Shown piece by piece: positions 1 through 64,000 of a DNA stretch of 64,000 nt. The notes under the pieces were generated by a model that had not been told where the DNA came from, ran no database searches, and was given only the letters and a program-made list of their open reading frames with translations. The translations under genes were made by a program, and so were the position numbers. Numbering within the stretch: the first letter of the stretch is position 1; each line of letters begins with the position of its first letter. The stretch comes from Octopus sinensis (Eukaryota), in NCBI RefSeq assembly GCF_006345805.1, contig NC_043009.1, positions 35,030,001 to 35,094,000 of the forward strand, read 5' to 3'.

Positions 1-146
1 AGCGGTTCGGCAAAAGAGACCGATAGAATAAGTACTGGGCTTACAAAGAATAAGTCCCGGGGTCGATTTGCTCGACTAAAGGCGGTGCTCCAGCATGGCC
101 GCAGTCAAATGACTGAAACAAGTAAAAGAGTAAAAGAGTAAAGAGA
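1..146 (+). mobile_element. 3' part of an octopus-type SINE
   Basis: Body ...ggcggtgctccagcatggccgcagtcaaatgactgaaacaagtaaaagag with a repeated gtaaaagag tail. The same body recurs near 21960, 25130, 27100, 46740 and 61570(-). Confidence 0.8.
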
Positions 147-2859
147 GTGAAATCAACTGAACAAAATTTTGTCATAGCTTTGCCATGTTTTCTAAAACTA
201 GAAGCACTTTTTGAAGAAGTCAGTTTCTACATTTCATATGGAAGAGTCTATCATGAGTAATTTTGATAAAATTTAAATTTTGAACCAGCATTACTCGAGA
301 TTTCGTACCCTTACTACTGAAAAGCAACTCTAGAAACAGATGACGGGACTGGGACTAAATTTACATAAGATCACATCCTACAATCTTTAAAATTGAATCC
401 CATAAGGGATAGTGTACTACTTGATTCATTGTCTGAAAATGTGGTGGGACGATCACGACAAGAATAAAATTGAACAGAATAATAGGCCTGTTTAGTTAAT
501 GCTAAGACAACTGAAGTATGTGTAAACTAGTTTAAAACTTAAATTATAGAGAAGACAATAAAACTGAAGATATCTACCGATTCATCTTACCAATGCATCT
601 GATTTGGAAACGTAAAACAATTAACTCTGTTATTTATATTACATTATATAAAATTGGATTTATAAACGATTTTTTTTTATATTGAAACTTTGATCATATT
701 ATATTACTCTCTTTTATACAGATTTCAGCCATTTGGTTGTGACTAGGCGAAGACAAGAAAATGGAGTCTTGTGCTGCCGAATTTGTGTACGGAAGTGATG
801 TAAGAAGAGAGGGACTGATTTAAATCTAGGACGAACACTTTGTTTGGAACTTACTACTTCCCCCTCAGGCTGTCTATTCTATATCATTCTCTTATCGTAT
901 CAGTTTCCTTGACTAATTAAGAAATTGGATCAATAATCCGATTTATCTCATATGACCGACACTAATTACGTATTTTGTCGAGGGTTTTAAAATATTTGAA
1001 TTCTTGCCAATTTATCGAATCTTCCGTGGCAGCTGTTTACTGATTCATAAACTCACAGTGGACATCTGCAAGTAACGTTATATCATCGACCTTACCAACA
1101 AGAGACTCGGATACGATATGATGCATAAATCTATGACTATCTCAAGCGAAAAGAATTTAATCAGTGACTTATCCATGAATATTTTAGGAAATTAAATGTT
1201 AGAACAGTTAACTTGTTTGGAGGCATTCGGGACAGATGTCAGGATATTCTATAAGTAAAACGAATGATATCGTTGTAATGATAGTTACGTCTCTTGAGAG
1301 AAAATATTATAATTGGCTCATATTCGCATTTCAAATCGCTTTAAAATTTATTAACATTTCAGCAGTGAAGTGTAGGAAATAGCATTTGACTTCTTGCACT
1401 TGGCTTCCTAACTTACAGGGTCAATTAAATAATTCTTGGTCAAACACCGAGTTTGACAGAACAAATTATAAGGTTTCCACCAAATGTAGTTTCATACCAG
1501 GTGAAGAGGAATGGAAAAAATGATAGGCTGCCGGAAACTACAAAGTACAAAATTATATACGTCGTAGAATATAACTGCATCTCGTAAGTTCCTCATCTGG
1601 CAGGATGAAATCCACTCACTCCATTCTGATACAGAATTTGTTATGCTTGGCCTATAATCGAAACAATCTACTGTACACTTCCCAAATCAGAAGTATATCA
1701 CACTAGACTGTATGCCATTTAAAAAGCATTTTGAATTTAAATCGCGCCGGAACTATGAAAAAATAAATAATCAATAAAATGATTTATAAATAAATTCTGA
1801 GAACTGACTACAACTGTAATAGTTTCAGCCACACCATTTATTCTCTTGGGAAATCTATAATCACGAAAATATTTTATTTCTCTCCATTATGAATGTGAGG
1901 ATTTAATCTTTTTTTATTTTTTTTATTATTTTACTTGTTTCAGTTATTTGACTGCGGCCGCACTGGATTGCTGCAATCAACAAATTTAATACTTATTTTT
2001 GTTTTCTTGTTATAGAATTTGTGGAATATCCCAAATGTTGCAATCCACAATGTGATATCAATCAATAGTTAAAACTGATAAGCACAAGGCATTTCTATTA
2101 GTGAGCAAACGATCAAATTAAGTCGACAACGCTATGATATTCTCAAATAAACTTCATTTTCTTTTCATTATTAATACACTTGACAAAAGCGTGAATATCA
2201 CGAATTCCATTTCATGCGTGTCCTGCTGTTTAATGACATTATTCCTTGACCACTACAATCAGTTTCACACACATTAAGTATAAGAGAAATTTCTCTTCCG
2301 CGACAGTTACTGCGGTGAAAGCATTCCCACGTTTGAGTGTGCACCAGCGTGTTAAATTTAACTGTACACATCTTTATTTTAATCGTTGCTGTTTGGTGTG
2401 ATTTTAATTAATTGGTATTTTGCTACTTAAATGTCGGTAATGCGATCGATGTAATCGACCAGCCCATTCCAAATTTCTGTCCTTGTGCTTATCATAAAAA
2501 AATTTCCAGTAGAGTGAAATAAGAAAAGGAAAAATCCAATTCACGTGATCTAATAAATGCACATCCTGCTATTTCTGGGAGGCGGGGTAATTTTGATATT
2601 GTTGATTTATTGGAGGCAGTGATGTTGGCATAACGACCATGATAATGTAGATATAAGTTATAAAATGATTTATATTTGAATGAGAAGACAAATACATGTA
2701 TTGCAAGTTTGCAAAAGTTGAAAAGTAAAAATGCATTTTAGGCACATTCCAAACTGCATTAGAAACAAAAGTGAAGAGATTTATTGTAGTGAAGAAAAAA
2801 AACAACAATTCTTTAGTTGAAAAGAGCAATAGCACAATGAGAAGTTTCATTTTGGTAGG

Positions 2860-3150
2860 TGAGACAAATCCATGAAACAACATAAACAGACCAAGTGTAA
2901 ATATAATACTGAAATAGCGACACATAAATGCAAGAACAGCTATTTCAACTAGATGAAAGGAACACAAAACTATGCAATTACATTTGGAAAATCAAATTAA
3001 CCAAATTTTGTCTGAACTGGGAAATACAATACTCATACAAACAGAATAAGATGCTTCTAAAAAATATCCGAAACAATCTGAAATGACAAACTGATAAATA
3101 CAGATATTTCAGGAAATTTCTTTCAAAAAAGTGGAAAAATACCCGATATA
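2860..3150 (+). mobile_element. Degenerate Penelope-like (Neptune-type) GIY-YIG endonuclease remnant
   Basis: One frame reads LVGET, then after a frame change TKLCNYIWKIKLTKFCLNWEI. This resembles TTLSNKIWELKENRIRFSLKW in the 57189 ORF. Confidence 0.5.
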
Positions 3151-3537
3151 CGAAGAGATTATAGTGAATGTACAACTACGCTGACACGTAATACGCTGGC
3201 ACATAAATTTGCTCTGCAGTCAACCTTACTGACTTACAAAGTTACATGTCTACAGGAGATAATTGAGCTGATGTTACATCATTTTATATCCTAGCAATTG
3301 TGCACATGCCTAACCGGAAGTAGTCATCGTATGAACTCAAAACGGAGAAATCCCCTATTCAGAAATTGCAGTATGGAAACTTCAATAGACATAAAAGTTA
3401 GTTGTAGATCAGTAATCATTTGCATTTATTATAAAATTATATATATATATATATATCAGGTCCAAAAATGAAGAAAAAAACTAGGTGAAAGAACCACAGA
3501 GTATATTAGATGGACGACCACGAAAAATGTAGGAAGT

Positions 3538-3573
3538 TTTTAATGTTTCGAGCCTACGCTCTTCTACAGAAAG
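3538..3573 (-). ncRNA. Degenerate minimal hammerhead ribozyme motif
   Basis: Minus strand: cttt-CTGTAGA-a-gagc gtag gctc-GAAAC-AT-T-aaaa. Stem III is mismatched. Same family as 63724-63759. Confidence 0.5.
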
Positions 3574-3622
3574 AATCGATGAGTAAAGAGAAACGATGGT
3601 GAAAAAGTCTGTAAGTTAAAAG

Positions 3623-3675
3623 GTCAAGGTATGCTGAAGGTCAAGGTATGCTGAAGGTCAAGGCAAGCTGAAACG
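3623..3675 (+). repeat. 17-bp tandem repeat (aaggtcaaggtatgctg) x~3
   Basis: Direct inspection. Confidence 0.85.
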
Positions 3676-5584
3676 AGCGAAAATAGGAAGAAGTTGACTT
3701 GAGGCGTGGTATATTGACGCCATAAGAATGTATAAGTGTTCCAAAAAACGAGAAATGATTCTTTTCTGAAATAATGGATCTCAAAGCATATAAAGCTATA
3801 AAATAATACCTTATATAGCATGTAAAACTAATAATAACATATAAGTATTGGGGTGAACAACCCTTTTGGATAAAAAAAGTCGAACCCTTCGAGTTTTTTT
3901 TTGGTATTTAGTAACTTATTTATTGTGTGATAGGAAAGCATTCAAAAGCGAAAAGTTAATGAATACAACTGGAAAGAACTATATAACTTTAATTACATAC
4001 TGGATTGTAGAAAGATTAAATTTTATGTGATTGAATGGAAAATGCATATCTTACTATAGAAGTAGTTTATGGAAAAGCTGGAAACAAGAAAAACATGAAA
4101 TTAGAGGTAAAATAATGTAAAAGAAGTGACTAATATAACGGTTATTGGTGTAATTAAATTTATATTGATTATTAAAATTTTCTCGATGCAGGAGGAAATT
4201 AATATTTATGGTAAAATTTAAGAGAATTTTTATAGAAATGCAAAATTGAAGTTATCGGTACCACCCAAGAATATCATCCTTACGTCGCTATCCTATAATA
4301 TTCCACTCCCCTTAAAACTTTTTGTCTCCAGTTTTCTGATATTCTAATTACATTAAACTCCAAACAAATCATTTTCTAAAAGTGTATCTAGTAAAATCAT
4401 AACTTGCATTTAATTTTCATTTCTACATTTTCACTAAATGAATCGACACATCTATTACTCACATATAAATGAATTATTCTTTTCTCTTATTGCTTTGAAA
4501 AATTTTCCAACGGGAATTTTAGGTAATTAACCTATTCAATTATAATGATAAATATATTAAGGTTTGATATACCTTAACTTGATAATTAATTAAGTTAAAG
4601 TATATATGTCTGGCGAACACAGACACACATGCATACCCAAGCGTTTTAATTTGTGTTATTTCTTCCATAATTTAATCATTATTCAGCAGAATCAGTAATG
4701 TGTCGAATAGATTGTTTCGTGGTATTCGTTCCGACTTTCTACAGTTTGAGTAACAGTAACAGCTACTGTGAAAATTAACAGCCACTCCTTAATACCAACA
4801 TTCTTGAATGAACAAAAGACAACTGCTACTGCTAAAACTGACACTGCTACTACTGCTGCTGCTACTACTACTACTACTACTACTACTCCATAAGTGAGGA
4901 AGATTAATTTAATTTCATTGTCTTTCAGCATGAATAGTTTCGCTCTCTTGTCCATAATAAAATTCTCAGATTTTCATTCTGATTAATAATCACACACACA
5001 CACACACACACACATCAAATACACGTGAGAGTGAATTTCAATATATTACGACAGGATTGAAATTTAGCTCACAATGCAGATAAGGGCAAGTGTCTTACAC
5101 TTTTGGAAAGATGTCACCTTTGCTTCGCCCGTCTCTTCCCTCAGGACAACTTCAGCTTCTGTAAACTTGAATAAACAAAATTACTCGTAAGCATCGCCGG
5201 CTTCAACTGAACTCTGAAGAGATCCGTGGCTGTTTCACCAATAGACTATCATTTCGAGTTTCAGCATGTTCACTTCTCATTTTTGCAATCATCACACTGA
5301 TTTTCTTTCACTGTTAGATTATTCAAAATCTCCATTAGAATGCTTTTGAAAAATTGGCATACCTTGACATTCATACATTCCATCTCATATGGGAGGAACG
5401 ACGGTCAGTCGATGGGGTATTGTATGGGCAATAAGCATAGTAGTGCTACCACAGTAATTATAAACTCTTACACTAGAAGGGTGATTAAAGAATTTTTTTA
5501 AAAATTGTAAAAACTTTTGTGAATATGTTAAAATCAAAGTAGTTGGTATTATTGTTCGAGTGTTACTGACACAATGGGATAATA

Positions 5585-5802
5585 ATCCTTTCCACAATAG
5601 GCACAAAGCCTGAAATGTTGGGGGGGGTCAGGGGACTAGTCAAATACATCGACTCAGTATTTCACTGGTACATAATTTATCCACCTCCAAAGGATGAACG
5701 GCAAAGACAACCTCCTCGGAATTTAAACTCAGAACGTGAAAACGGGCGAAATGCCGCTAAGCATTTTGCCCAGCATGCTAACGGGTCTTCCAACTCACCG
5801 CC
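5585..5802 (-). mobile_element. tRNA-derived SINE
   Basis: Reverse complement of the ggcggcgagctggcagaatcgttagc...ttctgagttcaaattccgccgagg head seen at 29019 and 43590. Confidence 0.75.
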
Positions 5803-5874
5803 TTACACGATAAGATAATAATGCTATTTGTCACCAGTAATATACATCATATTATTTATCAATGTTTATTTGTG

Positions 5875-5948
<74 letters not shown>

Positions 5949-6042
5949 TATATTGTAGGATACAAATAAGATGTTTATTTTCGAACGCGGAGACGACGTT
6001 AGAACAGCTGAAAAAAGTTGGGTAATTACTTTTACAAAGGGA

Positions 6043-6098
<56 letters not shown>

Positions 6099-6104
<6 letters not shown>

Positions 6105-6296
6105 TATATAGAAGGAGCTTCTACAGGACTAGAACTGTTTCATTCAAGAGAAATCTTCAGGAAGCTTCCTGAAGATTTCTCTTGAATGAAACAGTTCTAG
6201 TCCTGTAGAAGCTCCTTCTATATAATAAATTAATTTTACTCTGCTATGTATTGAGTACCTTATTTACTGTGGTTAACCCCGAATCAACCCGGGACC

Positions 6297-6299
<3 letters not shown>
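6099..6299 (+). mobile_element. PLE-type pseudo-LTR fragment forming a 132-bp perfect palindrome plus 3' tail, inserted in (TA)n
   Basis: 6099-6164 is the exact reverse complement of 6165-6230 (centre ggaag|cttcc). Each arm carries CTGAAGA...GAAAC. (TA)n lies on both sides. Confidence 0.7.
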
Positions 6300-6343
<44 letters not shown>

Positions 6344-6489
6344 GTATATATACATTGGCGAAAATAAATTTAAGACCGATGATAAAAGTTATATTGCTTA
6401 CAAAATATTTTGTTACTAACACCATGCAAATTATTTTTATCTTTTACACCTTATGCAGAATTTATTTCTCTTTCGAATGATGCAGACAG

Positions 6490-6611
<122 letters not shown>

Positions 6612-6641
6612 CATGTAGTTAAAAGATATGGCCGGTCAAAT

Positions 6642-6689
6642 ACTGACCATCGGTTTCACACCTATAAAGTATAGGCGACTCGTCAGAAT
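6642..6689 (-). ncRNA. Type I hammerhead ribozyme candidate
   Basis: Minus strand: att-CTGACGA-gt-cgcctata ctt tataggtg-t-GAA-ACC gat GGT-C-agt. Canonical core, 8-bp stem II, 3-bp stem III, GUC triplet, 3-bp stem I. Confidence 0.7.
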
Positions 6690-7036
6690 CAAATGGCTGA
6701 TATCAGAATTATTATTCTGCTTATCAGCATTTGTTTTCAAATGTTAGGCATTAAATAACAGTCTAAATATTTGACGTAATGAAATAACATAATGGGATTT
6801 ACAAGTACAACTTATATGACCGTAGTGTCGTCCACGAAGCCCCCTTTGTGCAATATTATTACACATATCATGTTTTATAGTCATATATATTTTATAATAC
6901 TCTGCAGCGTTATATTATACCATACCATGTCATATACAGTTTTACACCGCTGTATATATTTGACGTTTAATATTTATTCAATATAATGTCGTTCCATAAC
7001 CAATGAAATTCAAGCAAATATCTTTGGATTCAAAAT

Positions 7037-7340
7037 TATCAGGTCATTAAAAATTAAGTGTCTGATTTTCTTATGCACCAAGTTTGACAGTTGTTAACTC
7101 TAATGTTTTATCCTGACAATTCTTTGTTTTACATCATTGAAGAGTTACATCATTACTTTTATAAATACAATTCATGATATCTGATTATATTGTGTGTACT
7201 CTCTTGTAAATCCGTTTTTGTGAACCCATGGACACATTAAAATTTCGTGTTATTTTTATGAATATGCGTTCTGTTGTGGAACCAATGCATCTCAGACAGC
7301 TCGAAACATCAGTGAGGTGTTGGTGAAGATCTTGATATGT
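7037..7340 (+). mobile_element. Degenerate mariner 5' remnant
   Basis: TIR-like start tatcaggtc. Coding remnant YEYAFCCGTNASQTARNISEV resembles the mariner N-terminal HTH (YEFxxGxxAxxAARNI). Confidence 0.6.
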
Positions 7341-8469
7341 ATATTATGGTATAACAAATATACCTGTAAAATTTTCCCTGTATTAGATAGATACTTTCCA
7401 GCATCTAACGAATAGAGCCAGATTTTCATTTGACGCACATTGAAGTTTGCGCTTTCGACAGCTAGGAACTGACCCCAAATTACTGCAGCACACAATTTTA
7501 AGAGAATTAGAGAAATCACCTGTAGGTATCTAGTAAACTCAAATGATAAAACTAACATAAATAGCAATAATATTTGGTAATAATATTAATTGTTCGGATG
7601 TAGTCGAATATAATATAAATGATTCTAGTTGGAAAATAAACATCTTTTTTGCAAGCAGTAGTAGTGGAAACAATAGAGAACCTACGAAAGATAGTGCACG
7701 GGTGCTAACGTTGCCCAAATCACACTTATATTAATTAAATGAAACGAGTAAGGAATCCGGTAACAGAATTAATTTAATCTGTAGCGAAACTGATAGTATC
7801 CGTGGAGTGAGACTAAAGACGGAGTGCATAATTCTGAAAGCAAAGGGTTAACATTTATAAGCATTATTGTAATTGTAAGATGTCTAAAAAAAAAAATAGT
7901 TTATTGATATACTGTAACAGTTGATATTTCTAATTATTGCATAGCGTCATATTCTCCAACACATTTGTCGCGGTGGTACGTCTTCCAGCCGCCGAATCAT
8001 AGCTCACGGCATGGACTCGTTCTGGTTGGCTGTTCATTTTTTCCAAGTCTCTTCGCCTCTAAATGAGGAAAGAAAACAAACAAATTCACAAGCCCGCAGG
8101 GAAAATGGCAACGGTCTTCAACAAAATTCAGCAATAGGCATCAAGCCTTTGACAATCAGATAAAGAAGAGTACTCGACGAAATCATAAGGATTTAAACAA
8201 AAGCGATTAACGCCTGCTCTACTGCCAAAACGCTCAATTTCTTTATTGGCCACTGAGGGCCAAATACAGAGGGGACAGCACAAGGACAGACAACACAAAG
8301 TGGAGACATAAAACATAAACAAATTAATGAAATGAATTATAAAATTAATGAGGGTGGAATGGCTACTCGAACCTCACTCACGTGTAGTACCATTTAACCA
8401 TATTTTTCTTCAATGTTTATCGATTTTAAATTAAATTAAAACTTACATCGTTGGATCATGTATTGTTTC

Positions 8470-9470
8470 AAGTTCTTACATTCCATTGCAGGAGGTAGGA
8501 AGTCATACCTCACCTCAGCGGATCTATGCCATGGCCGAAAATTCTTTTTAGTTTTTTGTACCTGTCCACATGTATTAATATGCATTTTATGTCTGTTAGG
8601 TAGCACTCTACAGGCATTTTAACTCTTATTACTGATTTAATTTTGAAACCTTTCTCTCGATGGCATGCTCGTTACATAGGCCATCAAATATGCCCTATTT
8701 TTTTAAAACTGGCTTGAAAGGTTTGTGTGTCTGCTTGGGTGTCTTTATGTGTTTCTATTTATGTGTGTCTATCTGGTGAATCTGGGCATTTTAGGATGTT
8801 TGCGTTTTTTTACGGTGTTTGAGGAGGCTAGGTAAATTGTGTGAGTGTGTTTTCTATATTTGTTTTCTGTGTCCTGGGTGCATGTGTATTACTTGTTTCT
8901 TTCTTTTCCTTTTTGTTCAGGATTTTTTGGGGGACTTTTTTAGTTCTTTTCTCTTTCTGCTCCTCCTGGAACTCTTCATCCATGCTTCCCACACTTGTTG
9001 CTTCTATGGTTTCCTCTGTCCTCTCGACTCAGTTGCCTTTCTCGTTTTACTTCTACGCCACCAGTGCCTGATTGTTTAACAGGGAACGGCTCACCTTTGT
9101 GCGTCCCTTCCTTCTGCAGTGGTAGCAGATGGGAGGTCTCCCCTCCACCACTACTGTCAGCTTCACTTCTTCAGGCAGCTCAATTTCCTTCACTATTTCT
9201 TCTAAGTTCAGTGGCATGGCCTGGATTAAAACATCCAGGCCATAGCCCCATCAGTTCAGTTGCTTTGCCTGAGTTGCTTGTATTATTTTTGGGTCCTCTT
9301 TTGACCCCGTGAGTATTGCTGCCAGTAACCACATCTCAGCTATCTCGGGGGGTACCTTGCTAATCCTTACTCTCGCCACACATTTACCTAGATAGGTTGG
9401 CAAGAATGCCGATCCCTCCGTTCTCAATGTTGTGGTGGAACTGTAAAGTTTCAGTAAAACTTTCCAGAAA
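8470..9470 (-). mobile_element. Non-LTR retrotransposon ORF1 (gag-like) remnant plus start of an APE endonuclease
   Basis: Minus-strand reading VARVRISKVPPEI...VVVEGRPPICYHCRRKG (degenerate CCHC knuckle), then LLQWNVRT at 8471-8494 (APE N-terminal motif). Several stops. Confidence 0.65.
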
Positions 9471-9595
9471 TTTATCATTTAAATATATATGCGCCTGTCT
9501 TGATATGCAAATATATGCATGAAGATACATACGTAAAACAAGACATACAAATCTGTACATATACACATACATACATACATACATACATACATACA

Positions 9596-9623
<28 letters not shown>

Positions 9624-9627
<4 letters not shown>

Positions 9628-10026
9628 CAATAATGTGTAATGGTGTCTGTCGTGTGTGTGTTTGGAGTTACTCTAACTCCTCCCACACCGTCCAACCGAT
9701 TTTAATGATTTTTGGCAGATAGGTAGATCACATGCCCTGAAGATCAAATAAGTCTAGAATTTTTCGAAAACTCGATTAATGCCCAGCTGCGTCGGCTGCA
9801 AAATCTCCGTTCCGTCAACAAAACTCCGTCGCCTACTCTGACCATTTCCCCCCCCCCCCCCCCCCGCTTGCCACACATCTACTAATCCTGCAACACCGTG
9901 CCGAGCCAGATATAACATCTTAATGGGTAACAGCTGGCACGGGGAACGAAGAAAATTTCAATACAAGGTCAGAAGTGGGCTTAACTTCAACACTGAAAAC
10001 ACGAGCAACGCCGGGTCCACAGCTAG
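9624..10026 (+). mobile_element. Non-autonomous Helitron-like element, copy 1
   Basis: 5' gtctgtcgtgtgtgtg...aactcctcc...ccgattttaatg motif. 3' end gcaacgccgggtccacagCTAG|t is typical of Helitron termini. No TSD. Confidence 0.7.
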
Positions 10027-10077
10027 TACATACATACGTACATACATACATACTACATACATACATACATACATACA

Positions 10078-10105
<28 letters not shown>

Positions 10106-10109
<4 letters not shown>

Positions 10110-10500
10110 CAATAATGTGTAATGGTGTCTGTCGTGTGTGTGTTTGGAGTTACTCTAACTCCTCCCACACCGTCCAACCGATTTTAATGATTTTTGGCAG
10201 ATAGGTAGATCACATGCCCTGAAGATCAAATAAGTCTAGAATTTTTCGAAAACTCGATTAATGCCCAGCTGCGTCGGCTGCAAAATCTCCGTTCCGTCAA
10301 CAAAACTCCGTCGCCTACTCTGACCATCCCCCCCCCCCCGCTTGCCACACATCTACTAATCCTGCAACACCGTGCCGAGCCAGATATAACATCTTAATGG
10401 GTAACAGCTGGCACGGGGAACGAAGAAAATTTCAATACAAGGTCAGAAGTGGGCTTAACTTCAACACTGAAAACACGAGCAACGCCGGGTCCACAGCTAG
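10106..10500 (+). mobile_element. Non-autonomous Helitron-like element, copy 2 (head-to-tail)
   Basis: Essentially identical to 9624-10026 except around the poly-C run. The copies are separated by (TACA)n. Confidence 0.7.
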
Positions 10501-10569
10501 TACATACATACGTACATACATACATACATACATACATACATACATACATACTTACATACATACATAGGG

Positions 10570-10942
10570 ATGGATGGAAATATATCTTACAATGACACCT
10601 ATAACAAAACACGTGTCATTAAAGCATATTACAGCCGAATAAAGCACATTTGGATCTCAGACCTCTCTATATTCCATAAAACAGTAGCCTGCATTGTGTT
10701 TGCACTGCCAGTATTCACACCAACATTTGGGCTGCTTGATTGGACGCTTATTGAGATCCGAGCCATTGATGTTAAAACCCTAAAAATACTAAGAATCACA
10801 CATAATTTCCACATAAACAGTGACGTAGACCGCTACTACCTGAAACGAAAACAAGGCGACAGAGGCTTAACATTGATCCAAAATACTTTTGAATGTCGCA
10901 TCATATTCCTTCGGCAACATCTTTTAACCACCAAGTGTCTTT
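10570..10942 (+). mobile_element. Dong/R4-clade (RLE) non-LTR retrotransposon, RT C-terminal fragment
   Basis: ORF FALPVFTPTFGLLDWT...IDVKTLKIL...HINSDVDRYYLKRKQGDRGL matches the R4/Dong motif HPxSDVxRLYLPRxxGGRGL. Confidence 0.8.
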
Positions 10943-11337
10943 AAAAAAAAAGGGACAGATTAGATAATGTGATCCTAAGTATACTGTGCCCTAAGTTAGG
11001 GAAAAGGATGGAATGTCTGTGATTGTAGGAGGTCCCTGACTTACTCCTCTCAAGGCTGACCAGGGGCTAAGACAACAACAAACAATGCAGGCAGGTACGT
11101 GATTACAAAAGGTCTACATTTACTACTGAATAACCTGTAACTGGTTGTTTCCGGAGAAAGTTGCTCGTTTTTCTCGTAGTTTCTCATGCACCAGCACCAT
11201 GATTTTCAGATAGAACAAACCATATGCTTCGAGCCTGGAGATAGCTTGGATACACAAGGCTCATTATGAAAACCTACCCAGCCTCATAATAAGAGACTAT
11301 ATGTAGCTCTTATTTTAGTACAGTGTACGTTAAATTC

Positions 11338-11371
<34 letters not shown>

Positions 11372-11556
11372 TACACACACACATCTCAGACCTTCTAGAA
11401 GCAATTCTATAAACTTATGTTTATGCGCACGCGCTCACACACATATGCAAAACCCTGCACACTATCTACGCCAGCTTTTTACAACCTGGGGTGTCCGTAA
11501 CAATAGTGGTTTTAGGTGGCCTTACGAGAGTGAAATGTAACGAGGAGAGGAAAATA

Positions 11557-12847
11557 CGAGGGGCGTTCAATAAGTAATGCCCCTCACCCACTTCCCAGAG
11601 CAGTAGAGCAACGAAACTTGGCACAGTTATTAGTCTTTTTCTACATAGGAACCACCCAGAGTTACGCATTTCTCCCATCGTTTGATGCAGCTCTGGAGAC
11701 CGTTTTTGTAGAAGACCCCAGCTTGGTCCGCCAACCACGATGTGACTTCAGAAATCAAGGCTGCATCATCTGGGAAACGCTTTCCTTTCAAAAACAACTT
11801 CATGATTGGGAAGAGGTGAAAATCAGAGGGTGCAAGGTCAGGAAAGTAGGGGGAATGGGGAGGAGTTCATAGCCATACGCCTGTGCTTCTGATCTGGCGA
11901 CAAGCGAGTTGTGGACCGGAGCGTTGTCCTACAGGAGGAGGATGCCTTTGCTGATCTTGCCCCGCCTCTTGATTTTGATAACTTCTCTTAATTTCCTCAA
12001 AAGTGAAGCATAATAGGCTCCTGCAATTGTGGTACTCTTTGCCAGGAAATCTGTCATCACTACTCCGTCCTGGTCCCAGAAGACTGTGAGCATGACCTTG
12101 CCAGCGGAGGGCTGCACCCTTGCCTTCTTTGGAGGGGGTGAGTCACGGTGCTTCCACTGCATTGACTGGGCTTTGGTCTCTGGTTCATAGTGATGGACCC
12201 AGGTTTCATCCTGTGTAATCAGTCATTTGAAAAATTTGGACTCATCTTCTTGACACATCTCCAAATACATCCTCGAGCACTCGGCGCGTTCTTGCTTCTG
12301 GAAAGGTGTGAGCAACCGGGGAATCCATCTGGCAGACACCTTTTGCATATGCAAATGGTCATGAATGATAGTTTCCGCAGACCCGGTACTAACCTTGATC
12401 TCATAGGCTATTTGGCGAATAGTTATGCATCAATCTTCCAAAATGGCAGCCTCAACTTGACGGACAGATGCCTCATCAATGGCAGAAGGGGGCGACCAGA
12501 TCTGGGAGCTGTTTCCACAGAATTCCGACCATGTTTGAATTCACGATGCCAGCGTTTTACAAGGTTATATGATGGGGCATCATCACCATAAGTTACTTTC
12601 ATTTCATCAAAAGTCTCCCGTGGTGTGCGTCCTTTCAAATACAAAAACCGGATCACTGCTCGACACTCAACAGGCTCCATTTCACACTTGACTCGGTTCA
12701 AACACCTGTAAATCAGAAACCACAATTAGTTCAGAGCTGTAATTTGCCACTTGCTCTATAGAGATATAGATAATTGCACATGCAAAATTTCAGCTAGATC
12801 AAACAACTGCAAGTGGGTCAGAGGCATTACTTATTGAACGTCCCTCG
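11557..12847 (-). mobile_element. Full-length mariner transposon (1291 bp, irritans-like termini)
   Basis: TA TSD at 11555-56 and 12848-49. ~28-bp TIRs CGAGGG(G/A)CGTTCAATAAGTAATGCC(C/T)CT. Transposase pseudogene inside. Confidence 0.95.
11630..12680 (-). pseudogene. Mariner D,D34D transposase (~350 aa) with 3 nonsense codons and 2 single-base frameshifts
   Basis: MEPVECRAVIRFLYLKG...WIPRLL...TQDETW...DNAPVH...YFPDLAPSDFHLF...EKD*. 34 residues lie between the 2nd and 3rd Asp after frame correction. Confidence 0.93.
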
Positions 12848-14729
12848 TATTTATATTATGAAAATCGCTCAACAAAGTGAATTATTAAATAAGTTCTTAA
12901 AGTAACGAAATTACATTGAGTACACACCAACTATATTATCTACATATGTAGATTGAAGCATACGCAACAAATTGTGACCAACAAATTCGTCGTTATTCCA
13001 TTTGCGATGACACTCTTTTGTTGATTTAGATTCAGTTGTCTTTTGTCAGTCACAATTAAATCTGGGAATCACTCGAAATCTAAGGCATGCATGCAGAGAG
13101 AAATCGGCAGGAAACTATAACATTTCGATAAACTTATCTCTGAGAAATATAAACAAAGAGCGCAGTAAATCGTTGCGATTGATATCACTGTTCACAGTTT
13201 AATTTTTCTCATTGTTCATTTTATATTAGCATTTTATTCACCGAGTCAAAATATAAGTTTAGTTGAATTTTCCTATCTACCGTACTGTATGTAGTTCAGT
13301 TTTAAAAACATAAGTTGGTTATTATCTTCAACTGTGATATTAATTTTGCTGGAGGTGAGAAAATTATTCAAATGTTTCCTTGGGTTGCAAAAAGTTGTAA
13401 AACATTGACTATAATTGTCTGTCGGTTTCTCTTTCACACACACACGCACGCACACACACACAAACACACACACACACACACACAAACACATACACACACA
13501 CACGAAACCACTATTTCATTCTACCCTCAATTCAGTATGTTAACAGCATGAACTCACTATTTCTTTCCCCTTTTTTTTCTTTAGACACTTGTATCTGATC
13601 CTACCTCTCATACATAACACAAATACGTACATGGACACCCACACACGCACATATATGCGAGCGCGCATGTATACTTTCTTCTTTTCAGAATTCATTTCTT
13701 TGTTTCTCTCCTACCTCCAAACGGTTTCTCACATCACCGTGACGCAACTCACTGACATCAATCGATGACATTTTCTATTTTCTGTGATATATATATGGAT
13801 GACTCTGAAATCGTATCTGATAGCTAATCGCTAATAATCATAGAATGGAAGATTTAATTCATCAAATAATCAGGAGCCATCAGAAATGGTTCTCGCATGG
13901 GACAAATTTCAATCCCAATAGGTATATTGTATTTTAGAAATAATATTTATTCTTTTATCATTAAAAATCTAACATATTTACTTGTTCATTCGCTTGATTG
14001 CTACAAGTATTTCTCTTCATATCACCATTGATTTCATTATGTACTTTTTGATGTTTTCACCACTCAACCAAAACACATAATTACGATTTGTAATATGTTT
14101 ATTAGTTTTCCGTTGTATTATAATTATATAATCTAGCTGCAATGGCAGAGAACCTAAGCTGCTGTGTTATTGAAACAAAAAGTAATAGATTCATATCTTC
14201 TGGTTACTCGTTTACAGTAATATATAGTAGTTTCGAAATAATTCTGTTACTGACCCGAGGTAAACATTCAACAACTAAAATATATAACATCTTAAATAAG
14301 TCACCTGTCTGTTACAACATATTAATAAACACCCTACTATTCGTTTCGTTCTTGTGAAAGCTTTTCTGGCCATTGCACCTAGTGGCGTTCCGTGAGTTTT
14401 CGGCCCCTCCTTGCAATAACCTGGTCGAGTGCTCTCTGTCTCAAACATAGCATTTCTTCGACAACAATAACCATACTTGTATATAGTAGCCACCCTGTGT
14501 AATCTGCAACACCACCTTACATTCTCTGAACGTTCAGATAGTTTTCCTTTCTAAACTGTGTCAACACACCAAACATTTCCTCCGACGCTTTGATCACCCT
14601 CTGGAATCACATTTCTAAACACACAGCTCCTAGAACAAAGTTTCTATGTATTTTCCTCCCCCACTCCATTGTCTTCAAGACACTAAACTGCAAACATTCC
14701 TCACTTATCACAACCACCTTCATATTCTT

Positions 14730-14933
14730 TTCTACTCTAGGCACAAGGACCAAAATTTGGTGAGTGGGGGCAATCAATTAAATGACCCCAGTACGCAACT
14801 GATACTTAATATATCCCAAAAAGGATGGAAGACAAAGTCGACCTCGGCCGAATTTGAACTCAGAATGTAATGACAGATAAAATTTCGCTAAGCATTTCGC
14901 CCGGCGTGCTAACGTTTCTGCTACCTCGCCGCC
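14730..14933 (-). mobile_element. tRNA-derived SINE
   Basis: Same family as 29019-29250, reverse orientation. Confidence 0.8.
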
Positions 14934-16829
14934 TTAAAACCACTTTTATGTTGAAAGCTTAAAGTTTTTTACGAAACCCACCTTCCTTTGTAGAAAAAAC
15001 TATTTTAACACTTAATAACTTGTAAAAACAATAATTTTCCAAATATTTATGTTAACACATTTCAAATGAAATTTGTTATACATTTTCATTTGATTTTATT
15101 CATGATTTAACTATTCAAACTGTTATTTGCAGGAAAATAATATTTATGGTCATGAATGTTTTCATAATGTTGTTTATATTATGAGCTGTTAAACTAGAAA
15201 ACTTTTGATGCCAACCACTAATTTATTTGATCAATTCTTATGAATTACAATGCTCTGAAACTTTGAAGAAAGAAAAGTTTTAAATAATTGAATTTATTTT
15301 CTTCATATTCAAAAATAGGTTATTCTCCTTTTGTTTAACAGAATAGAGTATAAAGTAACAGTGTGGTCAACGATATACAAATGTAGACCATTAATACAGT
15401 TTCAATGCAGGTAGAGACCAGTAGTAAACAAGTCTCTGATTTTACTTTCAAAACTAAATTATATTTCATAACTGAAATTTTTTTTTATATTCGATCTGTT
15501 CTGTATTGAAATTTCAGTTCTTCCTTGGAAGGGGTCTGAAATGTACCATTTCTATGAGAAGATTTATTCAAGATTAGTTTCTTCTGACCTCTTGCACTGC
15601 ACAACTCAGTTGATTCTATGACAAGATCAAACTCGTGTGTATGACTGACACTTTATTTGAACTCATACTGTTGAGAGCTGTAATGGATGATGCAAGTCAT
15701 TCTAACCGACACTATTATAACTCACCAATTCACTGCTTTTGAAACGATATACAAAACGAACTAAAGAATGAGTAAGTGCAACAATAAAAATATAGTAGAG
15801 TCCAATGAAACTAGTGATATATCTGATGGTAGCTCTTAAATAGAAATAGTTCTCAAATTAAATTCATTGCAAGGGGGAGAAAACTTATCTGACATTTCCG
15901 GCATAGCTTTACGTCTTGGTCCTAGCAATGTAAGTTTCCGGCACAAAACATCAGCTTTCTCCTATTCCTTGAACCAAACTAACTTATTTAACTTTATAAA
16001 CAGTGTGTACTCTATCGACGAAAATACACCAAATAATCTCTCTCTACACAGGGAAACAATATATAAATTTTTTGCTTACTTTTACAGCTCTTTATTTTTT
16101 TACCGTCGAAAGACTATAAATATTGTATAAGATTTTCTCATTAATCATCCATAACCAGAAATAAAATAAAGTAAACAAAACATCAATCATATTTTCTTTT
16201 CTCTAATGCTGACCTACAAGGTTTCCATAGTAACAATTTAATCTTTATTATTTATTTACCCCATAGGTTTCATTTTCTATTTGGATTGATTTCTCTGTAT
16301 GTTTAAATTGCTACTAAATTCATTCTCTTAGTAACCACAGCAAACGTATTAGGAGAGAGAGAGAGAGAGAAAGTATACAGTGAATATACATAGCCTTGAG
16401 AGTTCCTCCTATCATGTACATAGAAAATGACTGCTTTCCTGTTGAGTGGAGTTAAAGAAACAGAAAAACAGTCACGGATTTTTTTGTTGAGAAAAAAAGA
16501 AGCAAGTCTTATTTCATAACTTCCTTTCAACCATAACATTCTTCTTGCAACACACCATTAAAAAGATGTTTCCATAGAATTATCATTTGTCCAATATTAA
16601 TATTTATCTAAATTATCAAACGAAAGAAGTAAAGCACATGTACTTTTGTACATACATGCGTATCACGCGTTTATTTAAACCAATTAGCTTGCAGTTTACA
16701 TGTAATGGTTTTATGAGTGAGCAAACTTCGTTTGTTTCGATCGTTTTAATTTCAGTTGGTGGGGGCCTTCTCTAATTTGTTTATATTTATATGTTAAAAA
16801 TATTTTTTATTCCATATCATTAACTAGTT

Positions 16830-18260
16830 GTTATATGATTGTTGGTATTTCCGTTCAGAACAGGTTTGAACATTTTAATGAAACATTTTTCTTTTATCTT
16901 TCTTCCAACCTCACTTGTTGCGTCCCCAAAGACTATCCCCTCCTCACCGTGGTGGGGACGCTGGCAACGGGTAGTGTCAGAGCTATGCCGTCGGGAACTT
17001 CGGTTCCTGGTAGGGCCACCCAAGGCGGATCGGTCTGACACCGAATGGTATTAGGGCCACAACCCGGCAGACGGGGCTCTGGTGAAAATCCTCGGAGTGT
17101 CTGTTTCGGCAACCGGCGGCTCCTCGGTCGTTCTGTCCCTGCGTCTGCGGCAAACAGGATGTCTCTACATGCGGGATTGTTGGGGACCGCTTGTGAAATC
17201 CACATATTCCCACGAAACTTCTTCCATGAATTCTCAATGGCGAATACAATGGCAAAATCGGCCTGCACCGATGGAACCGTGACTGGCTCACTATCTCCAG
17301 TGAACTGGCGCAGGACCGTCGTGCGTGGGCTGCCATAGTTCAACATGCCTCGAGGGTGATAGAAGAAACCGACTCAACCCGCCCAGGGTGAATGTCGCCA
17401 CAACTACAAGTAAGTAAACCTCACTTGTGTCTTGTAGTTTGTGAAAAATTAGAAACATAAGAAAAATTAGAAAAATTAGGAACATTTTCTGATCACATGT
17501 TTCTATATGTTCGCTCTATGGAATTTGGCGAACATTAGTGTTCCGGATATTTGTTGTCTGTGAATACGTGAGCATTCCGATAATGCATTACCTGTCTCAC
17601 CAATGTATAATTCCTCGCAATTAGGGCATGTAATACAGTAGATCAATTTTCTGCTTTTGCAGTTCATATCTGCATTTGTGAAAATCTCTCCATTTTTTTT
17701 TCTAATGGATTTACCAGTATGCATGTATTCACACGTTCCACATCTGTTATCATTATAATTGGATATCGTGAATGTTTTATCCTATTTATTCATGTTTGAT
17801 TAGTTAAGTTTTTTAAATTTTCACTTTGTTTCATGATTGGCAAATTTGTTTTGATGATGTTAAAAATGTTTTGGTGATGCGGACTACGTTTTATTACAAA
17901 TGTTATTGTGTTCCACTGAAGGGTTCGTCTTCTTGTGTTGCCCTAAGTTGTTCTATCGGTATCTCTTTTACTCGTTTAATACTATTTTCTATAAGTAGGA
18001 GAGGGTATTTTTGCGTGAGCAGAAATCTTTTGAGTTCTATAAGTCGTATGCTCCTGGTATTTGGATCTTCTACTATAATACAAATTTTCCTGGTTAGACA
18101 ATGTACAATTACATGTCATGTAATTCCTTTAACATGAAGAAATGCTGGTCACAAGCAGAGTGAGAGGATTCTTTTTGAAGCACAGTCAACAATAGAGATG
18201 ATTAGTCTAAAGTATTTCTAAACCTGGTGTTAGATATCGGCCACAAAAATTAGAATTCTA
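16830..18260 (-). mobile_element. 5'-truncated Penelope-like element (RT thumb plus GIY-YIG), interrupted by the RTE derivative
   Basis: Minus-strand readings LTRKICIIVEDPNTRSIRLIELKRFLLTQKYP, CKSRKLIYCITCPNCEELYIGETG, and KEKCFIKMFKPVLN left of the insertion. Confidence 0.85.
16919..17416 (+). mobile_element. 498-bp non-autonomous RTE/BovB-like deletion derivative (5' UTR fused to 3' end)
   Basis: 12-bp TSD aacctcacttgt (16907-16918 / 17417-17428). The 5' part has gagctatgccg...agggccacccaag, recalled from BovB-type 5' UTRs. The 3' part encodes GLHRWNRDWLTISSELAQDRRAWAAIV...STRPG* followed by a caagtaagtaa tail. Confidence 0.8.
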
Positions 18261-18553
18261 AACAATTAGTTGTCTCTTAACATACTTTACATTTTAACAT
18301 TAGTTATATACGAATTCATTCTTGCTCGCCTTTAGATTTCGCTTCCTTTAATTTTACACAGAACAATGATTGTCATGATTTATAAGTTATGCAATTCGTA
18401 GCATTGTTTCCCTAATTTCTTTTCTCTTTTTGTATTATATAATATATTAATAATTCAGAAATCAATATTACATAGTTTTAAATTATTAACAATTTAAGAC
18501 AACGCTTTCTTCTTAGCTCAATAGATACTTGCATATTAGTTGAGATCAAGGTA

Positions 18554-19465
18554 TTGGGTCGTCTCATAAATAATGCGGTGTTTTTAATTGCATGAACTAA
18601 AAAGTCTGAGGAGAGCGGGATAAATTATGTGCAGCAACTTGCCATAAAAGCAGGTAGTAATTTTACCTTGTACTCATTCTTAGTTCAAGTTTTGAAGAGT
18701 GCATTGAATTGTAACAGTTATTTTTTCAAAACTATAATGGAAGTGACAAAGGAACATATTCGGCATAGTTTGCTTTATGAGTTCAATAAAGCAATAACGC
18801 AACGGAAAGTGCGAGGAATATTAATGCAGTATATGCGAATCGGACAACAAGCGTACGACAATGTCAACGGTGGTTCCAGAAATACCGACCCGGAAACTAC
18901 TAGCCTGGAAAACGAGCCTCGTTCTGTGAGATTTGTAGAGCTCGACGAGAACGTCCTGCAAACCCTGGTGAAAAAAAAACCCGCCGTAACTGTCAAGCAG
19001 AGAAGCTTGGATTTGGTCATCCGACCAGTCATTCAAGCAAGCGCTAGTAGAAAACGACCATCTTTGATTTGAAGACGAATGATGTTCTTCTATCCGGTTA
19101 ATGCTCGACCACATACAGCGAGGATGACATTCCAAAGGCTGGAGCACTTTGAATGGGAAACGATGCCCCACTCACCATATTCGTCGGACATTGCCCATCT
19201 TATTATCATTTATTCGGCTGTCCTCAAAATCATTTGGACAGAAAAAAATGAATTCTGTAGACGAGGTCAGAACAGTGCTGGAGGAGTATTTTTTTTCATG
19301 AACAAGTGAATTTTGGAGAGGAGCCTTGGAAGTATACCAGATAGATAGGAGAGCAACGGAGAAAATGAAGGAGAGTATATTTTACATCTGAAAAAAAAAA
19401 ACACTTTGTCTTAATTTTGAAGAATAAAAGAATAAAAAAACCGCATTATTTATGAGATGACCCAA
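18554..19465 (+). mobile_element. Internally deleted mariner (912 bp)
   Basis: TA TSD. TIRs ttgggtcgtctcataaataatgcgg / ccgcattatttatgagatgacccaa. Coding remnants MEVTKEHIRHSLLYEFN and NARPHTA...WETMPHSPYSSDIA. Confidence 0.92.
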
Positions 19466-20033
19466 TATATATTTAATGATTTGGAAAACTACCACCACTT
19501 TACGCACATACATTCACACACTTATACATATGTAATTATAACGTACATAAACTGAGCATATGTACATACACACACACATACACACACACGCACACACACA
19601 CACACCACACACACACACACTCACATATACACTCGCCATAAAATCTCCGAAAACCTTCGAAAACATTTCTTCCCACAAATTTCTTTATAATCGTAATTTG
19701 TGCCATTTGAAAGGGATTTGTATAAACTTTCATTAAAAGATACCCATTTTCCTGAAAGTTATAGCGGAAAAAAGTCAGATCGTGTGAATTTTCCGAAACT
19801 TCTCTCTCCATCCCCTCAGAAAAATTCTGTCCCATAAATACCTATATACTCTGAAGCCACAACATTTAAGTGGTATTGGTAGAAAATTTTGCTTAAAAGT
19901 ATCGATTTTTCCGGATGTTATGAGGCAATAGAATCGGGGGCGTATACATCGGTAGTAATACCCTATTATTTATACGATTCTTTCATTTCATGTTTATTTC
20001 AGTCATTGTTTGAAATATTCTGACTACCGCTCT

Positions 20034-20116
<83 letters not shown>

Positions 20117-20589
20117 TTCACACAAACACTACAAAGCTTACAGATGTGCTGCTGAATTGAAATCTCTCAGTTGCCTTGAGGAGAAGATAAAATTTGACAA
20201 ACTGCTTCTCCCTCTATTGTTGGACTACCGTGATTACGACTGTGATAAAATAATGAAAGCAATATTTACTAAGCAAGTCAGTATTATTATACAAAGAAAG
20301 AGTTAGACATAAAATATCATAAAAGTTATTAGAATTGGGAATCAAATGTGAAAATATTATCAAGCGGCTAGCAGAAACCACCCGGAGGGCGGTCATTCTG
20401 TTAGTATCTCAAATAATCCTAGGTGTTCCTTACCACACGATGCGCTTAGCCATTACTTGAATTTTAATTCAGTGCTTTAACCGTACCCGCTGGAATGTAT
20501 TATCCATATCTATTCATATCTATGTATTATCCAATGTCTGTGTGTATTTATGCCTAAAGTCAGAAGTGCAAGTGGCGAATTGTCTATAA

Positions 20590-21130
20590 AATCTGATGAA
20601 CCTTCTTTTGTGCAATATACCGAAACCCCCAACGAATTTAGATGGCCTTTCTGATAATTTGAGGGTAGAATAAATCCCCAGGAATACAATTTTTTTTTAC
20701 TTCGGCCAATAGATCAAGGTGTGATAGCTAACTTCAAGGCATATTATATGAGAAGACCTAGCATGAAATGAAACTTTCAGCTTTGAATAGTGCTTGAAAA
20801 AATATGTGACCAGACGGTATCCGTGACATTACAAGTTTTCCTCAATTAGAAACTCTACATGAAATTTAGAAATATATTGTGATACGTGCAAAGTATGTAG
20901 GATTTGAAGAAGTCAAAGAGGATGATGTGATTGAGTTATTAGTGTCCGAGAAAGAAATTTGATCTAACAAGGAGCTGATGCTTTTACAAAAACAAACTCA
21001 ATAAATGAGCCATTTAAATTTGCTACGAAAACTATTGCTAAAGAGTTGGTACTTATAGAGGAAGGTCTGCAGGTTTTTGCTGATAATGGTGCTAAATGAG
21101 AACTTATCATAAATGATACAAAAGAAGTTT
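20590..21130 (+). mobile_element. Tigger/pogo transposase remnant
   Basis: LRPIDQGVIANFKAYYMRR and GFEEVKEDDVIELL resemble pogo/Tigger DDE and C-terminal motifs. Confidence 0.75.
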
Positions 21131-21179
21131 ACAATTAGATCAGTTACAGAGCATATTTGAAATTAGGTAATGCAGAACG

Positions 21180-21400
21180 GACCGGTGTGAACGACATTAA
21201 TCGCAGAATACCGAAAGCTTAAATTCTATTGAGCAGGACATATAGCAAAGTTCACAATACGTGCAATTACCGAATGGTATCCAAGAGATTAGAAAAGGCC
21301 ACTTGAAACGTCATCTCGAGGATGGGAAATCGCTTTAGATAGAAGACTTGGGCTAATGTGAGAAAGGACGGAATCAAGAAAGAACTGAATGAGCAAGTGC
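21180..21400 (+). mobile_element. RTE-clade LINE 3' coding remnant
   Basis: TGVNDINRRI...AGHIA...TEWYPRD*KRP resembles RTE-1 C-termini. Confidence 0.6.
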
Positions 21401-21685
21401 GAAATTAGCATGCTTAACTAATGCATCTCGCATGCAGTGGAAGAGGTTGTCGCCCCTGTTAGTTAAATAGAGCACGTTCTTTCCGTGGCTAAAGAATGTC
21501 TATCGCATATTTCTAGCAAAACCGGTGCTCTCTGCACACTTGGTCACATTTTAGTGACGATCAATTATACATGCATATACATATATATATATATAAAGTT
21601 AATACAAAGAGAAAATACGACAACGTGAGGATGTGCAACAAGTATAGTGTTATTGGACGCTCAGGAAAGGAAAGAAAGAAGGAGG

Positions 21686-21720
21686 ATCTAACGTTTCGAG
21701 CGGAGCTCTTCGTCAGAAAC
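21686..21720 (-). ncRNA. Minimal type I hammerhead ribozyme motif
   Basis: Minus strand: gttt-CTGACGA-a-gagc tcc gctc-GAA-ACGT-T-agat. Canonical core, palindromic ACGT stem III, stem I with two G-U pairs. Confidence 0.72.
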
Positions 21721-21806
21721 ATACGAAAAGGAAAGATCCAAGGAGGGGAAGACGGAGGAAAAAATCGCCAATGATACACACGCGGTCATATACATACATA
21801 CATACA

Positions 21807-21842
<36 letters not shown>

Positions 21843-22085
21843 TATATATTATATATATATATATATATATATCTGTGTTTTTGCGTTTGTGTTTGTTTCC
21901 CACCCCCGCTTGACAACTGGTGTTGGTGCTTTTACATCACCGTAACCTAGTGGTTAGGCAAATGAGATCGAAAAGTAGCAGGCTCAAACAAAAAATAAGT
22001 GATAGGTGCAATTCATTCGACTAAAAGATATTGAAGATGGTGACCCAGCATGATCGCAGTCAAATGACTTAAACAAATAAAAGGA

Positions 22086-22115
<30 letters not shown>

Positions 22116-22116
<1 letters not shown>

Positions 22117-22470
22117 AGAGGCGCAATGGACAGCGGACTCGCGGTTGTAGGATCGCGGTTTCAATTCCCAGACCTGGCGTTGTGTGTGTTTATTGATCGA
22201 AAACACCTAAGAGCTCAACGAGGCTCCGGCAGGGGATGGATGGGTGGCGAACTCTGCTGTACATTTTCACCACAACTTTCTCTCAATCTTTCTTCCTGTT
22301 TCTGTTGTACTTGTATTTCGAAGGGCCAACCTTGTCACATTCTGTGTCACGCTGAATCTCCCCGTGTCTGTGGTGTGCTAAGCCACTTGCACGTTTATTT
22401 CACGAGCAAGCTGTTCCGTTGATCGGATCAACTGGAACCTTCGTCGTCGGAGCCCACGGAGTGCCGCTAG
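22116..22470 (+). mobile_element. tRNA-derived SINE (same family as 32619-33006)
   Basis: Shared body gcgaactctgctgtac...cacgagcaagctgttccgttgatcggatcaac. Confidence 0.85.
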
Positions 22471-23844
22471 TAAATATGCACAAATATTCGTATGCACAGG
22501 CACATGTACTGCACCTTGTTCCTGATTTTCGAACAAATAATTGAGCTTATATTAATTCACACACACACACACACACACCACACACACACACACATACATA
22601 CACACACACACACACGCACACATACACATACGCACACACACACACACCACACACACACACACACACACTAAACACAAACACATACACATCTCTCATTTTC
22701 CCTCTCATATCATTCTATATCGTACCTGATTTGGTGATTTCATATTCATTCTATAATTACAGCGGAAAGAAAAAAATACAAATGAAATTTAAAACGGTAT
22801 ACTTCTAAATTTGGTGTAGATCTTAACAAAATATTGAGACATACTTGGTAAATTACTACATGAATATTAAACTATCCACGTTATTTGTCACAACGTCAAT
22901 CTGACACCAGAAGATAATGGAGATACGAGATTAGGTGGAAAATTACTTCAGAATTTCAGCTGAAGATATCAGAATTCGTATCTTGTAATACTCTGTTAGT
23001 GATGTTTGGCCGTAATTATATGTGGATCGAACAGATTTGTTATCAAGGGTTTTACAAACCACAAAAATCCAACCCCCTTTTCTGGCATATTGTATCAGGG
23101 AGTAGATTATCCAATGTATAAGACTGTACAATGCGGTTTAAAACAACTTTAAATCCTGAAGACTAAATAAAACTGATCAAAACGTTTAGCTGTGACCATC
23201 CCATCGATATTCCCGTGGAATTTAGCTGCTTTTTCCAACAAATCCAACTAGCAAGTAGAGGCTCCCTCTTTGACACGTGATATGACATGCAATTACTCAA
23301 GCTGGGCTGCTCATATGTAGTACTATACAGTAAGGTTGGCAGACTGGTAATTTAAATGTTGTTTGTTATATTATTGTTATTGATCGTTGGAAGATATTTA
23401 ATGATCGAACACGTCTTTGATTAAACTGGAAATGATCCCGTCATAGCATTTTTTAAGATAGTAGACTGTGATATGAGGTAGATTTTTCTACTCTTTCTAG
23501 ATTAAATGGCCTTATAATGGATGTAGTTTCGGTTCGATATGAGCGTTCAGTGGCTCGATTCACGTAATAAGGCATTGCTGAGGTCACACCAAAACCATCA
23601 CCGTGTTCTTGGTATAAATGCATTAATCGGACCTACCCGATAAACAAGAGCCAAGCGTCACGACCTTCCCTAACAAAACATTTGTTGATTATATTTTGCA
23701 GTAATTACTCGCAGAAATGAGTCGCACCTCTCATTGCATTTCCTCACATGTTTTAAATGCGGTTAACATATCGTAGTCCGTTCGAAAGGACTTAATAGTA
23801 GTACTACTACTGCGTTCATCTCTTAGAGAGATTTTAGAACTAGC

Positions 23845-24560
23845 TGCTGGGGTAACCAAAGGAATGCGGAATTCTGAATATTATTTTATTCACCAAGCTT
23901 TACATGTTTACACTTTTATCGCCTTCAAAGTGTTCTCCATTTGAAACAATGCATGTTGTCCAGACGTATTCTCTACTGTTCAAAGCAGTCCTGGAACTCT
24001 TGCGAAATAATGTTTTTTAACACCCCCGTCATTTTTTCTTTATCTCTTCTATATTTGCAAATTCCGTATTACCAGCTTTCGTCACCAGTAATGATCTTCC
24101 AAAACAGTTCCGGATCAACTTTCAATGCTTCTTTAAGTTCACGACAAGCATTCAGTCGTGACTGGTTTTGATCTTCTGCGAGCAAGTGAGGTACAAATTT
24201 TGCTGCAACTCTTTTCATTCGCAATTCCTTGCTCAAAATTAATCGGCAGGAGTCCTAGGACACACAATTCATATCAACACTTTCGTCAGTTTTTCGGCGA
24301 TGGTCCTCCAAGTTATTTTTGTGATGTTTTCATTCGTTCAGGAGGCCAACGGTCACCCTGAACGAGGCTGGTCTTCAAACGACAAGTGCCCATTTCATGT
24401 AAACTTGTGTTTTGCTCATGATAGCGTCCTTGTAAGCTGTTTTAGGTATGAAAACTGTTTCGGCCGCCTTTTTCCCCCAGCAGAAAACAGAATTTCACGG
24501 AAGCATGCTGTTCCTTCGTTTCAACCACCGCCAAATTCGACGATCAAGGGAGAAGCGTTG
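23845..24560 (-). mobile_element. Internally deleted mariner remnant
   Basis: Minus-strand readings SVKFCFLLGKKAAET and LRMKRVAAKFVPHLL...KIITGD. Confidence 0.8.
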
Positions 24561-24763
24561 CAAAACCAGGAAGCATCACGTGGCAGTAGGACCTCACATG
24601 ATGAGGTAGGTCGGCTGACTGATGATTGAGAGTCGCATCAAATGGCTTTTAGAGGCGGAAGCCAAAACTACAACAGGATTGTCCCACAGAGAATGTTGCG
24701 GTTTACTTTTGGGTACCTTCTCGTATGTATGCATGTACATATACACGTATATGTATATATATA

Positions 24764-24813
<50 letters not shown>

Positions 24814-24828
24814 CGGTGTATATGTAAG

Positions 24829-24875
<47 letters not shown>

Positions 24876-24907
24876 ATATAATTCGGTGCATATATAAGTA
24901 TATATGT

Positions 24908-24938
<31 letters not shown>

Positions 24939-24993
24939 AGTATATATATATATATAGTATATATATAGGTATACAGGCATATATGTATATATA

Positions 24994-25031
<38 letters not shown>

Positions 25032-25632
25032 TACACGTATACATACATACACATCTTGTGTCTGCGTTTGTCCCCCATCACCGTTTGACAATCGATGTTG
25101 GTGTGTTTACGATCTCGTAACCTAGCTATTCGGCCAAATTAACCGACAGAAGACGTACTTGGCTCGAAAGAATAAGTCCTGCGGTAATTCGTTCGCGTAA
25201 AACCCTTCAATGCAGTGCTCCAGCATGACTGCAGTCAAATGAGTGAAACAATTAAAACGTAAAACAAAAAGATATTTCTGATTAAATTCTGTTCAATTAA
25301 TAAGCAACATAATTCAATGAACGGTAGTGTCTAACTTTGCATATCTGTCGGTGAGACTGAATATAATCGATTATATTGATTTCAATAATGAACACATGTC
25401 GATTCCATTAGCAAATACGGTAAATTTAAATTTGGAAAGATTTGAACGATCCTCAGAGTAACCTAACTAAATAGAAAAAAAAAATTCTATTTTCTATCGT
25501 TTCTGTACTCCCATTTTACTACATTCCACTACGCAATTGCTGCTTCTAGTAGAAATAGTAAGATTACTCTCAACTCTCAGTAAACAAAAACGGGACACAG
25601 GACATCATTTAATAGTACTTACACTATATCTT

Positions 25633-25916
25633 GTGGAGGCACATGGCCTAGTGGTTAGAGCGGCATTCGAGGGGTCGCGGGTTCGAATCTCAGACCGGGC
25701 TATGTGTGTGATTATGAGCGAAACACCTAAGCTCCACGCGGCTCTGGCAGAAGGTAATGGCGAACTTCTGCTGACTCTTTCGCCACAACTTTTTCTCACT
25801 CTTTCCTCCTGCATCTTGCAGCTCATCTGCGACGGACTGGCGTCCCGTCCAGTTGGGGAACCTATACGCCAAAGAAACCGGCCCTTATGAGCCAAGTACG
25901 GCTCGAGAAGGAACAA
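25633..25916 (+). mobile_element. tRNA-derived SINE with 12-bp TSD
   Basis: A/B-box head ggcacatggcctagtggttagagc...gggttcgaatc. TSD acactatatctt (25621-25632 / 25917-25928). Confidence 0.9.
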
Positions 25917-26801
25917 ACACTATATCTTAAAATATCTGAGATTGTTATGGTTGGAACCCTTTGGTAATAGGACCAAAAAAATGGAAACATCATGGAGCTA
26001 AGCAACAACATATACGAGAACTGGCACAAAAGACAAAAAGGAAATGAGAAAGAAAAACACTTTCTTGCAATATATGTGTTTTCCAAGGAGTGCCATGTTG
26101 AATATAAATTGCCTAAAACGTTATAAAAGTAAATAAAATATTGAAATCGAGAAAAGAGGAGAAAAAAATCAATGAGAAGGTAACACATTCTGCCAAATAA
26201 TGTTTTGAATTTGGTTTGTTGTGTGCAGATGAGAATTTTAAGCTGATTAACAAGTAATGCCATACGTGTGACTGTATTCGTATCTGTTTGACTTTCTAAG
26301 AGAAATAATTCAGTGGCCAGTGTCGAATAAGCGTAAACAAATTACCATAAAAGATAGATTCTTTGGTTTATTAAAATTATCTCAGGAGAAAGTAGAGTGA
26401 TCGCTTGGTGACAGTTAATGCCAAACTAGCTACAAATGAGAAGGAGACATAATTTTAACAATGAAGAATTTCCCCAAATCGGCCTGCTTTAAAGCAAAAG
26501 AAAGTCTTGGTATCTAGTCCATGCCAGATTTAAACATCCCAATATTTACATGCAATTTTTGCGCTTCAAAGAAGCTTAAACGGGTTTTCAATGTGAGACA
26601 TTGGAACACTGAGTAGAACACAGCCACAATTCTTCGTGTGTGTGTATGATCGGATGAGCGCGCGCGTGTGTAGGCAAAATTGCGATGAAAGAACAAAATC
26701 AAGAACACAAGAAAATGTTGTGGATAAATTCAAAATCGGTTAACTTATAAAAAATACTTATACATAGATATACATAAATACACACACATACACACACACG
26801 C

Positions 26802-26839
<38 letters not shown>

Positions 26840-26879
26840 ATATATATATAATATATATATATATACACGCACGCACGTA

Positions 26880-27210
26880 TATATAAGTGCCTGTGTGGCA
26901 AGAAGCTTGCTTCCACTGCGAGACACGTTGGCCAAGTGTATTCTACAGTAATCTCGAGCCGACCAAAGCCTTGTGAGTAAATTTGGTAGAAAACTCGTCG
27001 TATAATTATATGTCTGTGGGTGTGTTCGTGTCTTTGTGTCTATGTTTGTTTCCCCATCACTGCTTGATAACCGTTGGTTGTTAATGTGCCCGTTCTGCAA
27101 AAGAGACCGAATGAATAAGTACTGGTTCGCTTCGTTCGACTAAAAACTGTTCAATGTGGTGCTCCAACACGGCCGTAGTCAAATGAAAGAAACAATTAAA
27201 ACAGTGAAAG
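26880..27210 (+). mobile_element. Octopus-type SINE (diverged)
   Basis: gccgaccaaagccttgtgag...gtgctccaacacggccgtagtcaaatg resembles the other copies. Confidence 0.7.
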
Positions 27211-27280
27211 AATAATGGAAGATATATATGTAAATATATACGTATGATTACGTATTTATGAATGGATATGTACACACACA

Positions 27281-27352
27281 CACATATATACATATATGTG
27301 CGCCACATATATACATATATGTGCGCCACATATATACATATATGTGCGCCAC
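27281..27352 (+). repeat. 23-bp minisatellite (cacatatatacatatatgtgcgc) x3
   Basis: Three exact units. Confidence 0.9.
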
Positions 27353-29011
27353 ATAGTGTCTCCCTCTCTCTTTCTATCTCTGTCTCTCCTTCTGTCTATG
27401 TGTGCGTGTGTGGATAAATATGCGTACACAAAAAGAGACAGGTATTTGGGTGTTATCGATGGATTTCTAGACTTGAAAATTATTACTGAAATTGATCTTA
27501 TCAACTAAAATATTTAACTCAGTGCTCAAGCACGGTCGTCGCAGCCCATCGACTGAGAGAATGAAAATAACGCCAATAAAATAAGCATAAATATCTACAT
27601 GAACAATAGAAAATGAAAAATATTCACTGCTTATATGTACATATGCATGGAAAAATCTATTCGTAAAATGTTGAAAAATGTGTAACTCTTGAGAATATAA
27701 CTCTTGAGAATATAATTTCATTTCAAAATCATTATTTGCCTAGCCTAATGGAAACTTAGAATATTACCAATACTCATGTTACATATACCCCGCATGCTTT
27801 TTTGTTTCGTTTGTGCTACAAAAACATAAAACTGGTCAACAATCAACAAAAATCGAAGTCTCGATTGAATGGAATCGTAGTTAGGATTAGCTATTTGCGT
27901 GCTTTGAAAATAAAGAAACACACACACACACACACACACAAATATATTAATATAGACAAATGGGTGGGGCATTCATGTATCTATGAAAGTCTCTGTGTGT
28001 GTGTGTCACTAAGTGGACGCCCGAGTGTGCGTTTGAATGTGACCGTCCAGTCCCAGCTGACGATATCAAAATATGACGTTGATTGCAATTGATAAATATA
28101 ATGTATAGATGGCCTCTTGTGTATTGGAAATTGGAGAGAAAGGTTTTGTCACTATCTAAATATATTGAAAGCATAACATCGATGAAGATTTTATTAAACT
28201 TTTAGGTTTACTAATAAATCCCACTGCTTACTAGCTCTAAACGTCATGTTAGAGTTTAGAACCTGTATCAATTTTCAAACGGAAAATTCCCAGAAAATAC
28301 ACACATATAATTATACGCACACACGCACACACACAGAGTGTTATATCTTAGTCGTGCCTTGCAAGCACCGCTAAACTAGGAGATTGTCGTCCCCTTCCGC
28401 TTATTGTTTAAGGTACTCGTCTCTCCCCGATCCCATGTCATAACAGAGCATCAAAAACGTCAGATCGATTGGGAGAGAACCACATCAGCAATCTCTGTGT
28501 ATTCATTTCGAATCTCTATCACCCAAATGATTTGGTGAGACAGAATCATTTTAAATGTAGTCATTAGGACTAAAATATTGAGGTGAGAGATAGTCAATTA
28601 CTTTTACCTCGTATGTGGATTGTACTTTATTTTATCGACCCTGAGATGAACGGCAAAATTGATCTCGGAAGAATTTAGATTGACAACTTAAAGAAACGAA
28701 ATACCACAGAGCATTTTGTTCGACGCTCAAACAAATCTGCCTGTCGCCCGCCATATATAGGATAAATAACAAATACAAATTAAAAAGAAACACGAAAACA
28801 ACGAAAAGTAGATATTCATTCCTTGATAGGATTTGAACTCTTTGCCATAAGAATGATGTGATGATACATTTTAAATGTAACATTGTAGAATAAATTAGGA
28901 ATATGTCATGAATAATTGTTGATCCCTTTCTTATGTAAATGAGAGCACAATTAGAGGTTGACCTGGGTATGATCAATTTCACTGATTTCAGTATGCCATC
29001 GATTCCACCAG

Positions 29012-29413
29012 CAAGGAAGGCGGCGAGCTGCTAGAATCGTTATCACGCCGGGCGAAATGCTTAGCAGTATTTCGTCTGCCGTTACGTTCTGAGTTCAAAT
29101 TCCGCCGAGGTCGACTTTGCCTTTCATCCTTTCGGGATCGATTAAATAAGTACCAGTTACGCACTGGAGTCGATATAATCGACTTAACTCGTTCTTCTGT
29201 CCTTGTTTGTCCTCTCTGTGTTTAGCCCCTTGTGGGTAGTAAAGAAACAAGTATTTCGTCTGTCTTCATGTTCTGAGTTCAAATTCCGCCGAGGTCGACT
29301 TTGTCTTTCATCCTTTCGGGATCGATAAATTAAGTACCAGTTGCGTACTAGGGTCGATCTAACCGATTGGCCCCTCCACCAAAATTTCGGGCCTTGTGCC
29401 TAGAGTAGAAAAG
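29012..29413 (+). mobile_element. Dimeric tRNA-derived SINE with 11-bp TSD
   Basis: The block tatttcgtctg...ttctgagttcaaattccgccgaggtcgac...agtaccagtt occurs twice. TSD gattccaccag (29001-29011 / 29414-29424). Confidence 0.88.
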
Positions 29414-29976
29414 GATTCCACCAGGAAGGGAAGATAGTCAACCTTATCAAGATTTGAAAGATTGTAAAGTATGATAGATTGAGCTCTACTGGTTCTCTTG
29501 ATCTGCTAGAAATGGAAACCAAATTTTTCAGCTTACAAGTTAGTGTCTTAATCCACCGATGCAAACCATATAATTTAGTCCTACATATCTTATAACTTCA
29601 AACAGCATATGGTAGCACTCCTGGCTTCACTGATTATATGTCTGTTAAATATGAGTTACCGTCAGCCAAACAACTACAACACTTACTGATTTAGAGTTCT
29701 TGCTAGCGTCCTCACTGTAACAATCACTATTCATTTTTTTAATATAAAACACATAACGTTATATTTTTTAAAATCAATAATAAAATGAATAATAAAATGA
29801 ATCAATAATAAAATAACATTTTCCACTACCATTTTCAGTTTGAAGATTGGTATTTTGATTTGATGAATATATTCAATAACTGACTCAATGTTTCAATGTT
29901 TTAAACAAACAATCAGGTGTCAGAAGTACGTGTGATTGAATCAGTATTTCTCGGTGTATCTGCCTATTTGTCTGTC

Positions 29977-31090
<1,114 letters not shown>

Positions 31091-31103
31091 ATATGTATGT
31101 ATT

Positions 31104-31143
<40 letters not shown>

Positions 31144-31499
31144 TGGAGTAAACACATAAATGTGAACATTTGAGTATTTGAGTATATATATATATATATA
31201 TATACACACATTACATGTATGTATATACATGTAATTGAATACGCACATATATGTCCCATTTGTGTATGTATATTTGAATTCGTGTACTATTACATTTTTT
31301 ATTACATGTTACAATCTGATATGATTTCTTTTACTTTTTATTTTTTTATTTGTTTCAGCCATGCGGGGGCGCCACCTTGAAATTTTCGTCGACTGAATCG
31401 ACACCAGTATTTATTTTTTATTTTGTCATGCCTGGTTCTTATTCTATCGATAAATCACAAGCCATAGAATTATTTTCAATAAACATTTCAAACGTAATT

Positions 31500-31800
31500 C
31501 GTTTCACAGTATAACTGCTTCTGGGGCGCAACCACTATTGTGTGGATACAACTTTCGCCTTAGAATCTCTAGTGTGCATTCGGCCCCACTGCTCTCTCCT
31601 TTATAAAGTGTCACATACGTCAAAGAAGTGTATGCTGCGGGAACTGTTCAAGACAGACCCTTTCTTCCGGTTATGCCGCACTCATAACAATCTTTCAAAT
31701 CCAATAAATATAGAAATGAAGGGGAAAATACGTTTCACGCTTCTGAACTCTGCCTTTTGGAAAAATTTCCATACTCCAATTCCTGCCGTAACAATGTTTG
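31500..31800 (-). mobile_element. Possible Tc1-like transposase N-terminal remnant
   Basis: Fragmentary KFFQKAEFRSVKRIF...GSVLNS...LEILRRKLYP resembles Tc1-type HTH regions. Confidence 0.4.
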
Positions 31801-31816
31801 GGATGCTTGTGTGTGC

Positions 31817-31849
<33 letters not shown>

Positions 31850-31920
31850 TGTATGTATGTATGTATGTATGTATGTATGTATGCATGTTTGTATATATGC
31901 ATGTATGCATGTGCGTATGC

Positions 31921-31967
<47 letters not shown>

Positions 31968-32167
31968 AAGCGAGAGAGAAACAAAGAGAAAGGTTTATAT
32001 AGGGAGAGACACTTATACATATAGACATATACATACGTATATTGAGTTCTACACCAGATTAGCATCGCAATGCTTAAGCGAAATATGTGTGTGTGTATGT
32101 GAGTGTGTTTGAAAGAGAGAGATAGAGACAGAGAGAGGGAGACGGAGAGACAGAGAGAGAGAGAGAG

Positions 32168-32201
<34 letters not shown>

Positions 32202-32618
32202 GCGAGGGAGATGAGAAAAAATGTAGTATGTGCAACATCCGAGGAGATTACGAGTGAGAATGTAAAAGTATCATTTAAACTTTATACACATTCAACAGGT
32301 ATTTGAAAGGCAAATAGACGAAGAGATTGTCAGTAAGAGTGAAGATACCTAATTTGAACTGTAGAAAGATGAAGCGCATCAGAAAAGAGACTCATTGTGA
32401 TTTGCTGTAAAAAAGAGAAAAGCAAACAACACAAGGATAACACTAAGAATAACCGAGACGACAAAATTAAGGTTAAGAATAACCGAGACGACAAAATTAA
32501 GGTTAAAAATGGAGGAAACGTTGAATCAGTAAGATTAATAACTAATGAAATCGGTTAGAGATTAACTCCAATATTTTAAGTTCACTATTACAGTTTTATT
32601 CTGAACCCATAATTTTTT

Positions 32619-33006
32619 GGATGATGATGGAAGCACTCCGTCGGTTCCGACGATGAGGGTTCTGGTTGATCCGATCAACGGAACAGCCTGCTCGTGAAAT
32701 TAACGTGTAAGTGACTGAGCACTCCACAGACACGTGTACCCTTAACGTAGTTCTCGGGGATATTCAGCGTGACACAGAGAGTGACAAGGCCGGCCCCTTG
32801 AAATACAGGTACAACAGAAACAGGAAGTAAGAGTGAGAGAAAGTTGTGGTGAAAGAGTACAGCAGGGATCACCACCATCCCCTGCCGGAGCCTCGTGGAG
32901 CTTTTTAGGTGTTTTCGCTCAATAAACACTCACAACGTCTGGGAATCGAAACCGCGATCCTACGACCGCGAGTCCGCTGCCCTAACCACTGGGCCATTGC
33001 GCCTCC
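32619..33006 (-). mobile_element. Near-intact tRNA-derived SINE with 14-bp TSD
   Basis: Head ggaggcgcaatggcccagtggttagggc...ggtttcgattccc and (tca)n tail. TSD acccataatttttt (32605-32618 / 33007-33020). Confidence 0.92.
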
Positions 33007-34848
33007 ACCCATAATTTTTTATCTAGTCATGCACTGAATATTTTAGTACTCCGACAAAGTAATGACATCAATCTATTGTAATCTGGTTTGTTTTAAAAAA
33101 TAGAAAAGCTTGTTAAAAATTCATACAAACACCTGAAGAACCGAAACGGGTAACATTTAATTTTAGTATCGAGTATTTTTTCTCGAGTTCTATTAACTAA
33201 CGTGTATTCATTTCATGCACAAAAATACACACACACACAGACATACCTAGACACAAACGCATGCATATTGGATGTACTTCATCAACTGATTTGTCGCGAG
33301 TTGCGAAAAATACTTCACACAAACCGAATACAGAGACTGGAAAAGAGTGTGACATTTTATAACGTTAATTAATATTTTCTATGGAATACGTCGCCCTAAG
33401 CTGTGAAATATGCCATAACTTTGCACAATTTATTCCAAATCTTATGTGTGCGGGCTCGCGCGCGCGTGTAGTTACATTCGTCTGTGTGTGTTGGTTGATA
33501 CGCAAGCACGGCTACATTATTCCTCTATTACAGACACAACTATCAATACATCAATATACCTAATTTGCTGTTCTGTTCAATTTTTTGAAAATATTTTCTC
33601 GTCTAGAAAGTATGAATTCCATTTGTCACGAAAAATACTAAATATATTTAACTGTTGCATCACATTTAACTCCTAGTCTTAGTTACCTTTACTGTTTTAG
33701 ACAATATACTGTTTTGTATAAGCTGAGGGTTTGTTAACTTAATTACACTCTCAATACAAAATATAAAGTGAATTTGTTTGAGAATCACGTCACTGAACCG
33801 ATTACACGCTCACTCGCTTGGAATCATTAATTTCAAAAGGAATTTTATAGTTGCAATAATTTTAGAATCCTTAAAAATTGAAGTAATTGACGTTTTGATT
33901 TTCAGTCAAAGAAACTTTGCGGGTATGTGTATGTGTGTGTGTGTGTACATACATAAATACAAAATATAATATACGTGTACACAGACACACACGCACATAC
34001 ACACATACACACATACTCATAAAACTACGCCTGTTTTATGAATTTGCCAAAACAGTCATCACTATTTGAACTATGAATGAATAATTTCAAATAATTGACT
34101 CATTTAACTCGCTCTTAAAAGATCCTGAAATATATTTTTCAAAAAAATATAAATTTTGAAGACCAATCACAGAAATCTCATTAATATTCAACACCTTTTG
34201 GACAGAAATAATTTTAGCTTAATTTTTATATTAAGAGGAATTTCTCTTGATTTCAATAATTGTTTCCGCATCATGTTCGTCTGTAAGTCGTTACGAAATT
34301 CTCTTGATTTAAATAATTGTTTCAAAATGGCTGACATTGAGAAAAAATCGTGGGTAACTGAGGCTACGAAGCACTTCAACAAGCTTCATTCCATCACCAC
34401 CAGAACTAAGACAAAAACGGACCCAAAAAGAGCAATTTGAACGAAAATGCAAGAGCGCAAGATCCTTGCAATTTTTGTGCTCTACTAAATTCAACTTCGC
34501 CATGATTCAGTGACTTTAAGGATTTAACATTTCGTTTCTTACAATTTTAAGTCAGTTGGACATAGTGCTTAAAGATATCTAAAATCATTATTATTATCAA
34601 ATAGTATTATTATTACGAAAGCGATAACATTATCAAAGATGTTTGAATTCATAAAATTGTTAATGGAATTTATTAACAATTTTGCCAAATGTCGTTATAA
34701 AACAACCTCGCGCTTTCGCAATCAAAATTACAAATCCTGGAAGTTTTGTAACGTTGGTACTGAATTGTTATTGGGAAAAAATTGAGGTTCAACAGAAGAC
34801 ATCGCAGTCAACTATTTATGAATTTAGTTTTATAAAAACATTAATAGA

Positions 34849-35040
34849 ATCGTGAAGTATATTTGCCACTTAAATGTGGCTAACCCTTAAAGGTGGATGC
34901 TACTGTAGCCTCCTCCAGCTGGCTATTGACACACCTTCTGTGCCCTATCAGTATATGCAAAGGGAAGCCATCGTTACACGCTACAGTAGCATCCAGCCTT
35001 AAGGGTTAGCCACATTTAAGTGGCAGATATACTTCACGAT
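34849..35040. mobile_element. 192-bp MITE with ~60-bp TIRs
   Basis: atcgtgaagtatatttgccacttaaatgtggctaacccttaaaggtggatgctactgtagc is mirrored, with few mismatches, at 34980-35040. Confidence 0.8.
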
Positions 35041-35986
35041 GTCGTGCAGCTACTGTTTATACCTCGCTAAGAGATTTATTATTGATTAATAGAATCAGTA
35101 GCGTCAAATAAATATCCACTGTTTTCTGTTTTATCTCATGCATAAAGCTAATAAAAACAGTGTATGCACTTTTTCAATTGAATTTCACAGAAATTTGTTT
35201 ATAAGAAATTTTGTACAAATGCAGACCTGTAGATGTTTTTCAAAAGACATTTGTGTTATTATTTGAAAGAATTTATTCGTATAAGAAAAATAAAGAACAA
35301 AAACAAAAAAACAAAAACGAAAGCAAAGAATATAACTGTCCTACATTCTTCTTATAAAGAAGTTTCTGATAGCGAAATATAAAAGCGGAAAATATTCTTT
35401 GATGGAAGTATTGTATACATGAATCAGAAAATTCCGTTGATTTTGCTGAAATCAATTGAAGTGTCAGCGGGCTTTGTAGCTGGTTATCAAAATATTAATG
35501 GAAAACACTCTATGTATGTAGACAAAAAGCTTACAGAACGGGCAGAAAACTATGAAATCTGTAAACGTAAAAATAAAATTAAAGTACTGATGAAAAGTTT
35601 ATTGAAATGTAATGTTATGAAAAGGTGATTCATTGCATTAATGTAATGTGTATAATACTGCGGGAGTATGAACTGGAAACGCACAAGGTACTGCATTTAG
35701 ACTGGTATCATAATCTATTAAATGAAAAATATTCTGTAACATCTTTTCTCTACATGTTTAACAATTTGTAAATGTTGATTTCAAGAAGCAGATAAACATA
35801 CTGACACAAAGTAAAATATAGGTTGAAATTCGATATACATATATTTACACATATACATAAACATGCATACACACATGCATACATTCATATTTATACATAC
35901 ATACATATATATATACACGAGCGCACAAATATATAAAAAAATATTTATATGTGTGTGTGTGTGTACGTGCGTATGTAAGTATGTAT

Positions 35987-36900
35987 ATTGGGTTGGCCAA
36001 ACTGTCCGTTAGATCTTTTTAAACGAAACTAAGACAGGTTTTAAGCTCAAAGCCACTTATCCAATCAATGATATGATCCTTTCTACTATGGGCATACATC
36101 CACCCCAGTGCTCGACTGGCAATTGATTTATCGACCCCGAAAGGATGAAAGGCAAAGTCGACCTCGGCGGAATTTTTCAATCAATGATATAATGGCCTTT
36201 TCGTTCCAACATCTGCCATCTTACAGGCAGATTCGGTATTACCGCTCAAAGGCTTTCTTTCTTGTCTTTGCAGGCGAAAAACTCTTCCAAGTAAATTTTT
36301 ACACCCTCATCGGAGTTGAAAATCTGTTCGTTGGATGAATTTTTGAAGAGAAATAAAGTAAAGAAGGAGAAATCTGCAGGTGCAAAATCGGGAGAAATTG
36401 GTGAGTGCGGCAAAACTTCACATCCAAACCCTAGAACCTTCTGTCACATCTGCAAAGAAGTGTCCAGACTGGCATTGTAGTGATGAAAGACGATACCTTT
36501 ACGATTAAAAAATGCTGGCTGTTTCTGGTGGATCGTAGCGTTTAACCTGACAAGCTGATTACAGTACATATACGAATTGATGTTCCTCTCCGTAAGAAGA
36601 AGCTCGTAGAAGACAACACTTTTCCAACTCTAACAAATTAAAAGTATAACCCTTTCCCGGTGAAGTCCAGTATTGAAGGTTCCAGTTGAATGTCTCCTTC
36701 ATTGGCTCGAATTTAACATATTTATCAAGTTGTTCTACCCTGACTTTGGCTAGATACAATGGCGGTGGTTTCACATACCCCATTAATTAACGGATGTATG
36801 CGGCATTATTCTACAATAACATTTTTCTTAGGAATACAATGACCGCTTGAGCCATCACTCTCATATACCGTTTGAAGTATTTGTAACATAGAGACAAATT
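35987..36900 (-). mobile_element. Degenerate mariner with an internal SINE fragment (~36090-36175)
   Basis: TIR-like tattgggttggcc. Minus-strand readings VFYELL...YCNQLVRL...VFHHYNA and EVLPHSPISPDFAPADF. Confidence 0.8.
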
Positions 36901-37162
36901 GTCAGAGATGCTCAACTGTAACATCTTCCTTGGAATAATATATATAGGATATCCAAATATCAGTCGATTATATCAATCACAGTACTTGACGAGTGCCTCA
37001 TTTCTTTGGATATATGAAGATTTGACTTCGATGGGATTTGATTTCGAAACACAGACGACTGGAACCACAATACCATATAACATAATGTACTAAAGATGAT
37101 GTATTTCCATAGCCATGCTGGAGGTGGTGGGGATGTAGCTGAGATAAAGAAATGTGTCTTAC

Positions 37163-37278
37163 CTTGCTTTATAAATGACCTGACCTTTGTCATAAACATG
37201 GAGCATTTTATTTTGAACTGTGACGTCATGGAAGTAGGAATACTTCTCGTTTGGGAAATACAAATCTGGAACCCATAT
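37163..37278 (-). CDS. Next internal exon (116 nt, phase 0/2) of the same Cys-loop channel (loops A and E)
   Basis: Acceptor tcatatcattctaaag, donor CAAG|gtaaga. Translates as IWVPDLYFPNEKYSYFHDVTVQNKMLHVYDKGQVIYKA(R), which aligns without gaps to GlyR [39 protein letters not shown]. Phase is compatible with the 49981-50091 exon. Confidence 0.95.
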
Positions 37279-37517
37279 CTTTAGAATGATATGAAAGAAA
37301 GAAAGTATTTATAAAGTATATAATGTGGAGGATATATTTCTCGTCTGTTTAAATGTGTGTTTTTGTTTCTGATAAATTAGTATAGGAAACTAATGAGATC
37401 GATACTTACATATAAATCAAACTGGTATGCAACAAATTTCTGTCACAGCAAGAGAGAAATGTTTTGAGATTTAGAAAATGGTATATCTTGCAATACCTAG
37501 ATTTATATGTAGAAACA

Positions 37518-37518
<1 letters not shown>

Positions 37519-37575
<57 letters not shown>

Positions 37576-37584
37576 ACACACACA

Positions 37585-37624
<40 letters not shown>

Positions 37625-37638
37625 CACACACACACACA
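37519..37638 (+). repeat. (CA)n microsatellite
   Basis: Direct inspection. One of many; others include (TA)n 6493-6606 and 43228-43318, (TACA)n 46350-46425, (TTA)n 48634-48683. Confidence 0.95.
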
Positions 37639-39096
37639 ACTCACACTCTTGGTATACCACATATCGCTAGCATATCTAAGACTACATTTCAAAGTTTGAC
37701 TATTTTCTTTCTTATTGGAAAATATTTCGACCCTCGAGAGCTGACACTCTTCAAGACTACAGTGGTCTCACACTGGAGGACTGCTTCAAGTGGTGAAACG
37801 CTTCTGATCCTCATTCACTTGATTATGATACGGAAAGTTTTCCAACATTGCGATTGATTTAGAAGACATTTCCGATCTTCTGAATAGCCCCTTTTTTTTT
37901 CACATGAGGTAAGTACCACACACACACACACACACACACTCTCTCTCTCTCTCTCTCACTCTCTCTTACTCTCTCTCTTGCTCTCTTTCTCTCCTTGTCT
38001 CTCTCGCTCTATCTCTCACACATGCTCACACACACATACACGACACACACGCACGCACACATAGCTTACTTTTCCGTTACTGGAGGGATAAACAAAAGAA
38101 CTCCATCTAGTGAGATTTTTATCATATAATATACATAAGGTTTAGATGCGAGCTACTATCATTTGATGTCTCATATAACACAATAGTTGTACGAACTTGT
38201 AGAGCGAGCCGTGTATTAAGAGGCAGTCATTCAGACGCAAAATGCATCATAGCTGCTCTCTAGGAAAAAGCAAGAAGGATGTGAACGAGAAAGTGTACGA
38301 AGAAAGGGTACGAGAAAAGAAAGATGAAGGGATGAGAGATAACACTTGTGTCCCTTTGGCCAGTTAGAATGAGAATTAATACTGATTGGTGTAGTTAATT
38401 TGAGAGAGCTAAATCTATATAAGTGGTGTTTTACAGTTCGATCACAGCAACCTATCAAGATGCTTACATGTAGTGAAAATTTCTGATCTGGTTTCGGTAG
38501 GTCGGTGGAGTGATTAGATATAAAGGATGAGGTCTTTAGGCTATGTATATAACCTGGACCTCCTTATCATATTAACACAAGGTGTGCATTCTTGAGCGAC
38601 GCTCCACTTGTTGGTTTGTGGTGGATGTAAAATCTAAGAATCTCACCGAGCTACTAAATTCGAGAACCGAAATTTTCACGAAATGTAAGTGCTTGGATTA
38701 AGCATGCAGTTTCATCTTTCAAGCATTTCCTTAAAGAGAAGCAATGTTGTATTTATCAGCATCTAAATCTGGTGATCCTGTGGATAACAAGTGATGTATA
38801 GAATGCTAAGCAGTAAGAGTGAGTTTGTAACATCGTACATGGAATAATTACCGTTAATTTCTGTATCAAAAGTGTCACTAGCAGTTTAATAGTGTAAGAA
38901 CTTCTGCGATTTTTCAAGCGATCCATTTTCTTATTCGCTCCCTTTTACAAATGTAAAATTGAATGTGATTAAAGGGTATTTCTAAATTAATAGATACTCA
39001 AATTAGGAAAGAAAACTTTCGGAGAGTTCTTTAATAGTTATTTCTTGCGTTCAACTCATAGTAATTGTATTATACGAAAAGATTCTCGCATACCTA

Positions 39097-39126
<30 letters not shown>

Positions 39127-39137
<11 letters not shown>

Positions 39138-39445
39138 ATTCGAGACAAAACCACTATTTTAAAATCAAACAAGGAAAGACTTAATCAATACATAAAATTT
39201 TGATACTGATTAGAAGATCGAAAATCCACCTGAAGAATGTCAGTAGCAGACATGAAACAATTGTAGTGGCGGTTTATTTAATTTATATTAAAATTTTATG
39301 TATTGATTAAGTCTTTCCTTGTTTGATTTTAAAATAGTGGTTTTGTCTCGAATTATATTATATAATATTTTACTATAAAATTGGATTTAACCCTAAATCT
39401 GATTTTTCCCTGTAATTTTGGATTCATTCCCTAATATTTATTATT
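39127..39445 (+). mobile_element. PLE-type pseudo-LTR element with 75-bp perfect inverted repeats enclosing an HHR, inserted in (TA)n
   Basis: 39127-39201 is the exact reverse complement of 39290-39364. An ~80-bp tail and then (TA)n follow. Confidence 0.75.
39226..39269 (+). ncRNA. Canonical minimal type I hammerhead ribozyme
   Basis: ccac-CTGAAGA-atgtc agtagca gacat-GAA-ACAATTGT-A-gtgg. All three stems pair, loop III is palindromic, and the GUA triplet predicts cleavage after 39265. Confidence 0.85.
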
Positions 39446-39579
39446 ATATATATATATATATAGTTTATAATTCTAGCACTTCTTGGGAATACATACATAT
39501 TATGCATATCGTGCATATGACCAAAAACATATTTTAAATTTATGCTAATTGAATTGATAAGCTGTAACAGAAGGTCATG

Positions 39580-41090
39580 CTTGAATTTTGAGTTTAGATT
39601 GTTGTTTATGTAATCAAGGGTAGAATGTCTTTTTCCTTCAGTTGTTATGTTTGATTTTCCTACGATACAGAAGTTGCATGTGGTGCCTCATCCCTTATAT
39701 TTGCAGATCTTAGCTCCGATTCTTCAGTGTATACGAAAGTTATTCAAGCCTCTGTCTTTAACGTTCCACATTATGTTAAAGATGTTGTATGTATTTTGTT
39801 CTTATCTCGAAACCAAGCAAAGTGTTGCACATATCTTTTCGTGATGGCATTTCCAATCATTTCTTGGTAAGTTTTATAGTCCTACTCATGCCAGTGATGC
39901 AAGCCAATTCCCTTTGTAGGTACATATTGCTCAGATGACGGTTATCAGGGAATTCATAATTACCAGAACTCTAAGGATTGTTCCTAATGTTATTTTTTCT
40001 AATTGTTATTGAAGATCAACGATCCTATATTGGGGCGCAACGATAGTTAAATTTAGTCGTGTTTCTGTTAAAGATCTTGTGATAGTCATGTGACAGTAAA
40101 TGTCTGTAAGTTAGAGAAATCGTCTAGATATATCTGTAGTCATTTTGACGTTATATAAGTTTGGTTCGATATAGGTTATATTAGTGTAGAAATTGATCTT
40201 TCTATATGGCATTGTAACATGGGGATGCCTCTTTGAAAGTTGTTTCATCAGAGGATAGGTTGAAAACACGCCTACTAATGCTATTAATTATTGTCTCATT
40301 ATTCATGGTAGATGTTAAAGCCCCTCACAATGTAGGTGCTGTCCTTATTTGGTGTATGGAAATTTTCCTGTTTTCCAATACAATGATTCATGTTATGTCT
40401 ACGGAACTAACATCTTAATATTAAAGCTGAATTGACTAAGTATTTTGCGTATATTTTCTTATCTTATCCATATCTTGCCATTCTTATGTAATATTTCTAG
40501 GCTGTCCTCTCCATATAACTCTATGCTGGGTTCTTATATTTCATTAAAGATATGTAGTATGTAGATGCCAACGAGATCTGCCACTTCTGCTCCATCATGG
40601 TTATATATGGCAACATCAGATAGTTTATCTCCATTCTTTTCACTTAATAAGTCTTATCGCAACTATTCCCTTGTGTCCATTATAATGGTTATATCGGTAT
40701 TAGTAAGAACTGTATATGCTTTACAAAACTTCAATTATTTTGGAGGAGAATTTTGGAGATAAAGCGTATGATGCCGTTCTGAAAGAATTTGCAATTTAAC
40801 TTATCTTTAATTTTCCTGAGCTATTCAATGACTTCACTGCTACATATATATATATATACTTAGATGAACGTAGAGAAGGCTTTGATGTGTTGCATAATGT
40901 TATCTACAATAGGTTTGCTGGTTATACCTATCTCCCTATTTGTGGGATTATTACTACTGATGGTTTGGCGAGAATTTATCTTTATGGCTCCTCAGGGATC
41001 CGAAAGGTTTCAGTGGGGTGAGTCGTTCTACTCTTCGATTTTAAATTTCATAGCTTGGGTTTTGCCTCATCATTGATTAAATTAGAAGTC
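39580..41090 (-). pseudogene. Degenerate Neptune-type PLE ORF (RT plus GIY-YIG)
   Basis: Minus-strand readings INDEAK...LRSHKDKF...EIGITSKPIVD, DGAEVADLVGIYIL, SISRRVFNLSSDETTFKEASPCY. Many stops. Confidence 0.8.
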
Positions 41091-41858
41091 GTCGACTATT
41101 TCATATGCTGTTTGTTATATTACTGATTAGCAATTCCCTATGAGCGCGGTTATGTACGTCAGTGACATTTGCTTTTGTTTTATCTGCCTGGGGAATTCTT
41201 AAAAGGGATGCATGTAATTCACGTTGGTTGGTATTGGATTTGTGGTTGAATCCAGTAATTTTAAATAATGCGTCACTCGTTGTATACATTAGTATGCATA
41301 CATGCATATATACACACATACGCACGCACACACACACACACGTGCGCACACACACACGTGCGCACACACACACGAGCGCACACACACACGGGTATATACG
41401 AATGTTTTGCTTAATGCAATTGATATATGTTGAACGCAAATTCTTGCAAAGATCCAAGTCTAATGCAAGGAAAATAAAGATTAAAGTTCCTAAAATATTT
41501 TCTCTCTTCATCTGTGTATCTATCAATTTTGAAATCCTCTACAATCGCGTGTATAATAACATAATCACATCCAAATTCACGATATTTTAAAGTGGATCGC
41601 TCGAAATATTGTGGAACTCTTTTCATATGAAAGCACTGGAGGCACCTTTAATCCACAAACAAAGCATTATGTATGTGTGTGTTTGTTATCAGTTTCATTT
41701 GTTCCCTCTCAAGTCGATGTCCATGTTTATCTTGATGGATTTGATTGTTTTCATATAAGGTCACCTAAACATTTCTTTAACACTTAAGGACGCGAAGGGA
41801 AGGGGAAATCTGAATTAACAATACACTTGTTGAGTCCCGAAGGAAATACGCAAGTGAC

Positions 41859-41961
41859 AGAAGAAGAAGAAGAAGAAGAAAAAGAAGAAGAAGAAGAAGA
41901 AGAAAAAGAAGAAGAAGAAGAAGAGGTAGAAGAGGAAGAAGAAGAGGAAGAAGAAGAAGAG

Positions 41962-42049
<88 letters not shown>

Positions 42050-42056
42050 AAGAGAA
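41859..42056 (+). repeat. Compound (GAA)n-(TAA)n-(GAA)n microsatellite
   Basis: The TAA block 41963-42021 is nested in GAA/GAG repeats. Confidence 0.95.
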
Positions 42057-43238
42057 AAGTTCATAGGAATTACTGTCATATATGCAATCAGGTTGATGAA
42101 ATAGATTTCCTTGATTATAATGTATATCTTTAAATATTAAATTCAAGTTCGTTAAATTACCTTTGATGGAAATTAATACTTCTGTGGTCATCATATGCAA
42201 AAGTGATTAGGTGTAGTGAGGATTAAAAGTAGACTAATCGTTAAGAATTATATAGTAATATGCTTTGAAGTAATTTTAATATTTTATAGTTATACATGTT
42301 AACTCTAGTGTACTATGTAAAGAATTTATATGCTGAATTATCCGTTAAGTGAATTGAATATTTAACGTTTCAACTATGAGGGCGACAGTTATAGAAGGAA
42401 AGAAGGGCAATATTCAATTTAAATGATACAAAGATTGACTTGTATTTCTGTATAATAGGATGTGTAACTTCATGAATCATGGATGATGAAGTGAAATTGG
42501 GAATCTAATGCTTTGAGTTTACATAACAGAGGTGATTTTATTTGAATGAATGTATACAAACATACAGAAAAGCACACACATATATAAATGTATACAAACG
42601 TAAACGTATGCGTGTGTGACTGACTACAAATTTATAGAGCTGAACACGGAGCGCAAAAAGCAATTAAATAAGATATATTTACGGAAATTAACGAAGTGTG
42701 CGGGTTCAAGCGAAAGAACGCGTATGTATGTTTGTATATATGAGCCTCAGAGTTATACAGCTATTTTGTCTAATAGCCTTCATTCAAAAAGTAATTTTTT
42801 TACATTACGTATATAGAAGAATTTGTGGGTTTTGCAAATAGCGAACTAAAACTTTAAATGAAAACATTTCGTATATAGAATAAACTATGGGTTTTGCAAG
42901 TAGCGAAAACATTGAAATAAATATATATTAAATTATCATTAATGAAAATAAAGGCGAGAGAGTGTGAGAGTGTGTGGCAAATAAAAATGGAAAATTTCAC
43001 CTGCAACGAATTGATATTGTTTATTACATTAAAATCCACTCCGCAATGAATACAATGAATATTTAAATTTGGGAAAAAACTTGTTTAAATATTCAATAAA
43101 CTTCAGAAATCGAAATTGCAGGAAATTTCTTGGAACATGAACTTATGAAAAAATTTCCAGACTGCTTTCCTTTAGTAACTCTCACATGCCTAACCAATAA
43201 GCAGCTTTCTCCATTATAATATGGATATATGTACATGT

Positions 43239-43322
<84 letters not shown>

Positions 43323-43589
43323 TGTGTGAGTGTGTGTGTACGTGCGTGTAGGAATATATGTCAGCACTTACAATTGGGTTTATTCCAAACAATCTAATCA
43401 TTGTTACAATATGTTTTATTGTGAGCGACTCTATGTCATATTACGTTATAGTACACGTGTACATCGCTAGTTATTTTACGAACGGTATAAATGATGTTCC
43501 ATTTCATCGAAATGTGGTTTATACATTCAGAAAAAAATGTGACACAAATTGGAAAGAAAATATATTTGTATAGTACATTATTATAATTA

Positions 43590-43796
43590 AGGCGGTGAGC
43601 AAGCAGAATCGTTAGCACACAGGGCAAAATACTTGGTGGTATTTCTTCCGTCTTTACATTCTGAAATCGAATTCCGCCGAGGTCGACTTTGTCTTTCATC
43701 CTTTCGGGGTGCATTAATATCAGTTGCGTACTGGGGACGATCTAATTGACTGGCCCCTCCCCACAATGTTCATGCCCTGTCCCTATTGTAGAAAGC
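43590..43796 (+). mobile_element. tRNA-derived SINE
   Basis: aggcggtgagcaagcagaatcgttagc...ttccgccgaggtcgactttg head. Confidence 0.8.
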
Positions 43797-43818
43797 ATTA
43801 TTATTATTATTATTATTA

Positions 43819-43866
<48 letters not shown>

Positions 43867-43867
<1 letters not shown>

Positions 43868-44627
43868 TTTCCTTCTTTCTTCAAATTTTCTTCCGTTTCT
43901 CGCCGAGTGTTTTCCATACACCTAGGGCAGAGAAGCTCATTCGCAGATTATACACGCAAATTCACAGATAAAATATGTATTTAAAAATTAATAAATAAAT
44001 AAATCCATGGATGGATTTTGTTTTCACAGCGATAATGCTCTTCTCAGTACATGAACCGTTCCAGTTAATACGATTTTTTGCACTTCCTGTTGGGATGGTA
44101 AGCCTGGAATCATTTTCAAATAGGTTTCAGTACCTTTTTTTATCATTCCTAGAGATCCTACAATCACTGGTACTGTAGTCGCCTTGAGATGCCACATCTT
44201 TTCAATTTCTATTAGCAGGTTTTTATATTTACTAATCTTGTCAAATTCTTCCACCGCTATATTGTGATCGCAAGGGATACTCATGTCAATTAATAAACAC
44301 ATCTTTTTTGTTTGATCTCTTATAATAATATCCGGTTTATTAGCTTTTATAGTCTTTTCGGTCTGTACGGGGAAGTTCCATAGAATCGACACATTTTCTC
44401 CCTCAGTCACAGCTTCAGGATGGTGTTTATACCATTTGTCAGCAGTTTTGATTGTAAATACTGGCCGACTCTGTCATGTCTTGCGTTATATTCTGCAGGT
44501 GCTAAGACTCTGCACCCCGAGATTAGGTGGTCTATTGTTTCAATCTCATCGTTACAAAATCGTCATTTTGGGTCAGCTCCATTTTTTATCACATTGGCTT
44601 GGTAGTTCCGGGTTAATAAGCTTTGGT
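43867..44627 (-). mobile_element. 5'-truncated Dong/R4 LINE (CCHC remnant, RLE endonuclease, 3' UTR) in (TAA)n
   Basis: ORF 44024-44410 ILWNFPVQTEKTIKANKPDII...LIDMSIP...KISKYKNL...VPVIVGSLG (PD..D RLE motif). (TTA)n on both sides. Confidence 0.9.
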
Positions 44628-44676
44628 TATTATTATTATTATTATTATTATTATCATTATTATTATTATTATTATT

Positions 44677-45033
44677 CAGTAGTCTTATTTTTATAACGTC
44701 CTTTCACTGCACTACCGAGCACAGCTCTGTGTGCCTTGGGTATGAGCTGAGGTTTGCTGTGATGCTCTTATGGTTACCTAGTAGTGCTATTTTCTGTATG
44801 TTATATATATTTGTTTGTCCTGTTGTTTTATGTTATGTATTTGTCTGAATATTTGTTTTCATACCTAGTGCGCCCACTATGATAGGAATTGTTTCTGTTT
44901 TTAGACCACATTAGAATTACCTCTATTGCCGGGTCTTTGTGTTTTGAAAGTTTCTCCATTTCTTTTAGAGAAACGTTGTCATCTGTTGGTATTGATACAT
45001 CAATTAGGAAGCATTTTTTCTTCATGAACTCTG
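44677..45033 (-). mobile_element. Second 5'-truncated Dong/R4 LINE (different subfamily) in (TAA)n
   Basis: KKCFLIDVSIPTDDNVSLKEMEKLSKHKD. Its 3' UTR differs from the neighbour's. (TTA)n on both sides. Confidence 0.85.
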
Positions 45034-45093
<60 letters not shown>

Positions 45094-46396
45094 GTTCTTC
45101 TTCTTCTTATTATTATTATTATCATTATACTGACAGTTATCTTATACTATACTGAGAGAGATCAATATATTCGTCTATTTTAGTAGTGACTATTCCATCG
45201 CTAAATTCTGAATGTCAGTATATATATTTACCGTATGAATTCGTGGCTGATTCAGCAAAATGCTACTTGACAATTATAGAATAAGGAAGGCAGCTATATG
45301 CAATATAAAACCATAGCATTAGATATAACCGTAAGTAGATATAGAGGTGTAAACGCTCTCGCTTTAGTTGTTTGGCGCACGTATACACGTTCGTTCAAAC
45401 TTTCACAAGGACATAAGCATACGCATACTCGTGGTTTTGCGCACATACGCTCAACCAGCGAATTAAATAAATACTAATAAAGTTAGTGCAGACAAATGGC
45501 TAGTGATACAACTCCGTCTGGCAAAGAGTCACAGTTTCTGTGGTAGGATTCACTAGGCCTGGCCGATTTACTTGTAGCGTCATGAATATGGCCATTGTAT
45601 ACCGATTAATGTGAGATAAATACCAACTTCAGCCTGTCAATAAATATCGTTCACCATGAGATGAAAATGCAAAATACCTACGCTTATCCACACAGTTGGT
45701 CCTATCACTGGCATTAATACTTTCTGTAGACCATCGATTATTTCATTAGCCGTTCATACAAAAAAATACACATCTACTATGTTTGTATTTATATACATAC
45801 TCGTGACTAAACTAGTGCTGTACGTATATCGGCCAGACCTAGTGAGCAACACCACAGAATATGTGACTCTTCACCAAGCGGAGTCATATCACCAGTCACC
45901 TTTCGGCATTGATGTTATTAATATCTATTTAATTCGCTGTGCGAGCGTATTTGTGCCAAACCACGCGTGTGCGTATTCTTCTATCTTTGTGAAAATTTGT
46001 ACGAATGACCGTACGTGCGCCAAAGAACGTAAGCGAGAGCGTTTGTACATCCGTATATACTAATGGTTATATATCTAATAATTTTTTTCGCAGTATTGTG
46101 TATTTGTTTCTTTTTGCATCTGGTATTTGTTATTAGTAATCTTCTATAAGAATGAAGCTGTATCCCTTAGTTTGCTGTTTTATAGACACATAACAGGTAG
46201 AAATCTAGCGAAACAGACGTTACTTTAATGAGATACACCTTGTAATCACCTGGTTAATCAGATAGTTGTACTGGTTAATCTATGGTTTTCTCCATTTTTT
46301 TTATTATTTACACACACACACACACATATATATATATACATATATGCATGCATACATACATACATACATACATACATACATACATACATACATACA

Positions 46397-46478
<82 letters not shown>

Positions 46479-47989
46479 ATATATATATGTATGTATAAAC
46501 ACACACATACAATACACACTAACACACAAGCATATCTGCAATTCATAGAACCGAAAACACACTCTAAAGCATTAGAACAGTAATATATATTCTAGGAAGT
46601 TAGAAGTTATGGTAACTCCATGACCGTCCTAATTTTTAACTTCCTAACACACACACATACATACACACACACACACACGTACATATATAGTGCTTGTCTC
46701 CACTACCTGTATTGGTTCTTCTACGTCCCTTTAACTTAGCTGTTCGGTAAAATTGACCAACCAAGAGAGTAAGTACCAGCCTTAGCAAAAGAAGCAGCAG
46801 GGTCGATTCATTGGACTAAAATTCTCCAAACGCGGGACCCTGTATGGGCGCGCTCAAATGACTGAAACAAATAATAGGTGAAAGGAAGATTATTATTTTA
46901 TTGTTTTATTATATTACAAAACCTTATTGTATTTTAATGATATTTATTATACTGTATTGTGTGTCTTTCATATTGCATTATAGTAAATTTAAGAAAAACG
47001 AGATATTTTCTTTAAATTATATTCTGCACAGGCAAACCTCACCTTATACCCGTACCCACTTATTTAATAAGTCATCAATATTTGGCTAATAACCCAAATA
47101 TTTCATGGATAGTTGCTATGACAATCTCACCATAGCATTCACAACTCTAAAGCCACGCACCCATTCATGCAGACCTAAATCAAACACTTTCATATTTCCT
47201 AATAGAAGTAGTGTGCTGGTTGAGTTGGTAGAACGTCGGCGAGATTCCTTCTTCAAGTTCTCTGTACTGCGCGCTTCAGTTCCCGCCTCCCACCGAGGTT
47301 AACTTTACTTTACATCCTTCCTTCATTGATAAATAAAGTATCAGTACTGCGAAAATACAGGCTCTTCTTCTTCTTCTTCTTCTTCGTTGTCGTCATCGCT
47401 TTCTCATTTGTCTTCTTCATTTCTCTACCTCTTACCCTACAGATGCTTTCTTCAGGTTTTGAGACCTGACCATGACACTCTGTATATACTAAAACTTCAT
47501 AAGGAATTGACAGACCCAGAAGAAGGGACGATTTCTTAAGATACTCAGTCAGGGATGTGTTGCAGTTTAAACACGAGAAGCGATAAATAAGTGCAAACGT
47601 GAAAATTATCCGTTATAAAAGAAATTTACTTTTGAATAGTAGCCTTCAGTATTGTTTCATTCACATTCTCTGACCCCAACATTTTAATATAAATGATGGA
47701 AAAGTTGGAGAAGAGATTTAAGGCGCACATGAATAAAACAAAAATAACAATGCCAATTTAGGGCTCAAAATATTATAAAAAGAACTAGACCTCATCTTCT
47801 GTGATACAAACATATTCTCACACAGAAATATTGGTAGAGACGGAAAACATTTTCCCTTGTTATTGAGTAGGGAACGCAGTGTCCATTATCCTTTAAGGGG
47901 GATCTGAAACGCCGGTTTTGACTTCAAAATATTCCGTCTCTCCATCAGGAGTGATCACTTTCACTCGGGTGTTCTCACACAGCTCTCAG

Positions 47990-48490
47990 GTATGAAGTTA
48001 AAGTTAGCAAGGAATTCGAAAGTGAGGTTCTTTCTGACAAAAGTGGGATCTCTTCTTCTAAAAGAGGCTGAAACATGGACGCTCACTAAAGCATTAAAGA
48101 AGCAGATGGACGGTTGTTATACGAGGATGCTTAGAATGGCACTCAATGGCACTCAATATCTCATGGAAGAATCATACAACAAACGCTGACTTATACCAGG
48201 GACTACCAAATGTAACATTGAAAATACAGCATAGAAGGATCAGGTTAGCTGGACACTGCTTCAGACATACCGATGAAATTGCTAACAAGTTTATGCTCTG
48301 GTGGCCAGCGGAAGGAAGAACCAGGAGAGGAAAGAGGAAGACGACCTATATCGACATTTTGCTGGAGGATACTGGTATGGAAGGGGTACAAGAGCTGAGG
48401 ACCATTATGGAAGATCGAGATGAGTGGAGAAAACGTGTGGAAACAATCATGGGGCGTCCTGAGGGACGACCTAGATAGAGATAGTGATGG
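47990..48490 (+). mobile_element. RTE-clade LINE 3' fragment
   Basis: AETWTLTK...DGCYTRMLRMALNISW...RRIRLAGHCFR...GRTRRGKRKTTY...EDRDEWR. A 10-bp duplication (aatggcactc) causes the frameshift. Confidence 0.9.
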
Positions 48491-48629
48491 ATGAATTTAC
48501 ATTTACACTTTGCCCTACGTCTTCACTGCCACCATTCATTTCTCCATTTTCATTATCTGTTGGTGAAGCATTATTTCGATTTTCTACTTTCCTTTTCATC
48601 TTTTTCATTTCCATGTGTGTTAACCGCCC

Positions 48630-48685
<56 letters not shown>

Positions 48686-48689
48686 CAGG

Positions 48690-49290
48690 TGGCAAGATGA
48701 CAGAAATATTAGCACGGCGAATAAAAATTCGTAGCTGCATTTCTTCAGTCTTTACGTTCTGAGTTCAAATTACTCTGTGGTTGACTTTGCCTCTCATCTG
48801 TTCGGGTCCATAAAAGAAGTACAAGTTGAGCACTGGGGTCGATGTAATTGACTAGACCCCTTCCACCAAATTCCAGTCTTTGTACCTATAGCTGTAATAT
48901 AACAGAATCGTTAGCGCGATCGTACAAAAGTTTTTTTCCGTTCTCAGTTCGAATGCTGATGAGGTCGACACAGCCTTTTATCTTTTCGGGGACGGTAAAA
49001 GAAGTACCAGTTGATCACTTGAGTTGATGTAATCCACTTGTTCTTTTCCCCAGAATTAGCTCGTGCGAAAATTTGAAATCCTGAGGCAGCAAGTCAGCAG
49101 AATATTTTATTAGCACGCCTAAAAAAATACGTAGCGACATTTCTTCTGACTCTTTACGTTGATCAAATCCTGCCGAGGAAAAATTTTGTCTTTCATCCTC
49201 CCAGGGTCATTATAATAAAGTAGTAGCTGAGCACTTGTGTCGATGTAATCTAGTTCCTTAAGTTTGTGCCCAAATTCGAAAAATTTGCAT
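48690..49290 (+). mobile_element. Cluster of three degenerate tandem SINE copies
   Basis: The pattern gaat...ttagc...aggtcgac/ttgac...gtaccagttgagcact...gtcgatgtaat appears three times. Confidence 0.65.
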
Positions 49291-49980
49291 TATTTCTTGC
49301 ATTATAATTTTAAGTAAGATAGTTCTACAAAACCAAATGGTAGCGAGATATAATCATGGCAGAAGAGAGAAAGAGAGAAATAGAGAGAAACTGGACGAGA
49401 CACAGAGAGAAGGAAAATAGAAAACCAAAAACAGAGAGCTGGAGAGAGAGAGAAAGAGAGAGAAAGAAAGAGAGAATGAGAGAGAAAGTGAGAGAGAGAG
49501 ATATTAATGTTGTATTTGATATCCGTTTTTCTTCCCCACTGTCTTACATAAGATACTTTTGGCTGTGTTTCTTGTCTCTCGGCAACAGCTTCTTGTCAGA
49601 TAGTATAACTAAAGTGCCTTTCTATATGACTGCCTAAAAGCGGAATCTCTGGTAACCATACGATTTTGTCATAGCCCTCACACCCTTATTTCTCTGTACT
49701 GACTACCCACACGCTGTTGCTTAAAAAAAACCCTCTTCAATACAGCTAATATTACTTCTCTCCGTTTCTTAACTATTAAAGACTTTTACTGTGCTCTTTA
49801 AATTTAAGTACCATCTACCTTATTCTACAATATTAAAAAGGGTTCTTCTCTGGATCTATATTTTTAGGACAGTTTCCCCCAAGATCTGTAATGTCAAGAG
49901 TCTTTGCCATTGATATATAATTACCAGTAAACTTTGTAATATGTATAGAATGACACTGTAGGAAAGAGAATTTCACCTAC

Positions 49981-50091
49981 CTTGTGTATGAGCTTAGCAT
50001 CTAATTCGAGGTATTCAGCATCAATGAGATCGTAGAAATCCAATCGTTTGTCTGTCCATTCTTGGGTAATTAAGGCATTCAGGGAGTAGTC
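49981..50091 (-). CDS. Internal exon (111 nt, phase 0/0) of a Cys-loop ligand-gated ion channel subunit, glycine-receptor/GluCl-like branch (loop D region)
   Basis: Minus strand: polypyrimidine acceptor ttttgttcttctctgcag and donor AAG|gtaggt. Translates as DYSLNALITQEWTDKRLDFYDLIDAEYLELDAKLIHK, matching the Cys-loop motif DYxxxxxxxQxWxDxRL (GlyR: DYRVNIFLRQQWNDPRLAY). The intron before DY is at the position I recall for GlyR/GABA-A genes. Confidence 0.93.
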
Positions 50092-51036
50092 CTGCAGAGA
50101 AGAACAAAACCAGTGATAATATTAATGCCACGCAATTTCAGAACTTCTGTCATATTTCGGCAGGAAGGATCCATGAAATCGACTCCTGTACTTGATAAAT
50201 CTTTAAGGTATTTAGAGAAAATATGTTGGTAAGGTGGAAGAATTTGAACTGTGAATATACATTGTCACAAGTATAAATGATTTCCGTCCAGGAGTTTGCT
50301 GTTTATGCTGTCACTGTCAACAGCTATAATAATCTTTCCTAATGTTGGTACAAGTCCTGAAAATTTTGAGATGAGGGTTAGTCGGTATATCGACTCGCAA
50401 AATATAAAGGGCAAAGCCGTCCTGGGTGGAATTTGAACTCGGAACATAAAGAGATAAGAAACTTTGCTAAGTATTTTTTCCTGTGTCGTAACGTCTGGTA
50501 CATATATTATTGTCCCTGAAAGGATGAAAGTCAAATTCGAATACCGAGGAATTTGAGCCCAGAACGTAAAGTCAGACGAAATGCGCAAAGGTCCGGCGAA
50601 CTAACGATTCAACCAGTTGGCCGCATTTTTTAAAAGTAAGCCTACCTCACTTAATATACAAATTCGATCTCAGAAGATTAGAACAAATTCTACAAGCATG
50701 CTTCTATCCAATATAGCGGTAGAAGTTACGCATTTTGTGAAAGGGTAGAAAGGAGTGTAGTTCAATGTTATCGATGTATTGTTCAACAGATTTGAACTCA
50801 GAACATAAATAAGTATAGCTTAATACTACACGCAGATGAGATGTTCTTGTTTAACTCTAAGTCAAAGAAACCTAAAATCAAAGAATGGTAGTCGTGACAA
50901 GTTTTCTTTTTATGCGCAGGCAACCTATACGACAAGACTAATTTATTTATTTCTAAAACCGTGAGGTGTTATTTCAGGGAGATTGCTTGCTATTATTGTT
51001 CAAGTAGAGGGAACATGTAGAAATACCCGGATCTTT

Positions 51037-51723
51037 ACCTTTTGACCTACAGATTTAAAAAATAATTTTTTGTGACTAAACGATTTCAAACTTCGGACAC
51101 TGGTAGAATGTGTCATATAAAATATATTTTACTCTTAGCATTTTTGAGAAAAACTTATATTTACGAGGTTATTTAACGTCAAAGTTCTCGTATTTCGGTA
51201 ATTTCAACCAATCAATGACGTGTATTCAGCTGAATAAAAATTACTGCTGTTGTTTGTCAACAAGAACTTCCGGCAGTGTATATTTCGTTTGTCACTGTTA
51301 TTTATGACAACCCTAACCCTAAAACCCTAACTCTAGCCATAAAACCCTAACCCTAACTCTAAAACCTTAACCCTAGCCCTAAAATTCCAACCCTAACCCT
51401 AGTCCTAAAACCCTAACCCTAACCCTAAAACCTTAAAACCAGTACAAACGAATGAACGATGTCATAAATAACAGGGACAAACGAAAAATATACCGCCGAT
51501 AGTTGTTGTTGATAAAGAACGGCAGTAATTTTATTCAGCTGAATACACGTCATTGATTGGTTGAAATTACCGAAATACGAGAACTTTGACGCGAAACAAC
51601 TTCTTAAATATAAGTTTTTCTCAAAAATGCTAAGAGTAAATATATTTAATATGAAACATTCTATCAGTGTCCGAAGTGTTTAGTTACAACAAAAATATTT
51701 TTTTAATCTGTAGGTCAAAAGGT
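51037..51723. mobile_element. Foldback/MITE-like element: ~270-bp imperfect TIRs around a telomere-like core
   Basis: The left arm 51037-51309 mirrors the right arm 51460-51723. The core 51309-51440 consists of degenerate CCCTAA units. Confidence 0.85.
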
Positions 51724-54700
51724 GACGTGAAAATATTTATGAAATATTAAATGAGTATTATGAAATGCAAAACAGTGACTCTATTTTAGTGTAATTAAGT
51801 CAATTTAATTCGGACCATTATATTACTACTGGTTGGGTTATTGACCCAGTGGCGAAAAATTGCAAATTCAGTCCCGAGGGGAAATCAGCACACAGGGACG
51901 CACCCAGAGAATAAGTGATATAATGAACCTCAGTGCATGATTGGTAATTATTTAATCGAACAGTTGAGCGGAAATTGAATTCAGAACATAAATACGCATA
52001 ATCATGGAATGCAATAAGGAATCTTGTGTTGCATTAAATTGTTTCTAATATCATAATACCGATGATATTAACACGAAGAATGTTTATTAAGATGAATAGA
52101 AAGCTGTTGGTTGTAGGGAAGTATAGTGTAAGAAACACCTAAGTAGAATATAAGGAGAGAGCGTTATTTAACAAAGAAACACGACTAAACATTTAATGAG
52201 AAACATATATTAATTTCTATATTTATAGAAAACATCTAATTAAATTAGCGGGAGACTTGATACTGAAAGGAATATATAAAAGAGAAAGAAAGTATAAAAT
52301 ATAAATCCAAGTATGCTAAAGTTAAGGATGACATCTAAATTAGATAAATATTGATTCAATGACTAGATAATTGAATTAGGATAGTTGTACATAATAAACA
52401 AACACTTATGTAAAAGCGGGAAAGACAAGTTCAAACAGGTTAATTCAATAAAATGCAGGATTAATAATTGAAATATCAGTGGTTCAAATTTTCGTGGTAG
52501 TAAATACGATACTTTGTGGTTTTCCTTGCAATGATATTTAACTCTGAAAAGAGGTTTTTTTTTAATTATAAGGAAATGTAAACATAAGTACTGATGGCAA
52601 GGAACAAATTTTAAATTTGTTTCGTAGGTAACAGTCAGTCTGTCTCTCTCCTTTCACCTATCTCATTCTTTCTGTGTATAGACACACATATATACACAGA
52701 CACACGCATTACACATGCGCATATGGATATAAATGCCTGCCAGTCAAAAAAAGCTACTCACTTTGCGAGTTTATAAACCCTACTGTAGCACAGAGTTTTA
52801 TGTACATAAAATATTCGTTACGAACGGAATATGTATAGAATATTTCGTTTCTGCAAATCGATTAACACAGAGCTTAATATAATTGAAAATAATCAGGTTT
52901 AGATCTTTAACATAATGATATATAAGCAGAACCTAAAAGAAGAAACAGTAGAAAAATAAAATGAAACTCCAAACCAGAATCAATATGTACTTTATAAATT
53001 CTCTGGACTCTGTCATCGTAAAAATATCACCGTAGTTTCACGCTGTCCGTTTTGCCCTAAAGAAATATTTTCATTATTATTTCCATTATTCAAGATATTA
53101 TTCAAGATATTGTGGGGGTTACGAACAGTCTTCTTAAATCTTTTATAAAGTATTTTTAACTTATTTGTGTTTTTGATGTTTCAGCAATTTTCTTACATCA
53201 CATGTCTCTAGACTATGATTTGATAAAGCGTCAAAATATTTAATGAAATCCCGAGAGATATTTTATTTAATAAGAGACTCTATAATAGATAATAATAAGA
53301 AAAACACACATATTTCTAAATCACATTTATCTGTGGTACTACTTCCCTTTATTTAATATTTCCTTAATCATTGTTGTCTTATTTTACTTATATTTTTATT
53401 TATTTATTTATTTCAGTTAGAACTGAAGAAAAATAAATAATGCCTCTATGAAGAAGTTTTGAAATAATCGAAACAAGCAGCAATACTTTTTAATATATTG
53501 AATAGATAGAGTGCAGGTGGGAAACAACGAATTCTTTTGAATTGTTGGTTTTCTATTTTACCTATTATCTATTTCTAAATAATCGCTCTTGTATACAAGA
53601 CTTTACGTGACTACATGGTTAAGATATGACCCCTTCTCAGCTACGTAGTTTCAGGTTCGGTTACACTGTGTAATTATTAAAGCTTCGAATTGATCAATTC
53701 CTTGTAAGAAGAATTTTCTGTACAGGCGAGCGTGTGCACATGCTTACTTTCAAGTTCTTGAATGCTAACTCATCTTAGATTTTCGACAGAAGGAGTGAAT
53801 CTTCGAGCATGATTGACTATTTCTGCCTACGCACAAACAGGCATGCACTCACACAGAAAGATGTACACAAACACAGAAGTGTATACTAGATGACAATTTC
53901 GTCGTGTATTCTTTGCGTGTTCGGATTTAGACGTTGTTGCACGCTTTGTTGCACGTCATTTTGCTTTTCCTACAAATCCCTTTTTTGTTTACTTTTCAAT
54001 ATATTTATCAGTCATTGTAAATTATCACATACACATTATAGATAGTTACCTCACAATATTGGAACCGAATTCTAGCTGATACAGGCTTCCAAAAAGCAAA
54101 GCACACAGTCCCTGCATTATAGAGGTGCAGGTAAATTGGCTTAAAATGGGCGTTAGTTTCATGTTCAGTCCCACAATATGGCGGCTTGAACGAGTGCCTT
54201 CTATTATATCTCCAAGCCGAGCAGAGCATTGTGATTGGATTTAAAAGACAGAAGCTGAAGGAAACCTATCGTATATCTATACGTATATGATTGCATCCTC
54301 TCTTCACATTGTAAAAGGATTTCAACGTATAGGAGCTGTGGTATTTGTTTCCAATCTTCCCAAGAAACATGCCCGGTCGTCAGGAAATGGAAAAAGGATT
54401 AGTGTCCGAAAATGTATCCCGCAATGAAAAAATTCTGTGAATGTTTATAAAATGATAAAAATACTAATTTTGCCGGTAAAAAAACTAATTTTGCCGGTAA
54501 AATTTGAAACGTTTATATTAATTTAGCATTAGAATTCTTCAAGTTGTATAAAAATAGTTATTGTCTCCAACATTCGAAAGAGAAATAAATTCTGCATAAG
54601 GTGTAAAAGATAAAAATAATTTGTATGGTGTTAGTAACAAAATATTTTGTAAGAAATAGAACTTTTATCATCAGTTTTAAATTTATTTTTGCCAGTGTAT

Positions 54701-56049
54701 ATATATATACACACACATACAAATATGTATATATACACATACACACACATACAAATATGTATATATACACATACACACACTCATCGGCATGTAGAGAGTG
54801 AGAGAGTCATTGTTATTGTGCATCCGTTCTTTTGTGCAAATGTAAAGCGATCGCTTTTGTCTTGTCATTATATTCAGTGTTGAAAATTATCTTGACATGC
54901 AATGCATTAATTTGCTTGAAAGATCTTTTGCAATATGTAAAGGTAGTTCGCCACTCATATATCTTTATTACAGCACACGTAAGTACATACACCAGCCTCC
55001 GTTTACACACACGCATACATATATACACATAGTCTGTGTATGCGCGCTTGTGCATGTGTGTGTGTGTGTGTGTGTGTGTGTTTGTGTGTGTGTTTGTGTG
55101 TGTGTATGTGTGTGTGGCGTACATGTATGTAAAATTTTCGAAATTCTTTTTAATTTCGGTTTATAGATTCTTTCTATTATTTTTCTTTAAGACACTTCTG
55201 TACATTCTTGCTTTTCTTTATCGATCACCACTTCTCTCATTCTCTCTCACTCTCCCATTACTTGTTTGTTTGTTTATTTCTTTCATCGTCACCACCACAT
55301 TAATTATTAATAAATAAATATCCTTATTTGCATTTAAACATTAAAAGCCAAGAAAACTTGATTCGAATGAAATTATATTTTCTAAATTATGTTTCGATTT
55401 TGTTTGCCAAGCGTTGGTAAGTAGATACTCAATTTGCCCTATAATGTTAGGTTCATACGAAATATTACATTATAGAGAAAATAAGAAAATTCATTTAAAG
55501 TATTTATAGCTGGAGGGCGGGGATGCTTCGAAACTTCCGACGGTGAGCGTTTACTTTCATTAATTTGTATGCCTCGAAGACCGACATGTATAATTAACGT
55601 AACTATCATGCCGATTCCATCATGGTTACTTTAAATTATACCTTCAGTTCAAAGGGAGAAAAAGAAGAGACGACCCCAGTGCTAGAGTGGTATTTTATTT
55701 AATGCCCAACCACCCAAAGAAAGATCAAGTTGGCTTCCGGAGGGGTTGAGCTCTTCGAGTACAAATCTAGAACGAATAATGTTAGATATGGTATCCGGCT
55801 TAGAAATGGCTCTAGGAAATGGCTGCATTCTATATTAATTTAACAGACTTTTCTGTACATTCATGCTCAACTCAAACACGCATACTTACATTCATACATA
55901 AACACATATGTATCTCATTACTTAGTTTTATTTCAAGATTTCTCGCCAATAGAGAGAGCCGATTTCTAACGTAGATCCTAGGCTTCTTCATTGGAAGTTC
56001 AACATGTTTTCACGTGTCAGGTCAATTATTAGGCTCTCATAAGTGTTAC

Positions 56050-56740
56050 TGGTAACATGGAATCCAGCACACCCTGTTGTATGGTCGGGTTGTCGGCGAC
56101 TAAACCGGCACCCCCACCAGGCTATTCTGGTGAGGAGGGTTGCTAGAAACCCAGCAGGATTAAAAACAAGACCAATTGAAAAGTCGGATGAACCTAGTGC
56201 AGGCTCAACGACTATCTAGCAATAGAACGGGCACGCAGAAATTCCGGGATGGTGTCCGGCGTCCTAGAAGACCACTGGGAGTGAGGCACCCCTCAGCTTC
56301 TATTGAAGGATGTCTCTAGGAGGTCACACTGATATAAAACCAGATACGCAAGGAATGGCTTTGGACAGTTTGGGGATCTTTGGTTTGTGTTAGAGATCAA
56401 GACGCTCTCGCATCCCTGAGCCTACAACTCATATTGGCACCAGATATCTCACTCTGGCCTGTTTCTAGATAATGTCAATAGAGTAGGCCTATGAGGTATT
56501 CTGCAGGCCTTGTTAGACCTAAAACTCTGCACAGGTATTGCTGACCTCTGTACGATATGTGCTGCTTCAATTTTTACCTAAATTTGTTTATTTATATGGA
56601 ACTTGAACATTTCAAGTTGGAATGTGTGAATTCTGGTGGATAACAATTGTGATCGTAGGCCTCAAAGTCGCACTCTACTTGTTGCTCACAAGCTAAACCA
56701 CTGATAAGGATTGGGAACACTTGGCTTGCAATGCTTGCAA
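56050..56740 (+). mobile_element. 5' end of an RTE LINE (5' UTR plus APE N-terminus)
   Basis: LNISSWNV*ILVDNNCDRRPQSRTLLVAHKL matches the RTE motif WNVRTL.D...RPERRTALVA.EL. Confidence 0.75.
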
Positions 56741-56899
56741 TCGTGTACATTTGTCAAGAGCAAGCTCTTTAGCCACCATTGGAGCCGCAAATGCAAAATG
56801 TAAGTTAATCCTAGAGCTCACTATGTTTCTAAAGGTCAGCAAGGGTTATCCTCGCTCAGGAGTGGACGGCCATCATGTGTGTGTGTATGTATATGTATG

Positions 56900-56930
<31 letters not shown>

Positions 56931-57129
56931 ATGTGTGTGTGTGCGTATGTCTGTGCGTGTATATGTGAGCGTCTGTGTGTATGTGTGTCACTAGATTGAA
57001 ACACATCAGATAAGAGCAGACATTTAACTTTCTCTTTCAAATCGAGTTATCATCTGCTGTAGTACACACTTTCCATTAACACTCCTATATATATATAGGG
57101 TGCGAAAGATATTTGAGAATAGATTTATG

Positions 57130-57680
57130 TTTATAAACATATAAATAAAAACAAATATATAACAGACAACTTCATTATCAAAAATTATATGAGGATACAA
57201 ATAAACCTTCTTTTCAATAATAATACTAATATCAATAATTATTCTCCTAGTAGTAATTGTAGAATCAAGTCTCACTGTCCAGTATCTGGTCGGTATCAAA
57301 ACGTAATATACAAATGTACAGCAGTGACTTCAACTTATAATTTTATTTATTTCGGTTGCTCTGTAAATTTGAAAAAAAAACGTATATATAATCACAGATC
57401 GTCCTTCAAACTTAAACATAAAGCAACTTGCACCACATTATCCAATAAAATTTGGGAATTAAAAGAAAATAGAATTAGATTTAGCCTTAAATGGGACAGA
57501 GTAAGGAAAGTGCAACCTTATAAAAATAGTAGATATGGGTGTGAGCTCTGCTCCATGGAGATTTAGGAAATTTTTAAACATAAGGATAATGTAAACCTAT
57601 TAAATAACCGTTTAGAACTAGGAGCATCGTGTATACATAGTACTACCCGCACCTTTACATATTTTAGAAAATAACATTTT
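57130..57680 (+). mobile_element. Neptune-type PLE GIY-YIG 3' fragment
   Basis: NCRIKSHCPVSG...NVIYKC...IYFG...RIYNHRSSF...TLSNKIWELKE...CELCSME...NLLNNRLEL. Confidence 0.85.
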
Positions 57681-58006
57681 ATTATTCCTGAATTTTTAAA
57701 TCTTAATGTTTACCTCTTAGTTTTTAAAAATTATAAAGAAATAGCATACCCTACTATATTTATTTTTTTAGTCAATACTAGGTATTAAAAATTTAATAAC
57801 ATAGAAAAATTGAATATTTTTTTTAATTTCTAAAATTATTACATATATTCTATATATCTATTGAATTTACTAGGTTGTATACTTAGTCCACAATAATTTT
57901 GAGGATTTAGCAATTTTCAGATCTATTTCTATTTCTACCTAATATTTTTCAATATTCTATAAATACATTTATAGAAGCCTAAATTGTTGTACCCCATATA
58001 GCCATA

Positions 58007-58336
58007 AAGACCCCCTTCGGTCATAAATGACCATGGGATTGCACCTAGAAAGTTACCCTCCTAGACACGAGTCCGGGCAAGGTTGTTTATGGAAGACCAG
58101 CAGTCGCCCATGCATACCAGCCTCCCCTCTCCACGCCACCAGTGTTATCCAAGGGAAAGACAAAGGTCGATACAGCTTGGCACCAGTGACGTCGCAACTC
58201 ATTTCTACAGCTGAGTGAACTGGAGCAACGTGAAATAAAGTGCCTTGCTCAAGAACACAACACGCAGCCCGGTCCGGGATTCGAGCTCACAACCTCACGA
58301 TCGTAAGCTCGACGCTCTAACCACTGAGCCATGCGC
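58007..58336 (-). mobile_element. tRNA-derived SINE with 13-14-bp TSD
   Basis: Head gcgcatggctcagtggttagagcg...gctcgaatcccgg. TSD ccatatagccata flanks both ends. Confidence 0.9.
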
Positions 58337-59234
58337 CCATATAGCCATACTTAACTTATAATATACAGTATAGGTTCTTCAAAAAATATTTCTGTTTCTC
58401 TTTATTTCATTTTCTTTTTCTTTGCATTTTCGGTTACCTCCCTTCCATTGAAGTCAAAGAATTTTGGTATGCAAGTCAATAGTAGTATCCTGCCTGCTAA
58501 AAATCTCATTCTAATTAATCTTCTAAATTACCCTATTTAATATTTTATAACCTTTTCCAGCAAGATGATATTGCTTAAAAAGTTTTTTTGAGAAATTACT
58601 TGATTTCTCTTTCTCTCAAATAGCTCTACCCTCGTGATCTTAGTATGTATAAGGGAGCTTTATATAAATAGTATTTTATAAGTATCAATTAGAAAATATA
58701 AATTATCATGTTGGGCTTAACAATAGCAATTTCTTAAACCTATAATAAAACCCGTAATTTTATAGAAAGATTTGTTGATAATAAAATTTTTGTGCAATAA
58801 CTTAATTATTTCTTTGCCCTACATTAAACATTAGTCATTTATAGATATTCTCATGACAAGTAAATATAATTTTTAGTCTAAAATTTAGAATTATAAATTC
58901 TTTCTAACAAATTACCTTACTTATTGATGTAAATAAGCTAAATATACCTTACAATTGTTTTTGGAATATAAATCTTTTTAGCCCTTGTCTATAATATTCT
59001 ACGAAGAATTATATTTTATTTTATTTTTATTTCTTTATTTTACTTTAAAACTAATCTTATATCTATTTATTTACTATATCATAAAAATTTCATACTCAGC
59101 TTATATAAAATTATGCTAGTATATTCACCGTTTAAATGTTTGACAACTCAGCACCGTCCATTTTGCTCGTACCATACTAAATTCTGGTGCCTTTAACTTA
59201 AGTACCACATTCATCCGAATCTCTCTCTCTCTCT

Positions 59235-59274
<40 letters not shown>

Positions 59275-60049
59275 GTGAAAGAGAGATAAGGAGAGAAAGA
59301 TGGAGAGAAAGAGAGAGAAGGCTGTTGAGAGAGAGAGAGAGATAAGACGAGAAGTGTGTGCGGGTGTGGGAAATATGAAAGAATTAAATGGAGAAACAGA
59401 CATCTATGTATTTGAGTGTACTCACGTTCACCTATACAGATAAATAGATTATAAATATTTAAATATGCAAAACTATGCCCATTCGAGGGATCACACGGTA
59501 TACATACTCTCATTGATATATGAAATATGTGTGATAGTGCGGATGTGTGTAAATATATGGGTGTGTCTTCAAGCGTGAAGATTTTCCCTAGAATTGATTT
59601 CATCTATAAATGATATTTTGAATGCAAGGCAATATTCATGATACAAATGCTAACATCTCTTTCACTACATGGCCGCTCAACTGCTAAGCTAGATATAGAA
59701 AACTTCCAATTTCTCTGCATTCGTCCATATAAAAAAATTTCACTTCAGTGTTTATAACACGAGTAAAATCACGATACACCATTGTTCATATGCCTTAAGA
59801 CTAAATAAAGCGAATCGAAAAGGAAGCATTAATGTGTGTGCGTAGAAGCAACACGAAATAAAATTATTTCTCTTTTAATGAAAACAGCAAGTGATGTATC
59901 ATTCATGTAATTATACAATAATGTTTCGGTAAAGCTCTTTGATATATAGTCCTACATTTTTAGGAAAGCAAAAGAACTGGAACTACAACATCACTAAGGC
60001 AATTACAACCTGTATATCAAAAATTATAACAATTACAATAATGATTTTA

Positions 60050-60480
60050 AATTTTGGCAGAAGGCCAGCAAGTTCAAGGGAGGGATAAGTCGTTTAGATC
60101 GACCCCAGCTCTTAATTCATATTTATTTTATCGACTCTGAAAGGTAAAGTCGACTTCAACAGAATTTGAACTCGGAACAGTAAGACAGAATAAATGCTGC
60201 TAATCCCTAATCGCAATGTTTAATAATCCTTTCTATTATACGCAAAAGGTTTGAAATTTTGTATAAGTCGATTACATCGAAACCAGTGTTCAACTGTTGC
60301 TTGTTTCGTCGACCCGGAAAGGATAAGAAGCAAAGTAGATCTCAGCGGAATTTAAACTCAGAACGTAAAGACGGACTAAATCTCGCAAAGCATTATGCCC
60401 ACTGTGTTAACGATTTTTGCAGCTCACCGCCATCACTAGGGTCGATGTAATAGATTCACACCTTCCCCGAAATTGCTTAC
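60050..60480 (-). mobile_element. Two degenerate SINE copies
   Basis: The reversed head gaatttgaactc/gaatttaaactcagaacg occurs twice. Confidence 0.65.
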
Positions 60481-61569
60481 CAAATGCCAAATTTTGAAAT
60501 CAATAATAATAACAATAGTTTATTTGTTGTAAGTTTCTTCACATAAATATTAATAATTCTCTATTTGTAGGTCTCATGGAAACGTGTGTAGAAGGAGAAT
60601 CGAAAGCCATATAAAAACAAAATGAAGGTAAAGACGATAAACAGTAAACATATTAAAAATTGCATCTTAACTAAAACATGGAATATAAAATTATATTACA
60701 CAAAATTTTAGCCACGTGATATAGTTTATAGCATGTAACAGTTTCAGTGCTTACCACTAATCTGATACTCATCCATTACCATATTTTAAAAAATATTGTA
60801 GTTAAGGTAATTCCCCATTCTAGATGTCTGTGATCACTTTTGGGATCAGAGAAGTAACCAATAAAACTACATCCTAGTCATGATTTACTTAACCTCCTTA
60901 TTAGTCTCTTTGAAGACTTTTATTAGTAATTTATCTTTTGCAATGTACACATAATTAAGAGCCTCTATCTTTTCGAAAATCTGGTCGTGAAGGTCGTATA
61001 CATGCTTAATATCTAGTATCATGTTTTTGTGAGTTGCAAAATCTGTGAAATTCAGTGCGATGTGTGTCTGGGAGAGAGAAGCATGTTTGGGACAGCGGCC
61101 TTGACAGTTTGCCGCGACTATTGGACAGAGACACAGATTACTGCGAAAAACCCATGTCAGCTGATGAAGTGGACGGCGTGCAGAGCAACTGTTTTGAACA
61201 CAAATACTCAGGATTAGATGAACAGCCATGTGAGATGTATTTTCAGATGCCAGACTTATTCGTTCATCTCTTAGCAGCTGTGAATTGCAAACGTCTCCCT
61301 TTCATCGCGAAAAAAACTTTCTACCACTTCAAGCTACATTTGTTTCGCGATAAATTTCAAAACTCAAACTTCAGAACACTCTCCAGAACTGACAACAACT
61401 GCAGAAAAGGAACAGCTGAATTATTTACAAGCTAAGAAACTACGAAAGGTGTAGGGCAGAGTCGATGCTGCAGAAAAGATAACTGCGCAATGCCATAAGT
61501 AAAGGAGTTCATACCACTGAAAATCCTCCATTTACTATTGTAATATATATATATATATATATTCATATA

Positions 61570-61771
61570 TTCTTTTACTTGTTTCAGTCATTTGATTGCG
61601 GTCATGCTGGAGCACTGCCTTTTAATCGAAGAAATCGAGTCTAGAACTTATTCTTTGTAAACCTAGTGCTTATTTGATCAGTCACTTTTGTCGAACTGGT
61701 AAGATACGGGGACGTAAACGTACCAACATCGGCTGTCAAGCGATGGTGGGGATACAAACAGATACAAATAC

Positions 61772-61821
<50 letters not shown>

Positions 61822-61955
61822 TTAAATCCTTAAAAATGTTTTAGCCCGAAGGCCGCGGCCATGCTGTATATACAGATACAACGGGCTTCTTTCAGTTTCC
61901 TTCTACCAAATCCACTCACAAGGCTTTGGTCGGCCCGAGGCTATAGTAGAAGCAA
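61570..61955 (-). mobile_element. Octopus-type SINE with a short foreign 3'-end insertion (~61819-61867) in its microsatellite
   Basis: Reverse complement of the body at 1-146 plus the 5' block tccactcacaaggctttggtcggcccgagg. Confidence 0.75.
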
Positions 61956-63280
61956 ATTAGTCAGTACTTCTCAAGTTCAACCATCAGTTCCATAGCTGAA
62001 AGTAGTAGTAGTTTTTGTTGCTTCTGGAACATGTTGTGACCCTATGTTGACTTTGCAGAGTAGCTCCACCGATTCTATCTCTATATTTAAAGCAGTACGA
62101 TCGTTCACTTGCCGGAGAAAATGCTTAGTGGGTGTTCGTCTGACTTTACCTTCTGATGTCAAATTTCGCCGAGGTCGACTTTGCTTTTCAATCTGTCGAG
62201 GTCGCTGAAGTACCAGTTTAGCACTGTTGTCAATGTGATGGACTAGTTCCCTTCCCCCAATGTCATGCCTTGTGCCTATAATAAAAAGGACTTTTTTCTT
62301 ATTAATTGTATATCGGAAGAGAGGGCGCTTGTTCGTGGTTTGTAAGTTTTCTTTGAAATTTTTTGTCTCATAATTTGGTATTCGAATTTTTGTTGGGCAC
62401 GTTACTGATTATACCAATTCGCTTTACATACAGGAAGCTGATTAGGCTAGGATTTCATCCATTAACAGAAAATTTCATCCATTAATAGAGAATTTTAAGA
62501 TTTAAAATTTGATATTTCAAAACAAAAATAACAATTTGGTTTCCTATGCTAGTGACAGCTTTTGGAACAGCCACCATGGCATTATTTTCACACCACTGAT
62601 TGATATGCTTGAGAGACGAATCACAAACCGTAGCAACAAAAGCAGCAACAGAGGCAGCAACAGCAGTGATTATCAGGATAAAATTAAAAATGACACAAGC
62701 ACCAGCGCCCTCACCTGCTTTCATGTATACTTAAATATATTTGTTTTCCGAAATAGATTGTGCTCTGTTTGAGGCTCTGATGAAATTGTAAGGTGTTACT
62801 CAGGCATTCATCTATGTATCCACTGCATTTTATAATGGAAATAGCTGCAAGCGTTTGAAGTTCATAAATTAATCGTTATTCCTTTGTCATCTCTTTCCTT
62901 ATATATATATATATATAGTTTACTGTTTCCTTAAGTTAAGATAAACAAAAAAAAGTACTTCATTCGATGAGAGATAAATATTGCTTAGTGTACACAGTAT
63001 ATGGCTATGAACTACAAAGAGTTTCATACATTGGAAATGTTTTCTTCGCTGGTTTTAATAACACTTACAGTGAGCACATATACCTTATACATGTTACAAG
63101 TGAGGACTATAGAACAAGAGGAATCATGAGAAAAAATGAGAGGAAGGTGGATAAAATATTTGGAAGGGTGAAAAAAAACCCGGAAAAAATAAAGAAAAGA
63201 AAGAAAAATAAAGAAAAAAGAAAGAGATTTAGGTCTTTGTCCACTTTGGTCGTAAAGTCATAAAGTCAGTTGGTGTAGAA

Positions 63281-63560
63281 TCAACGTCTGCGATAGAGTT
63301 GCTCAATCCAAAGAGGGTAGTGGTCTCCAATACGCCAATGTCTGCATTTGCTGAAACTTTTAGATCTAGAATTCAACAGAGCGGTGGAGTTCTTAGATCC
63401 TAAAAGGATATGCAATCTTCTAGCCACGCATAACTTGCATGTTTTAGATTCATTAACATATGACATGATTTTTCTACGATTTTCCACTTGTATGTGCATA
63501 TTAAAAATGCTTATCCCTCAGCTGATGGATTACTTCTTAATTGATCATACCTTTACGGAA
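63281..63560 (-). mobile_element. Neptune-type PLE GIY-YIG C-terminal fragment
   Basis: SYVNESKTCKLCVARRLHIL...LLNSRSKSFSKCRH. Confidence 0.8.
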
Positions 63561-63723
63561 AAGTAAACCGTATACACATATATACCGGTATACGTACATG
63601 CACGCACACACACACACAAACATACATATATATAGTTGGGTTTTACAAAATAACAAAAGTCGAAGACAGTTATATAAACAACAAACAGGTGTATTAGCGT
63701 AATGCTCTGGGAGGTGAGAAAGT

Positions 63724-63759
63724 CTTTTACGTTTCGAGCCTATGCTCTTCAACAGAAAG
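63724..63759 (-). ncRNA. Minimal hammerhead ribozyme variant (U at core position 6)
   Basis: Minus strand: cttt-CTGTTGA-a-gagc atag gctc-GAA-ACGT-A-aaag. Perfect stems I and II, palindromic ACGT. Confidence 0.68.
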
Positions 63760-64000
63760 GAACACGAGAAAATAAACAGAGAGAATAAAAAGAAAGCTTT
63801 AGCGGCTAGCAGTCAGTTATAACGGCTGGCTGGACGGAGTTGGTCAGACGTGAAAGCTAGGAAGAAGGGGAGATAATAAAGTAGATGTGATCCCAATACG
63901 AAGGTGCGCGTGTGTCTGCATGTGAGTGTGTAAGTGTGTGCGTGTGGATAGGGGCTGGTGACCTTGAGGTGTGGCTGTGTGCATGTGTAGGTATATGCGT

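Follow-up and report, generated by a model that had tools for sequence, protein, structure and literature searches.

In the glycine receptor (GlyR) branch of Cys-loop channels, the loop D arginine (R65, human GlyR alpha1 numbering) and the loop E serine (S129) both contact the agonist carboxylate (PMC4338433). The arginine that binds the alpha-carboxyl of glutamate lies in loop G in ecdysozoans and in loop A in lophotrochozoans (PMC4338433; PMC4178172), and Aplysia-type glutamate-gated chloride channels (GluCls; GluClAc2-like) need the loop A Arg (GlyR 101) together with the loop D Arg (PMC4178172, PMC4338433). Fast inhibitory signaling in cephalopods has been little charted, and in a recent preprint the cephalopod anionic GlyR/GluCl-like groups were listed as unknown and no glycinergic-type channels were found.

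The window analyzed here (64,000 nucleotides of Octopus sinensis DNA) holds two exons of a GlyR-like gene, termed A and B and listed with the pocket codons in Table 1. Exon A was called from the sequence with its flanking ag/gt and from tblastn against GlyR and molluscan relatives. All four splice sites of the two exons are canonical, both reading frames are open, and the end coordinates given in the first-pass annotation (37163 and 50091) are the exact outer exon boundaries. The intervening intron contains repeat and transposon debris. Spliced together, the exons encode a 76-residue piece of a Cys-loop receptor ligand-binding domain whose sequence matches O. sinensis XP_029643878.2 over residues 79-154 with 100% identity; this accession is the complete 412-residue model of an already annotated gene (RefSeq name "glycine receptor subunit alpha-2-like"). 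This peptide matched Pfam Neur_chan_LBD (PF02931) with 52.1 bits (cut-off 26, E=7.6e-14) and solved GlyR alpha2/alpha3/alpha1 chains with E about 1e-15. No further exons of XP_029643878.2 were found by tblastn within the 64-kb window; their absence is explained by the annotated span of the gene, about 450 kb. In the O. bimaculoides orthologue the 76 residues are identical (whole protein, 96.3% identical), a pattern that suggests purifying selection. Just two exons in a neighborhood rich in repeats might be read as relics of a dead gene or as chance similarity; the open frames, the canonical splice sites, the strength of the GlyR match and the identity to both the full RefSeq model and the O. 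bimaculoides orthologue effectively refute this reading, to which we attach next to no probability. We are close to certain that exons A and B are coding exons from the interior of an annotated Octopus gene for a Cys-loop channel subunit of the GlyR/GluCl branch, and this holds for the exons, the gene and the family.

Table 1. Exons, intron and agonist-pocket codons read in the window (slashes in the border column mark splice junctions).
Feature	Position	Strand	Length	Borders, phase or codon	Content
Exon A	49981..50091	minus	111 nt	ag/GAC...AAG/gtaggt, phase 0/0	encodes DYSLNALITQEWTDKRLDFYDLIDAEYLELDAKLIHK; XP_029643878.2 residues 79-115 = GlyR alpha1 D57 to about K93; loop D and WxDxRL motif
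Intron between exons A and B	37279..49980	minus	12,702 nt	gt...ag
Exon B	37163..37278	minus	116 nt	ag/ATA TGG...GCA AG/gtaaga, ends in phase 2	encodes IWVPDLYFPNEKYSYFHDVTVQNKMLHVYDKGQVIYKA(R); XP_029643878.2 residues 116-153 and two bases of R154 = GlyR alpha1 I93-R131; loop A (WVPDLYFPNEK) and loop E
Leu at GlyR alpha1 F63	50071..50073	minus		TTA
Thr at GlyR alpha1 R65	50065..50067	minus		ACC	loop D
His at GlyR alpha1 R119	37198..37200	minus		CAT
Lys at GlyR alpha1 S129	37168..37170	minus		AAA	loop E

Full-length XP_029643878.2 contains both PF02931 and PF02932; the coding sequence for its Cys-loop (C-x13-C, CPMDLRRYPMDTQVC) and for the PF02932 membrane domain, with four transmembrane helices, lies beyond the window. 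A PAR motif (DAVPARISLG) sits at the cytoplasmic end of M2, and loop C (ECDPTMQFDSGNFSC) has the disulfide Cys pair as in GlyR and GluCl. The best solved relatives of the full-length protein were GlyR alpha (4.6e-107), followed by GlyR beta (4e-85), GABA-A beta (7e-83) and GluCl (2.4e-76), and all of the best 60 listed were GlyR, GABA-A or GluCl subunits. As judged by these features, the protein is a GlyR-branch pentameric channel subunit, with a PAR motif linked to chloride (anion) selectivity, in agreement with the glycine-receptor-like channel first proposed. An nAChR-derived cephalopod chemotactile receptor, which had been dismissed from the two exons, is ruled out by the PAR motif, the GlyR-type loop A and the anion-channel relatives.

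The peptide aligned to human GlyR alpha1 without gaps over D57-W68 and W94-R131, as first described, and the sole one-residue insertion falls between W68 and W94. R65 to Thr, S129 to Lys, F63 to Leu and R119 to His were each read in the codons and in the alignment, and R131 is kept. Canonical relatives (n = 117) carry Arg at position 65 without exception and Ser (115/117) or otherwise Thr at position 129; with Thr and Lys, the octopus gene has neither the loop D Arg nor the loop E Ser/Thr of the amino-acid-agonist motif. At these two positions the earlier proposal of a rewired agonist site stands, but not at the other two: R119 to His is uninformative because His is found in 81 of the 117 canonical R65/S129 relatives, and F63 to Leu is a minor lineage variant. 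The altered site also extends further than noted, with positions 67, 157 and 202 changed across the subfamily described below. The RefSeq name should not be taken as a function, because two of the residues that define amino-acid recognition in this branch are absent. On the principal face, positions 157, 159, 161, 202, 204 and 207 read E, F, Y, F, S and F in O. sinensis, where the alignment of loop C is uncertain (two-residue length difference), and loops B and C (E157, S158, F159, Y161, SGNF) look GlyR-like. Across the mature extracellular domain, O. bimaculoides differs from O. sinensis only in loop C, including Ser to Ala at the T204 equivalent and Phe to Val at the F207 equivalent, which suggests a principal face that is drifting or shifting.

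Lys or Arg at position 129 was found in 67 of 357 collected relatives, none of which has Arg or Lys at position 65; the R65/S129 pair was found in 232. All named K/R129 proteins are molluscan (gastropods, bivalves, cephalopods). The combination first treated as a peculiarity of one gene is not one: Thr, Gln or Glu at 65 with Lys or Arg at 129 marks an old subfamily of these three groups. In a neighbor-joining (NJ) tree built without the two focal columns, the K/R129 set formed exactly one clade (bootstrap 61.5%), within which the octopus gene and its paralogue XP_029644196.1 formed a subgroup (93%). When shorter or partial sequences were added, support for the clade fell to about 30%, and a chiton N65/S129 sequence nested inside. 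Overall, bootstrap support for grouping the K/R129 proteins in NJ trees is weak to moderate.

Within the clade (n = 40), position 65 varies (T21 Q7 E6 V2 S2 D1), and position 129 is always basic (R30 K10). Invariance has, on this alignment, shifted from position 65 in the canonical relatives to position 129 in the clade. The aromatic box is retained (F159 39/40, F207 35/40, Y99 38/40), R252 is present in 40/40 and P250 in 35/40. H119 is found in all 40 members, but most lophotrochozoan relatives carry it, and it is not diagnostic. Position 157 is Gln or Lys in 36/40, Glu157 being kept only in the octopus gene and its orthologue, and Tyr202 in loop C is not conserved. K/R129, R131, H119 and N46 are invariant across molluscan classes. 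A 'loop E basic' subfamily was defined here by K/R129, no Arg or Lys at 65, H119, R131, M117, the aromatic residues F159 and F207, and grouping with like proteins; the octopus gene has T65, K129, H119, R131 and M117. A conserved subfamily signature (K/R129 without R/K65) is likely on this evidence, and the subfamily has so far been found only in molluscs. None of its members is in a 2025 list of characterized channels.

A relocated charge is our preferred, though still tentative, explanation of this signature. The aromatic box (Y99, F100, F159, Y/F161, F207) would still hold the agonist amine, Lys/Arg129 of loop E would replace Arg65 of loop D in gripping the acidic group of the agonist, and Thr65 would give the hydroxyl that Ser129 gives in GlyR. 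The channel would then still respond to a small, zwitterionic transmitter of the amino-acid type, with recognition relocated and probably retuned. The differing positions of Arg among GlyR-branch channels offer a precedent, by analogy, for a moved charge, and such a swap seems to fit the conservation pattern better than the monoamine idea, which was raised beside it in the first-pass annotation. Loop B Glu157 helps to bind the amine in glycine and GABA receptors; with Glu157 lost in most of the clade and Tyr202 not conserved, the whole site is far from the amino-acid-agonist motif. Acidic residues at position 65 (Glu 6/40, Asp 1/40) and Glu at position 67 (27/40) could neutralize K/R129 and count against the mechanism, as do the O. 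bimaculoides loop C changes at the T204 and F207 equivalents and a clade support that is only moderate and drops with shorter sequences. The poor glutamate response of GluClAc1, a molluscan relative without the loop D Arg, also counts against it.

The same residues can be read as a switch of ligand class, in which the loss of R65, E157 and Y202 accompanies a non-amino-acid ligand (monoamine, histamine, acetylcholine/choline, betaine or protons) and K/R129 has a different job, such as forming a pair with E67 or acidic residues of loop C. The alteration of four of the motif positions for amino-acid agonists (65, 129, 157, 202) in most members speaks for this (motif, PMC4338433), together with the retained amine-binding aromatic box, a loop C that is often acidic (YEENNF, DDDDEYF) and the evolution of choline, tyramine, dopamine, serotonin, histamine and proton gating in other GABA-A-like branches (2025 list). 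However, a strictly conserved cationic pocket residue sits oddly with a purely cationic ligand, and the GlyR-like loops B and C of the octopus gene point the other way. The lophotrochozoan dopamine-gated channels proposed earlier as comparators are cationic, nAChR-like proteins (octopus DopC1 among them), and anionic dopamine-gated channels are described as nematode-specific; the proton-gated annelid channel Alv-a1-pHCl retains R65/S129 and provides no model for a T65/K129 site. We consider a change of ligand class rather unlikely.

It is similarly improbable, in our estimation, that the protein is an accessory subunit of a heteromer, contributing only its principal (+) face to the agonist site, so that the T65/K129 face binds no agonist and K/R129 serves assembly or modulation. 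GABA-A beta subunits also have neither the loop D Arg nor the loop E Ser (the Q/G pattern was seen in the beta-like match P0011), the (+) face of the octopus gene is the most GlyR-like in the clade (E157, F159, Y161, Ser at T204, F207), and homomers of several octopus channels yielded no current. Paralogues share its chromosome, and the accessions of the O. bimaculoides orthologues are consecutive, so that partners for co-assembly are at hand. Yet all named cephalopod sequences collected carry T65 with K/R129, leaving no canonical R65/S129 face among them to pair with, and the absence of glycinergic-type channels from the cephalopod preprint tells against such a partner as well. One would not expect a face that is out of use to keep K/R129, R131, H119 and N46 unchanged from one molluscan class to another, and in O. 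bimaculoides it is loop C of the (+) face that has changed.

On the charge-relocation reading, molluscs including cephalopods may possess an old GlyR-branch chloride channel family in which the acid group of the agonist is read by a loop E Lys/Arg and not by the loop D Arg, a proposition that we regard as possible but doubtful. If true, it would be another independent relocation of the carboxylate-binding charge in the GlyR branch, and might be accompanied by a transmitter specificity that no molluscan anion channel has so far been assigned. Among the relatives collected there was no canonical R65/S129 GlyR-type subunit of cephalopod origin, and the K/R129 family could therefore be the cephalopod route to fast GlyR-branch inhibition. 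A basic residue strictly conserved subfamily-wide at a new pocket position offers a natural experiment in how the site of ligand recognition can shift about a subunit interface. Should the channels prove to be ordinary accessory subunits, what chiefly follows is caution about annotation.

Among known systems, Alv-a1-pHCl from the annelid Alvinella resembles the octopus channel as a lophotrochozoan GlyR-like anion channel and is of interest for its non-amino-acid stimulus, but its gating is uninformative on the T65/K129 site because its loop D Arg (YFRQTW) and loop E Ser (VMYSTR) are the canonical ones. The chemotactile receptors of octopus, together with DopC1 and AChRB1, come from the same superfamily and the same animal and show novel ligand specificity; they are nicotinic-like (DopC1 is cationic), whereas the gene described here is GABA-A/GlyR-like, with PAR, WxDxRLxF and WVPDLYFxNEK. 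The complementary face of GABA-A beta (Q and G at the loop D and loop E positions) is a model of a face unused for the main agonist, but it has no basic residue at the 129 equivalent and belongs to a different, more distant clade (7e-83 vs. 4.6e-107). The best matches among solved relatives, vertebrate GLRA1-4, show 44-49% identity across the two exons and have in common with the octopus protein the Cys-loop, the loop-C disulfide, PAR, loop A WxPDxxFxNEK, loop B ESF(G/A)Y and R131; the octopus protein differs from them in the four substitutions of Table 1 and in a loop C that is two residues longer. Aplysia GluClAc1 and GluClAc2 are molluscan glutamate-gated chloride channels of the same GlyR branch. 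GluClAc1 and its Lottia orthologue likewise have no loop D Arg (Ser95), and in GluClAc2 a carboxylate is bound by an additional Arg that has been relocated to loop A; both are precedents for a moved binding charge. The GluClAc clades have Arg at loop A 101 with Ser129, in contrast to Pro101 with Lys129 in the octopus gene, which falls in a different clade; an Aplysia-type GluCl (GluClAc2-like) is ruled out for that gene by Pro101 and Thr65. As a natural experiment, the loop E basic residue would extend the work on arginine relocation in GluCls (PMC4338433).

The window carries two exons of a gene that is already annotated, namely that for XP_029643878.2 ("glycine receptor subunit alpha-2-like [Octopus sinensis]", 412 aa), and the spliced 76-residue peptide is identical to residues 79-154 of this protein (76/76). 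The outer limits of the exons coincide exactly with the 37163-50091 interval of the first-pass annotation; the two exons are separated by a 12,702-nt intron, and the last codon of exon B, for Arg, is cut after its second base. The match to the receptor family is real and far above chance (Pfam Neur_chan_LBD, 7.6e-14; among solved chains, glycine receptor alpha ~1e-15 and GABA-A beta ~1e-13). Positions are numbered by human GlyR alpha1. The ungapped alignment claimed for D57-W68 and W94-R131 was recovered, the sole gap being a single inserted residue that lies after W68 and before W94, and the residues read by the first-pass annotation (L at F63, T at R65, H at R119, K at S129) were all found as described, with R131 kept.

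Signal peptide, Cys-loop and TM1-4 exons were not detected in the 64 kb by tblastn with human GLRA1 (numbering verified at 15 landmark residues), with eight relatives from molluscs or with the complete octopus protein. The gene's span of about 450 kb on a 72 Mb chromosome-scale record accounts for this: the window covers just the exons for loops D, A and E. In full length, the protein begins with a signal-like stretch and contains four membrane segments, the Cys-loop CPMDLRRYPMDTQVC, a loop-C disulfide of GlyR/GluCl type and, within DAVPARISLG, the PAR motif that is linked to selectivity for anions. Its best solved relatives were GlyR alpha2/3/1 (4.6e-107 to 1e-97), followed by GlyR beta (4e-85), GABA-A beta (7e-83) and GluCl (2.4e-76). 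It is thus a subunit of the GlyR branch, as had been proposed, and an origin from nicotinic or chemotactile receptors was rejected because the 60 best solved relatives listed all lie on the GlyR/GABA-A/GluCl side. As far as its sequence indicates, the gene is under purifying selection, and a dead gene, pseudogene or relic is effectively excluded; the O. bimaculoides orthologue XP_052828367.1 is 100% identical across the 76 residues and 96.3% identical over the whole protein. The window gene shares its chromosome with a paralogue, XP_029644196.1, and the two corresponding orthologues in O. bimaculoides carry accessions that follow one another; a third octopus paralogue is XP_036364398.1. Within the mature extracellular domain, outside the window, XP_029643878.2 (P0158 among the collected relatives) and its O. 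bimaculoides orthologue XP_052828367.1 (P0266) differ only by M223L, S227A and F230V, all within loop C; S227A corresponds to GlyR T204 and F230V to GlyR F207, and Argonauta retains S and F at these equivalents.

In four ORF fragments from relatives (P0004, P0005, P0008, P0009), exons A and B form one continuous frame across the junction (window 49981 / 37278); what comes before this frame resembles an intron and ends in Q (cag), and the frame stops just past the Arg. It therefore appears that the 12.7 kb intron divides, in a lineage-specific manner, what was once a single exon. Such an exon would be ~224 nt, a size as in vertebrate GlyR/GABA-A genes. Seven other collected relatives (P0001, P0002, P0003, P0010, P0011, P0019, P0051) contain two or three tandem copies of the loop D-E segment; these proteins, which are not encoded in the window, probably reflect faulty assembly or gene prediction and are not real repeat proteins.

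Features located in the window (window coordinates)
Feature	Position	Strand	Description
Exon A	49981-50091	minus	upstream ...ctctgcag, downstream gtaggt; phase 0 translation DYSLNALITQEWTDKRLDFYDLIDAEYLELDAKLIHK
Exon B	37163-37278	minus	upstream ...tctaaag, downstream gtaaga; translation IWVPDLYFPNEKYSYFHDVTVQNKMLHVYDKGQVIYKA
100-aa ORF	12423-12725	minus	Mos1/mariner transposase HTH_48 domain, Pfam E=2.8e-10
Tandem duplication	30062-31104	plus	period ~540 bp; 249-nt copies 100% identity, 300-nt copies 97%
128-aa ORF	44024-44410	minus	inside 12.7 kb intron; no significant Pfam match
110-aa ORF	48146-48478	plus	inside 12.7 kb intron; no significant Pfam match
Dense microsatellite/low-complexity tracts	24594-25091, 31542-32112, 41101-41590, 41777-42200, 46266-46583		examples; window-wide

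When ten long ORFs from the rest of the window were scanned against Pfam, one significant match emerged, to the Mos1 transposase HTH; the ORF concerned, located in the large intron downstream, appears to be a remnant of a mariner-type transposon. The two ORFs inside the 12.7 kb intron presumably resemble C-terminal tails of retrotransposon proteins. Each unit of the tandem duplication contains (TC)n/(TA)n/(TATG)n microsatellites, and the microsatellite and low-complexity tracts give rise to numerous long ORFs that are spurious (YIHT..., CVCV..., poly-S/L/I). These tracts, with a GC content of ~35%, fit an octopus intron landscape.

Molluscan relatives were gathered by searching exhaustively with HMMER and by two further searches, using profiles or sequences. 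The canonical R65/S129 pair was present in 232/357 collected relatives, and K or R occupied position 129 in 67/357, none of which had R or K at position 65 (T, Q, E, S, V, I, H or D instead). All named K/R129 proteins were molluscan, from cephalopods (the octopods Octopus, with three paralogue groups, and Argonauta; a cuttlefish), gastropods (patellogastropods and vetigastropods, with neomphaline, caenogastropod and heterobranch forms) and bivalves (pteriomorph, heterodont and protobranch). The altered site is genuine but not private to one gene; it is shared by an orphan subfamily of molluscs that is old. Neighbour-joining of 182 near-full-length sequences placed the K/R129 set in exactly one clade (bootstrap 61.5% with the two focal columns taken out), within which the window gene and its paralogue were joined at 93%. 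When shorter sequences were added, a chiton protein with N65/S129 fell inside the group and support dropped to ~30%, so a single origin is the best estimate and is not firmly established. This protein (P0241, Liolophura sinensis, outside the window) stands within or beside the group and may be an intermediate, with the Arg gone and the Ser kept, or a reversion.

Site statistics were compiled for 40 clade members and 117 canonical relatives.

Residues at agonist-pocket positions in the K/R129 clade and in canonical relatives
Position	Clade (n=40)	Canonical (n=117)
65	T21 Q7 E6 V2 S2 D1	R117
67	E27	mostly R/K/Q
129	R30 K10	S115 T2
157 (loop B Glu)	Q26 K10 R2 E2	E96
202 (loop C Tyr)	variable	Y107

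These counts indicate that invariance has moved from position 65 to 129, where a basic residue is fixed in the clade. Of the four substitutions first put forward as a rewiring, R119->H and F63->L were uninformative, with H119 present in 81/117 canonical relatives and L63 a minor variant of F/I/L. Judged from the alignment, the rewiring is also wider than the first reading could see, taking in positions 67, 157 and 202. E157 was kept within the clade by the window gene and its orthologue only (2/40). H119, R131, N102, E103 and S158 were invariant in the clade, and the aromatic box was kept (Y99 38/40, F100 35/40, F159 39/40, Y/F161 40/40, F207 35/40).

R65 and S129 occupy adjacent strands on the complementary face, and each contacts the agonist carboxylate. 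A relocation of charge is our preferred but tentative reading, the likeliest of those considered yet short of probable: the carboxylate-binding role would have passed to Lys/Arg129 and the hydroxyl role to Thr65, and the agonist amine would still be held by the conserved aromatic box, which would point to a small zwitterion as agonist. Against it stand the acidic residues of many members, where E at 65 or 67 might neutralise K/R129, the loss of E157 and Y202 in most members, and the extracellular differences in O. bimaculoides, which all fall in loop C, two of them at the T204/F207 equivalents. Two rival readings are each judged less likely, to a similar degree: a switch to a ligand of non-amino-acid type, and an accessory subunit whose complementary face goes unused. 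Against the accessory subunit, no cephalopod R65/S129 partner was found among the collected relatives, and several complementary-face residues are strictly conserved.

No description of the basic loop E signature was found in the literature. The compilation of functionally characterised channels by Courtney et al. (10.1101/2025.04.02.646353) holds no clade member; these authors expressed 41 octopus channels, and their supplement names DopC and AChRB genes only, with neither the XP_029643878.2 accession nor its peptide in the portion examined. Kinship with lophotrochozoan dopamine-gated channels was rejected, those being nAChR-like and cationic; octopus DopC1, as described by Courtney et al., is a cationic, dopamine-gated, alpha9/10-like nicotinic relative, and anionic dopamine channels are described as nematode-specific. 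A cephalopod venom-gland preprint classed anionic cephalopod groups adjoining molluscan GluCls as unknown and did not find glycinergic-type channels in cephalopods. Likeness to the site of the proton-gated annelid channel Alv-a1-pHCl was dropped because R65/S129 are retained there. The amino-acid-agonist motif of Lynagh et al. (PMC4338433) comprises a loop B Tyr, loop C Thr and Tyr, loop D Arg and loop E Ser, the distal carboxylate being held by the loop D Arg and by loop E and C hydroxyls; the same work shows that the position at which the Arg holding the glutamate alpha-carboxyl originated varies between lineages. Glutamate elicits poor responses from Aplysia GluClAc1 and from its orthologue in Lottia, both of which lack the loop D Arg, and R98S abolishes the GluClAc2 response (Blarre et al., PMC4178172). 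In our alignment GluClAc1 reads YLSMTW with a loop A Arg at 101 and Ser at 129, in agreement with Blarre et al., whereas the clade of the window gene lacks the loop A Arg and has K/R at 129 in place of Ser.
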